NCBI GenBank assembly: GCA_047971915.1
Contig: JBKEAD010000050.1
Coordinates: 1 to 48,240 of the forward strand
DNA length: 48,240 bases
Origin: Chthoniobacterales bacterium
GTDB lineage: Bacteria > Verrucomicrobiota > Verrucomicrobiia > Chthoniobacterales > JBKEAD01
Reading direction: 5' to 3'
Shown here: one piece after another, positions 1-48,240 of the stretch
Layout: each line of letters starts with the position of its first letter
How positions within the stretch are numbered: the first letter of the stretch is position 1
Notes under the pieces: generated by a model
What the model was told of the DNA's origin: nothing
The model's database searches: none
Seen by the model: only the letters and a program-made list of their open reading frames with translations
Program-made: the position numbers and the translations under genes

Positions 1-138
1 TTTGATTCGTCTTTAGTAATTCTCAGAGACATAACCGGACTAGCCGCCGCGGCGAGCGGTGCGGGGTTGGGGGCGCACAGCACCCATCAAACCACTCTTT
101 CCTACCCACTCAAAACAGCGAGGAGCCTGTATTTAGGA

Positions 139-1020
139 TTATGGACCCGACAGGCTACTGGCACTGCGGTATTGGCTTGGGGATTGTCCGGTTAGTTTGG
201 AAAAGGTGCGATTAAATTGAGACAGGGAACAAAAGCCGACTTGGTAGGCGATTTCGGCTATGCGCATATTCCGAAGGAGTAGTTGGCGTTTTGCCGCCTC
301 GATACGGACTAGAGAGATATGCTCGCTGATGGTGATACCGGTGTGGTCTCGAAATAAGGTGCTGGCGTATTGGTTGCTGAAACCTATGGCCTTGGCAACA
401 TCTTCGAGCATGATGGGATCGGTGTGATGTTGGAGGATGTAATGTTTAGCTTTTCGCACATGCTCGGGCTCGCCCTCTAGGTCCTGCATCATCAGGTCAG
501 CAGCGATGCGACTGATTTGTGATGCAAAAACCTCCAGCAAACGAATGGCTGCATCGTAACGTTTTTTGGTTACGCCCTCGGTTCGTTTCCACAGAACTTC
601 GAGTTTTACCAGCATCTCCTCCGGCACCTGCATGCGCTTTAAACTTGTCGCAATGGGACGAAAAATTTTTTTTGGTTCATTTTGCAAAAAAACCTGACCA
701 GCCAGCAGGTTCGCAAAGATCGTGTCGCCAATTTTTAAATAAATAACGGTTTCCGCTAATTGCGCAAAACAGTGCAAGGTCTCGTTTTTCTGCTCATGCA
801 AATGCGCCCGGTGCATACGACAAGCCTGGCAAGTCTTGTCTTCATTTAGGGTTTTACAAAAGGGATTTTGCCAATTCGTATCATCTAGTTCGCCGACATG
901 GGTTTGCAAGCTTACGTAAATGCCCGTTGCATCCGTAAAGGAGCTGATAAATCGCTTGCATTCGGGATGTTTTTTGAGCGCATTTACCAGTGGTTGGTAA
1001 CGTGTTTGCTCAACTTTCAT
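139..1020 (-). CDS. AraC-family transcriptional regulator with N-terminal PocR-like sensor domain
   Basis: C-terminal AraC HTH (LEDVAKAIGFS...IAEIAYQVGFCSLSQFNRTFSKLTGQSPSQYR). N-terminal NPFC...CQAC...HCFAQL...LLAGQV pattern is typical of PocR domains. Confidence 0.88.
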   Translation of the reverse strand: MKVEQTRYQPLVNALKKHPECKRFISSFTDATGIYVSLQTHVGELDDTNWQNPFCKTLNEDKTCQACRMHRAHLHEQKNETLHCFAQLAETVIYLKIGDTIFANLLAGQVFLQNEPKKIFRPIATSLKRMQVPEEMLVKLEVLWKRTEGVTKKRYDAAIRLLEVFASQISRIAADLMMQDLEGEPEHVRKAKHYILQHHTDPIMLEDVAKAIGFSNQYASTLFRDHTGITISEHISLVRIEAAKRQLLLRNMRIAEIAYQVGFCSLSQFNRTFSKLTGQSPSQYRSASSLSGP

Positions 1021-1198
1021 GGATGCACGATCCGAAAATCATCGTTTTGGAAAAAGTCATAGGGCTGCTTTAGAATCATCTGTTTTGCTTGCGATTTTAC
1101 CTTTTAATAAAAAATAAGAATATGAAAAAATGCACATTTTTTTAGAGTAAATGCGGAGAATTGAAAACGCACTCGGTCTATATTTCGATGAATCTACT

Positions 1199-1369
1199 AT
1201 GAATATTCTTTATGTGACCTTGCTAGTCAGCCTGTGCCTGACCGCTATTTTTATGGCAGCATTCGTCCTAGAGCATGTTCTGAGTCGCGGTGGAAATCCC
1301 GAGCGGGATGCCCTGTTGCCGCTAGACGATGGCAAAAAAGTAACGCCTCCAAAATCCACTGAAGACTAA
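1199..1369 (+). CDS. ccoS: cbb3-type oxidase maturation protein, CcoS-like
   Basis: 56-aa single-TM protein (MNILYVTLLVSLCLTAIFMAAF...PERDALLPLDD) directly upstream of ccoN. ATG 1199 preferred over 1151. Confidence 0.7.
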   Translation: MNILYVTLLVSLCLTAIFMAAFVLEHVLSRGGNPERDALLPLDDGKKVTPPKSTED

Positions 1370-1413
1370 AGACTGAAGACAAAACGCATTTATCAAAATA
1401 ATTATCCATCACT

Positions 1414-3885
1414 ATGAATCAAAATAGCTCCTCTAAGCTCGTAACGATCGAGTATAACGACGGTGTCGTCCGTCAATTCTGTATAGCCACCTTGTTTTGG
1501 GGCTTTGTTGCCATGCTGGTCGGTGTTTTTGCCGCCTTTGAACTCAGCTTTTGGCAAATGAACGGGAAATTTTTGGAGACGATTACCTTCGGCGCGATTC
1601 AGAGCGAAGGGCTGCCTTTTTTGACCTTTGGTCGCCTTCGTCCGCTCCACACAAATGCAGCGATTTTTGCCTTTGTGGGAAACATGATGTTTGCGGGTAT
1701 CTACTACTCTACCCAGCGTTTGTGTAAGGCGCGAATGGCTTCGGACTTTTTATCAAAACTTCATTTTTGGGGATGGCAATTTATCATTCTTTGTGCCGCG
1801 ATCACTCTGCCTGCCGGTCTTACGCGCAGTAAAGAATACGCCGAGCTTATTTGGCCGATCAACATCATGGTCGTGCTCATCTGGGTGGTTTTTGCGTGGA
1901 ATTTTTTCTGGACTTTGAAACGTCGAAACGAGCCAAGCCTCTATGTCGCGCTTTGGTTTTATATAGCCACGATTGTCACCGTAGCGATGCTGTATATCGT
2001 TAATCACCTTTCGCTCCCCACAAGCCTCACGCACAGCTACCCTATCTTTGGCGGTGTGCAAGATGCGCTTGTGCAGTGGTGGTATGGGCATAATGCGGTC
2101 GCCTTTTTCCTAACGACACCGATTTTGGGTATCATGTATTATTTTATGCCCAAGGCGGCAGAGCGTCCGGTGTATAGTTACAAACTTTCGATTGTTCACT
2201 TTTGGTCGCTCGTTTTCATCTACATCTGGGCGGGTCCCCACCATCTTCTCTATACGAGTTTGCCCACATGGTTGCAGTTTTTGGGAATGCTTTTCAGCCT
2301 TATGCTCTGGGCTCCAAGCTGGGGTGGTATGTTAAATGGACTCCTAACACTCCGTGGAGCGTGGGATAAACTTCGCACGGATCCGGTTATTAAATTTTTC
2401 GTAGCAGGTGTGACCTTTTACGGTATGTCAACCTTTGAGGGGCCCTTGCTCTCGATCCGAGCAGTCAATGCCCTATCGCACTACACGGACTGGACCATCG
2501 GTCATGTTCATGCCGGCACGCTTGGCTGGAATGGTTTTATGGCCGCCGGAATGCTTTACTGGATGATGCCTCGTCTCTACGGTCGTAAGCTCTATTCCGA
2601 CGGTCTTGCAAATATGCACTTCTGGATTGGGATGATTGGCATTTTGCTTTACGTAGCAGCCATGTGGGCTAGCGGTATTTCACAGGGGCTAATGCTCAAT
2701 CAGCTCACCGAAGACGGCACGCAAGTCAAATATCAGTTTGTTGAAACACTAGATAAAATCGGTCCGCTCATGCTTGCACGCTCCATAGGCGGCGTACTCT
2801 ATCTTTGCGGTTTCAGCCTGATGATTTTCAACTTTTGGAAAACCGTTCGCGGCGCAACTCCGGTCGTCGATCGGCGCGAAGTTGCCATGCTGACTCGTGA
2901 GCAAAAAGATACGATGAGCTGGATCCGCACCTTCTTTAACGACCCCATTTTCTTCTGCTTTGTCGGCACGCTAAGCTGTATTCTTTGGATATTCCTTCCA
3001 AATTATACAAACTTACTTGCTCTGATTATTGGGCTATTGCTGATGGGGGTCGGCGTCTTACGCTACCGCTCATCCGGCAAAGCTTGGGGGAAATGGTATG
3101 AGTCCCTATTAGAAAATTACCTGCCGTTTACGGTGTTGACTTTTCTTTCTGTGGTCATCGGTGGCTTGGTCCAGATCGTCCCTACCGTCATGGCAAATAA
3201 TGCTAAAAATGTGACGGGGCGACTTCAGGTTCCTTATACACCACTGGAATTAATTGGCCGGGATATTTACGTCTCAGAGGGCTGTTATAATTGTCACTCA
3301 CAAATGATTCGTATGTTGCTCCCCGATGTGGTCCGCTATGGCTATGCCGACAATCAGGGATATAGCCGCCTTGGCGAGTCCATTTACGACTACCCCTTCC
3401 AATGGGGAAGTAAACGCACCGGACCCGACCTCGCACGCGAAGGCGGAAAGCAAGATAATATATGGCATTACATCCACATGCGTAATCCGCGTAATATGCA
3501 CCCAAGCTCGATCATGCCAAACTATCCTTGGCTTTATACTAAAAAAATCGACTTCGATTCTATACCGTGGCGCATTGCAGCAATGCGTCGCTTAGGCGTC
3601 CCCTATGAGCCGATGAGTAATGATGTGATCCGCGATAAGGCCATTAAACAAGCCATCGAAATTGCTGACACTATAAAAACTCAGCATAGTGATGTGCAGG
3701 CAGATACAGAAATTATTGCCCTGATTGCTTATCTCCAAAAACTTGGAACTTATGAAATGACGCCGCCCAAAGAAGAGAATGCACCCGGGATTTTTACGCC
3801 TATCATTCCGGATGAATTGCGTCAGGAGAAAACATCTGAAAATGATAGTGATTCCAATAAAACAGCAACAACGACCCAACACTAA
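1414..3885 (+). CDS. ccoNO: cbb3-type cytochrome c oxidase, fused subunits I+II (CcoN-CcoO)
   Basis: Heme-copper oxidase motifs RPLHTN, WWYGHNAV, GPHHL and IGHVHAG, followed by CcoO motifs EGCYNCHSQMIR and WGSKRTGPDLAR in one 823-aa ORF. Confidence 0.96.
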   Translation: MNQNSSSKLVTIEYNDGVVRQFCIATLFWGFVAMLVGVFAAFELSFWQMNGKFLETITFGAIQSEGLPFLTFGRLRPLHTNAAIFAFVGNMMFAGIYYSTQRLCKARMASDFLSKLHFWGWQFIILCAAITLPAGLTRSKEYAELIWPINIMVVLIWVVFAWNFFWTLKRRNEPSLYVALWFYIATIVTVAMLYIVNHLSLPTSLTHSYPIFGGVQDALVQWWYGHNAVAFFLTTPILGIMYYFMPKAAERPVYSYKLSIVHFWSLVFIYIWAGPHHLLYTSLPTWLQFLGMLFSLMLWAPSWGGMLNGLLTLRGAWDKLRTDPVIKFFVAGVTFYGMSTFEGPLLSIRAVNALSHYTDWTIGHVHAGTLGWNGFMAAGMLYWMMPRLYGRKLYSDGLANMHFWIGMIGILLYVAAMWASGISQGLMLNQLTEDGTQVKYQFVETLDKIGPLMLARSIGGVLYLCGFSLMIFNFWKTVRGATPVVDRREVAMLTREQKDTMSWIRTFFNDPIFFCFVGTLSCILWIFLPNYTNLLALIIGLLLMGVGVLRYRSSGKAWGKWYESLLENYLPFTVLTFLSVVIGGLVQIVPTVMANNAKNVTGRLQVPYTPLELIGRDIYVSEGCYNCHSQMIRMLLPDVVRYGYADNQGYSRLGESIYDYPFQWGSKRTGPDLAREGGKQDNIWHYIHMRNPRNMHPSSIMPNYPWLYTKKIDFDSIPWRIAAMRRLGVPYEPMSNDVIRDKAIKQAIEIADTIKTQHSDVQADTEIIALIAYLQKLGTYEMTPPKEENAPGIFTPIIPDELRQEKTSENDSDSNKTATTTQH

Positions 3886-3893
3886 TTCATATT

Positions 3894-4634
3894 ATGTTTA
3901 AACAAATCTTTATCGACAATTGGCATAGTATTGCGGCTATCGGAATATTTGCTTTCACCTTTATTGCCTATCTCTTTCTTGTCTTTCACGCGGCAAAGTT
4001 GAAAGACGAAGAGAGTAAACATCTGAGTGGATTACCGCTCGACGATGGAAAACAGCCCAGTAAAAAACGTTCTGTAAATAGTAGTGGCCCCGAATTACGT
4101 CCTCATGTTTATGACGGGATTCAAGAGTATGATAATAAACTGCCAAACTGGTGGCTCTATACATTATACATAGCTATCGTATTTTATATAGGCTGGTGGG
4201 TCGCATACTATCAATTTGGTATTATACCTTCAGACGGTGAAGAACTTCATAAGCAAATTATAGCCGTGCAGCAGGCCAAAGACGATCAGATCAAAGAACT
4301 CGCCAGTAAGATTAGCGATGAAAAACTTTGGGAAATGAGTAAAGACTCTTCGATCGTTCAAAAAGGAAGCGAGATCTACCAACTAAACTGCTCGCCCTGC
4401 CACGCCGCTGATTTGAGTGCTAAAATGGGTGCCGTTTCTCTACCCGGACAACCACTAAATAATGACGAGTGGAAGTATGGAGGCGAACCAATGCAGATTT
4501 TACAAATCGTACAAAAAGGATCGCCCGACAAGACCGCACCCGTCCAGATGCCACCGTGGGAACAGGTCTTATCTGCCGAGCAAATCACTCAGGTTGTCGC
4601 TTTTGTATTGAGTCATCATACGCAACCCGAATAA
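3894..4634 (+). CDS. ccoP: cbb3-type oxidase subunit III (monoheme CcoP) with N-terminal CcoQ-like segment
   Basis: HVYDGIQEYDNKLPNWW (CcoP N-terminus), one CSPCH heme site and MPPW. The first ~55 aa are a TM helix ending in LPLDD, as in CcoQ. Confidence 0.9.
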   Translation: MFKQIFIDNWHSIAAIGIFAFTFIAYLFLVFHAAKLKDEESKHLSGLPLDDGKQPSKKRSVNSSGPELRPHVYDGIQEYDNKLPNWWLYTLYIAIVFYIGWWVAYYQFGIIPSDGEELHKQIIAVQQAKDDQIKELASKISDEKLWEMSKDSSIVQKGSEIYQLNCSPCHAADLSAKMGAVSLPGQPLNNDEWKYGGEPMQILQIVQKGSPDKTAPVQMPPWEQVLSAEQITQVVAFVLSHHTQPE

Positions 4635-4667
4635 GGGCTGCTAATTTGTAGATGTCGTTACCTGTAG

Positions 4668-6068
4668 ATGAATCCTAAAAATAAACGTCCAAACTTAGAT
4701 CAGGTAACAACCATCAATGATGATGGGAGTCGCTATATCATCCATCCCGCCGACGTCAAAGGCCCCTTTACCTTTTGGCGTCGCTTGGTTGGCTTTGTCT
4801 TAGTCAGCATTTATATTTTACTTCCGTGGATTCCGATCGGGGGGAATCCGGCCGTTTTTTTAGATGTTGTAAACCGACGCTTTCATCTTTTTGGTTTTAC
4901 TTTAGCGGCACAAGATCTCTGGTTATTATTTTTTCTGGTCTCAGGATTAGCTTTTTTTCTCTATTATATTTCTGCTCTCTTTGGGCGTATCTGGTGTGGT
5001 TGGGCGTGCCCCTACACGGTTTTTCTCGATCATGTTTATCGACGCATCGAGCGTTTATATGAGGGTGATGCCGCTCGCCGCAAAAAACTCGACAATGCGG
5101 AGTGGACGCTCCAAAAATTTTTTCTGAGAGCAAGTAAGCATCTGACCTATGTGATCGTATCTCTGCTGATAGCGCATATTTTTCTTGCTTACTTTATATC
5201 ACTTCCGCGCCTCTATTCTTATATGCATGATTCCCCTCTGGATCATTTTGGAGCTTTTGGGGTCGTCGTTTTTTTGACCTGTGTTTTATACTTTTGCTTC
5301 GCTTGGTTTCGCGAGCAATTCTGCATCATTGTTTGCCCCTATGGTCGCTTGCAATCCGCTTTGACCGATGATGATACGATCATTATCGGATACGATGAAA
5401 AGCGCGGCGAGCCACGAGGAAAAAAAGGCGATGTAGAGGGCGACTGCGTGGACTGTAAACGCTGCATTCAAGTATGCCCGACCGGTATTGATATAAGAAA
5501 TGGTTTGCAGCTTGAGTGTATCGGCTGTGCGGCCTGTCTGGATGCTTGCGATGATATTATGACCAAGCTGAAACGTCCATTGGGCCTCATTCGTTATGAC
5601 TCGCTAAATGGTCTCGAAGGGAAGAAACGGCAAATCGTACGTCCCCGTATTTTAGTTTATACCGCTCTTATGTTATTAGGAGCAGGGCTTGTGCTCGGCG
5701 CGATGACAAAGGTAACCCCTTTTGAAATGAGTATTATACGTTTGCCGGGTATGCCGTATATGGAAGATGCTGGTTTTGTGCGTAATCAAATCATGGTTCG
5801 CCTTTTGAATAAAAAAAATCACGCAGTGGATTATACGATTAAAATTGATGGATTGCCCGAAAGTTCACTTCTCATCGGCACAGATCAGGTCATCCATGTA
5901 GATGCTCTAAAAGAAAATAGCTTTACCGTAGCGATGGCTGTTCCCAAAGCCGACTACCAAAGCAATCGCAAATTTACTATCATAGCAACAGAGAAAGATA
6001 GCGGCGATCATTTGGAACGCTCCGCCGTTTTTCTCGGGCCGGAGCATACGAAGCCCGTCAACCAATAA
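4668..6068 (+). CDS. ccoG: cytochrome c oxidase accessory protein CcoG
   Basis: GRIWCGWACP, REQFCIIVCPYGRLQS and the 2x[4Fe-4S] motifs CVDCKRCIQVCPTGIDIR...ECIGCAACLDAC. Confidence 0.95.
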   Translation: MNPKNKRPNLDQVTTINDDGSRYIIHPADVKGPFTFWRRLVGFVLVSIYILLPWIPIGGNPAVFLDVVNRRFHLFGFTLAAQDLWLLFFLVSGLAFFLYYISALFGRIWCGWACPYTVFLDHVYRRIERLYEGDAARRKKLDNAEWTLQKFFLRASKHLTYVIVSLLIAHIFLAYFISLPRLYSYMHDSPLDHFGAFGVVVFLTCVLYFCFAWFREQFCIIVCPYGRLQSALTDDDTIIIGYDEKRGEPRGKKGDVEGDCVDCKRCIQVCPTGIDIRNGLQLECIGCAACLDACDDIMTKLKRPLGLIRYDSLNGLEGKKRQIVRPRILVYTALMLLGAGLVLGAMTKVTPFEMSIIRLPGMPYMEDAGFVRNQIMVRLLNKKNHAVDYTIKIDGLPESSLLIGTDQVIHVDALKENSFTVAMAVPKADYQSNRKFTIIATEKDSGDHLERSAVFLGPEHTKPVNQ

Positions 6069-6085
6069 ATTGTTTCGAGTGACTC

Positions 6086-6250
6086 ATGGTAAAGCTTGGA
6101 AAACTTTTTCGCAAACGTCCGTGGCTGATTCTAATCCTAGTAAACGCTATTTTTATGGCATGGTGGATTAGTTTTATTGTATTTGCCGTAAAGAATCAGC
6201 CGGAGGTTATAGAGATAGAGGAAGTGCCCGCACAACATGACCAACCCTGA
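6086..6250 (+). CDS. small single-TM protein at the ccoH/FixH position (not in ORF track)
   Basis: Translated by hand: MVKLGKLFRKRPWLILILVNAIFMAWWISFIVFAVKNQPEVIEIEEVPAQHDQP (54 aa), 17 nt after ccoG. RPW followed by a TM helix resembles FixH N-termini. Confidence 0.6.
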   Translation: MVKLGKLFRKRPWLILILVNAIFMAWWISFIVFAVKNQPEVIEIEEVPAQHDQP

Positions 6251-6316
6251 ATTTAGGGCACACGCGATTCGTTTATCTCAAACACTTTTTCCGTCCGTAT
6301 AAGCGGGCGATGGGTT

Positions 6317-7141
6317 CTATCGCTCCAGTCGAAGGACGAAGCGACAAACGAGCTCATTAATGATATAGAGTAAAAAAAGAATTGCGGGAATACAGAAACT
6401 CGGCGGCCAGTTCGTTGCGCAGGCCAATAAGATACCCGTCCAAACAGAGAGGAGTGCGATAACAATGGAAACGGCAATGGAGGTCCAAAAACCACGACAG
6501 AGCCGAGCGGCGATACCTGCCGGCCCGATGACCAGAGTGAAAACTAAAAGAATCCCAACCACTTGGCTTGCCAAAGTCACGCTAATCGCCAAAACGACCA
6601 TGAATGCAGACGAAAGCGCGGTGAGTGAAAGCCCACGCGATTCAGCAAGATCGGGTTGGAGGCTGGCGAACAAAAGGCGTCGCGAAAAAATAGCAAGGGC
6701 ACCCAAACTTAATAAAGATAGGATGAGCGTCTGAACAATCTGACTATGGGAAACACCGAAAATATTTCCAAAGAGAATCGCCGTTGCCGCTCCAGAAAAT
6801 CCCTTATAAATCATTAAAAAAAGTGTTCCCAGACCAAGCGCAAACGAGAGAACCATACTGACGGCCAATTCGCTGCGGCTTAGTTTATTTCCGGATATCC
6901 CCATAGCACCTCCGGATAGAACGCTGATGACCAACATGCCTTGTAGTGGCGAGAGGCCAAATAATGCTGCTCCGGTGGCACCGGTAAATCCAATGTGCGC
7001 CACAGCATGTGCTGCAAAAGCAATATTACGAATAATCACGAAGTAGCCAACAACGGCTCCCAAAATCGCAGCCAGCGAACCGGCAACCAGAGCATTGCGG
7101 ACAAATCCATATTCCAGATAGCCATAAATTTGATCAATCAT
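6317..7141 (-). CDS. Zn/Mn ABC transporter permease (ZnuB/MntB family)
   Basis: AFAAHAVAHIGFTG, ILFGNIFGV and VVGILLVFTLVIGPA. The start MIDQ overlaps the ATPase stop. Confidence 0.9.
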   Translation of the reverse strand: MIDQIYGYLEYGFVRNALVAGSLAAILGAVVGYFVIIRNIAFAAHAVAHIGFTGATGAALFGLSPLQGMLVISVLSGGAMGISGNKLSRSELAVSMVLSFALGLGTLFLMIYKGFSGAATAILFGNIFGVSHSQIVQTLILSLLSLGALAIFSRRLLFASLQPDLAESRGLSLTALSSAFMVVLAISVTLASQVVGILLVFTLVIGPAGIAARLCRGFWTSIAVSIVIALLSVWTGILLACATNWPPSFCIPAILFLLYIINELVCRFVLRLER

Positions 7142-7925
7142 GACGTGCGGTCTCCGTAACGTTGCTTTCGGCATTAACAATAAAAATACGTCCTTCGGCA
7201 CGAATCACATGGATCTCTGTGCCGTAAAGCTGACTAAGAGATTCCGTCGAAATGACATCGTCCACTTCTCCAAGTGCGGCATTTCCTCCTGCCGTGTAAA
7301 GCACCCTGTCCATAATGCCCAATAGCGGATTCACGTCATGCGCAATAAATAATACCGTAGCACCCGTCTCCCGCTGAATTTTGGAAATGCGATCCACGAG
7401 CAACATTTGATTTTTCGGATCCAAACTCGCTAAGGGTTCATCAAGAATCAACAGACGAGGATTTCCTAATAGGGCTTGCGCGAGTGAGACCCTTTGTTTC
7501 TCGCCTCCCGATAAAACCGAAAATGGCTTGTCCGCATAATGCACGGCTCCGGTCAGCTCCAACACGCGATTCACTTCATCTCGTGCTTGGCGTGACTGCC
7601 AGGGCAAGCCCCAAAGCCCTCCCTCATGCACGGCTGCTACCAAGGAGCGGGAACTCAATGCGGTGCTTTCTAGGCTGGCTCGCGTTTGCGGCATATAGCC
7701 AATTTGCCGATTCACCTTTCCGGGAGGCTCACCGAAAATCTCGATTTTTCCTTGTAAAATTGGACAAAGTCCGAGGATAGCTCTGACGAGAGTGGATTTC
7801 CCGGAGCCATTTGGTCCGAAAATGCCGATAAACTCACCGCTCGTAATCTCGGCATCGACGCCTTGCAAAATCGTGTTGCCTCCGAGGCGGATGTTTAGCT
7901 GGCGAATCGATAGAGCGGATGGCAT
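7134..7925 (-). CDS. Zn/Mn ABC transporter ATP-binding protein
   Basis: Walker A GPNGSGKST, signature LSGGEKQR, LLILDEP and the H-loop IAHD. Confidence 0.93.
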   Translation of the reverse strand: MPSALSIRQLNIRLGGNTILQGVDAEITSGEFIGIFGPNGSGKSTLVRAILGLCPILQGKIEIFGEPPGKVNRQIGYMPQTRASLESTALSSRSLVAAVHEGGLWGLPWQSRQARDEVNRVLELTGAVHYADKPFSVLSGGEKQRVSLAQALLGNPRLLILDEPLASLDPKNQMLLVDRISKIQRETGATVLFIAHDVNPLLGIMDRVLYTAGGNAALGEVDDVISTESLSQLYGTEIHVIRAEGRIFIVNAESNVTETARHD

Positions 7926-7936
7926 GTTTTAAAAAA

Positions 7937-8764
7937 TTATTTCAAGCAGGTAGCGATGGCATCGAGCTGCGAGAGCATCCAGCTCAAATAGGTTTTTTGG
8001 TCGGGAGGTTGCGTTTCTGTCACGCCGACAACCGAAACATCATTTGCTTTAGCAATTTCTAGCATGCGTGTTGTCGAAGGATCGGCGACTTGGTTATTAT
8101 AAAAAAGAATCTTCACCGTCTTGTCTTTCAGGCTATTTTCAAATCCGGCGGTCTGTTCAAAACTTGGATCCGTATCATTCATAACGGCTAGTTGATAGTC
8201 CGCGTTTAGCATATCAAAACCAAGAGCCTCGGCCATGTATTCAAAGACTGGCTCGGTAGCAGTGACCTTTACTCCGGTCGTTTTTGCTTTTAGCTCCACG
8301 ATTTTTTCCATCAGCGGTTTTAGAGAATCAATAAAAACTTTTGCGCCATCGGGGTTCTTTAAAACCTCACCGAGCTTCTCTGCGAGAGCGGGTATGGTTT
8401 TAGGATTATACCAAAGGTGCGGATTATCTCCATCTTTAGCACCAATAAGCTCGGCGACATTGATGGCGATACGATTTTTATTTCCATCAACTCCCAAGAG
8501 CCTCTCTACCCAATGGTCGTAGTCGATTCCATTGTAGATCACGATGTCTGCGTCCGCAATCTTCCTTGCCGTTGCAGCATCGACCTGAAAGTCATGCGGA
8601 TCTTGGTTGGGATTGTTGAGAACGCTGGTGACCCTAGCGGAAGGACCGGCAATTTGCGCAGCGACATCCCCATAGAAATTTTCTGCTGCAACGATTGAGA
8701 GTGTTTCTGCTCGGAGCGTCGTAACCAGAGCTAAAGCGACGGCGAATGATAAAAGGGCTTTCAT
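7937..8764 (-). CDS. Zn/Mn ABC transporter substrate-binding protein (cluster A-I)
   Basis: Signal peptide plus VAAENFYGD, DPHDFQ, NPHLWY and ATEPVF metal-site motifs. Confidence 0.92.
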   Translation of the reverse strand: MKALLSFAVALALVTTLRAETLSIVAAENFYGDVAAQIAGPSARVTSVLNNPNQDPHDFQVDAATARKIADADIVIYNGIDYDHWVERLLGVDGNKNRIAINVAELIGAKDGDNPHLWYNPKTIPALAEKLGEVLKNPDGAKVFIDSLKPLMEKIVELKAKTTGVKVTATEPVFEYMAEALGFDMLNADYQLAVMNDTDPSFEQTAGFENSLKDKTVKILFYNNQVADPSTTRMLEIAKANDVSVVGVTETQPPDQKTYLSWMLSQLDAIATCLK

Positions 8765-8805
8765 TCGAAAAGTATTAGTCCCCTCGAAATAAACATCAAT
8801 AAAAA

Positions 8806-8821
8806 TGATATTAAAATATCA
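8806..8821. promoter_or_regulatory. candidate metal-regulator (Zur/Fur-family) operator
   Basis: Perfect 7-2-7 inverted repeat TGATATT-AA-AATATCA ~40 nt upstream of the metal ABC operon start. Confidence 0.45.
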
Positions 8822-9463
8822 AATTGTCTCTATTCGGACGATTTTGCTGGGCGGTTGATTTTCCTGATTACGGACAGGCTGCTAAAGAGCACGTCCATCG
8901 TTGGGTAAAAGAAATTTTTCTTCATTTTGCAGAAGTCGGAAAAACTCACCGGCACGTCCTCCCTATGCGTCGAGAAGAATATCTCCCGGGCCGTAGATAT
9001 AGCTTTTGCGCAGAATGGTGGCTGGAAATGCTTTTTCATTAAATGCCCGCATCAATATCTGATCTTGTTCCAGCTTGTGATTAAACATCACGTATTCGCT
9101 TCCCTGATAGGCGGAGAGAGCTTGGTCTTCTGTGGCTGGAATTTGCCGGGCTTCGCCGTAAACTCCGAGAGAGCCGGTATGGATAAAATGCCCTACATTG
9201 CGCCCGAGTGTTTCGACGACAAATTCCAAATCGTCAGCATTTAGGATAGTATCCACAATGACATCCCAGGGTTGTTTGCGGAGAACTTTTGCAAAAGCGG
9301 CGCGATCTGTTTTGTCGCACACAATGGTTTCTGCGGCATCTCGCGAGGGTTTGCGACTGCCGCGATTCATTACAGAAACCGTCCACCCCTACTGTGTAAA
9401 AGCGCGAACAACTTCTAGTCCAAGGAAACGTGAGCCGCCGATCACTAATACTTTTGCGCTCAT
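8819..9463 (-). pseudogene. NAD-dependent epimerase/dehydratase (SDR-like) with three in-frame TAG codons and a truncated C-terminus
   Basis: One frame reads MSAKVLVIGGSRFLGLEVVRAFTQ*GWTVSVMNRG...TGSLGVYG...SYIYGPGDILLDA*GGRAGEFF...PNDGRAL*QPV. TAG codons at 9389-9391, 8963-8965 and 8882-8884. Confidence 0.85.
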
Positions 9464-9473
9464 TGTATTTTAA

Positions 9474-9520
9474 AAATTAACTGCTCCCTTTTGGGGGGAG
9501 CACAGACAGGATTGTCTGTG
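9474..9520 (-). terminator. double-hairpin intrinsic terminator after the PUR gene
   Basis: Hairpins CACAGACA-ggat-TGTCTGTG and TGCTCCC...GGGAGCA, followed on the - strand by GTTAATTTTT. Confidence 0.6.
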
Positions 9521-9529
9521 TTACGCTTT

Positions 9530-9778
9530 TTATTGCTCTTCTTGCGGGTTGTCGTCGTTTGCGTCGAAGGCGTCGTCTAGGAGGTTCGCGAAGTCATCGA
9601 GACCGGTGCTCGGGACGATGATGCTGTTGCGACGTCCGTGGGATTCTTCGGTGATTCGTAGAAAGCGGCCACGTGTATTTTCGCGCAGTTCGACGAAGAA
9701 ATTTTTCCTTTCGATCTGAGCTTCTCCGGAGTGAATCAAGCGTTCATTTGGGCGTGAGTTACCATGATATCCATTCAT
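9530..9778 (-). CDS. PUR-family (PurA/BpuR-like) ssDNA/RNA-binding protein
   Basis: 82 aa. IERKNFFVELRENTRGRFLRITEE...RRNSIIVP matches the single bacterial PUR repeat pattern. Confidence 0.82.
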   Translation of the reverse strand: MNGYHGNSRPNERLIHSGEAQIERKNFFVELRENTRGRFLRITEESHGRRNSIIVPSTGLDDFANLLDDAFDANDDNPQEEQ

Positions 9779-9888
9779 TTTTTTCTAATTTGTAAAATTA
9801 AAACCGTTTGCTTCACAGCCACCCACAAAAAACCTCGTGAAGCCGCAAAAGCACCAATAAAGCGAAGCATTCTAAAGCAAAATCAATT

Positions 9889-12060
9889 TTAAACAACCCT
9901 AAAATCGATTTGCTGTTTAAAAATATCGACCGACTCGACGATGACTTCGACTTCTTGGCCGGCGCGGTAGGTTTTTTTCGTTTTTCGGCCTTTGAACTGT
10001 GCGCGGGACGGGTCGAAGAGATAAAAATCGTCGTCCAGTGAGGAGACATGCACGAGGCCGCTGACGATGTAATCGGGGAGTTCGACGAACATTCCGAAAT
10101 TGCGCACTTCGAGAATACGGGCTTTGAAAACTTCGCCTTTTTGGCTGGCGAGTTGGTTTTGGAAAAACTCTAGTTTTTTGAGCTTTACGGCTTCGCGCTC
10201 GGCGTCGGCGGCGTTGCGCTCGGTCGTCGAGATATGGTCGGCCATTTCGTCGAGCTTGCGACTGTCGGAGCCTTTCTTGGTATATCCGAGGAAGCGGGCG
10301 AGGGAGCGGTGGACGATGAGGTCGGCGTAGCGGCGGATGGGGCTGGTGAAGTGGAGGTAGTCGGTCTTGGCGAGGCCGTAGTGCCCGAGTGGGGAGGCGT
10401 CGTAGCGAGCACGGTTTAGGCTTTTTAGGAGACCGATTTTGATGACGGCTTCTTCTGCGCTGCCGCGGACGTTTGCGAGGAGTTTGCGGACTTCTTCGGG
10501 TTTGTTTAGATCGCCGCATTTGAGACCGAAGGTGAGGACAAATTCGCGAAATTCGTCGAGGCGGTCGGAGTCCGGATTTTCGTGAACGCGGTAGATGGCG
10601 GGTTGTTTTTTTCGCTTCATCTCGCGGGCGACCAGCTCGTTGGCTAGGAGCATGAGTTCTTCGATGAGTTGGTGCGAGATGTCGTTTTCTACTTTCTCGA
10701 TTCCGATGGTGCGGCCGAGTTCATCGACGCGGACTTTGGTTTCGGGGAAGTCGAGGTCGAGGCTGCCTTTGGCGAAGCGGCGTTTGCGGAGAGTCGCGGA
10801 GAGTTCCCATGCGAGGTGAACGTGGTTTTCGAGTTCGCTGGAGGCGGGTTTTTCCAAAATGGCGAAGGCTTCTTTGTAGGTCATGCGCTTGGCACTGCGG
10901 ATGATGCTGCGGGTGAAGCGGGATTTTTTTATGAGACCGTTTTTGGCAATGTCGGCGAAGACGGAGAAGGCGAGGCGGTCTTCGTCGGGGCGGAGGCTGC
11001 ACATGCCGTTGCTCAAGACTTCGGGGAGCATGGGGATGACGCGGTCGGGTAGATAGACGCTGTTGCCGCGTTCGCAGGCTTCTTTGTCGAGCACGGAGCC
11101 GGGCTGCACGTAGTGCGATACGTCTGCGATGTGCACACCGACGCGCCAGCCATCGCCTAGCCGCTCGACTTGAATCGCGTCGTCGAAATCGCGTGCGTCG
11201 TCGGGGTCGATCGTGAAGACGAAGTCGCGGCGGTGGTCTTCGCGTCCGGCGATGTCTTGTCCTGAGATTGGTTTTGCAACCTGCTCGGCGGTTTTTAAAA
11301 TCTCTTCGGAAAAAGCTTCGGGCAAGCGGTATTTGCGAATGATGGCGAGCATATCGACGCCGGGCGCGCCGGCTGCGCCGAGGACTTCTTCGATCACGCC
11401 TTCGGGGTTTACGTGGCGGCTGGGCCACGACTCTAGTTTGGCCACGACTTTATCCCCGATCTTTGCTTGCAGGGCTGCGGCGGGTTTGGGGACGTAGAGG
11501 TTTTGCGAGAAGCGTGGATTGTCGGGGACGACGTAGTAGAAATTTTTCGTGCGTTGGAGGGTGCCGACGATGCGTTCGTTTGCGCGTTTTTCGATTCGGA
11601 TCACGCGGCCTTCGAGGCGGTTGCTGCGGCCTCGTTCGTCGTGGATGCGGGCGACGACGCGGTCGCCGTGCATGGCGGTCCAGAGATTTTCTGCAGAGAT
11701 AAAGAGATCGGCTCCGCCTTTTTCTTCATTGAGCACGTGGGCGGTGCCGCCGGGGTGGATCTGGATGGTGCCGACGAAGAGATCTGCGACCTCGGGGACG
11801 ATGTAGCGGTTTTTGCGGATGCGCGTGATCTCGCCGCGTTGCTGCATTTGGTTTAGCTGCTTGGCAAATTCGCTTTGTGCTGCGGGTGGGAGGCGGAGAG
11901 ATTCCTGTAGTTCCTGCGAGCTGAGCGGACGTTTTTTCAGCAGGGAAATTATTTTTTTTGAAAAATCCGCGGATCGTTCAGACTTGCTGCGACGGGAAGG
12001 GCGGGGGCTGTTTTTCGAGCGTTGACGCGCCCGAGCGGGTTTATTTTTGCGACTTGGCAC
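9889..12060 (-). CDS. rnr: ribonuclease R
   Basis: N-terminal HTH and cold-shock domains, FTIDPDDARDFDDA, HFTSPIRRYADL, C-terminal S1 domain. GTG start. Confidence 0.95.
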   Translation of the reverse strand: MPSRKNKPARARQRSKNSPRPSRRSKSERSADFSKKIISLLKKRPLSSQELQESLRLPPAAQSEFAKQLNQMQQRGEITRIRKNRYIVPEVADLFVGTIQIHPGGTAHVLNEEKGGADLFISAENLWTAMHGDRVVARIHDERGRSNRLEGRVIRIEKRANERIVGTLQRTKNFYYVVPDNPRFSQNLYVPKPAAALQAKIGDKVVAKLESWPSRHVNPEGVIEEVLGAAGAPGVDMLAIIRKYRLPEAFSEEILKTAEQVAKPISGQDIAGREDHRRDFVFTIDPDDARDFDDAIQVERLGDGWRVGVHIADVSHYVQPGSVLDKEACERGNSVYLPDRVIPMLPEVLSNGMCSLRPDEDRLAFSVFADIAKNGLIKKSRFTRSIIRSAKRMTYKEAFAILEKPASSELENHVHLAWELSATLRKRRFAKGSLDLDFPETKVRVDELGRTIGIEKVENDISHQLIEELMLLANELVAREMKRKKQPAIYRVHENPDSDRLDEFREFVLTFGLKCGDLNKPEEVRKLLANVRGSAEEAVIKIGLLKSLNRARYDASPLGHYGLAKTDYLHFTSPIRRYADLIVHRSLARFLGYTKKGSDSRKLDEMADHISTTERNAADAEREAVKLKKLEFFQNQLASQKGEVFKARILEVRNFGMFVELPDYIVSGLVHVSSLDDDFYLFDPSRAQFKGRKTKKTYRAGQEVEVIVESVDIFKQQIDFRVV

Positions 12061-12178
12061 ATTTACTCCGTGGCAGAGTTATAAATACAAAGCAAGAAAT
12101 TGCTTGCGAAAAGAATGATTTCGTTGTTGAGTAGGAGAAACGAAGATTCAGTCTACGCAACCTATTACATAAACCCCT

Positions 12179-12709
12179 ATGAAATCTATAAAACTAACAT
12201 CAGCTACTATTTCTCGCACAGATCACAAGGCATTTACTTTGATTGAGTTGCTTGTTGTCATCGCTATCATTGCTATTTTGATGGGACTGCTTTTCCCGGC
12301 TGTTCAAGGAGCGATGGACCAGGCACGCAAGGCGAGTGCGAAGAATGATGTCGTGCAGATTGCAAATGCAGTTACAATGTATGAGACGGAGTATGGAAAG
12401 CTGCCGCCGGATTCATCGAGCGTGAATGGGAATTTGCTTAAAGCACTCATGGCGACCGACACGAACTTTAATTCGCGAAAGATTGTTTTCTTGGAAGCAC
12501 CGGATTTTAAAAGAAACAAAGGTGGAGTTTCTAATGATGCCTACTTGGATCCCAGGGGTGGTGAATACAAAATCAAGATGGATACAGACTATGAGAACTC
12601 GATATCCGTCGGCAGTGCAAACGGCCCCACGACGGTGACGGTCCGTAAGCGAGTCGGGGTGTGGAACGAGAATAGTAATAAACGTCTTCGCGTGGGTTCT
12701 TGGGAGTAA
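12179..12709 (+). CDS. prepilin-type N-terminal cleavage/methylation domain protein (GspG-like pseudopilin)
   Basis: [24 protein letters not shown]...YETEYGKLP...DPRGGEY. Confidence 0.88.
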
Positions 12710-12798
12710 AAAGGTTTACTCGGGCGGGAGTGTTTTTTTAAAGAAAATGACTTGGAAAAACGTTTGATTATACACCTTGTTTTTGATTCTTGGTGTAT

Positions 12799-12995
12799 AT
12801 GCGCCAAACATTGATCTTGATGAAAATCTGGTCACCCACGGTCTTGAGCTTTCCGGGCTTCGCACGAAGAAAGAGCTTGTGAATCTTGCGTTGCGAGAGT
12901 TTATACGTCGAAAGGATCAAAAAAAGGTTCTGGAGCTATACGGTAAGATTCGTTGGGAAGGAAACCTTGAGCAGATGCGCCAGAGTCGATTTTGA
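12799..12995 (+). pseudogene. vapB: VapB-type antitoxin with a 1-nt deletion after codon 2
   Basis: The body NIDLDENLV...GLRTKKELVNLALREFIRR...WEGNLEQMR is a classic VapB. ATG 12799 is out of frame; adding one base gives the expected MRTNIDLD. Confidence 0.75.
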
Positions 12996-13297
12996 TGGTT
13001 CTTGTGGATACAAGTGTTTGGATTGATTTTCTGGCCGGGCGGAGAATTTCAGAAGTTGAGAGAATGTTCTCTCTTTTGGAAGATGAAAGAACCATTGTTT
13101 ATACTGGCTTCATTTTGCTGGAACTTTTGCAGGGGTGTGCGGATGACAGGGGTGCCAATGCGATTGAAAGCCACTTTGAACCCTTTATCGAGATTTTTCC
13201 TCAACGTTCCACGTATCGATTGGCAGCTAAAATTTTTCGTGATTGTCGAAGATGTGGTTATACGATTCGGAGTTCGGCGGACTGCCTTTTGCTATAA
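12992..13297 (+). pseudogene. vapC: VapC PIN-domain toxin, C-terminally truncated
   Basis: MVLVDTSVWIDF...LLELLQG...TIRSSADCL then stop. The final motif (IAA...DRDF) is absent and no continuation was seen in another frame. Confidence 0.8.
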
Positions 13298-13426
13298 AGG
13301 TGGGGATTATCAAAAAAAGATCTTAGGCTAAACAAGATTGTGCGTCATTCAAAAATCGAATACACATAGGACGTTCTTTCCAAAACGGGCGTTGACCGTT
13401 CAAAGGTGGTAAGATATTCATACCTT

Positions 13427-13669
13427 ATGACTACGGTAATGTCTCAGAAAGGTCAGGTCGTGCTTCCTGCTTCTTTGCGGACGCAGCTTGATCTTCATCC
13501 CGGCGACGATTTCGAAATCTTTCTCGAAGATGACGGCACAATTATGCTCAGGCGAATTTCGCAGCCGCCTAATTCAGGGTTGATTGAGCACCTTTTGTCC
13601 TCTCCCGGCGAATTGGAGATTCCAGAGCGTTTTCGCGATTTTTCTTCGACTCCTGATTTTAACCACTGA
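13427..13669 (+). CDS. AbrB/MazE/SpoVT-type antitoxin
   Basis: MTTVMSQKGQVVLPASLRTQLDLHPGD, located 1 nt before a PIN gene. Confidence 0.85.
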   Translation: MTTVMSQKGQVVLPASLRTQLDLHPGDDFEIFLEDDGTIMLRRISQPPNSGLIEHLLSSPGELEIPERFRDFSSTPDFNH

Positions 13670-13670
13670 G

Positions 13671-14088
13671 ATGAGTTCTTATCTTGTCGATACCAATATC
13701 TGGAGTGAAGCTCTCAGGAAAGTTCCCAATGAACTTGTGGTGAATTGGCTCAGAAAGAATGAGTCGAGTCTCTATGTGTCCGCAGTGACTATTGGTGAGC
13801 TGAAGTTTGGTATTGAGCTGTTGGAAGAGGGAAAGCGCAAGGAGGCCTTTCGGCGGTGGCTTTCTGTCTTGATTGATCGAATGAAGGGCAGGGTTCTCAG
13901 CTACAACACATCTGTGGCGACTGTCTGGGGGGCAAATGCAGGCTCGGTGCGAGGGGAAGGGCACTCGCCTTCCCAGTATGGACGGTTTGTTGGCGGCGAC
14001 GGCGATAAAATATTCGTTGGTGATTGCAACACGCAATGAGAAAGATTTTCTTCACTCTGGAGCAAGAGTAGTAAATCCTTTTACCTAA
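13671..14088 (+). pseudogene. vapC: VapC/FitB-like PIN toxin frameshifted in a G6 run
   Basis: MSSYLVDTNIWSE...SAVTIGEL...ATVWG, then +1 G at 13927-13932. The other frame resumes QMQARCEGKGTRLPSMDGLLAATAIKYSLVIATRNEKDFLHSGARVVNPFT*. Confidence 0.85.
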
Positions 14089-14277
14089 TAAACCAAATAA
14101 AGAGGAGTAAACTGATACGGCTGACCTTTTCTCAACAATTTGTTAAAAAAATGTATTTTATCTACGACGCTGTTCGCGCACGTTGTCCGCTTATGCAGTA
14201 TATAGGCCCTCACATCTTAGCACCAATCGATGTCCGCTCCGACCGAGAGCGGTAGCTGATCGCCGACGATAATCGAT

Positions 14278-16179
14278 ATGCAGTATGCCGTAGTATTTTT
14301 AATTGCTCTCGGGTTGGCGGTTTTGCAGCTTTTGCATGGGGGGATGTATTTTGCGGGGCTTGCGTTGCCGGGGTATTTTGTGATGGCTCTGGCTTGTGCG
14401 CTGAGCCTTGCGGTGTGGGTGCAGCGTGGGTATGGGAAGTCGGTGTCGGTGGCGTTTTGGTTTTGCTTGGCGGCGTTTGCGTATCTGATCTGGCGTGCGA
14501 TGGAGACGGAGGATGTGGGGGCGGCGCGGTTGCAGATGTTTTTTTTGCTGGGTGGAGCGGCGACTTTTTTGGCGGTCACGGTTGGGCTGCCGACTTGGCG
14601 GGCGCGGGCTTGGTTGGTTGCCGCGATTGTCGTGCTGGCTGTTTTGCAGATGGGGGTTGGGATCTGGCAGGGCGCGCATGAGGGGGCGAGGCCGTTTCCG
14701 TGGGCTTCCGGAATTTTGCGGGAGTGGTATGATGGGCGTTTCGGGGTGGGGCGGCGTGGTGGGTTGTTTTTAAATCCGAATCAATTGGCGTGGTTGCTGA
14801 ATATTGCCGGGATGTTTTGTTTTGGTTGGGCGGTGTGGAGTCGGTCGCGGATTTTTTTGCGAGTGGTGAGTGTGGTGGCGGGGTTGGCTTTGCTGAGTTC
14901 GGTGATGTTGTTGACGGTGAGTCGTGGCGGACTGGTGGCGGGTGCGGCGGGGTTGGTATGTTTTGCGGCGATTTCGCTTTTAATTATTTTGCGTCGTGCT
15001 TCGTTGAGGCGTTGGGTGGCTGGGGCGTTTCTTTTGATGTTGTTTGGGGTCGTTGTGTTTGCGCTGATGAAGCGGTTTGAGTCGGATTGGGCTTTGCAGG
15101 CGCGCTTGGATGGTTCGGATATTTATGTTCGCGAGCAGTTTATGGAGGCGGCACTGCGACAGGCTCAGCTAGAACCTTTGCTGGGAATGGGTGCGGGGAG
15201 TTATGAGTCGTATTTTGGACGTTACCGGAAGCGTGGTTTGAACTTGGGTGAGGCTTATTTTACACATAATGACTGGCTGCAACTCGTGGCGGAGTATGGG
15301 GTGCTGGGGTTGTTTGCAGTTTCTTTGTCAGGTGGCGTTTTGTTGTTTACCGGACTTGTTGTGCTTTTGAGAAAGACGGGGGAGGGGGATTCGGCGAAAT
15401 TACCTTTTGGAACGGACTTGGCAATTTTGGTTGGTGGTATTTCTGCTTTGGCGACGATGGTGGCGCATGGGTTTGTCGATTTTAATATGCAGGTTCCGGC
15501 GAATGGCTTGTTGGCGATTGCGGTGGCAGGTTTGGTTTTGCCGATTTTTGAGGTGCCGCGGCGTTTTAATACGTTAGCTGCGTATTTTAATATGGGCGGG
15601 GTGGGGCTTGTGGTTGGGGTGGTGTGTTTTTTATTATTTGAAGTGGAGTATCGTCATCTGCCGGGAGAGATTTGGTGTTTGCGGGGTGTGAATGCGCAGG
15701 TTGCAGGGAAGTCGCGGGAGGCGCACACGGCTGCCGAAGTGGCTTTGAAATTGGATCAATCGAATAGTCGTGCATGGCAATTACTTGGTGATTCCGGTCT
15801 TGCGTTGGCTTTTTATCCGATGCCCTATGAGACGCGCGATTTATTATTTCGTCAGAGTTACCAAGCTTTTCGGATGGCGGCGATGTTGCAACCCAGCCAA
15901 AAATTATATTGGTTTAAATCGGGAGAAGCGCTTGCGCGTATGGGGCGGGGAGGTCAGGCCGATCTTTTTTTTAAGACGGTTGCTGCGGCTGAACTGGGGA
16001 GAGGGGAGGTTTGGCTTTACTTGGGTGCTGCTGCTGAAATGGAGGGTAAGTATGATACGGCTTATCGCTACTATCGTGTTGCTGCGCGGCTCTCGGGCTA
16101 TCAGACCTTTGCTCATAGGAGGTTGCGCTTGCTTGATAATGCCCGTAAAAAAAATCTTCTTTCGGTGGGAGTGTATTAG
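14278..16179 (+). CDS. O-antigen ligase/Wzy_C-family membrane protein with C-terminal TPR-like region
   Basis: GLFLNPNQLA, TVSRGG, GMGAGSY, THNDWLQLVAEYGVLG and HGFVDFNMQVPAN. Many TM helices. Confidence 0.88.
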   Translation: MQYAVVFLIALGLAVLQLLHGGMYFAGLALPGYFVMALACALSLAVWVQRGYGKSVSVAFWFCLAAFAYLIWRAMETEDVGAARLQMFFLLGGAATFLAVTVGLPTWRARAWLVAAIVVLAVLQMGVGIWQGAHEGARPFPWASGILREWYDGRFGVGRRGGLFLNPNQLAWLLNIAGMFCFGWAVWSRSRIFLRVVSVVAGLALLSSVMLLTVSRGGLVAGAAGLVCFAAISLLIILRRASLRRWVAGAFLLMLFGVVVFALMKRFESDWALQARLDGSDIYVREQFMEAALRQAQLEPLLGMGAGSYESYFGRYRKRGLNLGEAYFTHNDWLQLVAEYGVLGLFAVSLSGGVLLFTGLVVLLRKTGEGDSAKLPFGTDLAILVGGISALATMVAHGFVDFNMQVPANGLLAIAVAGLVLPIFEVPRRFNTLAAYFNMGGVGLVVGVVCFLLFEVEYRHLPGEIWCLRGVNAQVAGKSREAHTAAEVALKLDQSNSRAWQLLGDSGLALAFYPMPYETRDLLFRQSYQAFRMAAMLQPSQKLYWFKSGEALARMGRGGQADLFFKTVAAAELGRGEVWLYLGAAAEMEGKYDTAYRYYRVAARLSGYQTFAHRRLRLLDNARKKNLLSVGVY

Positions 16180-16399
16180 GGTGGCTCAAGAAGGGCACTT
16201 GCGGTGTTTCAATAAACTTTCAGCAATTCATCCTGTAGCTTGTATTAATGTAAAATTTATTTAACATGTAAAGTAATCCTGTGCACCGATAACTTTTCTG
16301 TGAGAAAAAGATTGCAAAGAGGGAGTGGATCGATTCTCTTTGTGAGGACATAAATTGATCCAATAGGATACCACCGTTATTTCCTTTCATTCACTATCT

Positions 16400-17722
16400 A
16401 TGAAAACTTTAAATAAAATCGCATTTTCACTAATCCTCACGGGCTTGGGCACGACTGGCTCCTTTGCTCAGATGTTCTCAGTAGCACCGATCGGGGATCC
16501 TGAGTTGGACGTAGCCGAAGCATTAACAAGAGGCGGAGCTGATACCGTGGAGTATGCGCCGGATGGAAGCGGAGGAGAAGATACGGCTACGAGTGATGGA
16601 GGTTCGGTTTTTCCTTTATCGTTTTTCACGAACAAGCCATTTCGCGTCACTTTGTCTGTTCGCGAAGGTTTCGATGACAACGTAAATGCAAGCCATGAAA
16701 ATCGTCATAGCAGCTTTTATACAAATTTTGCGGCGGGCATTAACTACTCCTTTGGTTCTCCTCGTTTGAAGCTTTCCACCAACTTGTCCGGCGGGTTGAC
16801 TTACTACTACAGTAAGAATGCGAATCGGAAAACGAACCTTTCCGGTTTGTGGAATCTTTCAGCGGTTTATTCGGTGACGCCTCGAATGACTCTTTCGATG
16901 GGAACGAGCACGGGCTACTACTCGCAGCCAACTATTTCTAATCCCGGCACATCTTACGTGGGCGATCAAAGTTACTTTTCGACCAATACGTATTTTTCTC
17001 TGAACTATCAATGGACAGAGCGTTTTTCCACCACGACGGGTTATCGTTTGGGAGCAATCGTTTATTCGGGTAATCGTGTGAATGATGGTCTTGGAAATAT
17101 TTCTCAGACGATTAGTCAGTCTTTCAATTTTCACCTATGGCCCACGACGACGCTTGTGGCGGAGTATCGAGTTAATCCGGTGACTTACTTTTCAACCGAT
17201 CAGGATAGCTGGGGAAATTATTTCTTGCTGGGTTTCAATCACACCTTCAATCCTCGTTCTACATGGACGCTTCGGGCTGGTGCCGAACTTAGATTTATGG
17301 ATAGGGTAAACAGTGATAGTAAGACCTACATAGGTCCTTACATCGAGAGTGTTTTCAGATATCAACTCAATCCACGTTCCAGCGTTGCATGGACCTTGCG
17401 GTATGGAACAGAAAATTCTGGTGTATTTAATATTACCCAGTCTCAGACCTTCCGCACGGGTTTGAATATCGACTACGCCATCACTTCTAAATTATCTGCA
17501 AGTGCTGGTGCGTATTACACGGTTAGTTATTACAACCAACGAAGCACCGTCAATCCGTTTTATCAGAACGCATTTGAGGGCTTTGTCGGGCTACGTTATT
17601 CTCTAAATCAGAGAGTTTCATTTTCGGCAGGTTATCGCTACACGGGCGTTTTAGCACCGGAGCAAGATCAACGTAACTATTATCGCAACGTAGTTTACAT
17701 TGGCGTAAATACCAATTTCTAG
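16400..17722 (+). CDS. outer-membrane beta-barrel protein associated with polysaccharide export
   Basis: Signal peptide, alternating aromatic beta-strands, GFDDNV motif and C-terminal YIGVNTNF (BAM signal Phe). Lies upstream of wzc/wza. Confidence 0.8.
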   Translation: MKTLNKIAFSLILTGLGTTGSFAQMFSVAPIGDPELDVAEALTRGGADTVEYAPDGSGGEDTATSDGGSVFPLSFFTNKPFRVTLSVREGFDDNVNASHENRHSSFYTNFAAGINYSFGSPRLKLSTNLSGGLTYYYSKNANRKTNLSGLWNLSAVYSVTPRMTLSMGTSTGYYSQPTISNPGTSYVGDQSYFSTNTYFSLNYQWTERFSTTTGYRLGAIVYSGNRVNDGLGNISQTISQSFNFHLWPTTTLVAEYRVNPVTYFSTDQDSWGNYFLLGFNHTFNPRSTWTLRAGAELRFMDRVNSDSKTYIGPYIESVFRYQLNPRSSVAWTLRYGTENSGVFNITQSQTFRTGLNIDYAITSKLSASAGAYYTVSYYNQRSTVNPFYQNAFEGFVGLRYSLNQRVSFSAGYRYTGVLAPEQDQRNYYRNVVYIGVNTNF

Positions 17723-17829
17723 GTCTGCTTTAAAAATAAGTCGATGTTTGCTGGATAGCTTCCAAGAGCGAGTAGTCCGAGGAAGCAGGAGATGCTTTCG
17801 GCTAATTTAAGTTACCAAATATTATATAC

Positions 17830-20010
17830 ATGGAAAATCCGTCTGCTGAGTTAAAACTCCACTTTTTAGATTACTTAAGGATACTGCGAATTCGCTTGCC
17901 CTTCATCGTTCTTATCTTTTTCACAGTCGTCATTTTAGCGGGAGTGGCCACTTATATAAGCCCAAAGAAATATGAGTCGGCGGCAACGATGGAAATTCGG
18001 CGTTCAGATTATTTTATGCGCATTTTTGGTGGCAAGACGAATGATCGTGCCGATCCTAGATTTTTGATGACACAGTCTGAGATCATTCAACGCAAAGAAA
18101 TGCTCGCCCCGGTAGTTCAGAAGTTGGATCTGGTTAAGCGTTGGTCAGCGGATGGTATTACAAATCCGGATCAGGCTTATGCCCGTTTGAAGGGGATGAT
18201 TTCGTTGAGCGATGTTAGAAATACAGATCTTGTCGAGGTAAAGGCCGAGGGACTTGACCCCAAAGAAGCTGCGGAAATCGCAAATGCCGTCACCGCTCGC
18301 TATATTGAAAACCGTAAACAAGTTGTTGAGGAGTGGGTTACGAAGTCGCTTTCTTCAATCGAGGAAGAGGTGCGCGAGCGTCGAGCCGAGGCCAAGGCTC
18401 TTCAAGCTAAAGCAGAAGCCGTTCGAGCAAAGTATGGGATTATTGACCTTTTGGGTGACGATGTCGAGGCTTCCGTTCAACCGGGTAAGCAGACTTATAT
18501 CGAAACGGAGCAAAAGGTCGCCGCAGAAAAAATAAGGATTAGCGGTATGGCGGATCGCTTAAAAGAACTTGATAAGTTGAGTGCGGAGCAAATCATGCTG
18601 GGCAGTAATACCCTCCAAATTCAGGATCCGACGATTAACCGCATTTTGCCTCTGTATCAGCAGGCCCATGCGACGGAGACGCGACTACTGCACTCAGGAC
18701 TTGGTCCAAACCATCCACAAGTGCGCTCATCGACTGCTGAACGCGAACTCTACTACAACCAGCTTATCGATCAAATCCAGTCGCTTCGCAAGAGTCTCGA
18801 AGCTAACCTTACGTTAGCACGCAGCTCACTTGCTTCTATGGAGGGACAACTGGAGGGGCTGCGCACTGATCAACAACTGGATCGTGAGCAAGAGGCTGAA
18901 TACATAGATATTAAAAACGAGTATATCCGTGCAAAGCAATTGCGCGATGCTGCGGAGACACGTATTGCCACAGAAAGGATGCAGTATGGTATGCCGATGG
19001 ACCCTGCTAGAATTTGGGAATATGCTGAACCAAGGTTCCGCCCCGTGAGTCCAAATATTTTGTTCAACATGATTTTTGGCGTGTTGGGTGGAATTGTTTT
19101 GGGAATTGGATTCGCCTTTTTCATGGAGTATATGGACACCAGTGTCAAAACGCTTGAAGAAATTGAAGCCTATCTTCAAGTTCCTGTTTTGGCAATCGTT
19201 CCTAAAGACATCCATTTGCTCTTAAATGCTGGTGACGATTGTGTCGATGCTGAGGCTTACCGAATTTTGCGGACAAATATTGAATTTAACCGTCGCTCCG
19301 CTGAGGCTAATAGCATTACGGTGGTCAGCGGTGGTGCTGGTGAGGGTAAATCAACAACAATCTGTAATTTGGCCTACATTTTTGCACGCGGTGGCTATAA
19401 TACACTTGTTGTCGATGCTGACTTGCGCCGACCTTCTCAACATCGTCTTTTTAAAGTAGAGAATGACCGTGGAATTACAGATTATTTGAGCGGTCAAATG
19501 TCTGTGGAAGAGGTGGTCCGAACAACTGATGTAGAAAATCTGTATTTTATCTCAAGCGGTCCCCAGGCTCGTGATGCCGTTGGTTTGTTAAACTCAAAAC
19601 AAACAAGATCCTTGCTGTCAGAACTCAAGACGCGCTTTGATATTGTGCTTATTGATTCTCCGCCGATTCTTGGTGTGAGTGATGGTGCTATTCTCGCGAG
19701 CTTTGTGGACCTTACCATGCTTATTGTGCAGCATCGTCGTTTCCCACGCAGCATGCTGAAGCGTGTGAAACAGGCCGTCCTAAATGCTGGTGGAAAAATT
19801 GTTGGTGTTGTCTTGAACAATGTCGATGTTCGCCATGATAGACAGTATGAATACTATACGGGTTACTACAGTTACTATGCAGAAAATTCGGATGGCTCCG
19901 GAAAAACAAAAAAACGGAAAAAGCATAAACCCTATGCAGGATCTCCTGTTGGCGAAGAAGACAAAGGATCAAGGGAATCTAAACCCGTTTACCAAGATGA
20001 AGAATATTAA
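17830..20010 (+). CDS. wzc: polysaccharide co-polymerase / BY-kinase
   Basis: Two TM helices flanking a coiled-coil region, EAYRILRTNI, Walker A GAGEGKST, VDADLRRP, LIDSPP and a Tyr-rich tail YEYYTGYYSYY. Confidence 0.92.
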   Translation: MENPSAELKLHFLDYLRILRIRLPFIVLIFFTVVILAGVATYISPKKYESAATMEIRRSDYFMRIFGGKTNDRADPRFLMTQSEIIQRKEMLAPVVQKLDLVKRWSADGITNPDQAYARLKGMISLSDVRNTDLVEVKAEGLDPKEAAEIANAVTARYIENRKQVVEEWVTKSLSSIEEEVRERRAEAKALQAKAEAVRAKYGIIDLLGDDVEASVQPGKQTYIETEQKVAAEKIRISGMADRLKELDKLSAEQIMLGSNTLQIQDPTINRILPLYQQAHATETRLLHSGLGPNHPQVRSSTAERELYYNQLIDQIQSLRKSLEANLTLARSSLASMEGQLEGLRTDQQLDREQEAEYIDIKNEYIRAKQLRDAAETRIATERMQYGMPMDPARIWEYAEPRFRPVSPNILFNMIFGVLGGIVLGIGFAFFMEYMDTSVKTLEEIEAYLQVPVLAIVPKDIHLLLNAGDDCVDAEAYRILRTNIEFNRRSAEANSITVVSGGAGEGKSTTICNLAYIFARGGYNTLVVDADLRRPSQHRLFKVENDRGITDYLSGQMSVEEVVRTTDVENLYFISSGPQARDAVGLLNSKQTRSLLSELKTRFDIVLIDSPPILGVSDGAILASFVDLTMLIVQHRRFPRSMLKRVKQAVLNAGGKIVGVVLNNVDVRHDRQYEYYTGYYSYYAENSDGSGKTKKRKKHKPYAGSPVGEEDKGSRESKPVYQDEEY

Positions 20011-20698
20011 TTACTCGTTCCTTTGGGCTTTTGTCGTCCTGTTTGTTGCGGCATCGCTTACCTTAGATGCAAAGGCTCAGATTCATAATAATAATGCCGG
20101 TGCTTCCGGTAGTGTGCCTCGTGCTCAGGCGGTGAGCCCTCCGTCAGCTGTTCCTGTCGGTCAAGCCGCTGCACCCCCAGCGGGTTTTGCCGATAATAAT
20201 GGCTCTGCGGTTCCTTTACGTGCGGGTGATGTTATTTACGTGCGTATTGCAGGGGTTCCTATGGCAGAAACTCAATTTTTTACAGGAACTTATACAGTCG
20301 ATCCGGAGGGGTATGTAAATATGCCTTATATTGGTAATGTAAAAGCTGCCGGTCTGCTGCAAAATGAGCTTCAAGATCTCATGCAGAAAACGTATAAGGA
20401 GCGCGGAATTTATACAAACCCGTCCATTATGATAAACTTCCCTGGGGTTTCGCGCTTTGTAAACGTGGAGGGGGATGTCCGCCGACCAAATCGTATAGGC
20501 TTCACTCCCGATATGACTTTGATGAGTGCTCTGATTGCTGCGGGTGGATTGACGGATTTTGCGGACCAGAAAAAGATCCAATTAATCCGCGATGGCAAAA
20601 GTCAATTTTACGATATTCGAAAAATTCGTCGCAACCCTACTTTAGATGTCCCCGTGAAACCTGGCGATATGATTTTCGTCCCTCGGAGTTTCTTTTAA
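19997..20698 (+). CDS. polysaccharide export protein (short Wza/OPX: Poly_export + SLBB)
   Basis: LRAGDVIYV...YTVDPEGYVNMPYIGNVKAAGL, VEGDVRRP, ALIAAGG and VKPGDMIFVP. Start MKNINYS overlaps the wzc end. Confidence 0.87.
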   Translation: MKNINYSFLWAFVVLFVAASLTLDAKAQIHNNNAGASGSVPRAQAVSPPSAVPVGQAAAPPAGFADNNGSAVPLRAGDVIYVRIAGVPMAETQFFTGTYTVDPEGYVNMPYIGNVKAAGLLQNELQDLMQKTYKERGIYTNPSIMINFPGVSRFVNVEGDVRRPNRIGFTPDMTLMSALIAAGGLTDFADQKKIQLIRDGKSQFYDIRKIRRNPTLDVPVKPGDMIFVPRSFF

Positions 20699-20743
20699 TA
20701 TCGACGGCTCGGTCGCTTGGTCGGATTGACGAAATCCCTGCGG
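20699..20743 (-). repeat. degenerate copy of the intergenic element at 21455-21499
   Basis: Reverse complement CCGCAGGGATTTCGTCAATCCGACCAAGCGACCGAGCCGTCGATA matches 21455-21499 at 32/45 positions without gaps. Confidence 0.55.
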
Positions 20744-20774
20744 CTCGTTTCTCTCCGACATTTTTTCTTTTGGA

Positions 20775-21347
20775 TTAATCCTTAATTTTTACCGGGGTGC
20801 CGACATCGGCGTATTTAAAAAATAACTTAGCGGTTTCCTCCGGTAAACGCACACCGCCATCCGCCGCACGATATCCCGGAACCTCTCCCGCATATAATCC
20901 CTGCCCGGCTTCATTAAAGACCAAATAATTCGTCATTGGTAATTCCCGAAAAGTCGCCCCACTCGGCAGGGAATCCAATTCCAAATTCACCCCCGAAGCA
21001 ATCACATGCCCCTCGGAATTCACAAATTCACCATACTGGGACGTTTTCATCTCATTATGCTTTTGTAAGATTTTAAAATCGCCCTTCGGCGTTGGTGCAT
21101 CTGTCCGCCCTGAAGAAATTGGTGAATCTACGGCCACCTCATCTTTCACGAGTAAAAGCGCACGTTGTTTCTCAAGCAGAATCACAAGGCTCACATTTTC
21201 GTTAGTGGCACGCTCCAAAACACGTGGTATAACTTTCACCTTCTCCTGTTCAACCACAGGAAAAGGAGCCACGGTGTCTTCTCCCACGGCAATAGAAATA
21301 TTCACCGCATTCACTAGAAAAAGTAAAAATAGAAAAAAAATCTTCAC
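20775..21347 (-). CDS. L,D-transpeptidase (YkuD) family protein with degenerate catalytic motif
   Basis: Signal peptide, SPISSGR...TPKGDFKILQK, PMTNYL, and GLYAGEVPGYRAADGGVRLP in place of the usual HAG...ASHGCIRL. Confidence 0.82.
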   Translation of the reverse strand: MKIFFLFLLFLVNAVNISIAVGEDTVAPFPVVEQEKVKVIPRVLERATNENVSLVILLEKQRALLLVKDEVAVDSPISSGRTDAPTPKGDFKILQKHNEMKTSQYGEFVNSEGHVIASGVNLELDSLPSGATFRELPMTNYLVFNEAGQGLYAGEVPGYRAADGGVRLPEETAKLFFKYADVGTPVKIKD

Positions 21348-21403
21348 AACAAATCTTCTCCTTTTCTTTAAATTTTCCGACGAAAAACTTAAAGGAATAA
21401 ATG

Positions 21404-21588
21404 AATCGTCCTAACGCCACAATACCAAGATGAAAAATGTTTGAGGTAAATAAACCGCAGGTATCTCGCTGATCTGGCAAGACGACCGAGCTGGCGGTAG
21501 CCAAGCTACCGACTGCGAGGGCAGTGCTGCCAGTCGGTGAGAGAACAAGGTTTATCTCAAATATTTTTCATTTTGGTATAAGACGGCT
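21404..21588 (+). ncRNA. putative structured non-coding RNA (6S-like long hairpin or repeat-derived RNA)
   Basis: 29-bp stem 21422-21450/21551-21579 with 3 G.U pairs and no mismatches, an internal bubble, a second stem 21464-21479/21528-21542 and two terminal hairpins. Confidence 0.55.
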
Positions 21589-21607
21589 ATTTTTTATTAT
21601 ACGCATC

Positions 21608-23464
21608 ATGCGCCTTGTTATTTTTTATCTCTTTTTATCGTTTGCCAGTAGCTTTGCGGCCAAGGAAGAATTTATATCTCCGGGCCCCTCTCCGCCCATT
21701 GCCAAGAATATAGAGATCACGGTTTATGTTGGAGAGACGGTTGATATTCCGCTCCAAGCACTGGGCCGCGCTGCCGACCAAAGCAAATTCCTTCTCCGCA
21801 GCTATCCCAAATTTGGAAATTTGGGCGAAATCATTCCTGCTAAACCCGGGCATGCCACCATCAATTACGAGCACCGAAAAGGGGGAGCAGTAGGAATCAC
21901 CGACTCCTTTACCTACGCCGTGCAAAGTCACGATTCCCCCGTTTCGGCACCGGGAAAAGTGCTGATTCGTATCATCGAGAGACCACCTGTTTTTGAAATT
22001 CCGAAAGTCGTTGATTTTGGCGAGGTGATAAGTGGTCGTTCAAAAAAGAAAATTTTCACCATCTCAAACCAAGGCGGCGGAGTGATCTCGGGTCAAATTA
22101 AAGTTTTTCCTCCGTGGTATCTTACGGCTCCCCCTTACTACCATCTCGGTGCCGGCCAAAAGCAACAAATCGAAGTCGAAATACGCCCCGAAGAAACAGG
22201 CGATTTTTCCGAGCATATTTTCTTTTCGCATGATGAAAAAATTCTTCTTCCTGTAACGGCGAAAGCAGTCGCCCCTTTTCATCTCGAAACAGGCAAAATT
22301 TTTCTCTCGCATCCTTTAAGCCAAAATTCCGAAAAAGAAAATTCGTCCGAAACAAAAAGTCAGACAACGCTAAAAGTAACGAATAACTTAGCCGAAACGC
22401 TCCGTCTCAAGCTCAATGTTCCTACTTTTATCCTAGCCGAAAACAAATTTGACATCCCCGCAAAAAAAACAATTTTCATCCCCCTGCACGCCCAATTTTC
22501 GGCACTGAAAGGCGGAGACGGACTCATTACTTTAGAGGCGGATGATTACTCCCGAACGATTCCGGTCACACTTTACCATGCTCCGGAAGCCTATACGGTC
22601 GTGCCCAGCCAAGGCGTTGATTTTGGCACTTTGCTTGCAGGCGAAAGCCGCTCGGCCACCATCAGGCTCTCCAACATCGGGGGGAGCGTTATTTCCTTTG
22701 ATTTAAAATTTCCGGATGAAATTCAAGTCGTCGGCGGCAATCGGCTCACTCTAGATGTTGGCGAAAGTGGTGAAAAAAACATCAGTTTTATTTCTCAAAA
22801 AACGGGAACTTTTCTCGATAAGCTGGAGATAGTCACCGAGAAATCGAGTAAATCAATCCCGATCACCGCGGAAATTTTATCAAAAGCAGGTGAACGCGAC
22901 CCACTCCCGCTCACAAAAATTACCACAGACGGCATTCAACAGCCTCTCCCCACGGATGAGGTTAAAAATAATCTCACTCTTGCAAGACCAACTGGCCCTC
23001 AAATTCCTATTGCCGCTTCTTTTGATAAACTCCAAATTCTGAGCCGATCCGAAACGGCAATCCGAATTGCGTGGAAAGACTCCGGTGAATCTGATGTTAG
23101 CTATCAAGTTCTTGCGCGAGAAATCGGACTAAACGAAAATGGGAGGGTTACGCAGACATGGAAAATTTTGCCAAATGTTTTTATAAATCGGCAGGACGAT
23201 TACTGGATGGCGGACATCACTGGCCTCCACGTCGGCCAAGCTCTAAATATCCGCATCAATACACTTGGTGAAGATGGAAAGCCAATCTCTCTTTCGCCGC
23301 CGTTTAACATTAGCAGCCTTTCTCCACCGCCACGAACCCCTTTTCCAACAAACTGGTTTCTTGCCATCGTCCTCGTCGTGGTCGCTATCGTCTGGATCAA
23401 ATACCACAGAAAAAAACGGCACGAAATGGACCGTATCGAATTTGATAAAATCACTAAACAGTAG
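21608..23464 (+). CDS. secreted multi-Ig-like (ASH/choice-of-anchor D-like plus FN3-like) protein with C-terminal membrane anchor
   Basis: Signal peptide, DSFTYAV, two VDFG...(TISNQGG/RLSNIGG) repeats, an FN3-like segment (IRIAW...YQV...ITGL), a Pro-rich linker, then a TM helix and a basic tail. Confidence 0.7.
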   Translation: MRLVIFYLFLSFASSFAAKEEFISPGPSPPIAKNIEITVYVGETVDIPLQALGRAADQSKFLLRSYPKFGNLGEIIPAKPGHATINYEHRKGGAVGITDSFTYAVQSHDSPVSAPGKVLIRIIERPPVFEIPKVVDFGEVISGRSKKKIFTISNQGGGVISGQIKVFPPWYLTAPPYYHLGAGQKQQIEVEIRPEETGDFSEHIFFSHDEKILLPVTAKAVAPFHLETGKIFLSHPLSQNSEKENSSETKSQTTLKVTNNLAETLRLKLNVPTFILAENKFDIPAKKTIFIPLHAQFSALKGGDGLITLEADDYSRTIPVTLYHAPEAYTVVPSQGVDFGTLLAGESRSATIRLSNIGGSVISFDLKFPDEIQVVGGNRLTLDVGESGEKNISFISQKTGTFLDKLEIVTEKSSKSIPITAEILSKAGERDPLPLTKITTDGIQQPLPTDEVKNNLTLARPTGPQIPIAASFDKLQILSRSETAIRIAWKDSGESDVSYQVLAREIGLNENGRVTQTWKILPNVFINRQDDYWMADITGLHVGQALNIRINTLGEDGKPISLSPPFNISSLSPPPRTPFPTNWFLAIVLVVVAIVWIKYHRKKRHEMDRIEFDKITKQ

Positions 23465-23490
23465 TCTTTTTGACCTGTAAAATTTTGCTG

Positions 23491-24153
23491 TCAGCAAGGA
23501 GCGATGAGAAGAGTGATTTCGCCTTTGGGTGGTTTTGTTTGGTAGTGATTAAAAAGGTTTTCGGTAGTATCTCGACGAAATTCCTCGAAGGTTTTTGTGA
23601 GTTCGCGTGCGACGCAGGCGGTGCGGGTGGGAGCGAGGTCTTTGAGAACAGAGAGACTTTTTAGTAAACGATGCGGGGATTCGTAGTAGATGCTCGTGGC
23701 CTCGCGTTCGAGGGCACGGGTGAGCTCGTTTTGACGACGTCCGCTTTTGATCGGCAAAAATCCGCCGAAGTAAAAGGGCTGTGGTGGAAGACCGGAACCG
23801 GCTAGGGCTGCGGTGATAGCACAGGGACCGGGAATGACCGTGCAGGGAATACCTAGATCGTGGCAGGCAGTGACGATGCGGTAGCCGGGATCGGAGAGGA
23901 GGGGGGTGCCGGCATCGCTAATGAGAGCGAGGTTTAGGCCGTTTTGGAGCTTTTCGCTAAGCTCGGCAGTTCGGGAGATTTCATTGTGTTCGTGGTAGCT
24001 GATGAGGGGGCGTTTGATGCCGAGTCGGCTGAGGAGGATGCCGGAGTGGCGTGTGTCTTCGCAGGCGATAAGGTCTGCTGTGGAGAGAATTTCGCGTGCT
24101 CGCTCGGAGATGTCTCCGAGGTTGCCGATGGGAGTGGCGACGATGTAGAGCAT
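23491..24153 (-). CDS. rsmI: 16S rRNA C1402 2'-O-methyltransferase
   Basis: MLYIVATPIGNLGDIS, ACEDTR, ISDAGTPLLSDPG, YESPHR and ARELTK. Confidence 0.95.
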   Translation of the reverse strand: MLYIVATPIGNLGDISERAREILSTADLIACEDTRHSGILLSRLGIKRPLISYHEHNEISRTAELSEKLQNGLNLALISDAGTPLLSDPGYRIVTACHDLGIPCTVIPGPCAITAALAGSGLPPQPFYFGGFLPIKSGRRQNELTRALEREATSIYYESPHRLLKSLSVLKDLAPTRTACVARELTKTFEEFRRDTTENLFNHYQTKPPKGEITLLIAPC

Positions 24154-24212
24154 GACGGAGGGAGTGGTGCCAGTCTCCTATAAAAAATCGAGAGTTTGTT
24201 TCTCCCTGAGTT

Positions 24213-24728
24213 TTACCAGCCCTCGGAGATGCGGGAAGCGATGCGTTTGCCGAGGTCGGTGGCAGCGGTAGATACGGCTTGGCGCTCGTCGGTTTGGATG
24301 TCGCCTGTTGGGAAGAAGGTGGTGCGTCCGCGCTCGGCTCCGCTGAGGAGAATGGCTCCGGTAACGCGGTCCATGACTTCATAATCCACGTCGATGATGA
24401 GTTCGTATTCGCTCGTGGCGAGAACGTTGCTGATGACCGAGCGGATGGAGCGTCGATCAGATTTTTTCACCGTGCAGTAGAGGATGGCGTCGGCATTTTC
24501 ATCGCTTACGATTTGGTAGGTGCCGTCCATTTGGATTTGATTGATGGTTGCATTTGCCAAGAGGACACCAATGCGGGGTTCGTAAGAGGAGTTTTTGAAA
24601 GTCGGCACGGCGAGTGTTTTAACACTGCGCATGGGGGTGGGGCGGCTGGCTCCGAGGTGGTAGCCACAGGCTGTGAGCGTAAGTGTCAACAAAGCCAGGA
24701 TGGTGAGTGTGCGTAGGTAAGAGATCAT
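24213..24728 (-). CDS. lptE: LPS assembly lipoprotein, LptE-like
   Basis: Lipobox LTAC-GYHL, LAVPTFKN, C-terminal ..RISEGW. Coupled to the bamD-like gene. Confidence 0.75.
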   Translation of the reverse strand: MISYLRTLTILALLTLTLTACGYHLGASRPTPMRSVKTLAVPTFKNSSYEPRIGVLLANATINQIQMDGTYQIVSDENADAILYCTVKKSDRRSIRSVISNVLATSEYELIIDVDYEVMDRVTGAILLSGAERGRTTFFPTGDIQTDERQAVSTAATDLGKRIASRISEGW

Positions 24729-25924
24729 TCTACGGGAAGTTGAGGTTCGACGGCTGGGAGAGGCGAGACACCTTCGACACCGCTTCGTAAGCGCGGATGA
24801 ACGACGGGGAGTTCTTCTGTGGCGATGTCTTGGCGTGATGGGCCGGCGTAGTTTGAGAGAGCGGAGGTTTCGACTTGGGCTTGGAGGCGACGGCGAACAG
24901 CGACACGCTCGCCCGTATCGGTGCGCTCGGGACCGGCGCGGAGGGCGTCGTCTCCTACTTGACTGCGAAGTTCTTCGATGCGGACTCGGGCTAGATCAGC
25001 ATCTTCGGTGCCGGGCTGTCTGCGGATAATATCGTTGTAGTAAATGACGGCTGCCTTAAATTCTTTTTGGTGGTCGTAGAAGCGAGCGATGCTGAGTAGG
25101 TCGCCGGATTCTCGGGAGTTGATGAGCTTTAAGTTTGCTTTGGCCTGTGCGTTTTTTTCGCTATCCGGGAATTGGTAGAGGAAGTCTTCGAAGGTATTTT
25201 CGGCGAGACGGAGAGCACTGAGATCTTGCGAACCCTGACCGAATCCGGCACGCATATTGACGTAGGCGATTTGGTAGAGGGCATCGTCGGCCACGCTGCT
25301 GTTTGGGTAGCGGTCGAGGACGCTTTGGTAGCTATTTACGGCGTCTTGGACCTTGCCCTGTTTTTCGTAAGCGAGTCCGAGATTAAATTGCGCCATGGGC
25401 GCGTATTTGCTGAAGGGAGCGGACTCGATGATGGAGCTATACATTTTTTGCGCACGGGAGTAACCGCTGCTAACGGTGATGCCGAGCACCTTTGTTTTTT
25501 TGCTATCGAGGTAGGTATTGGCGATGGCGACTTGTTGAGCAATCGCATCGTCGAAGTGCTTGCCGTCGGGATAACGTGAAATGTAGGTGGAGTAATCGTT
25601 GAAGGCGCGGGGAAGCTGACCGGCGGCTTGTGAAATCTGAGCGAGCCGAAATTGGGATTCGGCGGCCTGTGGTTCGTAGGGGTATTTTTTTAGTAAGTTT
25701 CGGTGGGCAGTGACGGCGGAGTTGTAATCGCCAGCTTCTTCGAGAGCGACCGCTTGGTCAAAGGCGGCGGTCGCAGTGGGGTCGTAGGGTGTGCTATCCG
25801 CATTATTCTGCTGGGCAAAAGCAGTGGCGTGCAGGCCGATGCTGATGAGGCTGCTTAGAGTGAGGATGGTGGCACTTCGTAACATGAAGATGGTGAAGCT
25901 AGAAAAAGTCTTCGCGCTCGTCAA
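24725..25924 (-). CDS. outer membrane assembly factor BamD-like TPR protein
   Basis: Signal peptide, repeated (K/R)YP...A..AQF TPR units, FLYQFPDSE and IARFY...AAVIYY. The start may be the ATG at 25885. Confidence 0.75.
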   Translation of the reverse strand: MTSAKTFSSFTIFMLRSATILTLSSLISIGLHATAFAQQNNADSTPYDPTATAAFDQAVALEEAGDYNSAVTAHRNLLKKYPYEPQAAESQFRLAQISQAAGQLPRAFNDYSTYISRYPDGKHFDDAIAQQVAIANTYLDSKKTKVLGITVSSGYSRAQKMYSSIIESAPFSKYAPMAQFNLGLAYEKQGKVQDAVNSYQSVLDRYPNSSVADDALYQIAYVNMRAGFGQGSQDLSALRLAENTFEDFLYQFPDSEKNAQAKANLKLINSRESGDLLSIARFYDHQKEFKAAVIYYNDIIRRQPGTEDADLARVRIEELRSQVGDDALRAGPERTDTGERVAVRRRLQAQVETSALSNYAGPSRQDIATEELPVVHPRLRSGVEGVSPLPAVEPQLPVE

Positions 25925-26010
25925 GCAAGGCAGTAGCGTTATGCAAAAAAATAATGAAATGGCCGTGGAGTGAAAATTTACTTATTGGGGTAAATGTTGG
26001 GGTAAATGGA

Positions 26011-27012
26011 TTATAAAAGCTTATCGAAACGGGCAGCAGTGTTGGCATAGAAGGGGTAGCTTTCCGGTGGGGCGTCTTTGGGGCGGTAGCGCCAGTGTTT
26101 GTAAGACCAGAGCCAGAGTGCGGGGTTTTCGCGGACGTAGTTTTCGAGCACATCCCAGCATTGTTGGGTGAGTTCTTGCTGGGATTTTTCGGGGGGGCAG
26201 TGGATGCCGGGGTAGATTTTGAAATCGTAACCACCGTCGGGGCGGGGTGTGGCGGCGGAGGGGAGGAGGACGGCACCGGTTTTTTGTGCCATTGCGACGT
26301 GGATGGGGGTGACACACATTTTCATTCCAAAGGCTTCGATCACGACTCCGCCTTCGCGGGGGTCGATATTTAGGTCGTTGAGCATGTAAAAGGAGCCGCC
26401 GCTGCGGAGCCAGCGGAGCATTCGGAGGACGGCGCGTTCTTGAGGTATAATCTCGTGTCCACTGGAGGCGCGGAGTTTATCAAAAATAGGACCGAGGCGG
26501 GGGTTGCGGAGTTTTTGGGTAAGAACGAGACCAGGGCGTGCGGGAAAGTCTTTGGAGAGGGTGCTGGAGAGGGAGAGCCACTCGAAGCTGGCGGCGTGCA
26601 TACAGAAAAAGACGACGGGCGTGCCGGGATTTTCTTTGGTGCCGGCGGCGGGGATGTTTTCGGTGCCGATGTAGCGGATGTGTTTTTCGACGATGCTTTT
26701 GGTGAGGCGTGGTGCCCAGAGGAGTTCGAGCATCGTGCGGGCAAAGGTTTTGTAGGAGGCACGGGAGGTGTGTTTTAGTTCAGCGTCATTAAAACGTCCG
26801 GGGAAGGCGCAGCGGAGGTTGTCTATGGCGACGCGGCGGCCTCGTGTGTCGAGAAACCAGACGAGGGAGCCGAGAAAATTTGCCAGAGGGCGGAGTGCGG
26901 AATAGGACAGCAAGCCGACAATCCAAACCCCTAATTTTAGGCCGGCGTATTCGATGAAATAGCGGGCGCGTTTGAGGGGTGAGAGGGTTGTTTTTTCCGA
27001 CTTTGCGCTCAT
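26011..27012 (-). CDS. lipid A lauroyl/myristoyl acyltransferase (LpxL/HtrB family)
   Basis: RRVAIDNLRCAFP, HAASFEW, MLNDLN and YVRENPALWLWSYKHWR. The true start MSAKSEK overlaps the metG stop (ATGA). Confidence 0.85.
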   Translation of the reverse strand: MSAKSEKTTLSPLKRARYFIEYAGLKLGVWIVGLLSYSALRPLANFLGSLVWFLDTRGRRVAIDNLRCAFPGRFNDAELKHTSRASYKTFARTMLELLWAPRLTKSIVEKHIRYIGTENIPAAGTKENPGTPVVFFCMHAASFEWLSLSSTLSKDFPARPGLVLTQKLRNPRLGPIFDKLRASSGHEIIPQERAVLRMLRWLRSGGSFYMLNDLNIDPREGGVVIEAFGMKMCVTPIHVAMAQKTGAVLLPSAATPRPDGGYDFKIYPGIHCPPEKSQQELTQQCWDVLENYVRENPALWLWSYKHWRYRPKDAPPESYPFYANTAARFDKLL

Positions 27013-28574
27013 GCGGGGGTGTCGATGCGAGGAAATACGGGAGTTGGTGGCTGGACTTGGTGTGGAGAGGCGAAGAGCTTTTCGGGCGATACGGCGAGGA
27101 CGGCCTGGCTTTCGAACTGGAGTTGGTCGAGAGCGGATTTTGCTTCGTCGGGGAGGATGGGCGCGAGGCAAGCCGCGGTGGTGGCGGCGGCGGTGGCCAT
27201 AGCGGTGAGGGTTTCGTCGAGGAGGGCGGCTTGGGTTTCGTCTTTGGCGATTTTCCAAGGAGCCATTTGCTCGGCGTAGGTATTGGCGTCGGTGACGAGG
27301 CGGGTGAGTGCTTCGAGTGCGGAGTGCACTTGGTAGGCATTCATTTGCTCGTGGTAGTTTTTTAAAGTTTCGGAACAGGCGGCGAGGAGTTCTTTGGTTT
27401 TTGGTGAAACAGGGGAGGGTGCTATCGGCTGGAGGAGGCTGGCGCGGTAGCGCTTTGCCATGTTGAGCGTGCGATTTAGCAGGTTGCCAAAGCCGTTTGC
27501 GAGTTCGGTATTGTAAATGCTGATGAGGCGTTCTTCGTTGAAGTCGGAGTCTTGTCCGGTAGCGATGTCGCGCACGAGGTAATAGCGGACGGCAGCGGTG
27601 CCGTATTTTTCGACAAGAGCTTTGGGGTCGATGACGTTGCCCGCGCTTTTGCTGACTTTCGCGCCACGGAGAGTCCACCAGCCGTGGACGAGGAGCGAGG
27701 GCATTTCTGCGTCTGAAAATCCCATTGCGTGGAGCATGCAGGGCCAATAGACGCCATGTGCGGGGACGAGGATGTCTTTGCCGATGATGTGCAGGGCGGT
27801 GGGCCAGCGTTTCTGGAAACTTTCGCGTTCAGAGTTTTCGTCGGAAAGGTAGCCGGCAAAGCTGAGGTAGTTTATGAGGGCGTCGAACCAGACGTAGGTG
27901 ACGAAGTCTTTGTCGAAGGGGAGTTCGATTCCCCATTCAAGACGGGTTTTAGGGCGGGAGATGCAGAGGTCGCCGTCGCCTTTGGAGACAGCATTTGCCA
28001 GCTCGGCTTGGCGGAAAGCGGGGGAGACGAAGCCTTTGTGATTTTTTACAAAATCGCTGAGCCAGTCGCGGCATTCAGAAAGTTTGAAATACCAGTTTTC
28101 TTCTTCTAAAAAAACGACCTCTCCCCATTCGGGGCCGAATTCACCGGCTTCGTTGCGCTCTTTGTCGGTAAGGAATTGCTCTTGCCGGACGCTGTAAAAT
28201 CCAGAGTGCTGGGCTTTGTAGATGGCTTCGGCTTCATAAAGCGTATCAAGAATTTTTTGGACGATCTGTCTATGTTTTGGATTACTCGTGGCAGCCCATT
28301 CGTCGTAGGAGATGCCGAGGAGTTTCCAGAGATCGGTGAAGGTCTTGGTGACGCGATCGGCAAATTCCTGTGGTTTTAAATTTTCGCGCTCGGCGGCTTG
28401 CTGGACTTTTTGCCCGTGCTGATCGACGCCTGTGAGGAAAAAAACTTCGCAGCCGGATTGCCGTTTGTAGCGAGCTAGGACGTCGGCCAGAGTTTTTTCG
28501 TAGGCGTGGCCGATGTGTGGGGCTGCATTTGTGTAGTCGATTGCGGTGGTGATGAAAAAAGTCTCGGGTGCCAT
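27009..28574 (-). CDS. metG: methionine--tRNA ligase (short form)
   Basis: FFITTAIDY, HIGH, YVWFDALINY, IGKDIL and KVSKS. Confidence 0.95.
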   Translation of the reverse strand: MAPETFFITTAIDYTNAAPHIGHAYEKTLADVLARYKRQSGCEVFFLTGVDQHGQKVQQAAERENLKPQEFADRVTKTFTDLWKLLGISYDEWAATSNPKHRQIVQKILDTLYEAEAIYKAQHSGFYSVRQEQFLTDKERNEAGEFGPEWGEVVFLEEENWYFKLSECRDWLSDFVKNHKGFVSPAFRQAELANAVSKGDGDLCISRPKTRLEWGIELPFDKDFVTYVWFDALINYLSFAGYLSDENSERESFQKRWPTALHIIGKDILVPAHGVYWPCMLHAMGFSDAEMPSLLVHGWWTLRGAKVSKSAGNVIDPKALVEKYGTAAVRYYLVRDIATGQDSDFNEERLISIYNTELANGFGNLLNRTLNMAKRYRASLLQPIAPSPVSPKTKELLAACSETLKNYHEQMNAYQVHSALEALTRLVTDANTYAEQMAPWKIAKDETQAALLDETLTAMATAAATTAACLAPILPDEAKSALDQLQFESQAVLAVSPEKLFASPHQVQPPTPVFPRIDTPA

Positions 28575-28602
28575 TGCGGTGAAAAATTATTTTTTAAAAA
28601 TA

Positions 28603-29031
28603 TCAGGCTGGTGTGTTTTTGGAGTTTTTCTTTTTGAGTTGTTCGGTCCAGGAGATGACGCGGGCTTTCGCACCGGCGGCTTCGGCGGCTTCGATCTGCT
28701 TGTCACGGACGTAAAAGAGCGAGAGGCTGCTCCATGCGAGTTGATCGTCGGGGCGGAGTTCGGTGGCTCGCAGACCGGCTTCGATGGCTTCTTTGTAGCG
28801 GCCTGTTTTCATATAGGCCATGCCGAGCGCGTGCCATGAATCGAAATGCTCGGGAGCTAATTCCGTGCAGCGTTTAAATTTCGTGATTGCGTCGTCGAGT
28901 TCGCCGATTGCCACATCTCCGCTGGCGTCGCTCATGAGATTATCCAACTCAAGAGCGAGCTTTTCATCGGGGCGTGATTCGCTTTCCAGCATACGGTTGT
29001 TTAGGGCATCGCTTTGTTGGGACTGTTTCAT
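28603..29031 (-). CDS. tetratricopeptide repeat protein
   Basis: TPR pattern AITKFKRCTELAPEHFDSWHALGMAYMKTGRYKEAIEA...ELRPDD. Confidence 0.8.
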   Translation of the reverse strand: MKQSQQSDALNNRMLESESRPDEKLALELDNLMSDASGDVAIGELDDAITKFKRCTELAPEHFDSWHALGMAYMKTGRYKEAIEAGLRATELRPDDQLAWSSLSLFYVRDKQIEAAEAAGAKARVISWTEQLKKKNSKNTPA

Positions 29032-29222
29032 TCGTCAATCTCAAGCAAAATATCGTCCAAAGATTTTGTTGGTTTAGATGCGGTAGAGTTGCGCTCGTCT
29101 CGAATAATTCGGATGTCATCCAAGTCTTCAAGAGCCTCTTGAATTTGCAAAAACTCTTCGTAAGGAAGAATAACAAATTCTTTTTTACCTTCTTTTTCTA
29201 TGACTTGTGGATGGATGCTCAT
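29028..29222 (-). CDS. type II antitoxin (Phd/YefM-like)
   Basis: 64 aa, acidic, with KEFVILPYEEF...LEDLDD. Immediately downstream of the relE-type gene. Confidence 0.75.
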   Translation of the reverse strand: MSIHPQVIEKEGKKEFVILPYEEFLQIQEALEDLDDIRIIRDERNSTASKPTKSLDDILLEIDE

Positions 29223-29224
29223 GG

Positions 29225-29473
29225 TTATCTATAGGCTTCTCTTCTATGTAGAATGCGATACACTATTATTTCGTCTTGCACGACCTCAAAAAGTGCTCGT
29301 CAATCTCCTTCTCTCATTCTGTATTCTGGTTGATGGTTTGTGAGACGTTTGACGTCGCCGCTAAGATCGTTTTCAAGTAGTCGCAAACGATCTACGACTC
29401 GCCTGCGATTCTGTGGGTTCAACGTCTTGAGATCTTTCTCAGCTTTTGGTTTGAGGGAAACACGATACTTCAC
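29225..29473 (-). pseudogene. RelE/ParE-family toxin with an internal TGA (not in ORF track)
   Basis: GTG start: MKYRVSLKPKAEKDLKTLNPQNRRRVVDRLRLLENDLSGDVKRLTNHQPEYRMREGD*RALFEVVQDEIIVYRILHRREAYR. TGA 29300-29302 sits where GD(W/Y)R is expected. Confidence 0.85.
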
Positions 29474-29515
29474 GAGGAATCATTTTTCTGCCGCCCATAA
29501 TTTTTTTTTAAAAAA

Positions 29516-31003
29516 TCAGGATGGGTTGCCGATTAGCTTTACGTCGGCTTTTTCGCGGGCGTTTTGGAGCCACTCGGTGAAAAGTAGTCCTTCGCGATTT
29601 TCTTGGAGGGAGGTTTTTACCTCTGCTTTCTTTTCATTTAAAAAAGTGGGATCCAGATCGAATAGTTTATCTACGTGGACGACAAAAACTCCCCACGGAG
29701 CGCGTTCGAGGCGGGAGGTTTCGCCTTCGTTTAGGATCATTGCGGCCTGTGCATAGACGATGTTGTCATCGAGCGTCGTTGCGGAAGTTGGTTCGTATTC
29801 GGATACTGTTGTTACTTCCCAGCCGGCGGCCTTAGCGGCTGCGCTGAAGTTTTCGTTTGCTTTTAATTTTTCTCTTAATTCTCCATCGGCTTTTAATGCC
29901 AGCGCAGTGAATGCCTCCGATTTTGCTTGGGCTTCGAGAGTCGTTACGATTTGCGGTTGGGCTTCTTCGAGCGTCAAGTCGCGGGGTTCTTTGATGCCTG
30001 CGAGTTGTAAAACATAAAATTTTGAACCCTCTTGTCGAATGGGTCCGATGGCACCGATCTCGTTAAGGACAAAAGCAGTCCCTGCAATTTGTGTCGGCAA
30101 ATCGGACGCGCCTCCTGCCGAGAAGTATTCTGTTGTCCAGACTTTTGCGTGCGCTTTTTCAGCTACGGCAGAAAAGTCTTCGTTACTTTTTGTCTCTACG
30201 CTGTCTGAAAATGTAGAAACGCGGTTAGCGAGTTGCTGCATCGCGTCCATCAGAGCCTTTCCTTCCAGTTTGCTGTCGGTATCTGAAAGTGCAAATTCGG
30301 CCACGGTTACCGAACGCTGTTCCGGCGCGATCAATTCTGCTTTGTGTTCTTCGTAGAATGTTTTGATTTGCTCTTCCGAAGGTGCGGCGGGAGCCTCTTT
30401 TAAAGAAGCTATAGGCAAGCGTGCTACGGTTAAGGATATTTTCTGAGCACCACGGAAGGCAGCTTTTACATCGGCATCATTTACCTTGGCGGGGGAGACT
30501 ACCAATTCACGCACCTTCATTAGTTTCAGATAATCCCTCACCATATTTTGCAAATGTAGCTCGGTGAGACCTTGCGGAGCAAAAGCAGTCTGTAGGAGTT
30601 GGTTGTATTTATTGCTGTCAAAGCCATTTGGCCCCTGCAAGGCGGGGAGTCCACGGATCGCATCTGCGATTTGTTTGTCAGTAGGTTCTATCCAAAGACG
30701 CTCGGCCTCGTGACGAAGAATATTTAGGTTGAGAACAAAATCCGTCATTGCGGCTTCTTCGCTCTGAGCGGTCCGTGTTAGCTCCGCGACGAGTGGCGTC
30801 ATGCCTAGGCCGAGAGCGAGGCGGTATGTTTTTAATTCCCTATCGACATCGGATCGGAAGAGGGTGCGGCCATACATTTTGGCAACCTCATTGGTTCCTC
30901 CTTCGGTCGGGCGTGTCGTGTAAAACCAGCCGAAAGCGATGATGGTAATGAAAGCGACTACGAGCAAAAGCCAGCGCTGATTTTTTCGAATGATGGTGAT
31001 CAT
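29516..31003 (-). CDS. SurA-N/PpiD-like periplasmic chaperone
   Basis: N-terminal TM anchor, EAERLWIEPTDKQI...FDSNKY, FYEEHK...PEQRSV and EWLQNAREKADV. Confidence 0.78.
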   Translation of the reverse strand: MITIIRKNQRWLLLVVAFITIIAFGWFYTTRPTEGGTNEVAKMYGRTLFRSDVDRELKTYRLALGLGMTPLVAELTRTAQSEEAAMTDFVLNLNILRHEAERLWIEPTDKQIADAIRGLPALQGPNGFDSNKYNQLLQTAFAPQGLTELHLQNMVRDYLKLMKVRELVVSPAKVNDADVKAAFRGAQKISLTVARLPIASLKEAPAAPSEEQIKTFYEEHKAELIAPEQRSVTVAEFALSDTDSKLEGKALMDAMQQLANRVSTFSDSVETKSNEDFSAVAEKAHAKVWTTEYFSAGGASDLPTQIAGTAFVLNEIGAIGPIRQEGSKFYVLQLAGIKEPRDLTLEEAQPQIVTTLEAQAKSEAFTALALKADGELREKLKANENFSAAAKAAGWEVTTVSEYEPTSATTLDDNIVYAQAAMILNEGETSRLERAPWGVFVVHVDKLFDLDPTFLNEKKAEVKTSLQENREGLLFTEWLQNAREKADVKLIGNPS

Positions 31004-31106
31004 GCTACAAAGTATTGTTGATTTGATTAAAGTTTCTGATTAGTCAATGGTGTCAACGAAAGCAAGACCTCCAATAAAATCCCTCTCAATGACAAGCCCT
31101 ATACCA

Positions 31107-31859
31107 ATGAAAAAAATCATCCTGACAACAATAATCTCATGCACGAGCACAGTCTTTACCCTCTCGACCTGTCTTGCTCAGGACGTGGTTGTTTTAAATA
31201 ACGGCACTCCGCGCAGTGGAGAAATTATCGGTTTTGGCGATGGCAAAGTCCGCCTGCAAATCGGACAAGGTGGGCAAAAAGCAACTACATCTATCGCAAT
31301 GGATCAGGTGAAATCTATTACCAAATCCGCGCCAGCCAGTTTTGAAAAAGCACTCGAAGCATGGAAAAAAAATGATGCGAAAACAACCATTGCCGATCTC
31401 ACGCCACTTTTTGAAAAATTCAACGGCCTACCCACAACGTGGGCTGAGCGTATCGGACCACTCCTTGCCGATGCAAATATCGAAGTTGGAAATACAGACG
31501 CTGCCGCCGCGGCGCTCCAAAAATTTGAAGCAGCTTATCCAGATGCCAGCAACGTCAGCAACCTCACCAAAGCAAAAATTGCTGTTTCCAAAAAAGACTA
31601 CGGAGCTGCAAAGACTCTCCTAGCTCCGATTGTTGCGCAGGGATCCGAGACAAAGCTCGCCGACACGGCGCAAAGTATCGCTTTTGGCCAAGCCTTTTAT
31701 CTCATGGCGCAAATCCGCGAACAAGAAGGAGCCTACCCCGAAGCCGTGCAAGATTACTTGAGAACGGCTACGATTTTCTTTGCCGATCCGGCCACCACCG
31801 ATAAAGCACGCGCACGAGCAGACGAACTTATTGCTGAGAAAAATGTTGTCGTGCCTTGA
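31107..31859 (+). CDS. secreted TPR-like protein upstream of exbB
   Basis: Signal peptide, DVVVLNNG...GEIIG N-domain and helical repeats (QAFYLMAQIRE...AVQDYLRT). ATG 31107 preferred. Confidence 0.7.
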   Translation: MKKIILTTIISCTSTVFTLSTCLAQDVVVLNNGTPRSGEIIGFGDGKVRLQIGQGGQKATTSIAMDQVKSITKSAPASFEKALEAWKKNDAKTTIADLTPLFEKFNGLPTTWAERIGPLLADANIEVGNTDAAAAALQKFEAAYPDASNVSNLTKAKIAVSKKDYGAAKTLLAPIVAQGSETKLADTAQSIAFGQAFYLMAQIREQEGAYPEAVQDYLRTATIFFADPATTDKARARADELIAEKNVVVP

Positions 31860-31903
31860 AACCTTTCTTTGAATTTGCATACTAATTTAATTATTACACC
31901 TCT

Positions 31904-32824
31904 ATGAGCATACTTCGTCCGTTCCACCGTCAATTCTCCCTCACTGCCACTTCACTCGCGCTTCTCGCAGCAGCACCTCATGCACTTGCCGCAGAAGCAG
32001 CAGACGGAGCACCTGAGCAAATGAGCATTATCCAAACCATCCTCCACGGTGGCCCACTCATTATTTTCATCTGGATATGTATTCTCGCGACATCCATCAC
32101 GATGCTCACCTTTATCATCCAGCTCTTCCTCACGCTCCGCAAAGAAGTTCTGACACCGAGCGCACTCGTCGAATCCCTGCGCACCTCCATCTCCGCGGGC
32201 AACTACCAAGAAGCATGGGAAATTTGTAAGGCAAATAAAAAAGCTTACCTTGCCAACGTATTGGCAGGCGGACTCGAGCGTCTAGGCCGCGGCAAAGATG
32301 CTACCGAAGTCACCCTCATCGAGCACGGCCTACGTGAAGCTCAGATTCTAAAGACAAAAAACAGTTACCTATCGGTTATCGGAGTCATCGCACCCATGAT
32401 CGGGCTGCTCGGAACGGTTATCGGAATGATGGGAGCTTTCGCGGTTTTGGGCTCTTCCGGTGTATCTGACCCCCGAAGCTTGGCTCTTCGAATTGGTGAG
32501 GTTCTCATGGCGACGGCTAGTGGTCTATTTATCGCTATTCCGGCTTTCATTTTCTACTATTACTTTAGAAACCGCACCTCCATTGTTATCGTCGATGCCG
32601 ATGATACGATGAATCGCCTCATCGAAGACGTTCCCTTCGCCGAACTTTCCGGCATCCATATTGGAGATAATTTTGAAGCCGGAGCCGGAGCACCGGCCGA
32701 AGGTGCCGCGCAGTCTCGCAAAGTCTCCCGCGCCCTCACCACGAATTGCCCAATTTGTAACGGAGCCATCCAACCCGGCGAGAACCCCTGCCCACATTGT
32801 GGAGCAACTCTCGATTGGAACTGA
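31904..32824 (+). CDS. MotA/TolQ/ExbB proton-channel protein with C-terminal zinc ribbon
   Basis: LSVIGVIAPMIGLLGTVIGM, IGEVLMATASGLFIAIPA, and tail CPICNG...CPHCG. Confidence 0.9.
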   Translation: MSILRPFHRQFSLTATSLALLAAAPHALAAEAADGAPEQMSIIQTILHGGPLIIFIWICILATSITMLTFIIQLFLTLRKEVLTPSALVESLRTSISAGNYQEAWEICKANKKAYLANVLAGGLERLGRGKDATEVTLIEHGLREAQILKTKNSYLSVIGVIAPMIGLLGTVIGMMGAFAVLGSSGVSDPRSLALRIGEVLMATASGLFIAIPAFIFYYYFRNRTSIVIVDADDTMNRLIEDVPFAELSGIHIGDNFEAGAGAPAEGAAQSRKVSRALTTNCPICNGAIQPGENPCPHCGATLDWN

Positions 32825-32841
32825 TCCCGATCTAAAAAAAT

Positions 32842-33309
32842 ATGTCAGCAGTCTCACAAGCCCACGGCAAACGTAAAAGGCGCCAACCCGAAGCCGAAGC
32901 CGACCCGGAATTTCAGATCGCGCCGATGATCGATATTCTGCTTGTTTTGCTCGTTTTTTTTATGTCCATCAGCTCCACCGAGGTGCTGCAATCCAATCGA
33001 GACATTAAGCTCCCCGTTGCCAAAGAAGCGCAAGATGCGAAAAAAAATCCGGGCCAAGTCATTGTCAACATTCTTTATAATGAGATGAACGATGCAACCA
33101 TCATCGAAGTAAATGACGTCGATGTTGATGCAAACGGCCTTATTCCGATGCTTCAAAAACACGTTGCCACAAACCCTCTTGTCCGCGTCCTCATTCGTGC
33201 CGACCGGGCCGTGCGCTACGATCATCTTCGCAGTGTCCTGCAATCCGTCGGCAATGCCGGCGTCAGTAATGTGACCTTCTCGGTTGTCGATAAAGAAGAA
33301 GGCACCTAA
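32842..33309 (+). CDS. ExbD/TolR family protein
   Basis: IAPMIDILLVLLVFFM and VLIRADR. Confidence 0.9.
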   Translation: MSAVSQAHGKRKRRQPEAEADPEFQIAPMIDILLVLLVFFMSISSTEVLQSNRDIKLPVAKEAQDAKKNPGQVIVNILYNEMNDATIIEVNDVDVDANGLIPMLQKHVATNPLVRVLIRADRAVRYDHLRSVLQSVGNAGVSNVTFSVVDKEEGT

Positions 33310-33360
33310 ACTTTCCCAAAAAACAAAATTCAACCCAAAACAAAATAGGAGTAACATACA

Positions 33361-33783
33361 ATGGCAGGCGGAGGCGTATCAGAAGACGGAGATGTAGGAT
33401 TTCAAATCGCACCTATGGTCGATGTGGTGTTTGTGTTGCTGCTCTTTTTTATGGCATCAGCCGGATCGCAGATCATCGAGAAAGAACTAAATATCAACCT
33501 CCCCAGCGGACGTTCCGGCCCATCTATGGGCGAAGCACCCCCTCCACCGGTCATTATTTCAATCATGGCGGACGGCACGGTCCTTATGAATGACCGCCCC
33601 TTCGATTCTCCTGGCAGCAAAGAACTGCCCGAGCTAAGAGCGTGGCTTATCGACAACATCGACCGCTTTGGAGACAAAATCCCCGTCATCATCAAGCCCG
33701 AAGACACCGCCGTCCACGGGCGCATTATCGACGTCCTAAACGCTGCCTCTGCTGCCCGCGTCAAAAACTTGACCTTCGGATAA
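33361..33783 (+). CDS. ExbD/TolR family protein (second paralogue)
   Basis: IAPMVDVVFVLLLFFM and PVIIKPE...IIDVLNA. Confidence 0.9.
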   Translation: MAGGGVSEDGDVGFQIAPMVDVVFVLLLFFMASAGSQIIEKELNINLPSGRSGPSMGEAPPPPVIISIMADGTVLMNDRPFDSPGSKELPELRAWLIDNIDRFGDKIPVIIKPEDTAVHGRIIDVLNAASAARVKNLTFG

Positions 33784-33819
33784 ATCTAGTCCAAGTTCGC
33801 TGCGGATTTGATTTAAATC

Positions 33820-35418
33820 ATGAAAAGTTTTTTAATTTCTTTTTTCGCAATTGTTGCGCTAACACTATCGGCACGAGCTTCGATGGATTTGACATTTGAT
33901 CTGAGCGAATTTTTGGTCTCCGGCCAACCGCTCACCGCAAACGACCTCTATATAACTTTTGCGGGTGCCACATCCGACATGGTTTACAATGAAGGCGGTC
34001 CCGGCGAAGAAAGCATCGACTTCAGTGGTAGTCAAATAAACTATGGTGGCACAAACTACACGACCTCCAAGTCCTACTCCATAGCCGACATCAATGCCAA
34101 CGGATTAAAAATAAACTCTGCAACATCTATCCTCGCCTATATTTCTTATGGCAGTAAAACGGGATTTGAGCAGCTCAGTAGCGGCAATCCTGCTTTTCTC
34201 GATCCCAGCCTCACGCGTTTTTCCCAGTTTGAGTTTAGCTACTCTGCGGGTGGCACAGGCGGCGGAATCGATATGACAAATATTTCTCAATACGGCGGTT
34301 CTTTGCGTGTCGAGACCCTAGATGCCGGCAATACCGTGCAATCCTTTATTTCAAATGGCAACAACCTGAGCACCGGCGAAATGTTCCAACGTCTCGCGAT
34401 TGCATCCGGTTTTGCAAGCAACGCTGTTTACACTCAAGGCGGTAAATACTCGCGCATTATCGGAAGTAACGTGCTTGCGACAAATAATCCCTATCACCGT
34501 TTTAACCAATACATTCAATCTCTCGGCACAGGCAGCCCGGTACTTCCTAACCAAATTTATAATTTAAAACCCGGTGCTGCACCCGGCGGAGCTGGCTCTA
34601 TCGGCATCACCTCCGTTGCTTCGCCCGGCTCAGGCAAAGGAGTTGTTGGCAACTCCACTTACAACATTAACTACAGCTATAGCGCAAATATTACGCAAGT
34701 TTTAGCACCCGGCGACAACCCCGAATTTCCAGATGGGACTTACCAAATCGAGCTTACCGGAATCGTTTCTGCCATCCCTGCCGCCGGAGGTGCCACGATC
34801 GAATACACCGGGCAAACCATCACGATCCAAGCCGATTCTCCGAGTCAAGACTACATGACAAATTTTATCTATCTCCAATCCATCGCCAGCGGAGTAAATA
34901 TGGCGGGTTGGGCCGATCTTATTGCTGACTTTGGCGCAGCAAACGTGCAGGCCGCGATTCAGGAAAAAATCGCGGGTGATTTTGCCCAAGCTATAGCAGC
35001 AGGTTTCGCAGGCAGTGCGACGATGGTGGACAAAGGCGGCTCGTCTGTTGCTCTCGGCAGCCTCACTACAGCAGAGTGGTTCGATCTCTACAACCAATAC
35101 GCCTACAGCATCGCCCAGCCGATAAACGAAGAATACTACAACCCCTTCGCCAACGAAATCTACTTAAATTCGCCGGGCTACAACACACAAACCACCGGAA
35201 TCGGAGATGGAAATTTTGATTACGGTTCCGTTTACGGCACCCCCTACGACGACCGGTTCTCACTAAATCTCATCACTCCAAACACAGATACAACGGCACT
35301 AAACGTCGTTCTCCTCCCCGACGGCAACCTCCGCTTTCCCGGTATTCCTGAGCCTACTTCCCTCATCCTCCTGCTTGGAGCCGGGGTCGTTTTTCTCACA
35401 AAATGCAAGTCTGCCTAA
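33820..35418 (+). CDS. secreted PEP-CTERM protein with possible GH64/thaumatin-like fold
   Basis: Signal peptide and C-terminal IPEPTSLILLLGAGVVFLTKCKSA. Internal FSQFEFSY...DMTNISQYG and YNPFANEIY...YGTPYDDRF. Confidence 0.75.
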   Translation: MKSFLISFFAIVALTLSARASMDLTFDLSEFLVSGQPLTANDLYITFAGATSDMVYNEGGPGEESIDFSGSQINYGGTNYTTSKSYSIADINANGLKINSATSILAYISYGSKTGFEQLSSGNPAFLDPSLTRFSQFEFSYSAGGTGGGIDMTNISQYGGSLRVETLDAGNTVQSFISNGNNLSTGEMFQRLAIASGFASNAVYTQGGKYSRIIGSNVLATNNPYHRFNQYIQSLGTGSPVLPNQIYNLKPGAAPGGAGSIGITSVASPGSGKGVVGNSTYNINYSYSANITQVLAPGDNPEFPDGTYQIELTGIVSAIPAAGGATIEYTGQTITIQADSPSQDYMTNFIYLQSIASGVNMAGWADLIADFGAANVQAAIQEKIAGDFAQAIAAGFAGSATMVDKGGSSVALGSLTTAEWFDLYNQYAYSIAQPINEEYYNPFANEIYLNSPGYNTQTTGIGDGNFDYGSVYGTPYDDRFSLNLITPNTDTTALNVVLLPDGNLRFPGIPEPTSLILLLGAGVVFLTKCKSA

Positions 35419-35553
35419 CAAGGCGAGTGTCGTTTTTTGAAATTTTTTTTGAAATTTTCTTGCTAGAATTCGTGCGATGTGATTTTTTCTCCAACTCGCT
35501 TTGCGTCAAAAGAGAAAGATGCTGAGGCGTAGAGTCACCTTTTTATTACGTTC

Positions 35554-35982
35554 ATGGGCAAAGAAATCGTCGCACAAATTAAGTTACAGATTCCTGCTGG
35601 GCAAGCAAATCCGGCACCTCCGGTTGGACCGGCATTGGGGCAGCAGGGTGTTAATATCATGGCCTTTTGCAAAGAGTTTAACGCGGCCACTCAAAAATCT
35701 GCCGGAGATATTTTGCCGGTTGTCATCACGGTTTTTAAAGATAAGAGCTTCACTTTTATTACGAAGAAACCGCCAGCCGCCATTCTTTTAAAGAAAGCTG
35801 CCGGAATTGCTGCCGGATCGAAAGAGCCAAATAAAAACAAGGTCGCCAAAGTGACCAAGGCTCAGGTCATGGAAGTCGTGAAGACAAAGATTGAGGATAT
35901 GAATACAAAGGACGAAGAGGCCGCCTACCGCACGCTTTGTGGCACAGCCCGCCAGATGGGGCTTGAGGTCGTCGATTCCTGA
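35554..35982 (+). CDS. rplK: 50S ribosomal protein L11
   Basis: [21 protein letters not shown]...FCKEFNA. Confidence 0.98.
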
Positions 35983-36011
35983 TTGAGTCATTTTTTTAAA
36001 AAAAACAAACC

Positions 36012-36064
36012 CGCAGGAGTTTTTGGGTGGGAGATTTAATCTCACCGAGAACGCTTGAACTGCA
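36012..36064 (+). promoter_or_regulatory. putative L1 autoregulatory mRNA site upstream of rplA
   Basis: GCAG-GAG...hairpin (GGTGGGAGAT/ATCTCACC)...GCTTGAA-CTGC resembles L1-binding leaders found between rplK and rplA. Confidence 0.5.
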
Positions 36065-36072
36065 CCAACACC

Positions 36073-36774
36073 ATGCAAAAAAAACCTAGTAAACGTTATC
36101 GCGCCGCTGCCGAGAAGGTAGATGCCAAAAAGAAATATTCGCTGGCAGACGCAGTCAGCCTGTTAAAGGAATTGCCGCCGACAAAATTTGACCAAACGGT
36201 TACCCTGTCGCTCAAAATGACGGTGGATCCTCGCCAGAGCGACCAGATGGTTCGCGGCACAACGCCCCTTCCGCACGGTAGCGGAAAAACCGTTCGCGTG
36301 CTGGTTTTTGCTTCGGGACAGGCCGCCGAAGCCGCCAAAGAAGCAGGAGCCGAGTTTGTCGGTTTTGAAGATCTTTTGAAAAAAGTAAGCGATGGATTTT
36401 CGGATTTTGATGTTGCGATTGCCACTCCGACTGCGATGGCTGAAGTTCGTAAACTAGGCCGCGTCCTCGGGCCGCGTGGCTTAATGCCGAATCCAAAGAC
36501 AGGAACGGTAACCGAGGATACCGCCACAGCCGTGCAGGAAGTAAAAGCGGGGCGTGTCGAATTCAAAGTTGATAAAAACGCAAACATTGCTCTGCCGGTT
36601 GGCAAGCTGTCTTTCGATGCGGCTGCATTGGCTGAAAACGCAACAACCGTTTTAAACGCGATTGTGAAAGCGCGTCCGGCTGGTGCAAAAGGCTCCTTTA
36701 TCGACACGGTCACCGTTTCGGCCACGATGTCCCCGGGCGTCAAGGTCGATCCCGCACCCTACCTCAAACAATAA
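36073..36774 (+). CDS. rplA: 50S ribosomal protein L1
   Basis: KFDQTV, DQMVRG...LPHGSGK and LGPRGLMPNPKTGTVT. Confidence 0.98.
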   Translation: MQKKPSKRYRAAAEKVDAKKKYSLADAVSLLKELPPTKFDQTVTLSLKMTVDPRQSDQMVRGTTPLPHGSGKTVRVLVFASGQAAEAAKEAGAEFVGFEDLLKKVSDGFSDFDVAIATPTAMAEVRKLGRVLGPRGLMPNPKTGTVTEDTATAVQEVKAGRVEFKVDKNANIALPVGKLSFDAAALAENATTVLNAIVKARPAGAKGSFIDTVTVSATMSPGVKVDPAPYLKQ

Positions 36775-36798
36775 CCCCAACCAGTAGAAACAACGACT

Positions 36799-37320
36799 AT
36801 GAGACCTGAAAAAGCAAACATTGTTGCCGACGTTCGCGAAAAACTAAATGCGTCGCCTTTCCTTCTTGTTGTGGATTACACGGGCATGAAGGTAGATCAC
36901 TTTGCCGAGCTTCGCAATCGCCTATCGGCCAGCGGAGCCGAATGCCACGTGGTAAAAAATACCATGCTGCGTATCGCAATCAAAGAACTCGAACTTCCTG
37001 AATTAACGGATGTCTTGGGTGGTCAAAACGCGATGATTACAGGCGCGAATGATATTTGCGCTGCGGCAAAAGTTGTTAAAAATTTCCACAAAGAGTTTGA
37101 TAAGCCGACGCTCCGTGCCGGTATCCTCGATAACGATCTGCTTTCGATCGAGCAAGTGAATGCCCTAGCAGAACTCCCATCGAAAGAAATTCTACAAGGA
37201 ACACTCCTTGGCCTTCTCACCACTCCGGCAACGCGTCTGGTGCGCGTTCTCAACGAACCAGGTTCCAGCCTAGCTCGCCTGCTCAAAGCAAAAGCCGAAA
37301 AAGACGGAGGAGCCGCCTAA
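36799..37320 (+). CDS. rplJ: 50S ribosomal protein L10
   Basis: VDYTGM...ELRNRL...VVKNTMLR and LAELPSKE. Confidence 0.96.
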
Positions 37321-37462
37321 TTTTAAACAAACCACTTTCGTTCAACGTTCAGAAGCCGCGTTGATCGATAAAACCAAAACGGTTCCTCGTCGGGTCTGGC
37401 GGCTGTCAGATCTTAAATGCTCAGAGGCTTCGGGGCGCGACGATACCAACAACACACATACT

Positions 37463-37846
37463 ATGGCAGATACACAAGAACTCGTAGATAAACTCAGCGC
37501 ACTAACCGTATTGGAAGTCGCTGATCTCGTAAAACAACTCGAAGAAAAATGGGGCGTCAGCGCTGCTGCTCCCGTAGCCGTTGCGGCTGCTGGTGGCGGA
37601 GGCGGAGATGCTGCTCCTGCTGCTGAGGAAAAAACCTCCTTCGACGTTATTCTCACTGAAGCTGGTGGCAACAAAATTGCCGTCATTAAAGAAGTCCGCG
37701 CAAATGTCGATGGGCTAGGTCTGGCTGATGCCAAGAAACTCGTTGAGAGTGCTCCGGCTCCTCTCAAAGAAGGTGTTTCTAAGGAAGAAGCTGAGGCGAT
37801 CAAAGCCAAGATCGAAGCTGCGGGAGCTAAGGTCGAGATCAAATAA
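37463..37846 (+). CDS. rplL: 50S ribosomal protein L7/L12
   Basis: [24 protein letters not shown]...[10 protein letters not shown]...[12 protein letters not shown] at 37463. Confidence 0.98.
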
Positions 37847-37869
37847 TAAATTCGATTCAACCGGTTTTT

Positions 37870-37914
37870 GTAGAGGGCGGGAAAAATTTTTAAAAAATTT
37901 CTCTTGCCCTCTGC
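37870..37914 (+). terminator. rplL-rpoB hairpin (attenuator or processing site)
   Basis: ~20-bp stem GTAGAGGGCGGGAAAAATTT / AAATTTCTCTTGCCCTCTGC with G.U pairs. No clear U-tract. Confidence 0.5.
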
Positions 37915-38212
37915 GAGCCGTTGGATCACCCTCTCACCCTTTCGCGCTAAAAAACTGAAATTCGTCGCTCTGAGAGTCCTAATCAATTCACCACATTACA
38001 ATTGCGGGTTAGCGATTTTGTCTAAAAAAGACAAATTCGTAGGTCCGCTTGTTTTTGTTGAACGCATCCAATGCGTTGCGGAAGTTTGGTATAGGCAAAG
38101 CGTCTCTGCTCTTTGGACGGCATTTTTCTTTATGGTAAACAGAATAGATCGGAGCAGCTTAGTTGCCTGATCAATACAAGAGAGACACATCACCCATCTT
38201 ACACCGACTCCT

Positions 38213-41200
38213 ATGTCAGAACGTATCGATTTTGGAAAATTGAAAGAGGCCAGCGCGCCTCCGAATTTCATCGAATTGCAAATTCACTCTTACGAGGAAT
38301 TTTTTCAGCAGGGCATTGACCCGCTAAAAAGGAAGAGCGTCGGCCTGCAGGCTGTTTTTAAAGAATTTTTTCCGATCAAAGGTTACGAGGAAAAATCGAG
38401 CTTGGACTTTGTTTCTTATGAGCTTACCGAGCCAAAATTGGATGCCGAAGAAGCCCAGCGAGAGGGCGAATCCTACAGTGCACCGCTGTATGTGACCTTC
38501 CGTTACAAAGACGAAAAAAACACAAAAGAAGAAAAGGTTTACATGGGTGAAATCCCGTTAATGACCGAGCGCGGAACCTTTGTCATCAATGGCGCGGAGC
38601 GCGTGGTTGTGAGCCAGCTTCACCGCTCGCCCGGTATTTGTTTTGAAACCAGCGTGCATCTCAACGGGAAGCTGCTCTACGGTTTCCGCGTCATTCCTGA
38701 TCGTGGGTCGTGGATGGAAGTGCAGTTTGATACGAGTGATCTTCTTTATGTCTATCTCGATCGCCGTAAACGTCGTCGTAAATTTTTGGCGACAACCTTC
38801 CTTCGTGCGCTTGGCTATGGCAGCGACGAAGAAATTATTAAACTTTTCTACACGATCAATGACCTCAAATTGTCCGATAAGTTGGATGAGGAGGAGATTA
38901 GCACGAAGGTTCTCACCGCAGATATTTTGGATGGTGAAGTCACCGTGGCCCGTGCTTTTGAGCCACTGACCAAGGCCGCTGTTCGTGAGCTTATCAATCT
39001 TGGGCACAAAGTTGTCAAAGTCGTGGACATCAAAGAAGACGACGTCATTATCAAATCTCTCAAAAAGGATACCGCTCATAGCGAGGAAGACGCGCTCAAA
39101 GATATTTACCGCAAATTGCGTCCGGGCGATCCACCGACTGTGCCAAACGCTCGCAATATGCTGAAGCGTCTTTTCTTTGATACGAAACGTTACGATCTTG
39201 GCCGCGTAGGACGCCACAAAATCAATCACAAACTTCAAATAAATGTCGATGCGGAGGAGCGCACGCTCACCAAAGAAGATGTCGTAGCCGCCGTAAAATA
39301 TTTGGTCGAGCTTCGCCGTGGCGATGGCATGACCGACGATATCGACCACTTGGGCAGCCGCCGCGTGCGGACCGTGGGCGAACTCCTCGCAAACCAATGC
39401 CGTGTTGGGCTTGCTCGCACCGAGCGTCTTGTTCGCGAGCGCATGACCCTATACGATGTAGGTATCGACCACATCACCCCGTCGAAACTCATTAATCCAA
39501 AATCGCTCAGTGCCGTTATTCGCGACTTCTTCGGTCGCTCGCAGTTGAGCCAGTTTATGGATCAGACAAATCCGCTTTCGGAGCTTACGCATAAACGCCG
39601 CCTTTCCGCTCTCGGACCGGGAGGACTAAGCCGCGACCGTGCCGGTTTTGAAGTGCGCGACGTGCATCCCTCGCACTACGGGCGGATTTGCCCGATTGAG
39701 ACACCGGAGGGTCCAAATATCGGACTTATCAACTCGCTCTCTACATTTGCTCGCGTGAATGAGTTTGGCTTCATCGAAACTCCTTACCGCAAAGTCGAGA
39801 ATGGACGCGTCACCGAAAAAGTCGAATATCTCAGTGCCGACCGCGATGAGAACTTTTACATTGCTCAAGCCAATGCACCGATCAACGAAAAAGGTCACTA
39901 CACCACAGACAAAGTTCAATCCCGCTATCGTGGTGAGTTTGTGGAAGTTTCACCCGATCAGATTCAATACATGGACGTATCGCCCAAGCAGCTTGTTTCC
40001 GTTGCTGCCGGGCTGATTCCTTTCCTTGAGCACGATGATGCTAACCGAGCACTCATGGGATCGAACATGCAGCGCCAAGGCGTGCCGCTTCTGGTTTCCG
40101 AATCGCCGCTCGTCGGCACGGGCCTCGAAGCACGTGTTGCTCGCGACTCCAAGGCCGTTGTTATTTCAAAAACCTCCGGCAAAGTCGCTTCGGTCACCAG
40201 CACCGAAATCGTCATCACTGCCGACGGCAACTTGCCCGAAGGTAAACGCAAAATCAAACACGACCCGGAAAATGGCGTTTACGTTTATCAACTTCGTAAA
40301 TTCCTTCGCTCAAACGCAAGCACCTGCATTAATCAACATCCGATTGTTAAAAAAGGACAAGACATCAAAGAGGGTGACGTAATTGCAGACGGTCCAAATA
40401 CCGAAAATGGCGAGCTCGCCCTCGGTCGCAACGTCCTCGTCGCCTTTATGTCTTGGAATGGCTACAACTTCGAAGATGCGATCATGATCTCCGAACGTGT
40501 CGTCAAAGAAGATATTTACACGTCTATCCATATCGACGAATTTGAAATCGGTGCCCGCGATACCAAACTCGGTCCCGAGGAAATCACGCGGGATATTCCA
40601 AATGTCAGCGAAGAAGCACTGCAAAATCTCGGTGTCGATGGCGTTATCCGCATCGGTGCCGAAGTCAAACCAGGCGATATCCTCGTTGGAAAAATTACGC
40701 CGAAAAGCGAAACCGAACTAGCTCCTGAAGAACGTCTTCTCCGTGCCATCTTCGGTGAAAAAGCTGCCGATGTCCGCGACACATCCCTGACGGTTCCTTC
40801 CGGAACCTACGGTATTGTTATGGACGTTCGCGTATCGTCGAAAAAAGACGTATCGCGCCAAAAAATGACGCAATCCGAATCAAAGCGTCAGCGCAAGATG
40901 ATCGAAGACGATTTCAAACGTCGCAAAGAAGAGCTACACGAAAGCCTCACCGAGGCACTTTCCAACGTCCTGCTCAACGAAAAAATCCCTCTTGACGTTG
41001 TCAACGCCCAGAGCGGCGAAATCATCATCCCCGCAAATCGCAAAATCACCAAGCAGCTTCTCCGTAAGCTCGCATCGGTTTATGACCATGTTGAAATCGA
41101 TCCGAGCCCGATTCGTAACAAGATCCGCGAAATCATCGCACAATACGAACACCGCTTCGAAGAACTCGACCGTGAGCGCGATACAAACCTCGGACGCATC

Positions 41201-41806
41201 GACAGCGGAGACGATATCGATCCCGGTATCATTAAGCAGGTAAAAGTTTACATCGCCTCGAAACGCAAACTCTCGGTTGGGGATAAAATGGCAGGCCGCC
41301 ACGGAAACAAAGGTGTCGTTGCCAAAATCGTCCCTGAAGAAGATATGCCTTTCTTAGAAGACGGCACGCCGGTTGACATCGTTCTAAACCCTCTTGGCGT
41401 TCCAAGCCGCATGAACGTCGGGCAGGTTCTCGAAACGCACCTTGGCGTTGCCGCCAAAGCTCTCGGCTTTAAAGTCGCAACACCTGTCTTTGATGGTATT
41501 TCTGAAAAACGCATTCGCGAATACCTCGAAGAAGCCAAGCAAGTCGAAGGTTTCACCTGGATCGAAGAAAACGGTAAGGCAAAGCTTTACGACGGACGCA
41601 CCGGCGAATCCTTTGACCAAAATGTCGTTGTCGGCTACATCTATATGTTGAAACTCGGCCACTTGGTCGCCGATAAGATTCACGCCCGTGCCGTCGGCCC
41701 ATACAGCCTTGTCACGCAGCAGCCGCTTGGTGGTAAAGCCCAATACGGCGGACAACGTTTCGGAGAGATGGAAGTCTGGGCACTCGAAGCCTACGGAGCC
41801 GCCTAG
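38213..41806 (+). CDS. rpoB: RNA polymerase beta subunit, residues 1-1197 (ends at in-frame TAG)
   Basis: [43 protein letters not shown] and [19 protein letters not shown]. Confidence 0.97.
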
Positions 41807-42034
<228 letters not shown>

Positions 42035-42070
42035 GCCGTCAAACAAATACGCAACACAGATACAGCACCT

Positions 42071-45000
42071 ATGAGCGAATCTAATAATCGTGACATTTTT
42101 GACGAAGAACAGTCCGTCGGCTTTGACGAGGTCGGAATCACCGTAGCCTCTCCCGATGCCATTCGTAGTTGGTCCTCCGGCGAAGTAAAAAATCCCGAAA
42201 CAATCAACTACCGAACCTTTAAACCCGAAAAGGGAGGTTTGTTTTGCGAACGTATCTTTGGACCAACCAAAGACTGGGAATGTTCTTGCGGAAAATACAA
42301 ACGCATCAAATACAAAGGCGTTACTTGCGACCGTTGCGGCGTTGAAGTGACCCTCTCCCGCGTGCGTCGCGAGCGGGTCGGCCATATCGAGCTGGCGGTT
42401 CCTGTCTCGCATATTTGGTTTTACAAATGCATGCCCTCCCGCATCGGGTTGATGCTCGACATGACATCTCGCCAGTTAGAGCGCGTCATCTACTACGAAG
42501 ACTATATCGTTATCGACCCCGGCCACACCGGCCTTATACAGGGCCAGCTCCTCACCGAACTCGAATACCGCGAAGCCGAAGAGCAGTGGGGAGAAACTTT
42601 CACCGCTGGCATGGGCGCAGAAGCGATTCAAAAACTCCTCGAACAAATCGATCTCGCTAAACTCGCCGTCGAACTCGAAGAGCAAATGGGAGCAACGCGC
42701 AGCAAACAGCTTCGCAAAAAATTGGCAAAACGCCTGAAACTTGCTCAAGGTTTCGCTAGCTCCAAAAGCCGCCCCGAATGGATGATTGTGAATGTTCTTC
42801 CGGTCATCCCTCCCGATTTGCGCCCACTCGTCCCACTCGAAGGCGGACGCTTCGCGACTTCGGATTTGAACGACCTTTACCGTCGCGTCATCAACCGAAA
42901 CAATCGCCTCCGCACCCTGCTACAGCTAAAGACGCCCGAAGTCATTATTCGAAATGAGAAACGGATGCTGCAAGAAGCTGTCGATGCCCTCTTTGACAAT
43001 GGCCGCCACGGTCGCGCTGTCACCGGTGCCGCCAACCGTCCGCTCAAATCCCTCAGCGACATGCTCAAGGGTAAAGGCGGACGTTTCCGTCAAAACCTTC
43101 TCGGAAAACGCGTGGACTACTCGGGACGCTCCGTTATCGTTATCGGCCCCGAGCTAAAGCTCAACCAATGCGGACTTCCGAAAAAAATGGCACTCGTCCT
43201 TTTCGAGCCATTTATCATTCGCCGCTTAAAAGAACTCGGCTACGTCCACACTGTTCGCAGTGCAAAAAAAATGATCGAGGCCCAAAAGCCCGAAGTCTGG
43301 GATATTCTCGAAGAGGTGACCAAAGGACACCCCGTTCTTTTGAACCGTGCGCCGACGCTTCACCGACTCTCCATCCAGGCCTTCGAACCAATCCTTATCG
43401 AAGGTGAGGCCATTCGCGTGCACCCACTCGTCTGCACCGCTTACAATGCCGACTTCGATGGTGACCAAATGGCCGTGCACGTCCCGCTCTCTGTCGAAGC
43501 GCAGATGGAAGCCCGTACGCTCATGTTGGCTCCGAATAATATTTTCGGACCATCGAACGGTAAGCCCATCACAACACCGTCTCAAGACATCCCGCTGGGT
43601 TGCTATTACGTAACCGCGGAACCTCGCGGTAGCGATGCCGATACCGATAAGCATATCCCGATTTTTGAAAACGAGATCGAGGTTGAACTCGCACTTTCCG
43701 AAAAATCGATTCGCAAACACCAGTGGATCCATTTGAAAAATCCCGACCGTGGCACGCAGACCGTTTTCGGCGACGCCGAGGCAAGAACGCTGCAAACCAC
43801 TCCGGGCCGTGTGCTTTTCAACACCATCTGGCCCAAAGAACTCGGCTTTTACAACAAAGTCGTCAGCAAAAAGCAGTTGAGTAACATTATCTGGGAAACC
43901 TACCAAGCCGTCGGCCAAGACGGAACGGTAAAGACCCTCGATCGCTTGAAAGAACTTGGTTTCCAGCAGGCTACGGCTGCCGGTATCTCCATCGGTATTG
44001 CGGACATGATCATCCCCGACGAGAAAAAACCGCTTGTTGCCAGTGCCTTTAAAGAAGTTGGCGATGTAGAAAAACAATACCGCCGAGGCATCATCACCGA
44101 TGGTGAACGCAAAAACAAAGTGCAAGACATCTGGACGCATACCGGTGAAGAAATCACCGCCGCTCTTTTCCGCACACTGGAGTACAACGAAGGCAAGAGC
44201 GACATGAACCCGGTTTACATCATGGTGGACTCCGGTGCTCGTGGTAACCGCACGCAGATCAAACAGCTTGGCGGAATGCGCGGCCTCATGGCCAAGCCCT
44301 CCGGCGAGATTATCGAAAAGCCTATCTTATCCAACTTCCGCGAAGGCCTCACGGTGCTGGAATACTTCATCTCCACTCACGGTGCCCGTAAAGGACTTGC
44401 CGATACCGCGTTGAAAACAGCCGACTCCGGCTATCTCACGCGTAAACTCGTGGATGCTGCCCAGGATGTCATTGTAAACGAACCCGATTGTGGAACGATT
44501 AACGGCATTACAGTAGGTCCGATTTACGAGGGCGACGAAGAAGTCGTCAGCCTCTCTGCCCGCATCATTGGTCGCACGAGCTGCGAAACCGTTAAAGAAC
44601 CTGTTTCGGGAACCGTGGTCATAAATGCAGGCGATCTCATCGACGAAAAATCCGCCGAAGCACTCGAAACGCTCGGTGTCGAACGCCTCAAAATTCGCTC
44701 CGCCCTTACTTGCGAAACCAAGCGAGGTGTTTGTGCAAAATGTTACGGACGCAACCTCGCTACGGGGCACCCCGTCAAGCTCGGTGAGGCAGTCGGCATC
44801 ATTGCCGCACAATCCATCGGCGAACCCGGCACTCAGCTTACGATGCGAACCTTCCACGTTGGTGGAACGGCGAGTCAGACCTTTAAACAGCCCGTCATCA
44901 AGGCGAAAAATAATGGTAAAGTCCGCTTCAACGATCTCCGAACCGTTAAAACCGTAGATGACAACTACGTCGTCCTCAACAAAAACGGCTTCATTACCAT

Positions 45001-46195
45001 TCACGACAAAGATGGACGCGAACTCGAAAACCACAATCTTGTGGTCGGCTCTGTTATTTCCATTGCCGACGGAGGCGAGGTAAAGAAAAACCAAGTCTTC
45101 ATCGAATGGGATCCGTATAACGTCCCCATCATTACCGAGAAATCCGGTAAGATCGAATTCCGTGATTTGATCCCGGGCGTAACCATTCGCAAGGAAGTTG
45201 ATGAAGCAACCGGAGTGATGGGAACGGTCGTTATCGAACACAAAGAAGATTTACATCCGCAAATCGTAATCGTTGACGACAAAAAAGAAGTTCTCGCCAG
45301 CTACTCCATCCCAGCCGGCGCACACATCGAAGTCAAAGAACGCGCCAAAATTCGTGCGGGTCAACGTCTGGCAAAAACACCGCGCAAAATCTCCAAAACC
45401 AAAGACATTACGGGTGGCCTCCCACGTGTTGCCGAGCTTTTCGAAGCTCGCCGACCAAAAGATTCCGCCGAGATTGCAAAAATCGATGGAACGGTGGATA
45501 TCAGCGGCACCGTACGCGGCAAGCGTCGCCTCATCGTCACCGATCCGGAAAGCGGAGATGAAGAAGAGCACCTCATCCCACTCAATAAACACATCATCGT
45601 TTTCAAAGGCGACCTAGTAAAACGTGGACAACAGCTCACCGAAGGCCCCGTCGTGCCTCACGAAGTCCTCGAAGTCAGCGGTCCTCAAGCTCTCCAAGAG
45701 CACTTGCTCAACGAAGTTCAAGAGGTTTACCGTTTACAAGGTGTTGAGATTAACGATAAACATATAGAAATCATTGTTCGCCAAATGCTACGGAAAATCA
45801 AAGTCACCGACCCGGGTGATACTTCCTTGCTCTGGGGCGATCAAGTTGACCGCTTGGAATTCCAGACGGAAAACGAAATCATCACCAAAAAAGGTGGCAA
45901 ACCCGCCGAAGGCACACCCGTGCTGCTCGGCATCACCAAAGCTTCTTTGGAAACAGAGAGCTTTATCTCAGCAGCTTCGTTCCAAGATACAACCCGCGTT
46001 CTCACCGAAGCCGCAACCCTCGGTAAAGTCGACAGACTCCGCGGGTTCAAAGAAAATGTCATTATGGGACACCTAATTCCTGCCGGAACAGGCTTCCCAT
46101 CCAACCGCGATATCGAAGTCGTCGAGCTGGCTGACCCCATCGAAGAAAAACCAACAACTCAAACCGAAAGCGAAAACGATCAACAAATTATTTGA
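42071..46195 (+). CDS. rpoC: RNA polymerase beta' subunit
   Basis: Zn finger CSCGKYK...CDRC, catalytic [10 protein letters not shown] and [13 protein letters not shown]. Confidence 0.99.
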
Positions 46196-46214
46196 CGTAT
46201 AAGTAGTCAAACTT

Positions 46215-46970
46215 ATGTCCACTTCCGAAACCGAAACTAAACCTGTTAGCGTAGATGCGATAACCGAGCTGCTTGAAGCCGGCGTGCACTACGGTCACCA
46301 AACCAAACGATGGAATCCCAAAATGCGCGACTTCATTCTCGAAGAGCACAATTCCATCTACATCATCGACCTCGAAAAAACAGTTGCCCAGCTCAAAGAA
46401 GCAACAGATTTTCTCTCGAAAACGGTAAAAGGAGGGGGCAAAGTTCTTTTTGTAGGAACTAAAAAACAAGCCCAAGGTGCCATTCGTGAAGCGGCAGAAG
46501 CAACCAATCAGCTCTATGTCAACGAACGCTGGTTGGGGGGGACACTTACCAACCTCGAAACCATGCGCAAAAGTGTGGCTCGCCTCAAGGACATCCAAGG
46601 CCGCTTAGCTTCCAAAAATTCCGGCATCGTAAACAAAAAAGAGGCCGCCGCCCTTCGTCGCGAAGCCAACAAGCTGGACCGAAACCTGAAAGGCCTCATC
46701 AATATGGAGAAGCTTCCCGATGCACTCGTCATTATTGATACCCCACGTGAGCAAATCGCCGTAGCCGAAGCAAATCGCCTAAATATCCCGGTCGTCGCAA
46801 TCGTGGATACCAACAGCGATCCGGATAATATCTCCTATCCTATTCCGGGAAATGACGATGCGATTCGCTCGATTCGTATTATTCTTCAGAAGCTGGTCGA
46901 TGCTATTGTTCAGTCAAAACGCGGCTTTGAGAAAGTTAGCGATCCCGAATTGGCTGCTGTAGGCGACTAA
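46215..46970 (+). CDS. rpsB: 30S ribosomal protein S2
   Basis: LLEAGVHYGHQTKRWNPKM, RWLGGTLTN and IPGNDDAIRSI. Confidence 0.98.
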   Translation: MSTSETETKPVSVDAITELLEAGVHYGHQTKRWNPKMRDFILEEHNSIYIIDLEKTVAQLKEATDFLSKTVKGGGKVLFVGTKKQAQGAIREAAEATNQLYVNERWLGGTLTNLETMRKSVARLKDIQGRLASKNSGIVNKKEAAALRREANKLDRNLKGLINMEKLPDALVIIDTPREQIAVAEANRLNIPVVAIVDTNSDPDNISYPIPGNDDAIRSIRIILQKLVDAIVQSKRGFEKVSDPELAAVGD

Positions 46971-46981
46971 ATTTTAATTTT

Positions 46982-47032
46982 GGGGTGCTTGGCGAGCAGA
47001 GTAGACACTCTCGCTGAGCACTCCGTTTTTTT
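46982..47032 (+). terminator. rpsB-tsf intergenic terminator/attenuator
   Basis: Stem GGGGTGCTTGGCGAG / CTCGCTGAGCACTCC followed by GTTTTTTT. Confidence 0.7.
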
Positions 47033-47135
47033 GAAGTTCATAAACCTCACGGTAGTGAACTTTTAAAAAAAATCCCTCCTGCGCAAATTTCACATTTTTT
47101 TAAAAAAACTAAACACTTAACGAACTCATTTAATC

Positions 47136-47726
47136 ATGGCTGAAATTACCGCTGCTATTGTCAAAGCACTTAGAGAAAAAACCAACGCCGGCATGATGGA
47201 CTGCAAACGCGCACTCGTCGAAACCGACGGAGACGCAGAAAAAGCAGAAACTCTACTACGTCAAAAAGGGATCGCCAGCGCATCCAAAAAAGCCGAGCGC
47301 AGCGCGAGCGAAGGTATCGTCGCCTCCTACATCCATCTCCAAGGCAAAGTCGGAGTGCTCATCGAAGTAAACTGCGAAACCGACTTCGTCGCCAAAAACG
47401 AAAACTTCCGCGAATTCGTCAAAGACATTACCCTACACATAGCCGCCGCAAATCCAACCTGCATCAGCCGCGAAGAAATCGACCCGGCACTTCTTGCAAA
47501 AGAACGCGAAGTTTACGAAGGCCAAGTCAAAGACAAACCCGCCAACATTATTGACAAAATCGTCGCCGGAAAAATCGACAAATTTTACAGCACGACCTGT
47601 TTGCTCGAACAAGCCTTCATTAAAGATCCCGACATGACAATTCAGCAATTTGTCCAAAGCAAAATTGCCGAGCTAGGCGAAAATATTGTCATTCGTCGCT
47701 TTGCACGCTATCAAGTCGGCGAATAA
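47136..47726 (+). CDS. tsf: elongation factor Ts (short, 196-aa form)
   Basis: [29 protein letters not shown] and [11 protein letters not shown]. Confidence 0.97.
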
Positions 47727-47802
47727 AAATTTCTAAATTTTACGGATGGTGCCCTGCGTTTGCACCAATGCCCGGAACCCCGTAAAATTTTTAGAAAACA
47801 AC

Positions 47803-47838
47803 GAGCACCCCGCGTGAAACCGGGGTGCTCTTCGTTTA
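47803..47838 (+). terminator. intrinsic terminator after tsf
   Basis: Perfect 10-bp stem GAGCACCCCG/CGGGGTGCTC followed by TTCGTTTA. Confidence 0.7.
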
Positions 47839-48240
47839 TAAACGAAAGTACTTTGGAAGAGTTTTTTCTAAACCTGACCCTTTTTACGACACACCGAAAA
47901 GGCTCTCTCAGCGCACCGTAAAATTTATACGCTGGTTAAAAAATCATCTGGATCTGGAACGCGACTGGAACGACGCCATCGCCCAACTTCGATCTATCTA
48001 TCAGCACTTATGATCTTATTTTTGGACACCGTTGTTTCTTGCATAATCCCTTGGTTCAGCAGCGCATCTGTCCCAGCCTTCCGCAACGCCCGCCGCACCT
48101 GAATCAAATCGTAAGCCTCAATCGTAGCTTTCATCCTTGATTTTCCTCCCCGGCCGATTTACCATTCTCCTCATGGTCTCGTGTCCGTTTCGGACGTTCG
48201 GCGACTTGGATCGGTTCCCGATCATCGTGGCGCGCGAGGC

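Follow-up and report, generated by a model that had tools for sequence, protein, structure and literature searches.

A 156-bp hairpin repeat of a Chthoniobacterales genome, most likely a miniature inverted-repeat transposable element, and its conserved structured core

Bacterial MITEs are short (<200 bp) and non-coding and carry terminal inverted repeats (TIRs), as set out in PMC2229807; the same review describes IS630-dependent MITEs, RUP of pneumococcus and Correia/NEMIS of Neisseria, as intergenic elements of 100–200 bp with TIRs, a terminal TA and a long stem-loop, for which mobilisation in trans is inferred. ERIC (IRU, RU-1) is likewise an intergenic long hairpin, of 127 bp, whose ends are of the TA type (TATAC in the copies examined from E. 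coli). According to PMC2229807 and PMC10969869, ERIC transcripts are reportedly processed by RNase E and Correia transcripts by RNase III, and orientation matters for ERIC. Strand-polar hairpins are also formed by REP/REPIN sequences, which go with RAYT proteins (Y1 HUH), and 6S RNA (RF00013) is similar in length and rod shape to the element described here. This element lies in a window of 48,240 nt (the whole stretch of DNA that was analysed, from contig JBKEAD010000050.1) belonging to a Chthoniobacterales genome of 2.47 Mb (G000; 261 contigs, 92% complete), for which a same-genus genome, also fragmented (G001), served as comparison.

A sequence-only reading of the window had marked positions 21404–21588 as a structured RNA candidate, had noted a likeness to 6S RNA that did not obviously fit, and had offered a new ncRNA, a leader of the gene at 21608 or a MITE-derived RNA as its identity. 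The real limits are 21423–21578. The element is 156 bp long and non-coding, 22 of the 24 terminal positions form Watson-Crick pairs and the other 2 form G.U pairs, which corresponds to a MITE in size and TIRs. It sits between divergent genes, YkuD (−) and Ig-like (+), with its 3' end 29 nt upstream of ATG 21608. The features are as follows.

21423–21578, + (the core strand): full-length copy of the repeat, most likely a MITE, 156 bp, ends TACC...GGTA; from the family copies and the empty site in G001
21423–21445, +: left TIR, 23 bp (24 with the flanking A); from the TIR word and terminal pairing
21556–21578, −: right TIR; from the TIR word and terminal pairing
21420–21422, +: left copy of the presumed 3-bp target duplication, CAA, which differs from TAA at one base; from the sequence and the TNA rule of a sister subfamily
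21579–21581, +: right copy of the presumed target duplication, TAA, matched in the alignment by the one TAA at the G001 empty site
21464–21542, +: conserved structured core with a covarying inner stem; from alignment, pairing and covariation
21478–21484, +: AA bulge motif of the core, CAAGGCG in the family and CAAGACG in the window copy
21486–21491 with 21515–21520, +: tandem G.A of the core; from the core alignment
21495–21511, +: apical hairpin of the core; from pair probabilities
21522–21527, +: 3' motif of the core, CAACGC in the family and CAGTGC in the window copy
20698–20774, −: 5' half only of a second copy of the same family, starting immediately behind the YkuD stop codon, TAA (nhmmer E 2e-10)
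20775–21347, −: flanking gene, L,D-transpeptidase with a YkuD domain
21608–23464, +: flanking gene, Ig-like-domain protein, with ATG 21608 matching the start of the G001 orthologue

Since ATG 21608 aligns with the start of the G001 orthologue, the longer ORF that opens within the element, at GTG 21524, probably does not mark the true start of the gene. A weak sigma70-like site (9/12) crosses the right end of the element; 2 such sites were found against 0.7 ± 0.9 expected, a number not above chance, and a terminator search at the element found none. Lying between divergent genes, the copy may affect the leader of 21608 or act as a weak promoter. The half copy at 20698–20774 has different neighbours in G001. 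Elsewhere, the window holds a polysaccharide export cluster (14278–20698, +: genes for an O-antigen ligase-like protein, a 440-aa product that matches no Pfam family, an ATPase resembling a chain-length regulator, and an export lipoprotein) and a short tRNA-Asp of 68 nt called by ARAGORN (44921–44988, −), which Rfam does not recover at the gathering score; another tRNA-Asp of G000 lies on contig C30.

BLAST and iterated nhmmer searches (E up to 0.01) found 15 family matches on 14 contigs of G000, of which 4 are full-length and the remainder truncated or internally deleted. Further copies are present at other loci in G001, and the two genomes thus show the multi-copy dispersal of a MITE. Pairwise identity among the five full copies (four from G000, one from G001) is 76.6–86.1%, and the window copy is 79–86% identical to its siblings. 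BLAST across 40 relatives gave convincing matches only in G001; a covariance model built from the five full copies had hits in 12 of 151 genomes from the order, the counts for G063 and G035 being 13–15. Of the 9 loci given by the TIR scan of GTDB contigs, 8 are chance matches in sequence that looks coding; the ninth is a partial copy, which lies in a Chthoniobacterales record and is not counted as independent. The full-element pattern had 0 matches in metagenome and viral contigs, a second TIR scan of metagenome contigs gave 7 loci, none of them an element, and no match in the plasmid search covered more than 25% of the query.

The G001 orthologues of the YkuD and Ig-like genes (73% and 62% identity) are adjacent, and the gap between them aligns on both sides of a ~160-bp deletion that covers the element and keeps a single TAA, at a divergence (YkuD protein 73% identity) too great for a base-exact junction. 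The orthologous site is filled in G000 and empty in G001, as is found with MITEs; formally, with two genomes compared, G001 may instead have lost the element. A second filled/empty comparison, in genus g13, yielded no clean empty site. The orthologous gap without the element rules out an ancestral leader or a conserved RNA gene, and this absence together with ~15 copies argues for a likely arrival as a mini-transposon rather than for a new RNA gene. The G001 gaps that hold partial copies (L021, L025) were synteny breaks in 2 out of 2 informative cases versus 4 out of 24 control gaps, numbers too small for a conclusion. The 16-nt TIR word matched 35 times in G000, where shuffles gave 1–8 matches; about 20 of these are solo, without the rest of the element, and are perhaps what is left of former copies.

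Genus g13 has a young sister subfamily, its copies 91–100% identical, with the same TACC...GGTA ends as the window element. A perfect 3-bp TNA repeat was counted by hand at 11 of its 13 paired ends, and the middle base, which the search pattern did not fix, agrees in 12 of 13. Among the full G000 and G001 copies the repeat is perfect in 1 of 5 and has one mismatch in 4 of 5, the middle base agreeing in 4 of 5. The flanks of the window copy, CAA and TAA, are not identical; to judge from the sequence they are likely a 3-bp target duplication. Another g13 subfamily has TA|TACC ends. Genomes of this genus are rich in nested and composite MITEs (L181, L185, L193–L205), one of them nested with a TAA|TAA repeat (L201), and the interiors of some may resemble Rickettsia palindromic elements.

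The mobilising transposase was sought in G000, G001 and up to 401 relatives. No IS630, Y1, ISL2-type, IS4/IS5 or ISAzo13 transposase with the ends of the window family was found in this set, a result to be read against the fragmented assemblies of G000 and G001, nor did scanning GTDB, metagenome and viral contigs for the TIRs bring up a transposase bearing those ends. In particular, the IS630 ends of G001 differ from those of the window family, tblastn of G000 gave no IS630 remnant of note, neither the ISL2-type, IS4/IS5 and ISAzo13 loci nor 29 DUF4096 (IS5) loci have TACC ends, and no transposase is attached to 20 solo ends of subfamily B. Full IS630 elements are present in relatives: G144 has one of ~1.15 kb with a 373-aa frame, whose ends match those of G144's own core-carrying MITEs, and full elements with TA|TACC ends were found in G311 (4 copies) and G443. 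G040 has an IS630 3' fragment with an end like that of g13 subfamily A (a partial end match), of which no viral relatives were found. These IS630 elements with matching or TA|TACC ends make an IS630-like enzyme the likeliest class for the window family on present sequence data; TNA/TWA 3-bp duplications were seen at IS5/IS1031-type loci with GAG ends and TA at IS630 loci, so that this class is assigned only tentatively.

The + strand of the marked region folds as a long rod at −87 kcal/mol (z −10.75) and the − strand at −68.2 kcal/mol (z −5.53), both better than all 200 shuffles. Compared on the + strand, no other full-length copy of the four in G000 is as stable as the one in the window (−82.6 kcal/mol). 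Positions 21422–21450 and 21551–21579 are complementary at 29 out of 29 positions, with three G.U pairs on the + strand (21429, 21439 and 21446), just as had been noticed from the letters; as a stem of 29 consecutive pairs it holds less well, its last pairs being weak (probability falling from 0.86 to 0.09). Beyond it, the asymmetric bubble of 13 versus 8 nt in the sequence-only reading gave way to a 4-nt bulge that migrates, and ACC/GGU within the bubble pair at 0.90–0.98, likewise in the family structure; there is therefore no open 6S-like bubble. The inner stem was recovered as proposed (21464–21479 with 21528–21542). One of the two proposed apical hairpins, 21495–21511, has pair probabilities of 0.98–1.0. 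The other, 21512–21525, has a probability of 0.0: all 5 of its pairs are possible in the window copy only (the other four full-length copies allow 1–2 of 5), and the segment pairs with the 5' arm instead. With 0 branch points the family model is an unbranched rod, and the branched apex is lost.

The middle of the element, the core, is common to repeats of at least 8 end types, including a second G000 family (C51), which share this middle and not their ends; a search with the core model, run on 151 genomes from the whole phylum, gave matches in 5, among them G000. The covariation among homologues that would be expected of a selected fold is present here. When 17 cores were aligned with MAFFT without structural information, 89.3% of cells were paired and 16 out of 23 pairs showed compensatory change, values whose significance (0 of 500 shuffles reached them; slid controls, 33–50%) is overstated owing to kinship among the 17 cores, from which the structure itself had been selected. 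Compensatory changes can also come from palindrome-templated repair. The most constant features are unpaired ones, CAAGGCG and CAACGC (two AA bulges) and the tandem G.A, which is closed on both sides in 13 of the 17 cores; the window copy has three changes in these motifs. In one chimera, L185, the left and right ends belong to different subfamilies and the joint lies within the core. Among 80 listed of at least 121 viral loci with the core pattern, 78 were distinct, mostly chance matches, and 0 had TIRs; of those listed, 12 had an extended stem against 1.6 expected, six of the 12 belonging to one gene family. The start of contig C51 (L155, G000:C51:1-1675, core at 64–175, −) holds a second MITE-like hairpin with the same core and unrelated TIRs.

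We found no description in the accessible literature of the window family or of a core common to several MITE end types, although supplementary MITE catalogues (e.g. that of PMC11602168) could list such elements; the core motif strings do not occur in the available part of the PMC2188519 text. We take the family to be a new MITE family with a conserved structured module that is itself probably unreported. The MITE of PMC9769881, described there as IS982-derived, is not the window family. In Rfam, nothing reaches the gathering score at the locus, matches at E up to 10 being chance matches only, and at ten loci of relatives no family covers the core. An attC site was dropped: there is no cassette array, and the ends do not fit what we take to be the attC consensus.

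The G.U pairs on one strand had been taken as a sign of selection on an RNA fold. With the strand of each element defined by its core, the first 24 terminal pairs of 18 elements contain 31 G.U versus 6 A.C (14 versus 4 in six copies of the G000/G001 family), counts that are inflated by shared inherited pairs, as with the related cores above, and that include one row off register by a base. The core strand folds better in 17 of 18 elements. The G.U excess, the better-folding strand and the core features support selection on a strand-specific fold as a property of the family, and in that part the proposal stands. The same strand folds better both as RNA and as DNA, so polarity does not prove RNA or separate it from single-stranded DNA.

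Orientation relative to genes was also analysed, using crude ORF calls and leaving out L467 and L473 (two opposed cores) and L445, L448 and L472 (no match). Two families (f1 and f13) have 39 copies, 22 of which lie between co-directional genes, and in 20 of these 22 the core is antisense. Pfam confirmed both flanks in 14 antisense cases and 1 sense case among 21 gaps submitted, the confirmed neighbours including some of the rplO-secY, nusA-infB, nusB-ftsY and cdsA-dxr type. No antisense bias was seen in families f7 and f8 (21 copies; 3 antisense versus 4 sense) or for ERIC in E. coli (5 antisense versus 4 sense in 9 co-directional gaps). With respect to replication, 5 out of 24 cores are on the leading strand, 10 on the lagging strand and 9 unclear; replication direction explains orientation less well than transcription does.

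ERIC, which we take to be the same as MITEEc1, shares motifs with the core: AAGGCG occurs on its 5' side and AACGC on its 3' side. All 12 E. coli ERIC-primer loci have both motifs, in fuzzy form and in the same order, versus 5% of control windows, the motifs having been written after seeing ERIC; in 12 of 12 copies the strand with AAGGCG first folds better. The verrucomicrobial core model found its best match in E. coli K-12 at a locus of the ERIC2 primer (sequence from PMC3696847; E 0.01) and its second at an ERIC-like locus (E 0.16), both weak, and it gave no score at the aceF-lpd ERIC at E up to 1. Rfam V_AS5 has a weak match at one E. coli ERIC-like locus (30.3 bits versus a cut-off of 96). 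ERIC differs in length (127 versus 156 bp), in its unrelated TIR and apex, and in its TA rather than 3-bp TNA duplication; the window element has neither an ERIC primer sequence, which the 12 E. coli loci have, nor the ERIC 127-bp consensus. Kinship with ERIC, listed as MITEEc1_IS630 in PMC11602168, thus appears partial from sequence comparison: the same plan, not the same family.

The window family resembles the IS630-dependent MITEs in that sister families share ends with full IS630 elements; it differs in having no partner IS found, a TNA duplication, an interior not derived from a transposase and a core found across end types. REP/REPIN sequences differ from it by its long TIRs and target duplication. 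G000 and G001 have 6 and 7 Y1-transposase matches, respectively (RAYT-like), and no family match lies beside the Y1 gene at any of the 6 loci examined out of these 13. At one Y1 locus of G000 (L064, C142:3641-6883), three GTAG-tagged REP-like palindromes (local 1153–1176 and 1815–1875) surround a Y1 transposase domain that forms one 525-aa open frame with a cation-efflux-like protein, one repeat being inside the frame. In L065–L069 (G000, G001) the codons of the Y1 LKQRFxxWYN motif resemble the right TIR of the MITE, probably by coincidence.

We consider it highly probable that the window hairpin is a copy of a 156-bp non-coding TIR repeat, most likely a non-autonomous MITE that entered a TAA through the action in trans of a DDE transposase, probably one of the IS630-like class; among the identities first offered, the MITE option has on its side the copy number, the TIRs and the empty site. 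The transposase would bind both TIRs, cut, and insert the element at a TNA that is duplicated in the process, and the window copy, given its identity to siblings and its changed motifs, would be old and decaying. Selection would preserve the core in its folded, single-stranded form; this form is most likely RNA, which would arise by read-through or from promoters in the TIRs and which a host protein or a ribonuclease would recognise. RNA is favoured because ERIC and Correia transcripts are reportedly RNase-processed and because the sense orientation is avoided in operons here; harm done by the RNA form to host mRNA would explain the template-strand position of the core within operons of these lineages. 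Cores and ends would likely be reshuffled via recombination inside the shared core. That the copy is, or has become, a stand-alone ncRNA (a second 6S-like RNA or an sRNA) or a regulatory leader of 21608 seems very improbable to us: it is the most stable full G000 copy on the + strand, it ends shortly before ATG 21608 and it has the weak sigma70-like site at its right end, yet it has no credible Rfam match (RF00013 gives none at E up to 10), no open bubble and no terminator, it is one of many copies whose position is not conserved, its orthologous site is empty, and the genome has its own 6S (C23:740-918, 50.3 bits versus a cut-off of 46.4) and its only SRP match (RF00169, C222:4531-4625, 55 bits) elsewhere.

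Two other accounts keep the MITE and change the meaning of its core. It could act as folded single-stranded DNA or through double-stranded sites, for example as a strand-specific hairpin for a host or HUH/RAYT protein at replication that aids copying, with no RNA role. CAAGGC and CAACGC are indeed near-direct repeats, the better fold of the same strand as DNA (17/18 elements) suits such a role, the core strand is mostly off the operon mRNAs in f1 and f13, 10 of the 15 clear calls are on the lagging-type strand and Y1 genes are at hand in both genomes. Nevertheless, the bias with respect to replication is slight (5 versus 10) and below the transcription-linked bias, which spans both replication orientations, the element was found at 0 of the 6 examined Y1 loci, and its ends and target duplication are DDE-like rather than REP-like, so that we regard this account as rather unlikely. 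Lower still we place a functionless core, an old passenger in all these MITEs that stayed palindromic via template switching and became polar through strand-biased mutation. Deamination on the strand that is more often single-stranded can yield a G.U excess, and copies do decay, many being truncated and the window copy having three motif changes; however, conservation is higher at the unpaired bases (AA bulges, tandem G.A) than in the stems, where turnover is compensatory, the TIRs are wholly replaced, and polarity tracks the orientation of the element itself, not that of neighbouring genes. Returning to a MITE with a selected core, we tentatively put forward, as a possibility short of our favoured expectation, that the core is a self-standing strand-specific RNA (or single-stranded DNA) module with two-fold symmetric AA bulges and tandem G.A, which would ride on unrelated MITE ends across phyla, including ERIC, owing to a conserved host factor, drive the spread of MITEs and alter the fate of sense mRNA, hence its antisense position in housekeeping operons (secY, nusA-infB, dxr) of some lineages.

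The locus itself is an ordinary mini-transposon insertion, and its annotation as an ncRNA gene is unwarranted. MITE interiors are usually deemed decayed or genus-specific filler; here a folded core is kept while the ends, and therefore probably the mobilising enzymes, change. Because G144 contains both an IS630 and the MITE that goes with it, and because the orientation bias is strong, the role of the core in mobility and mRNA turnover can be tested directly. If the module is real, ERIC-type repeats, long unexplained, would gain a shared testable mechanism.
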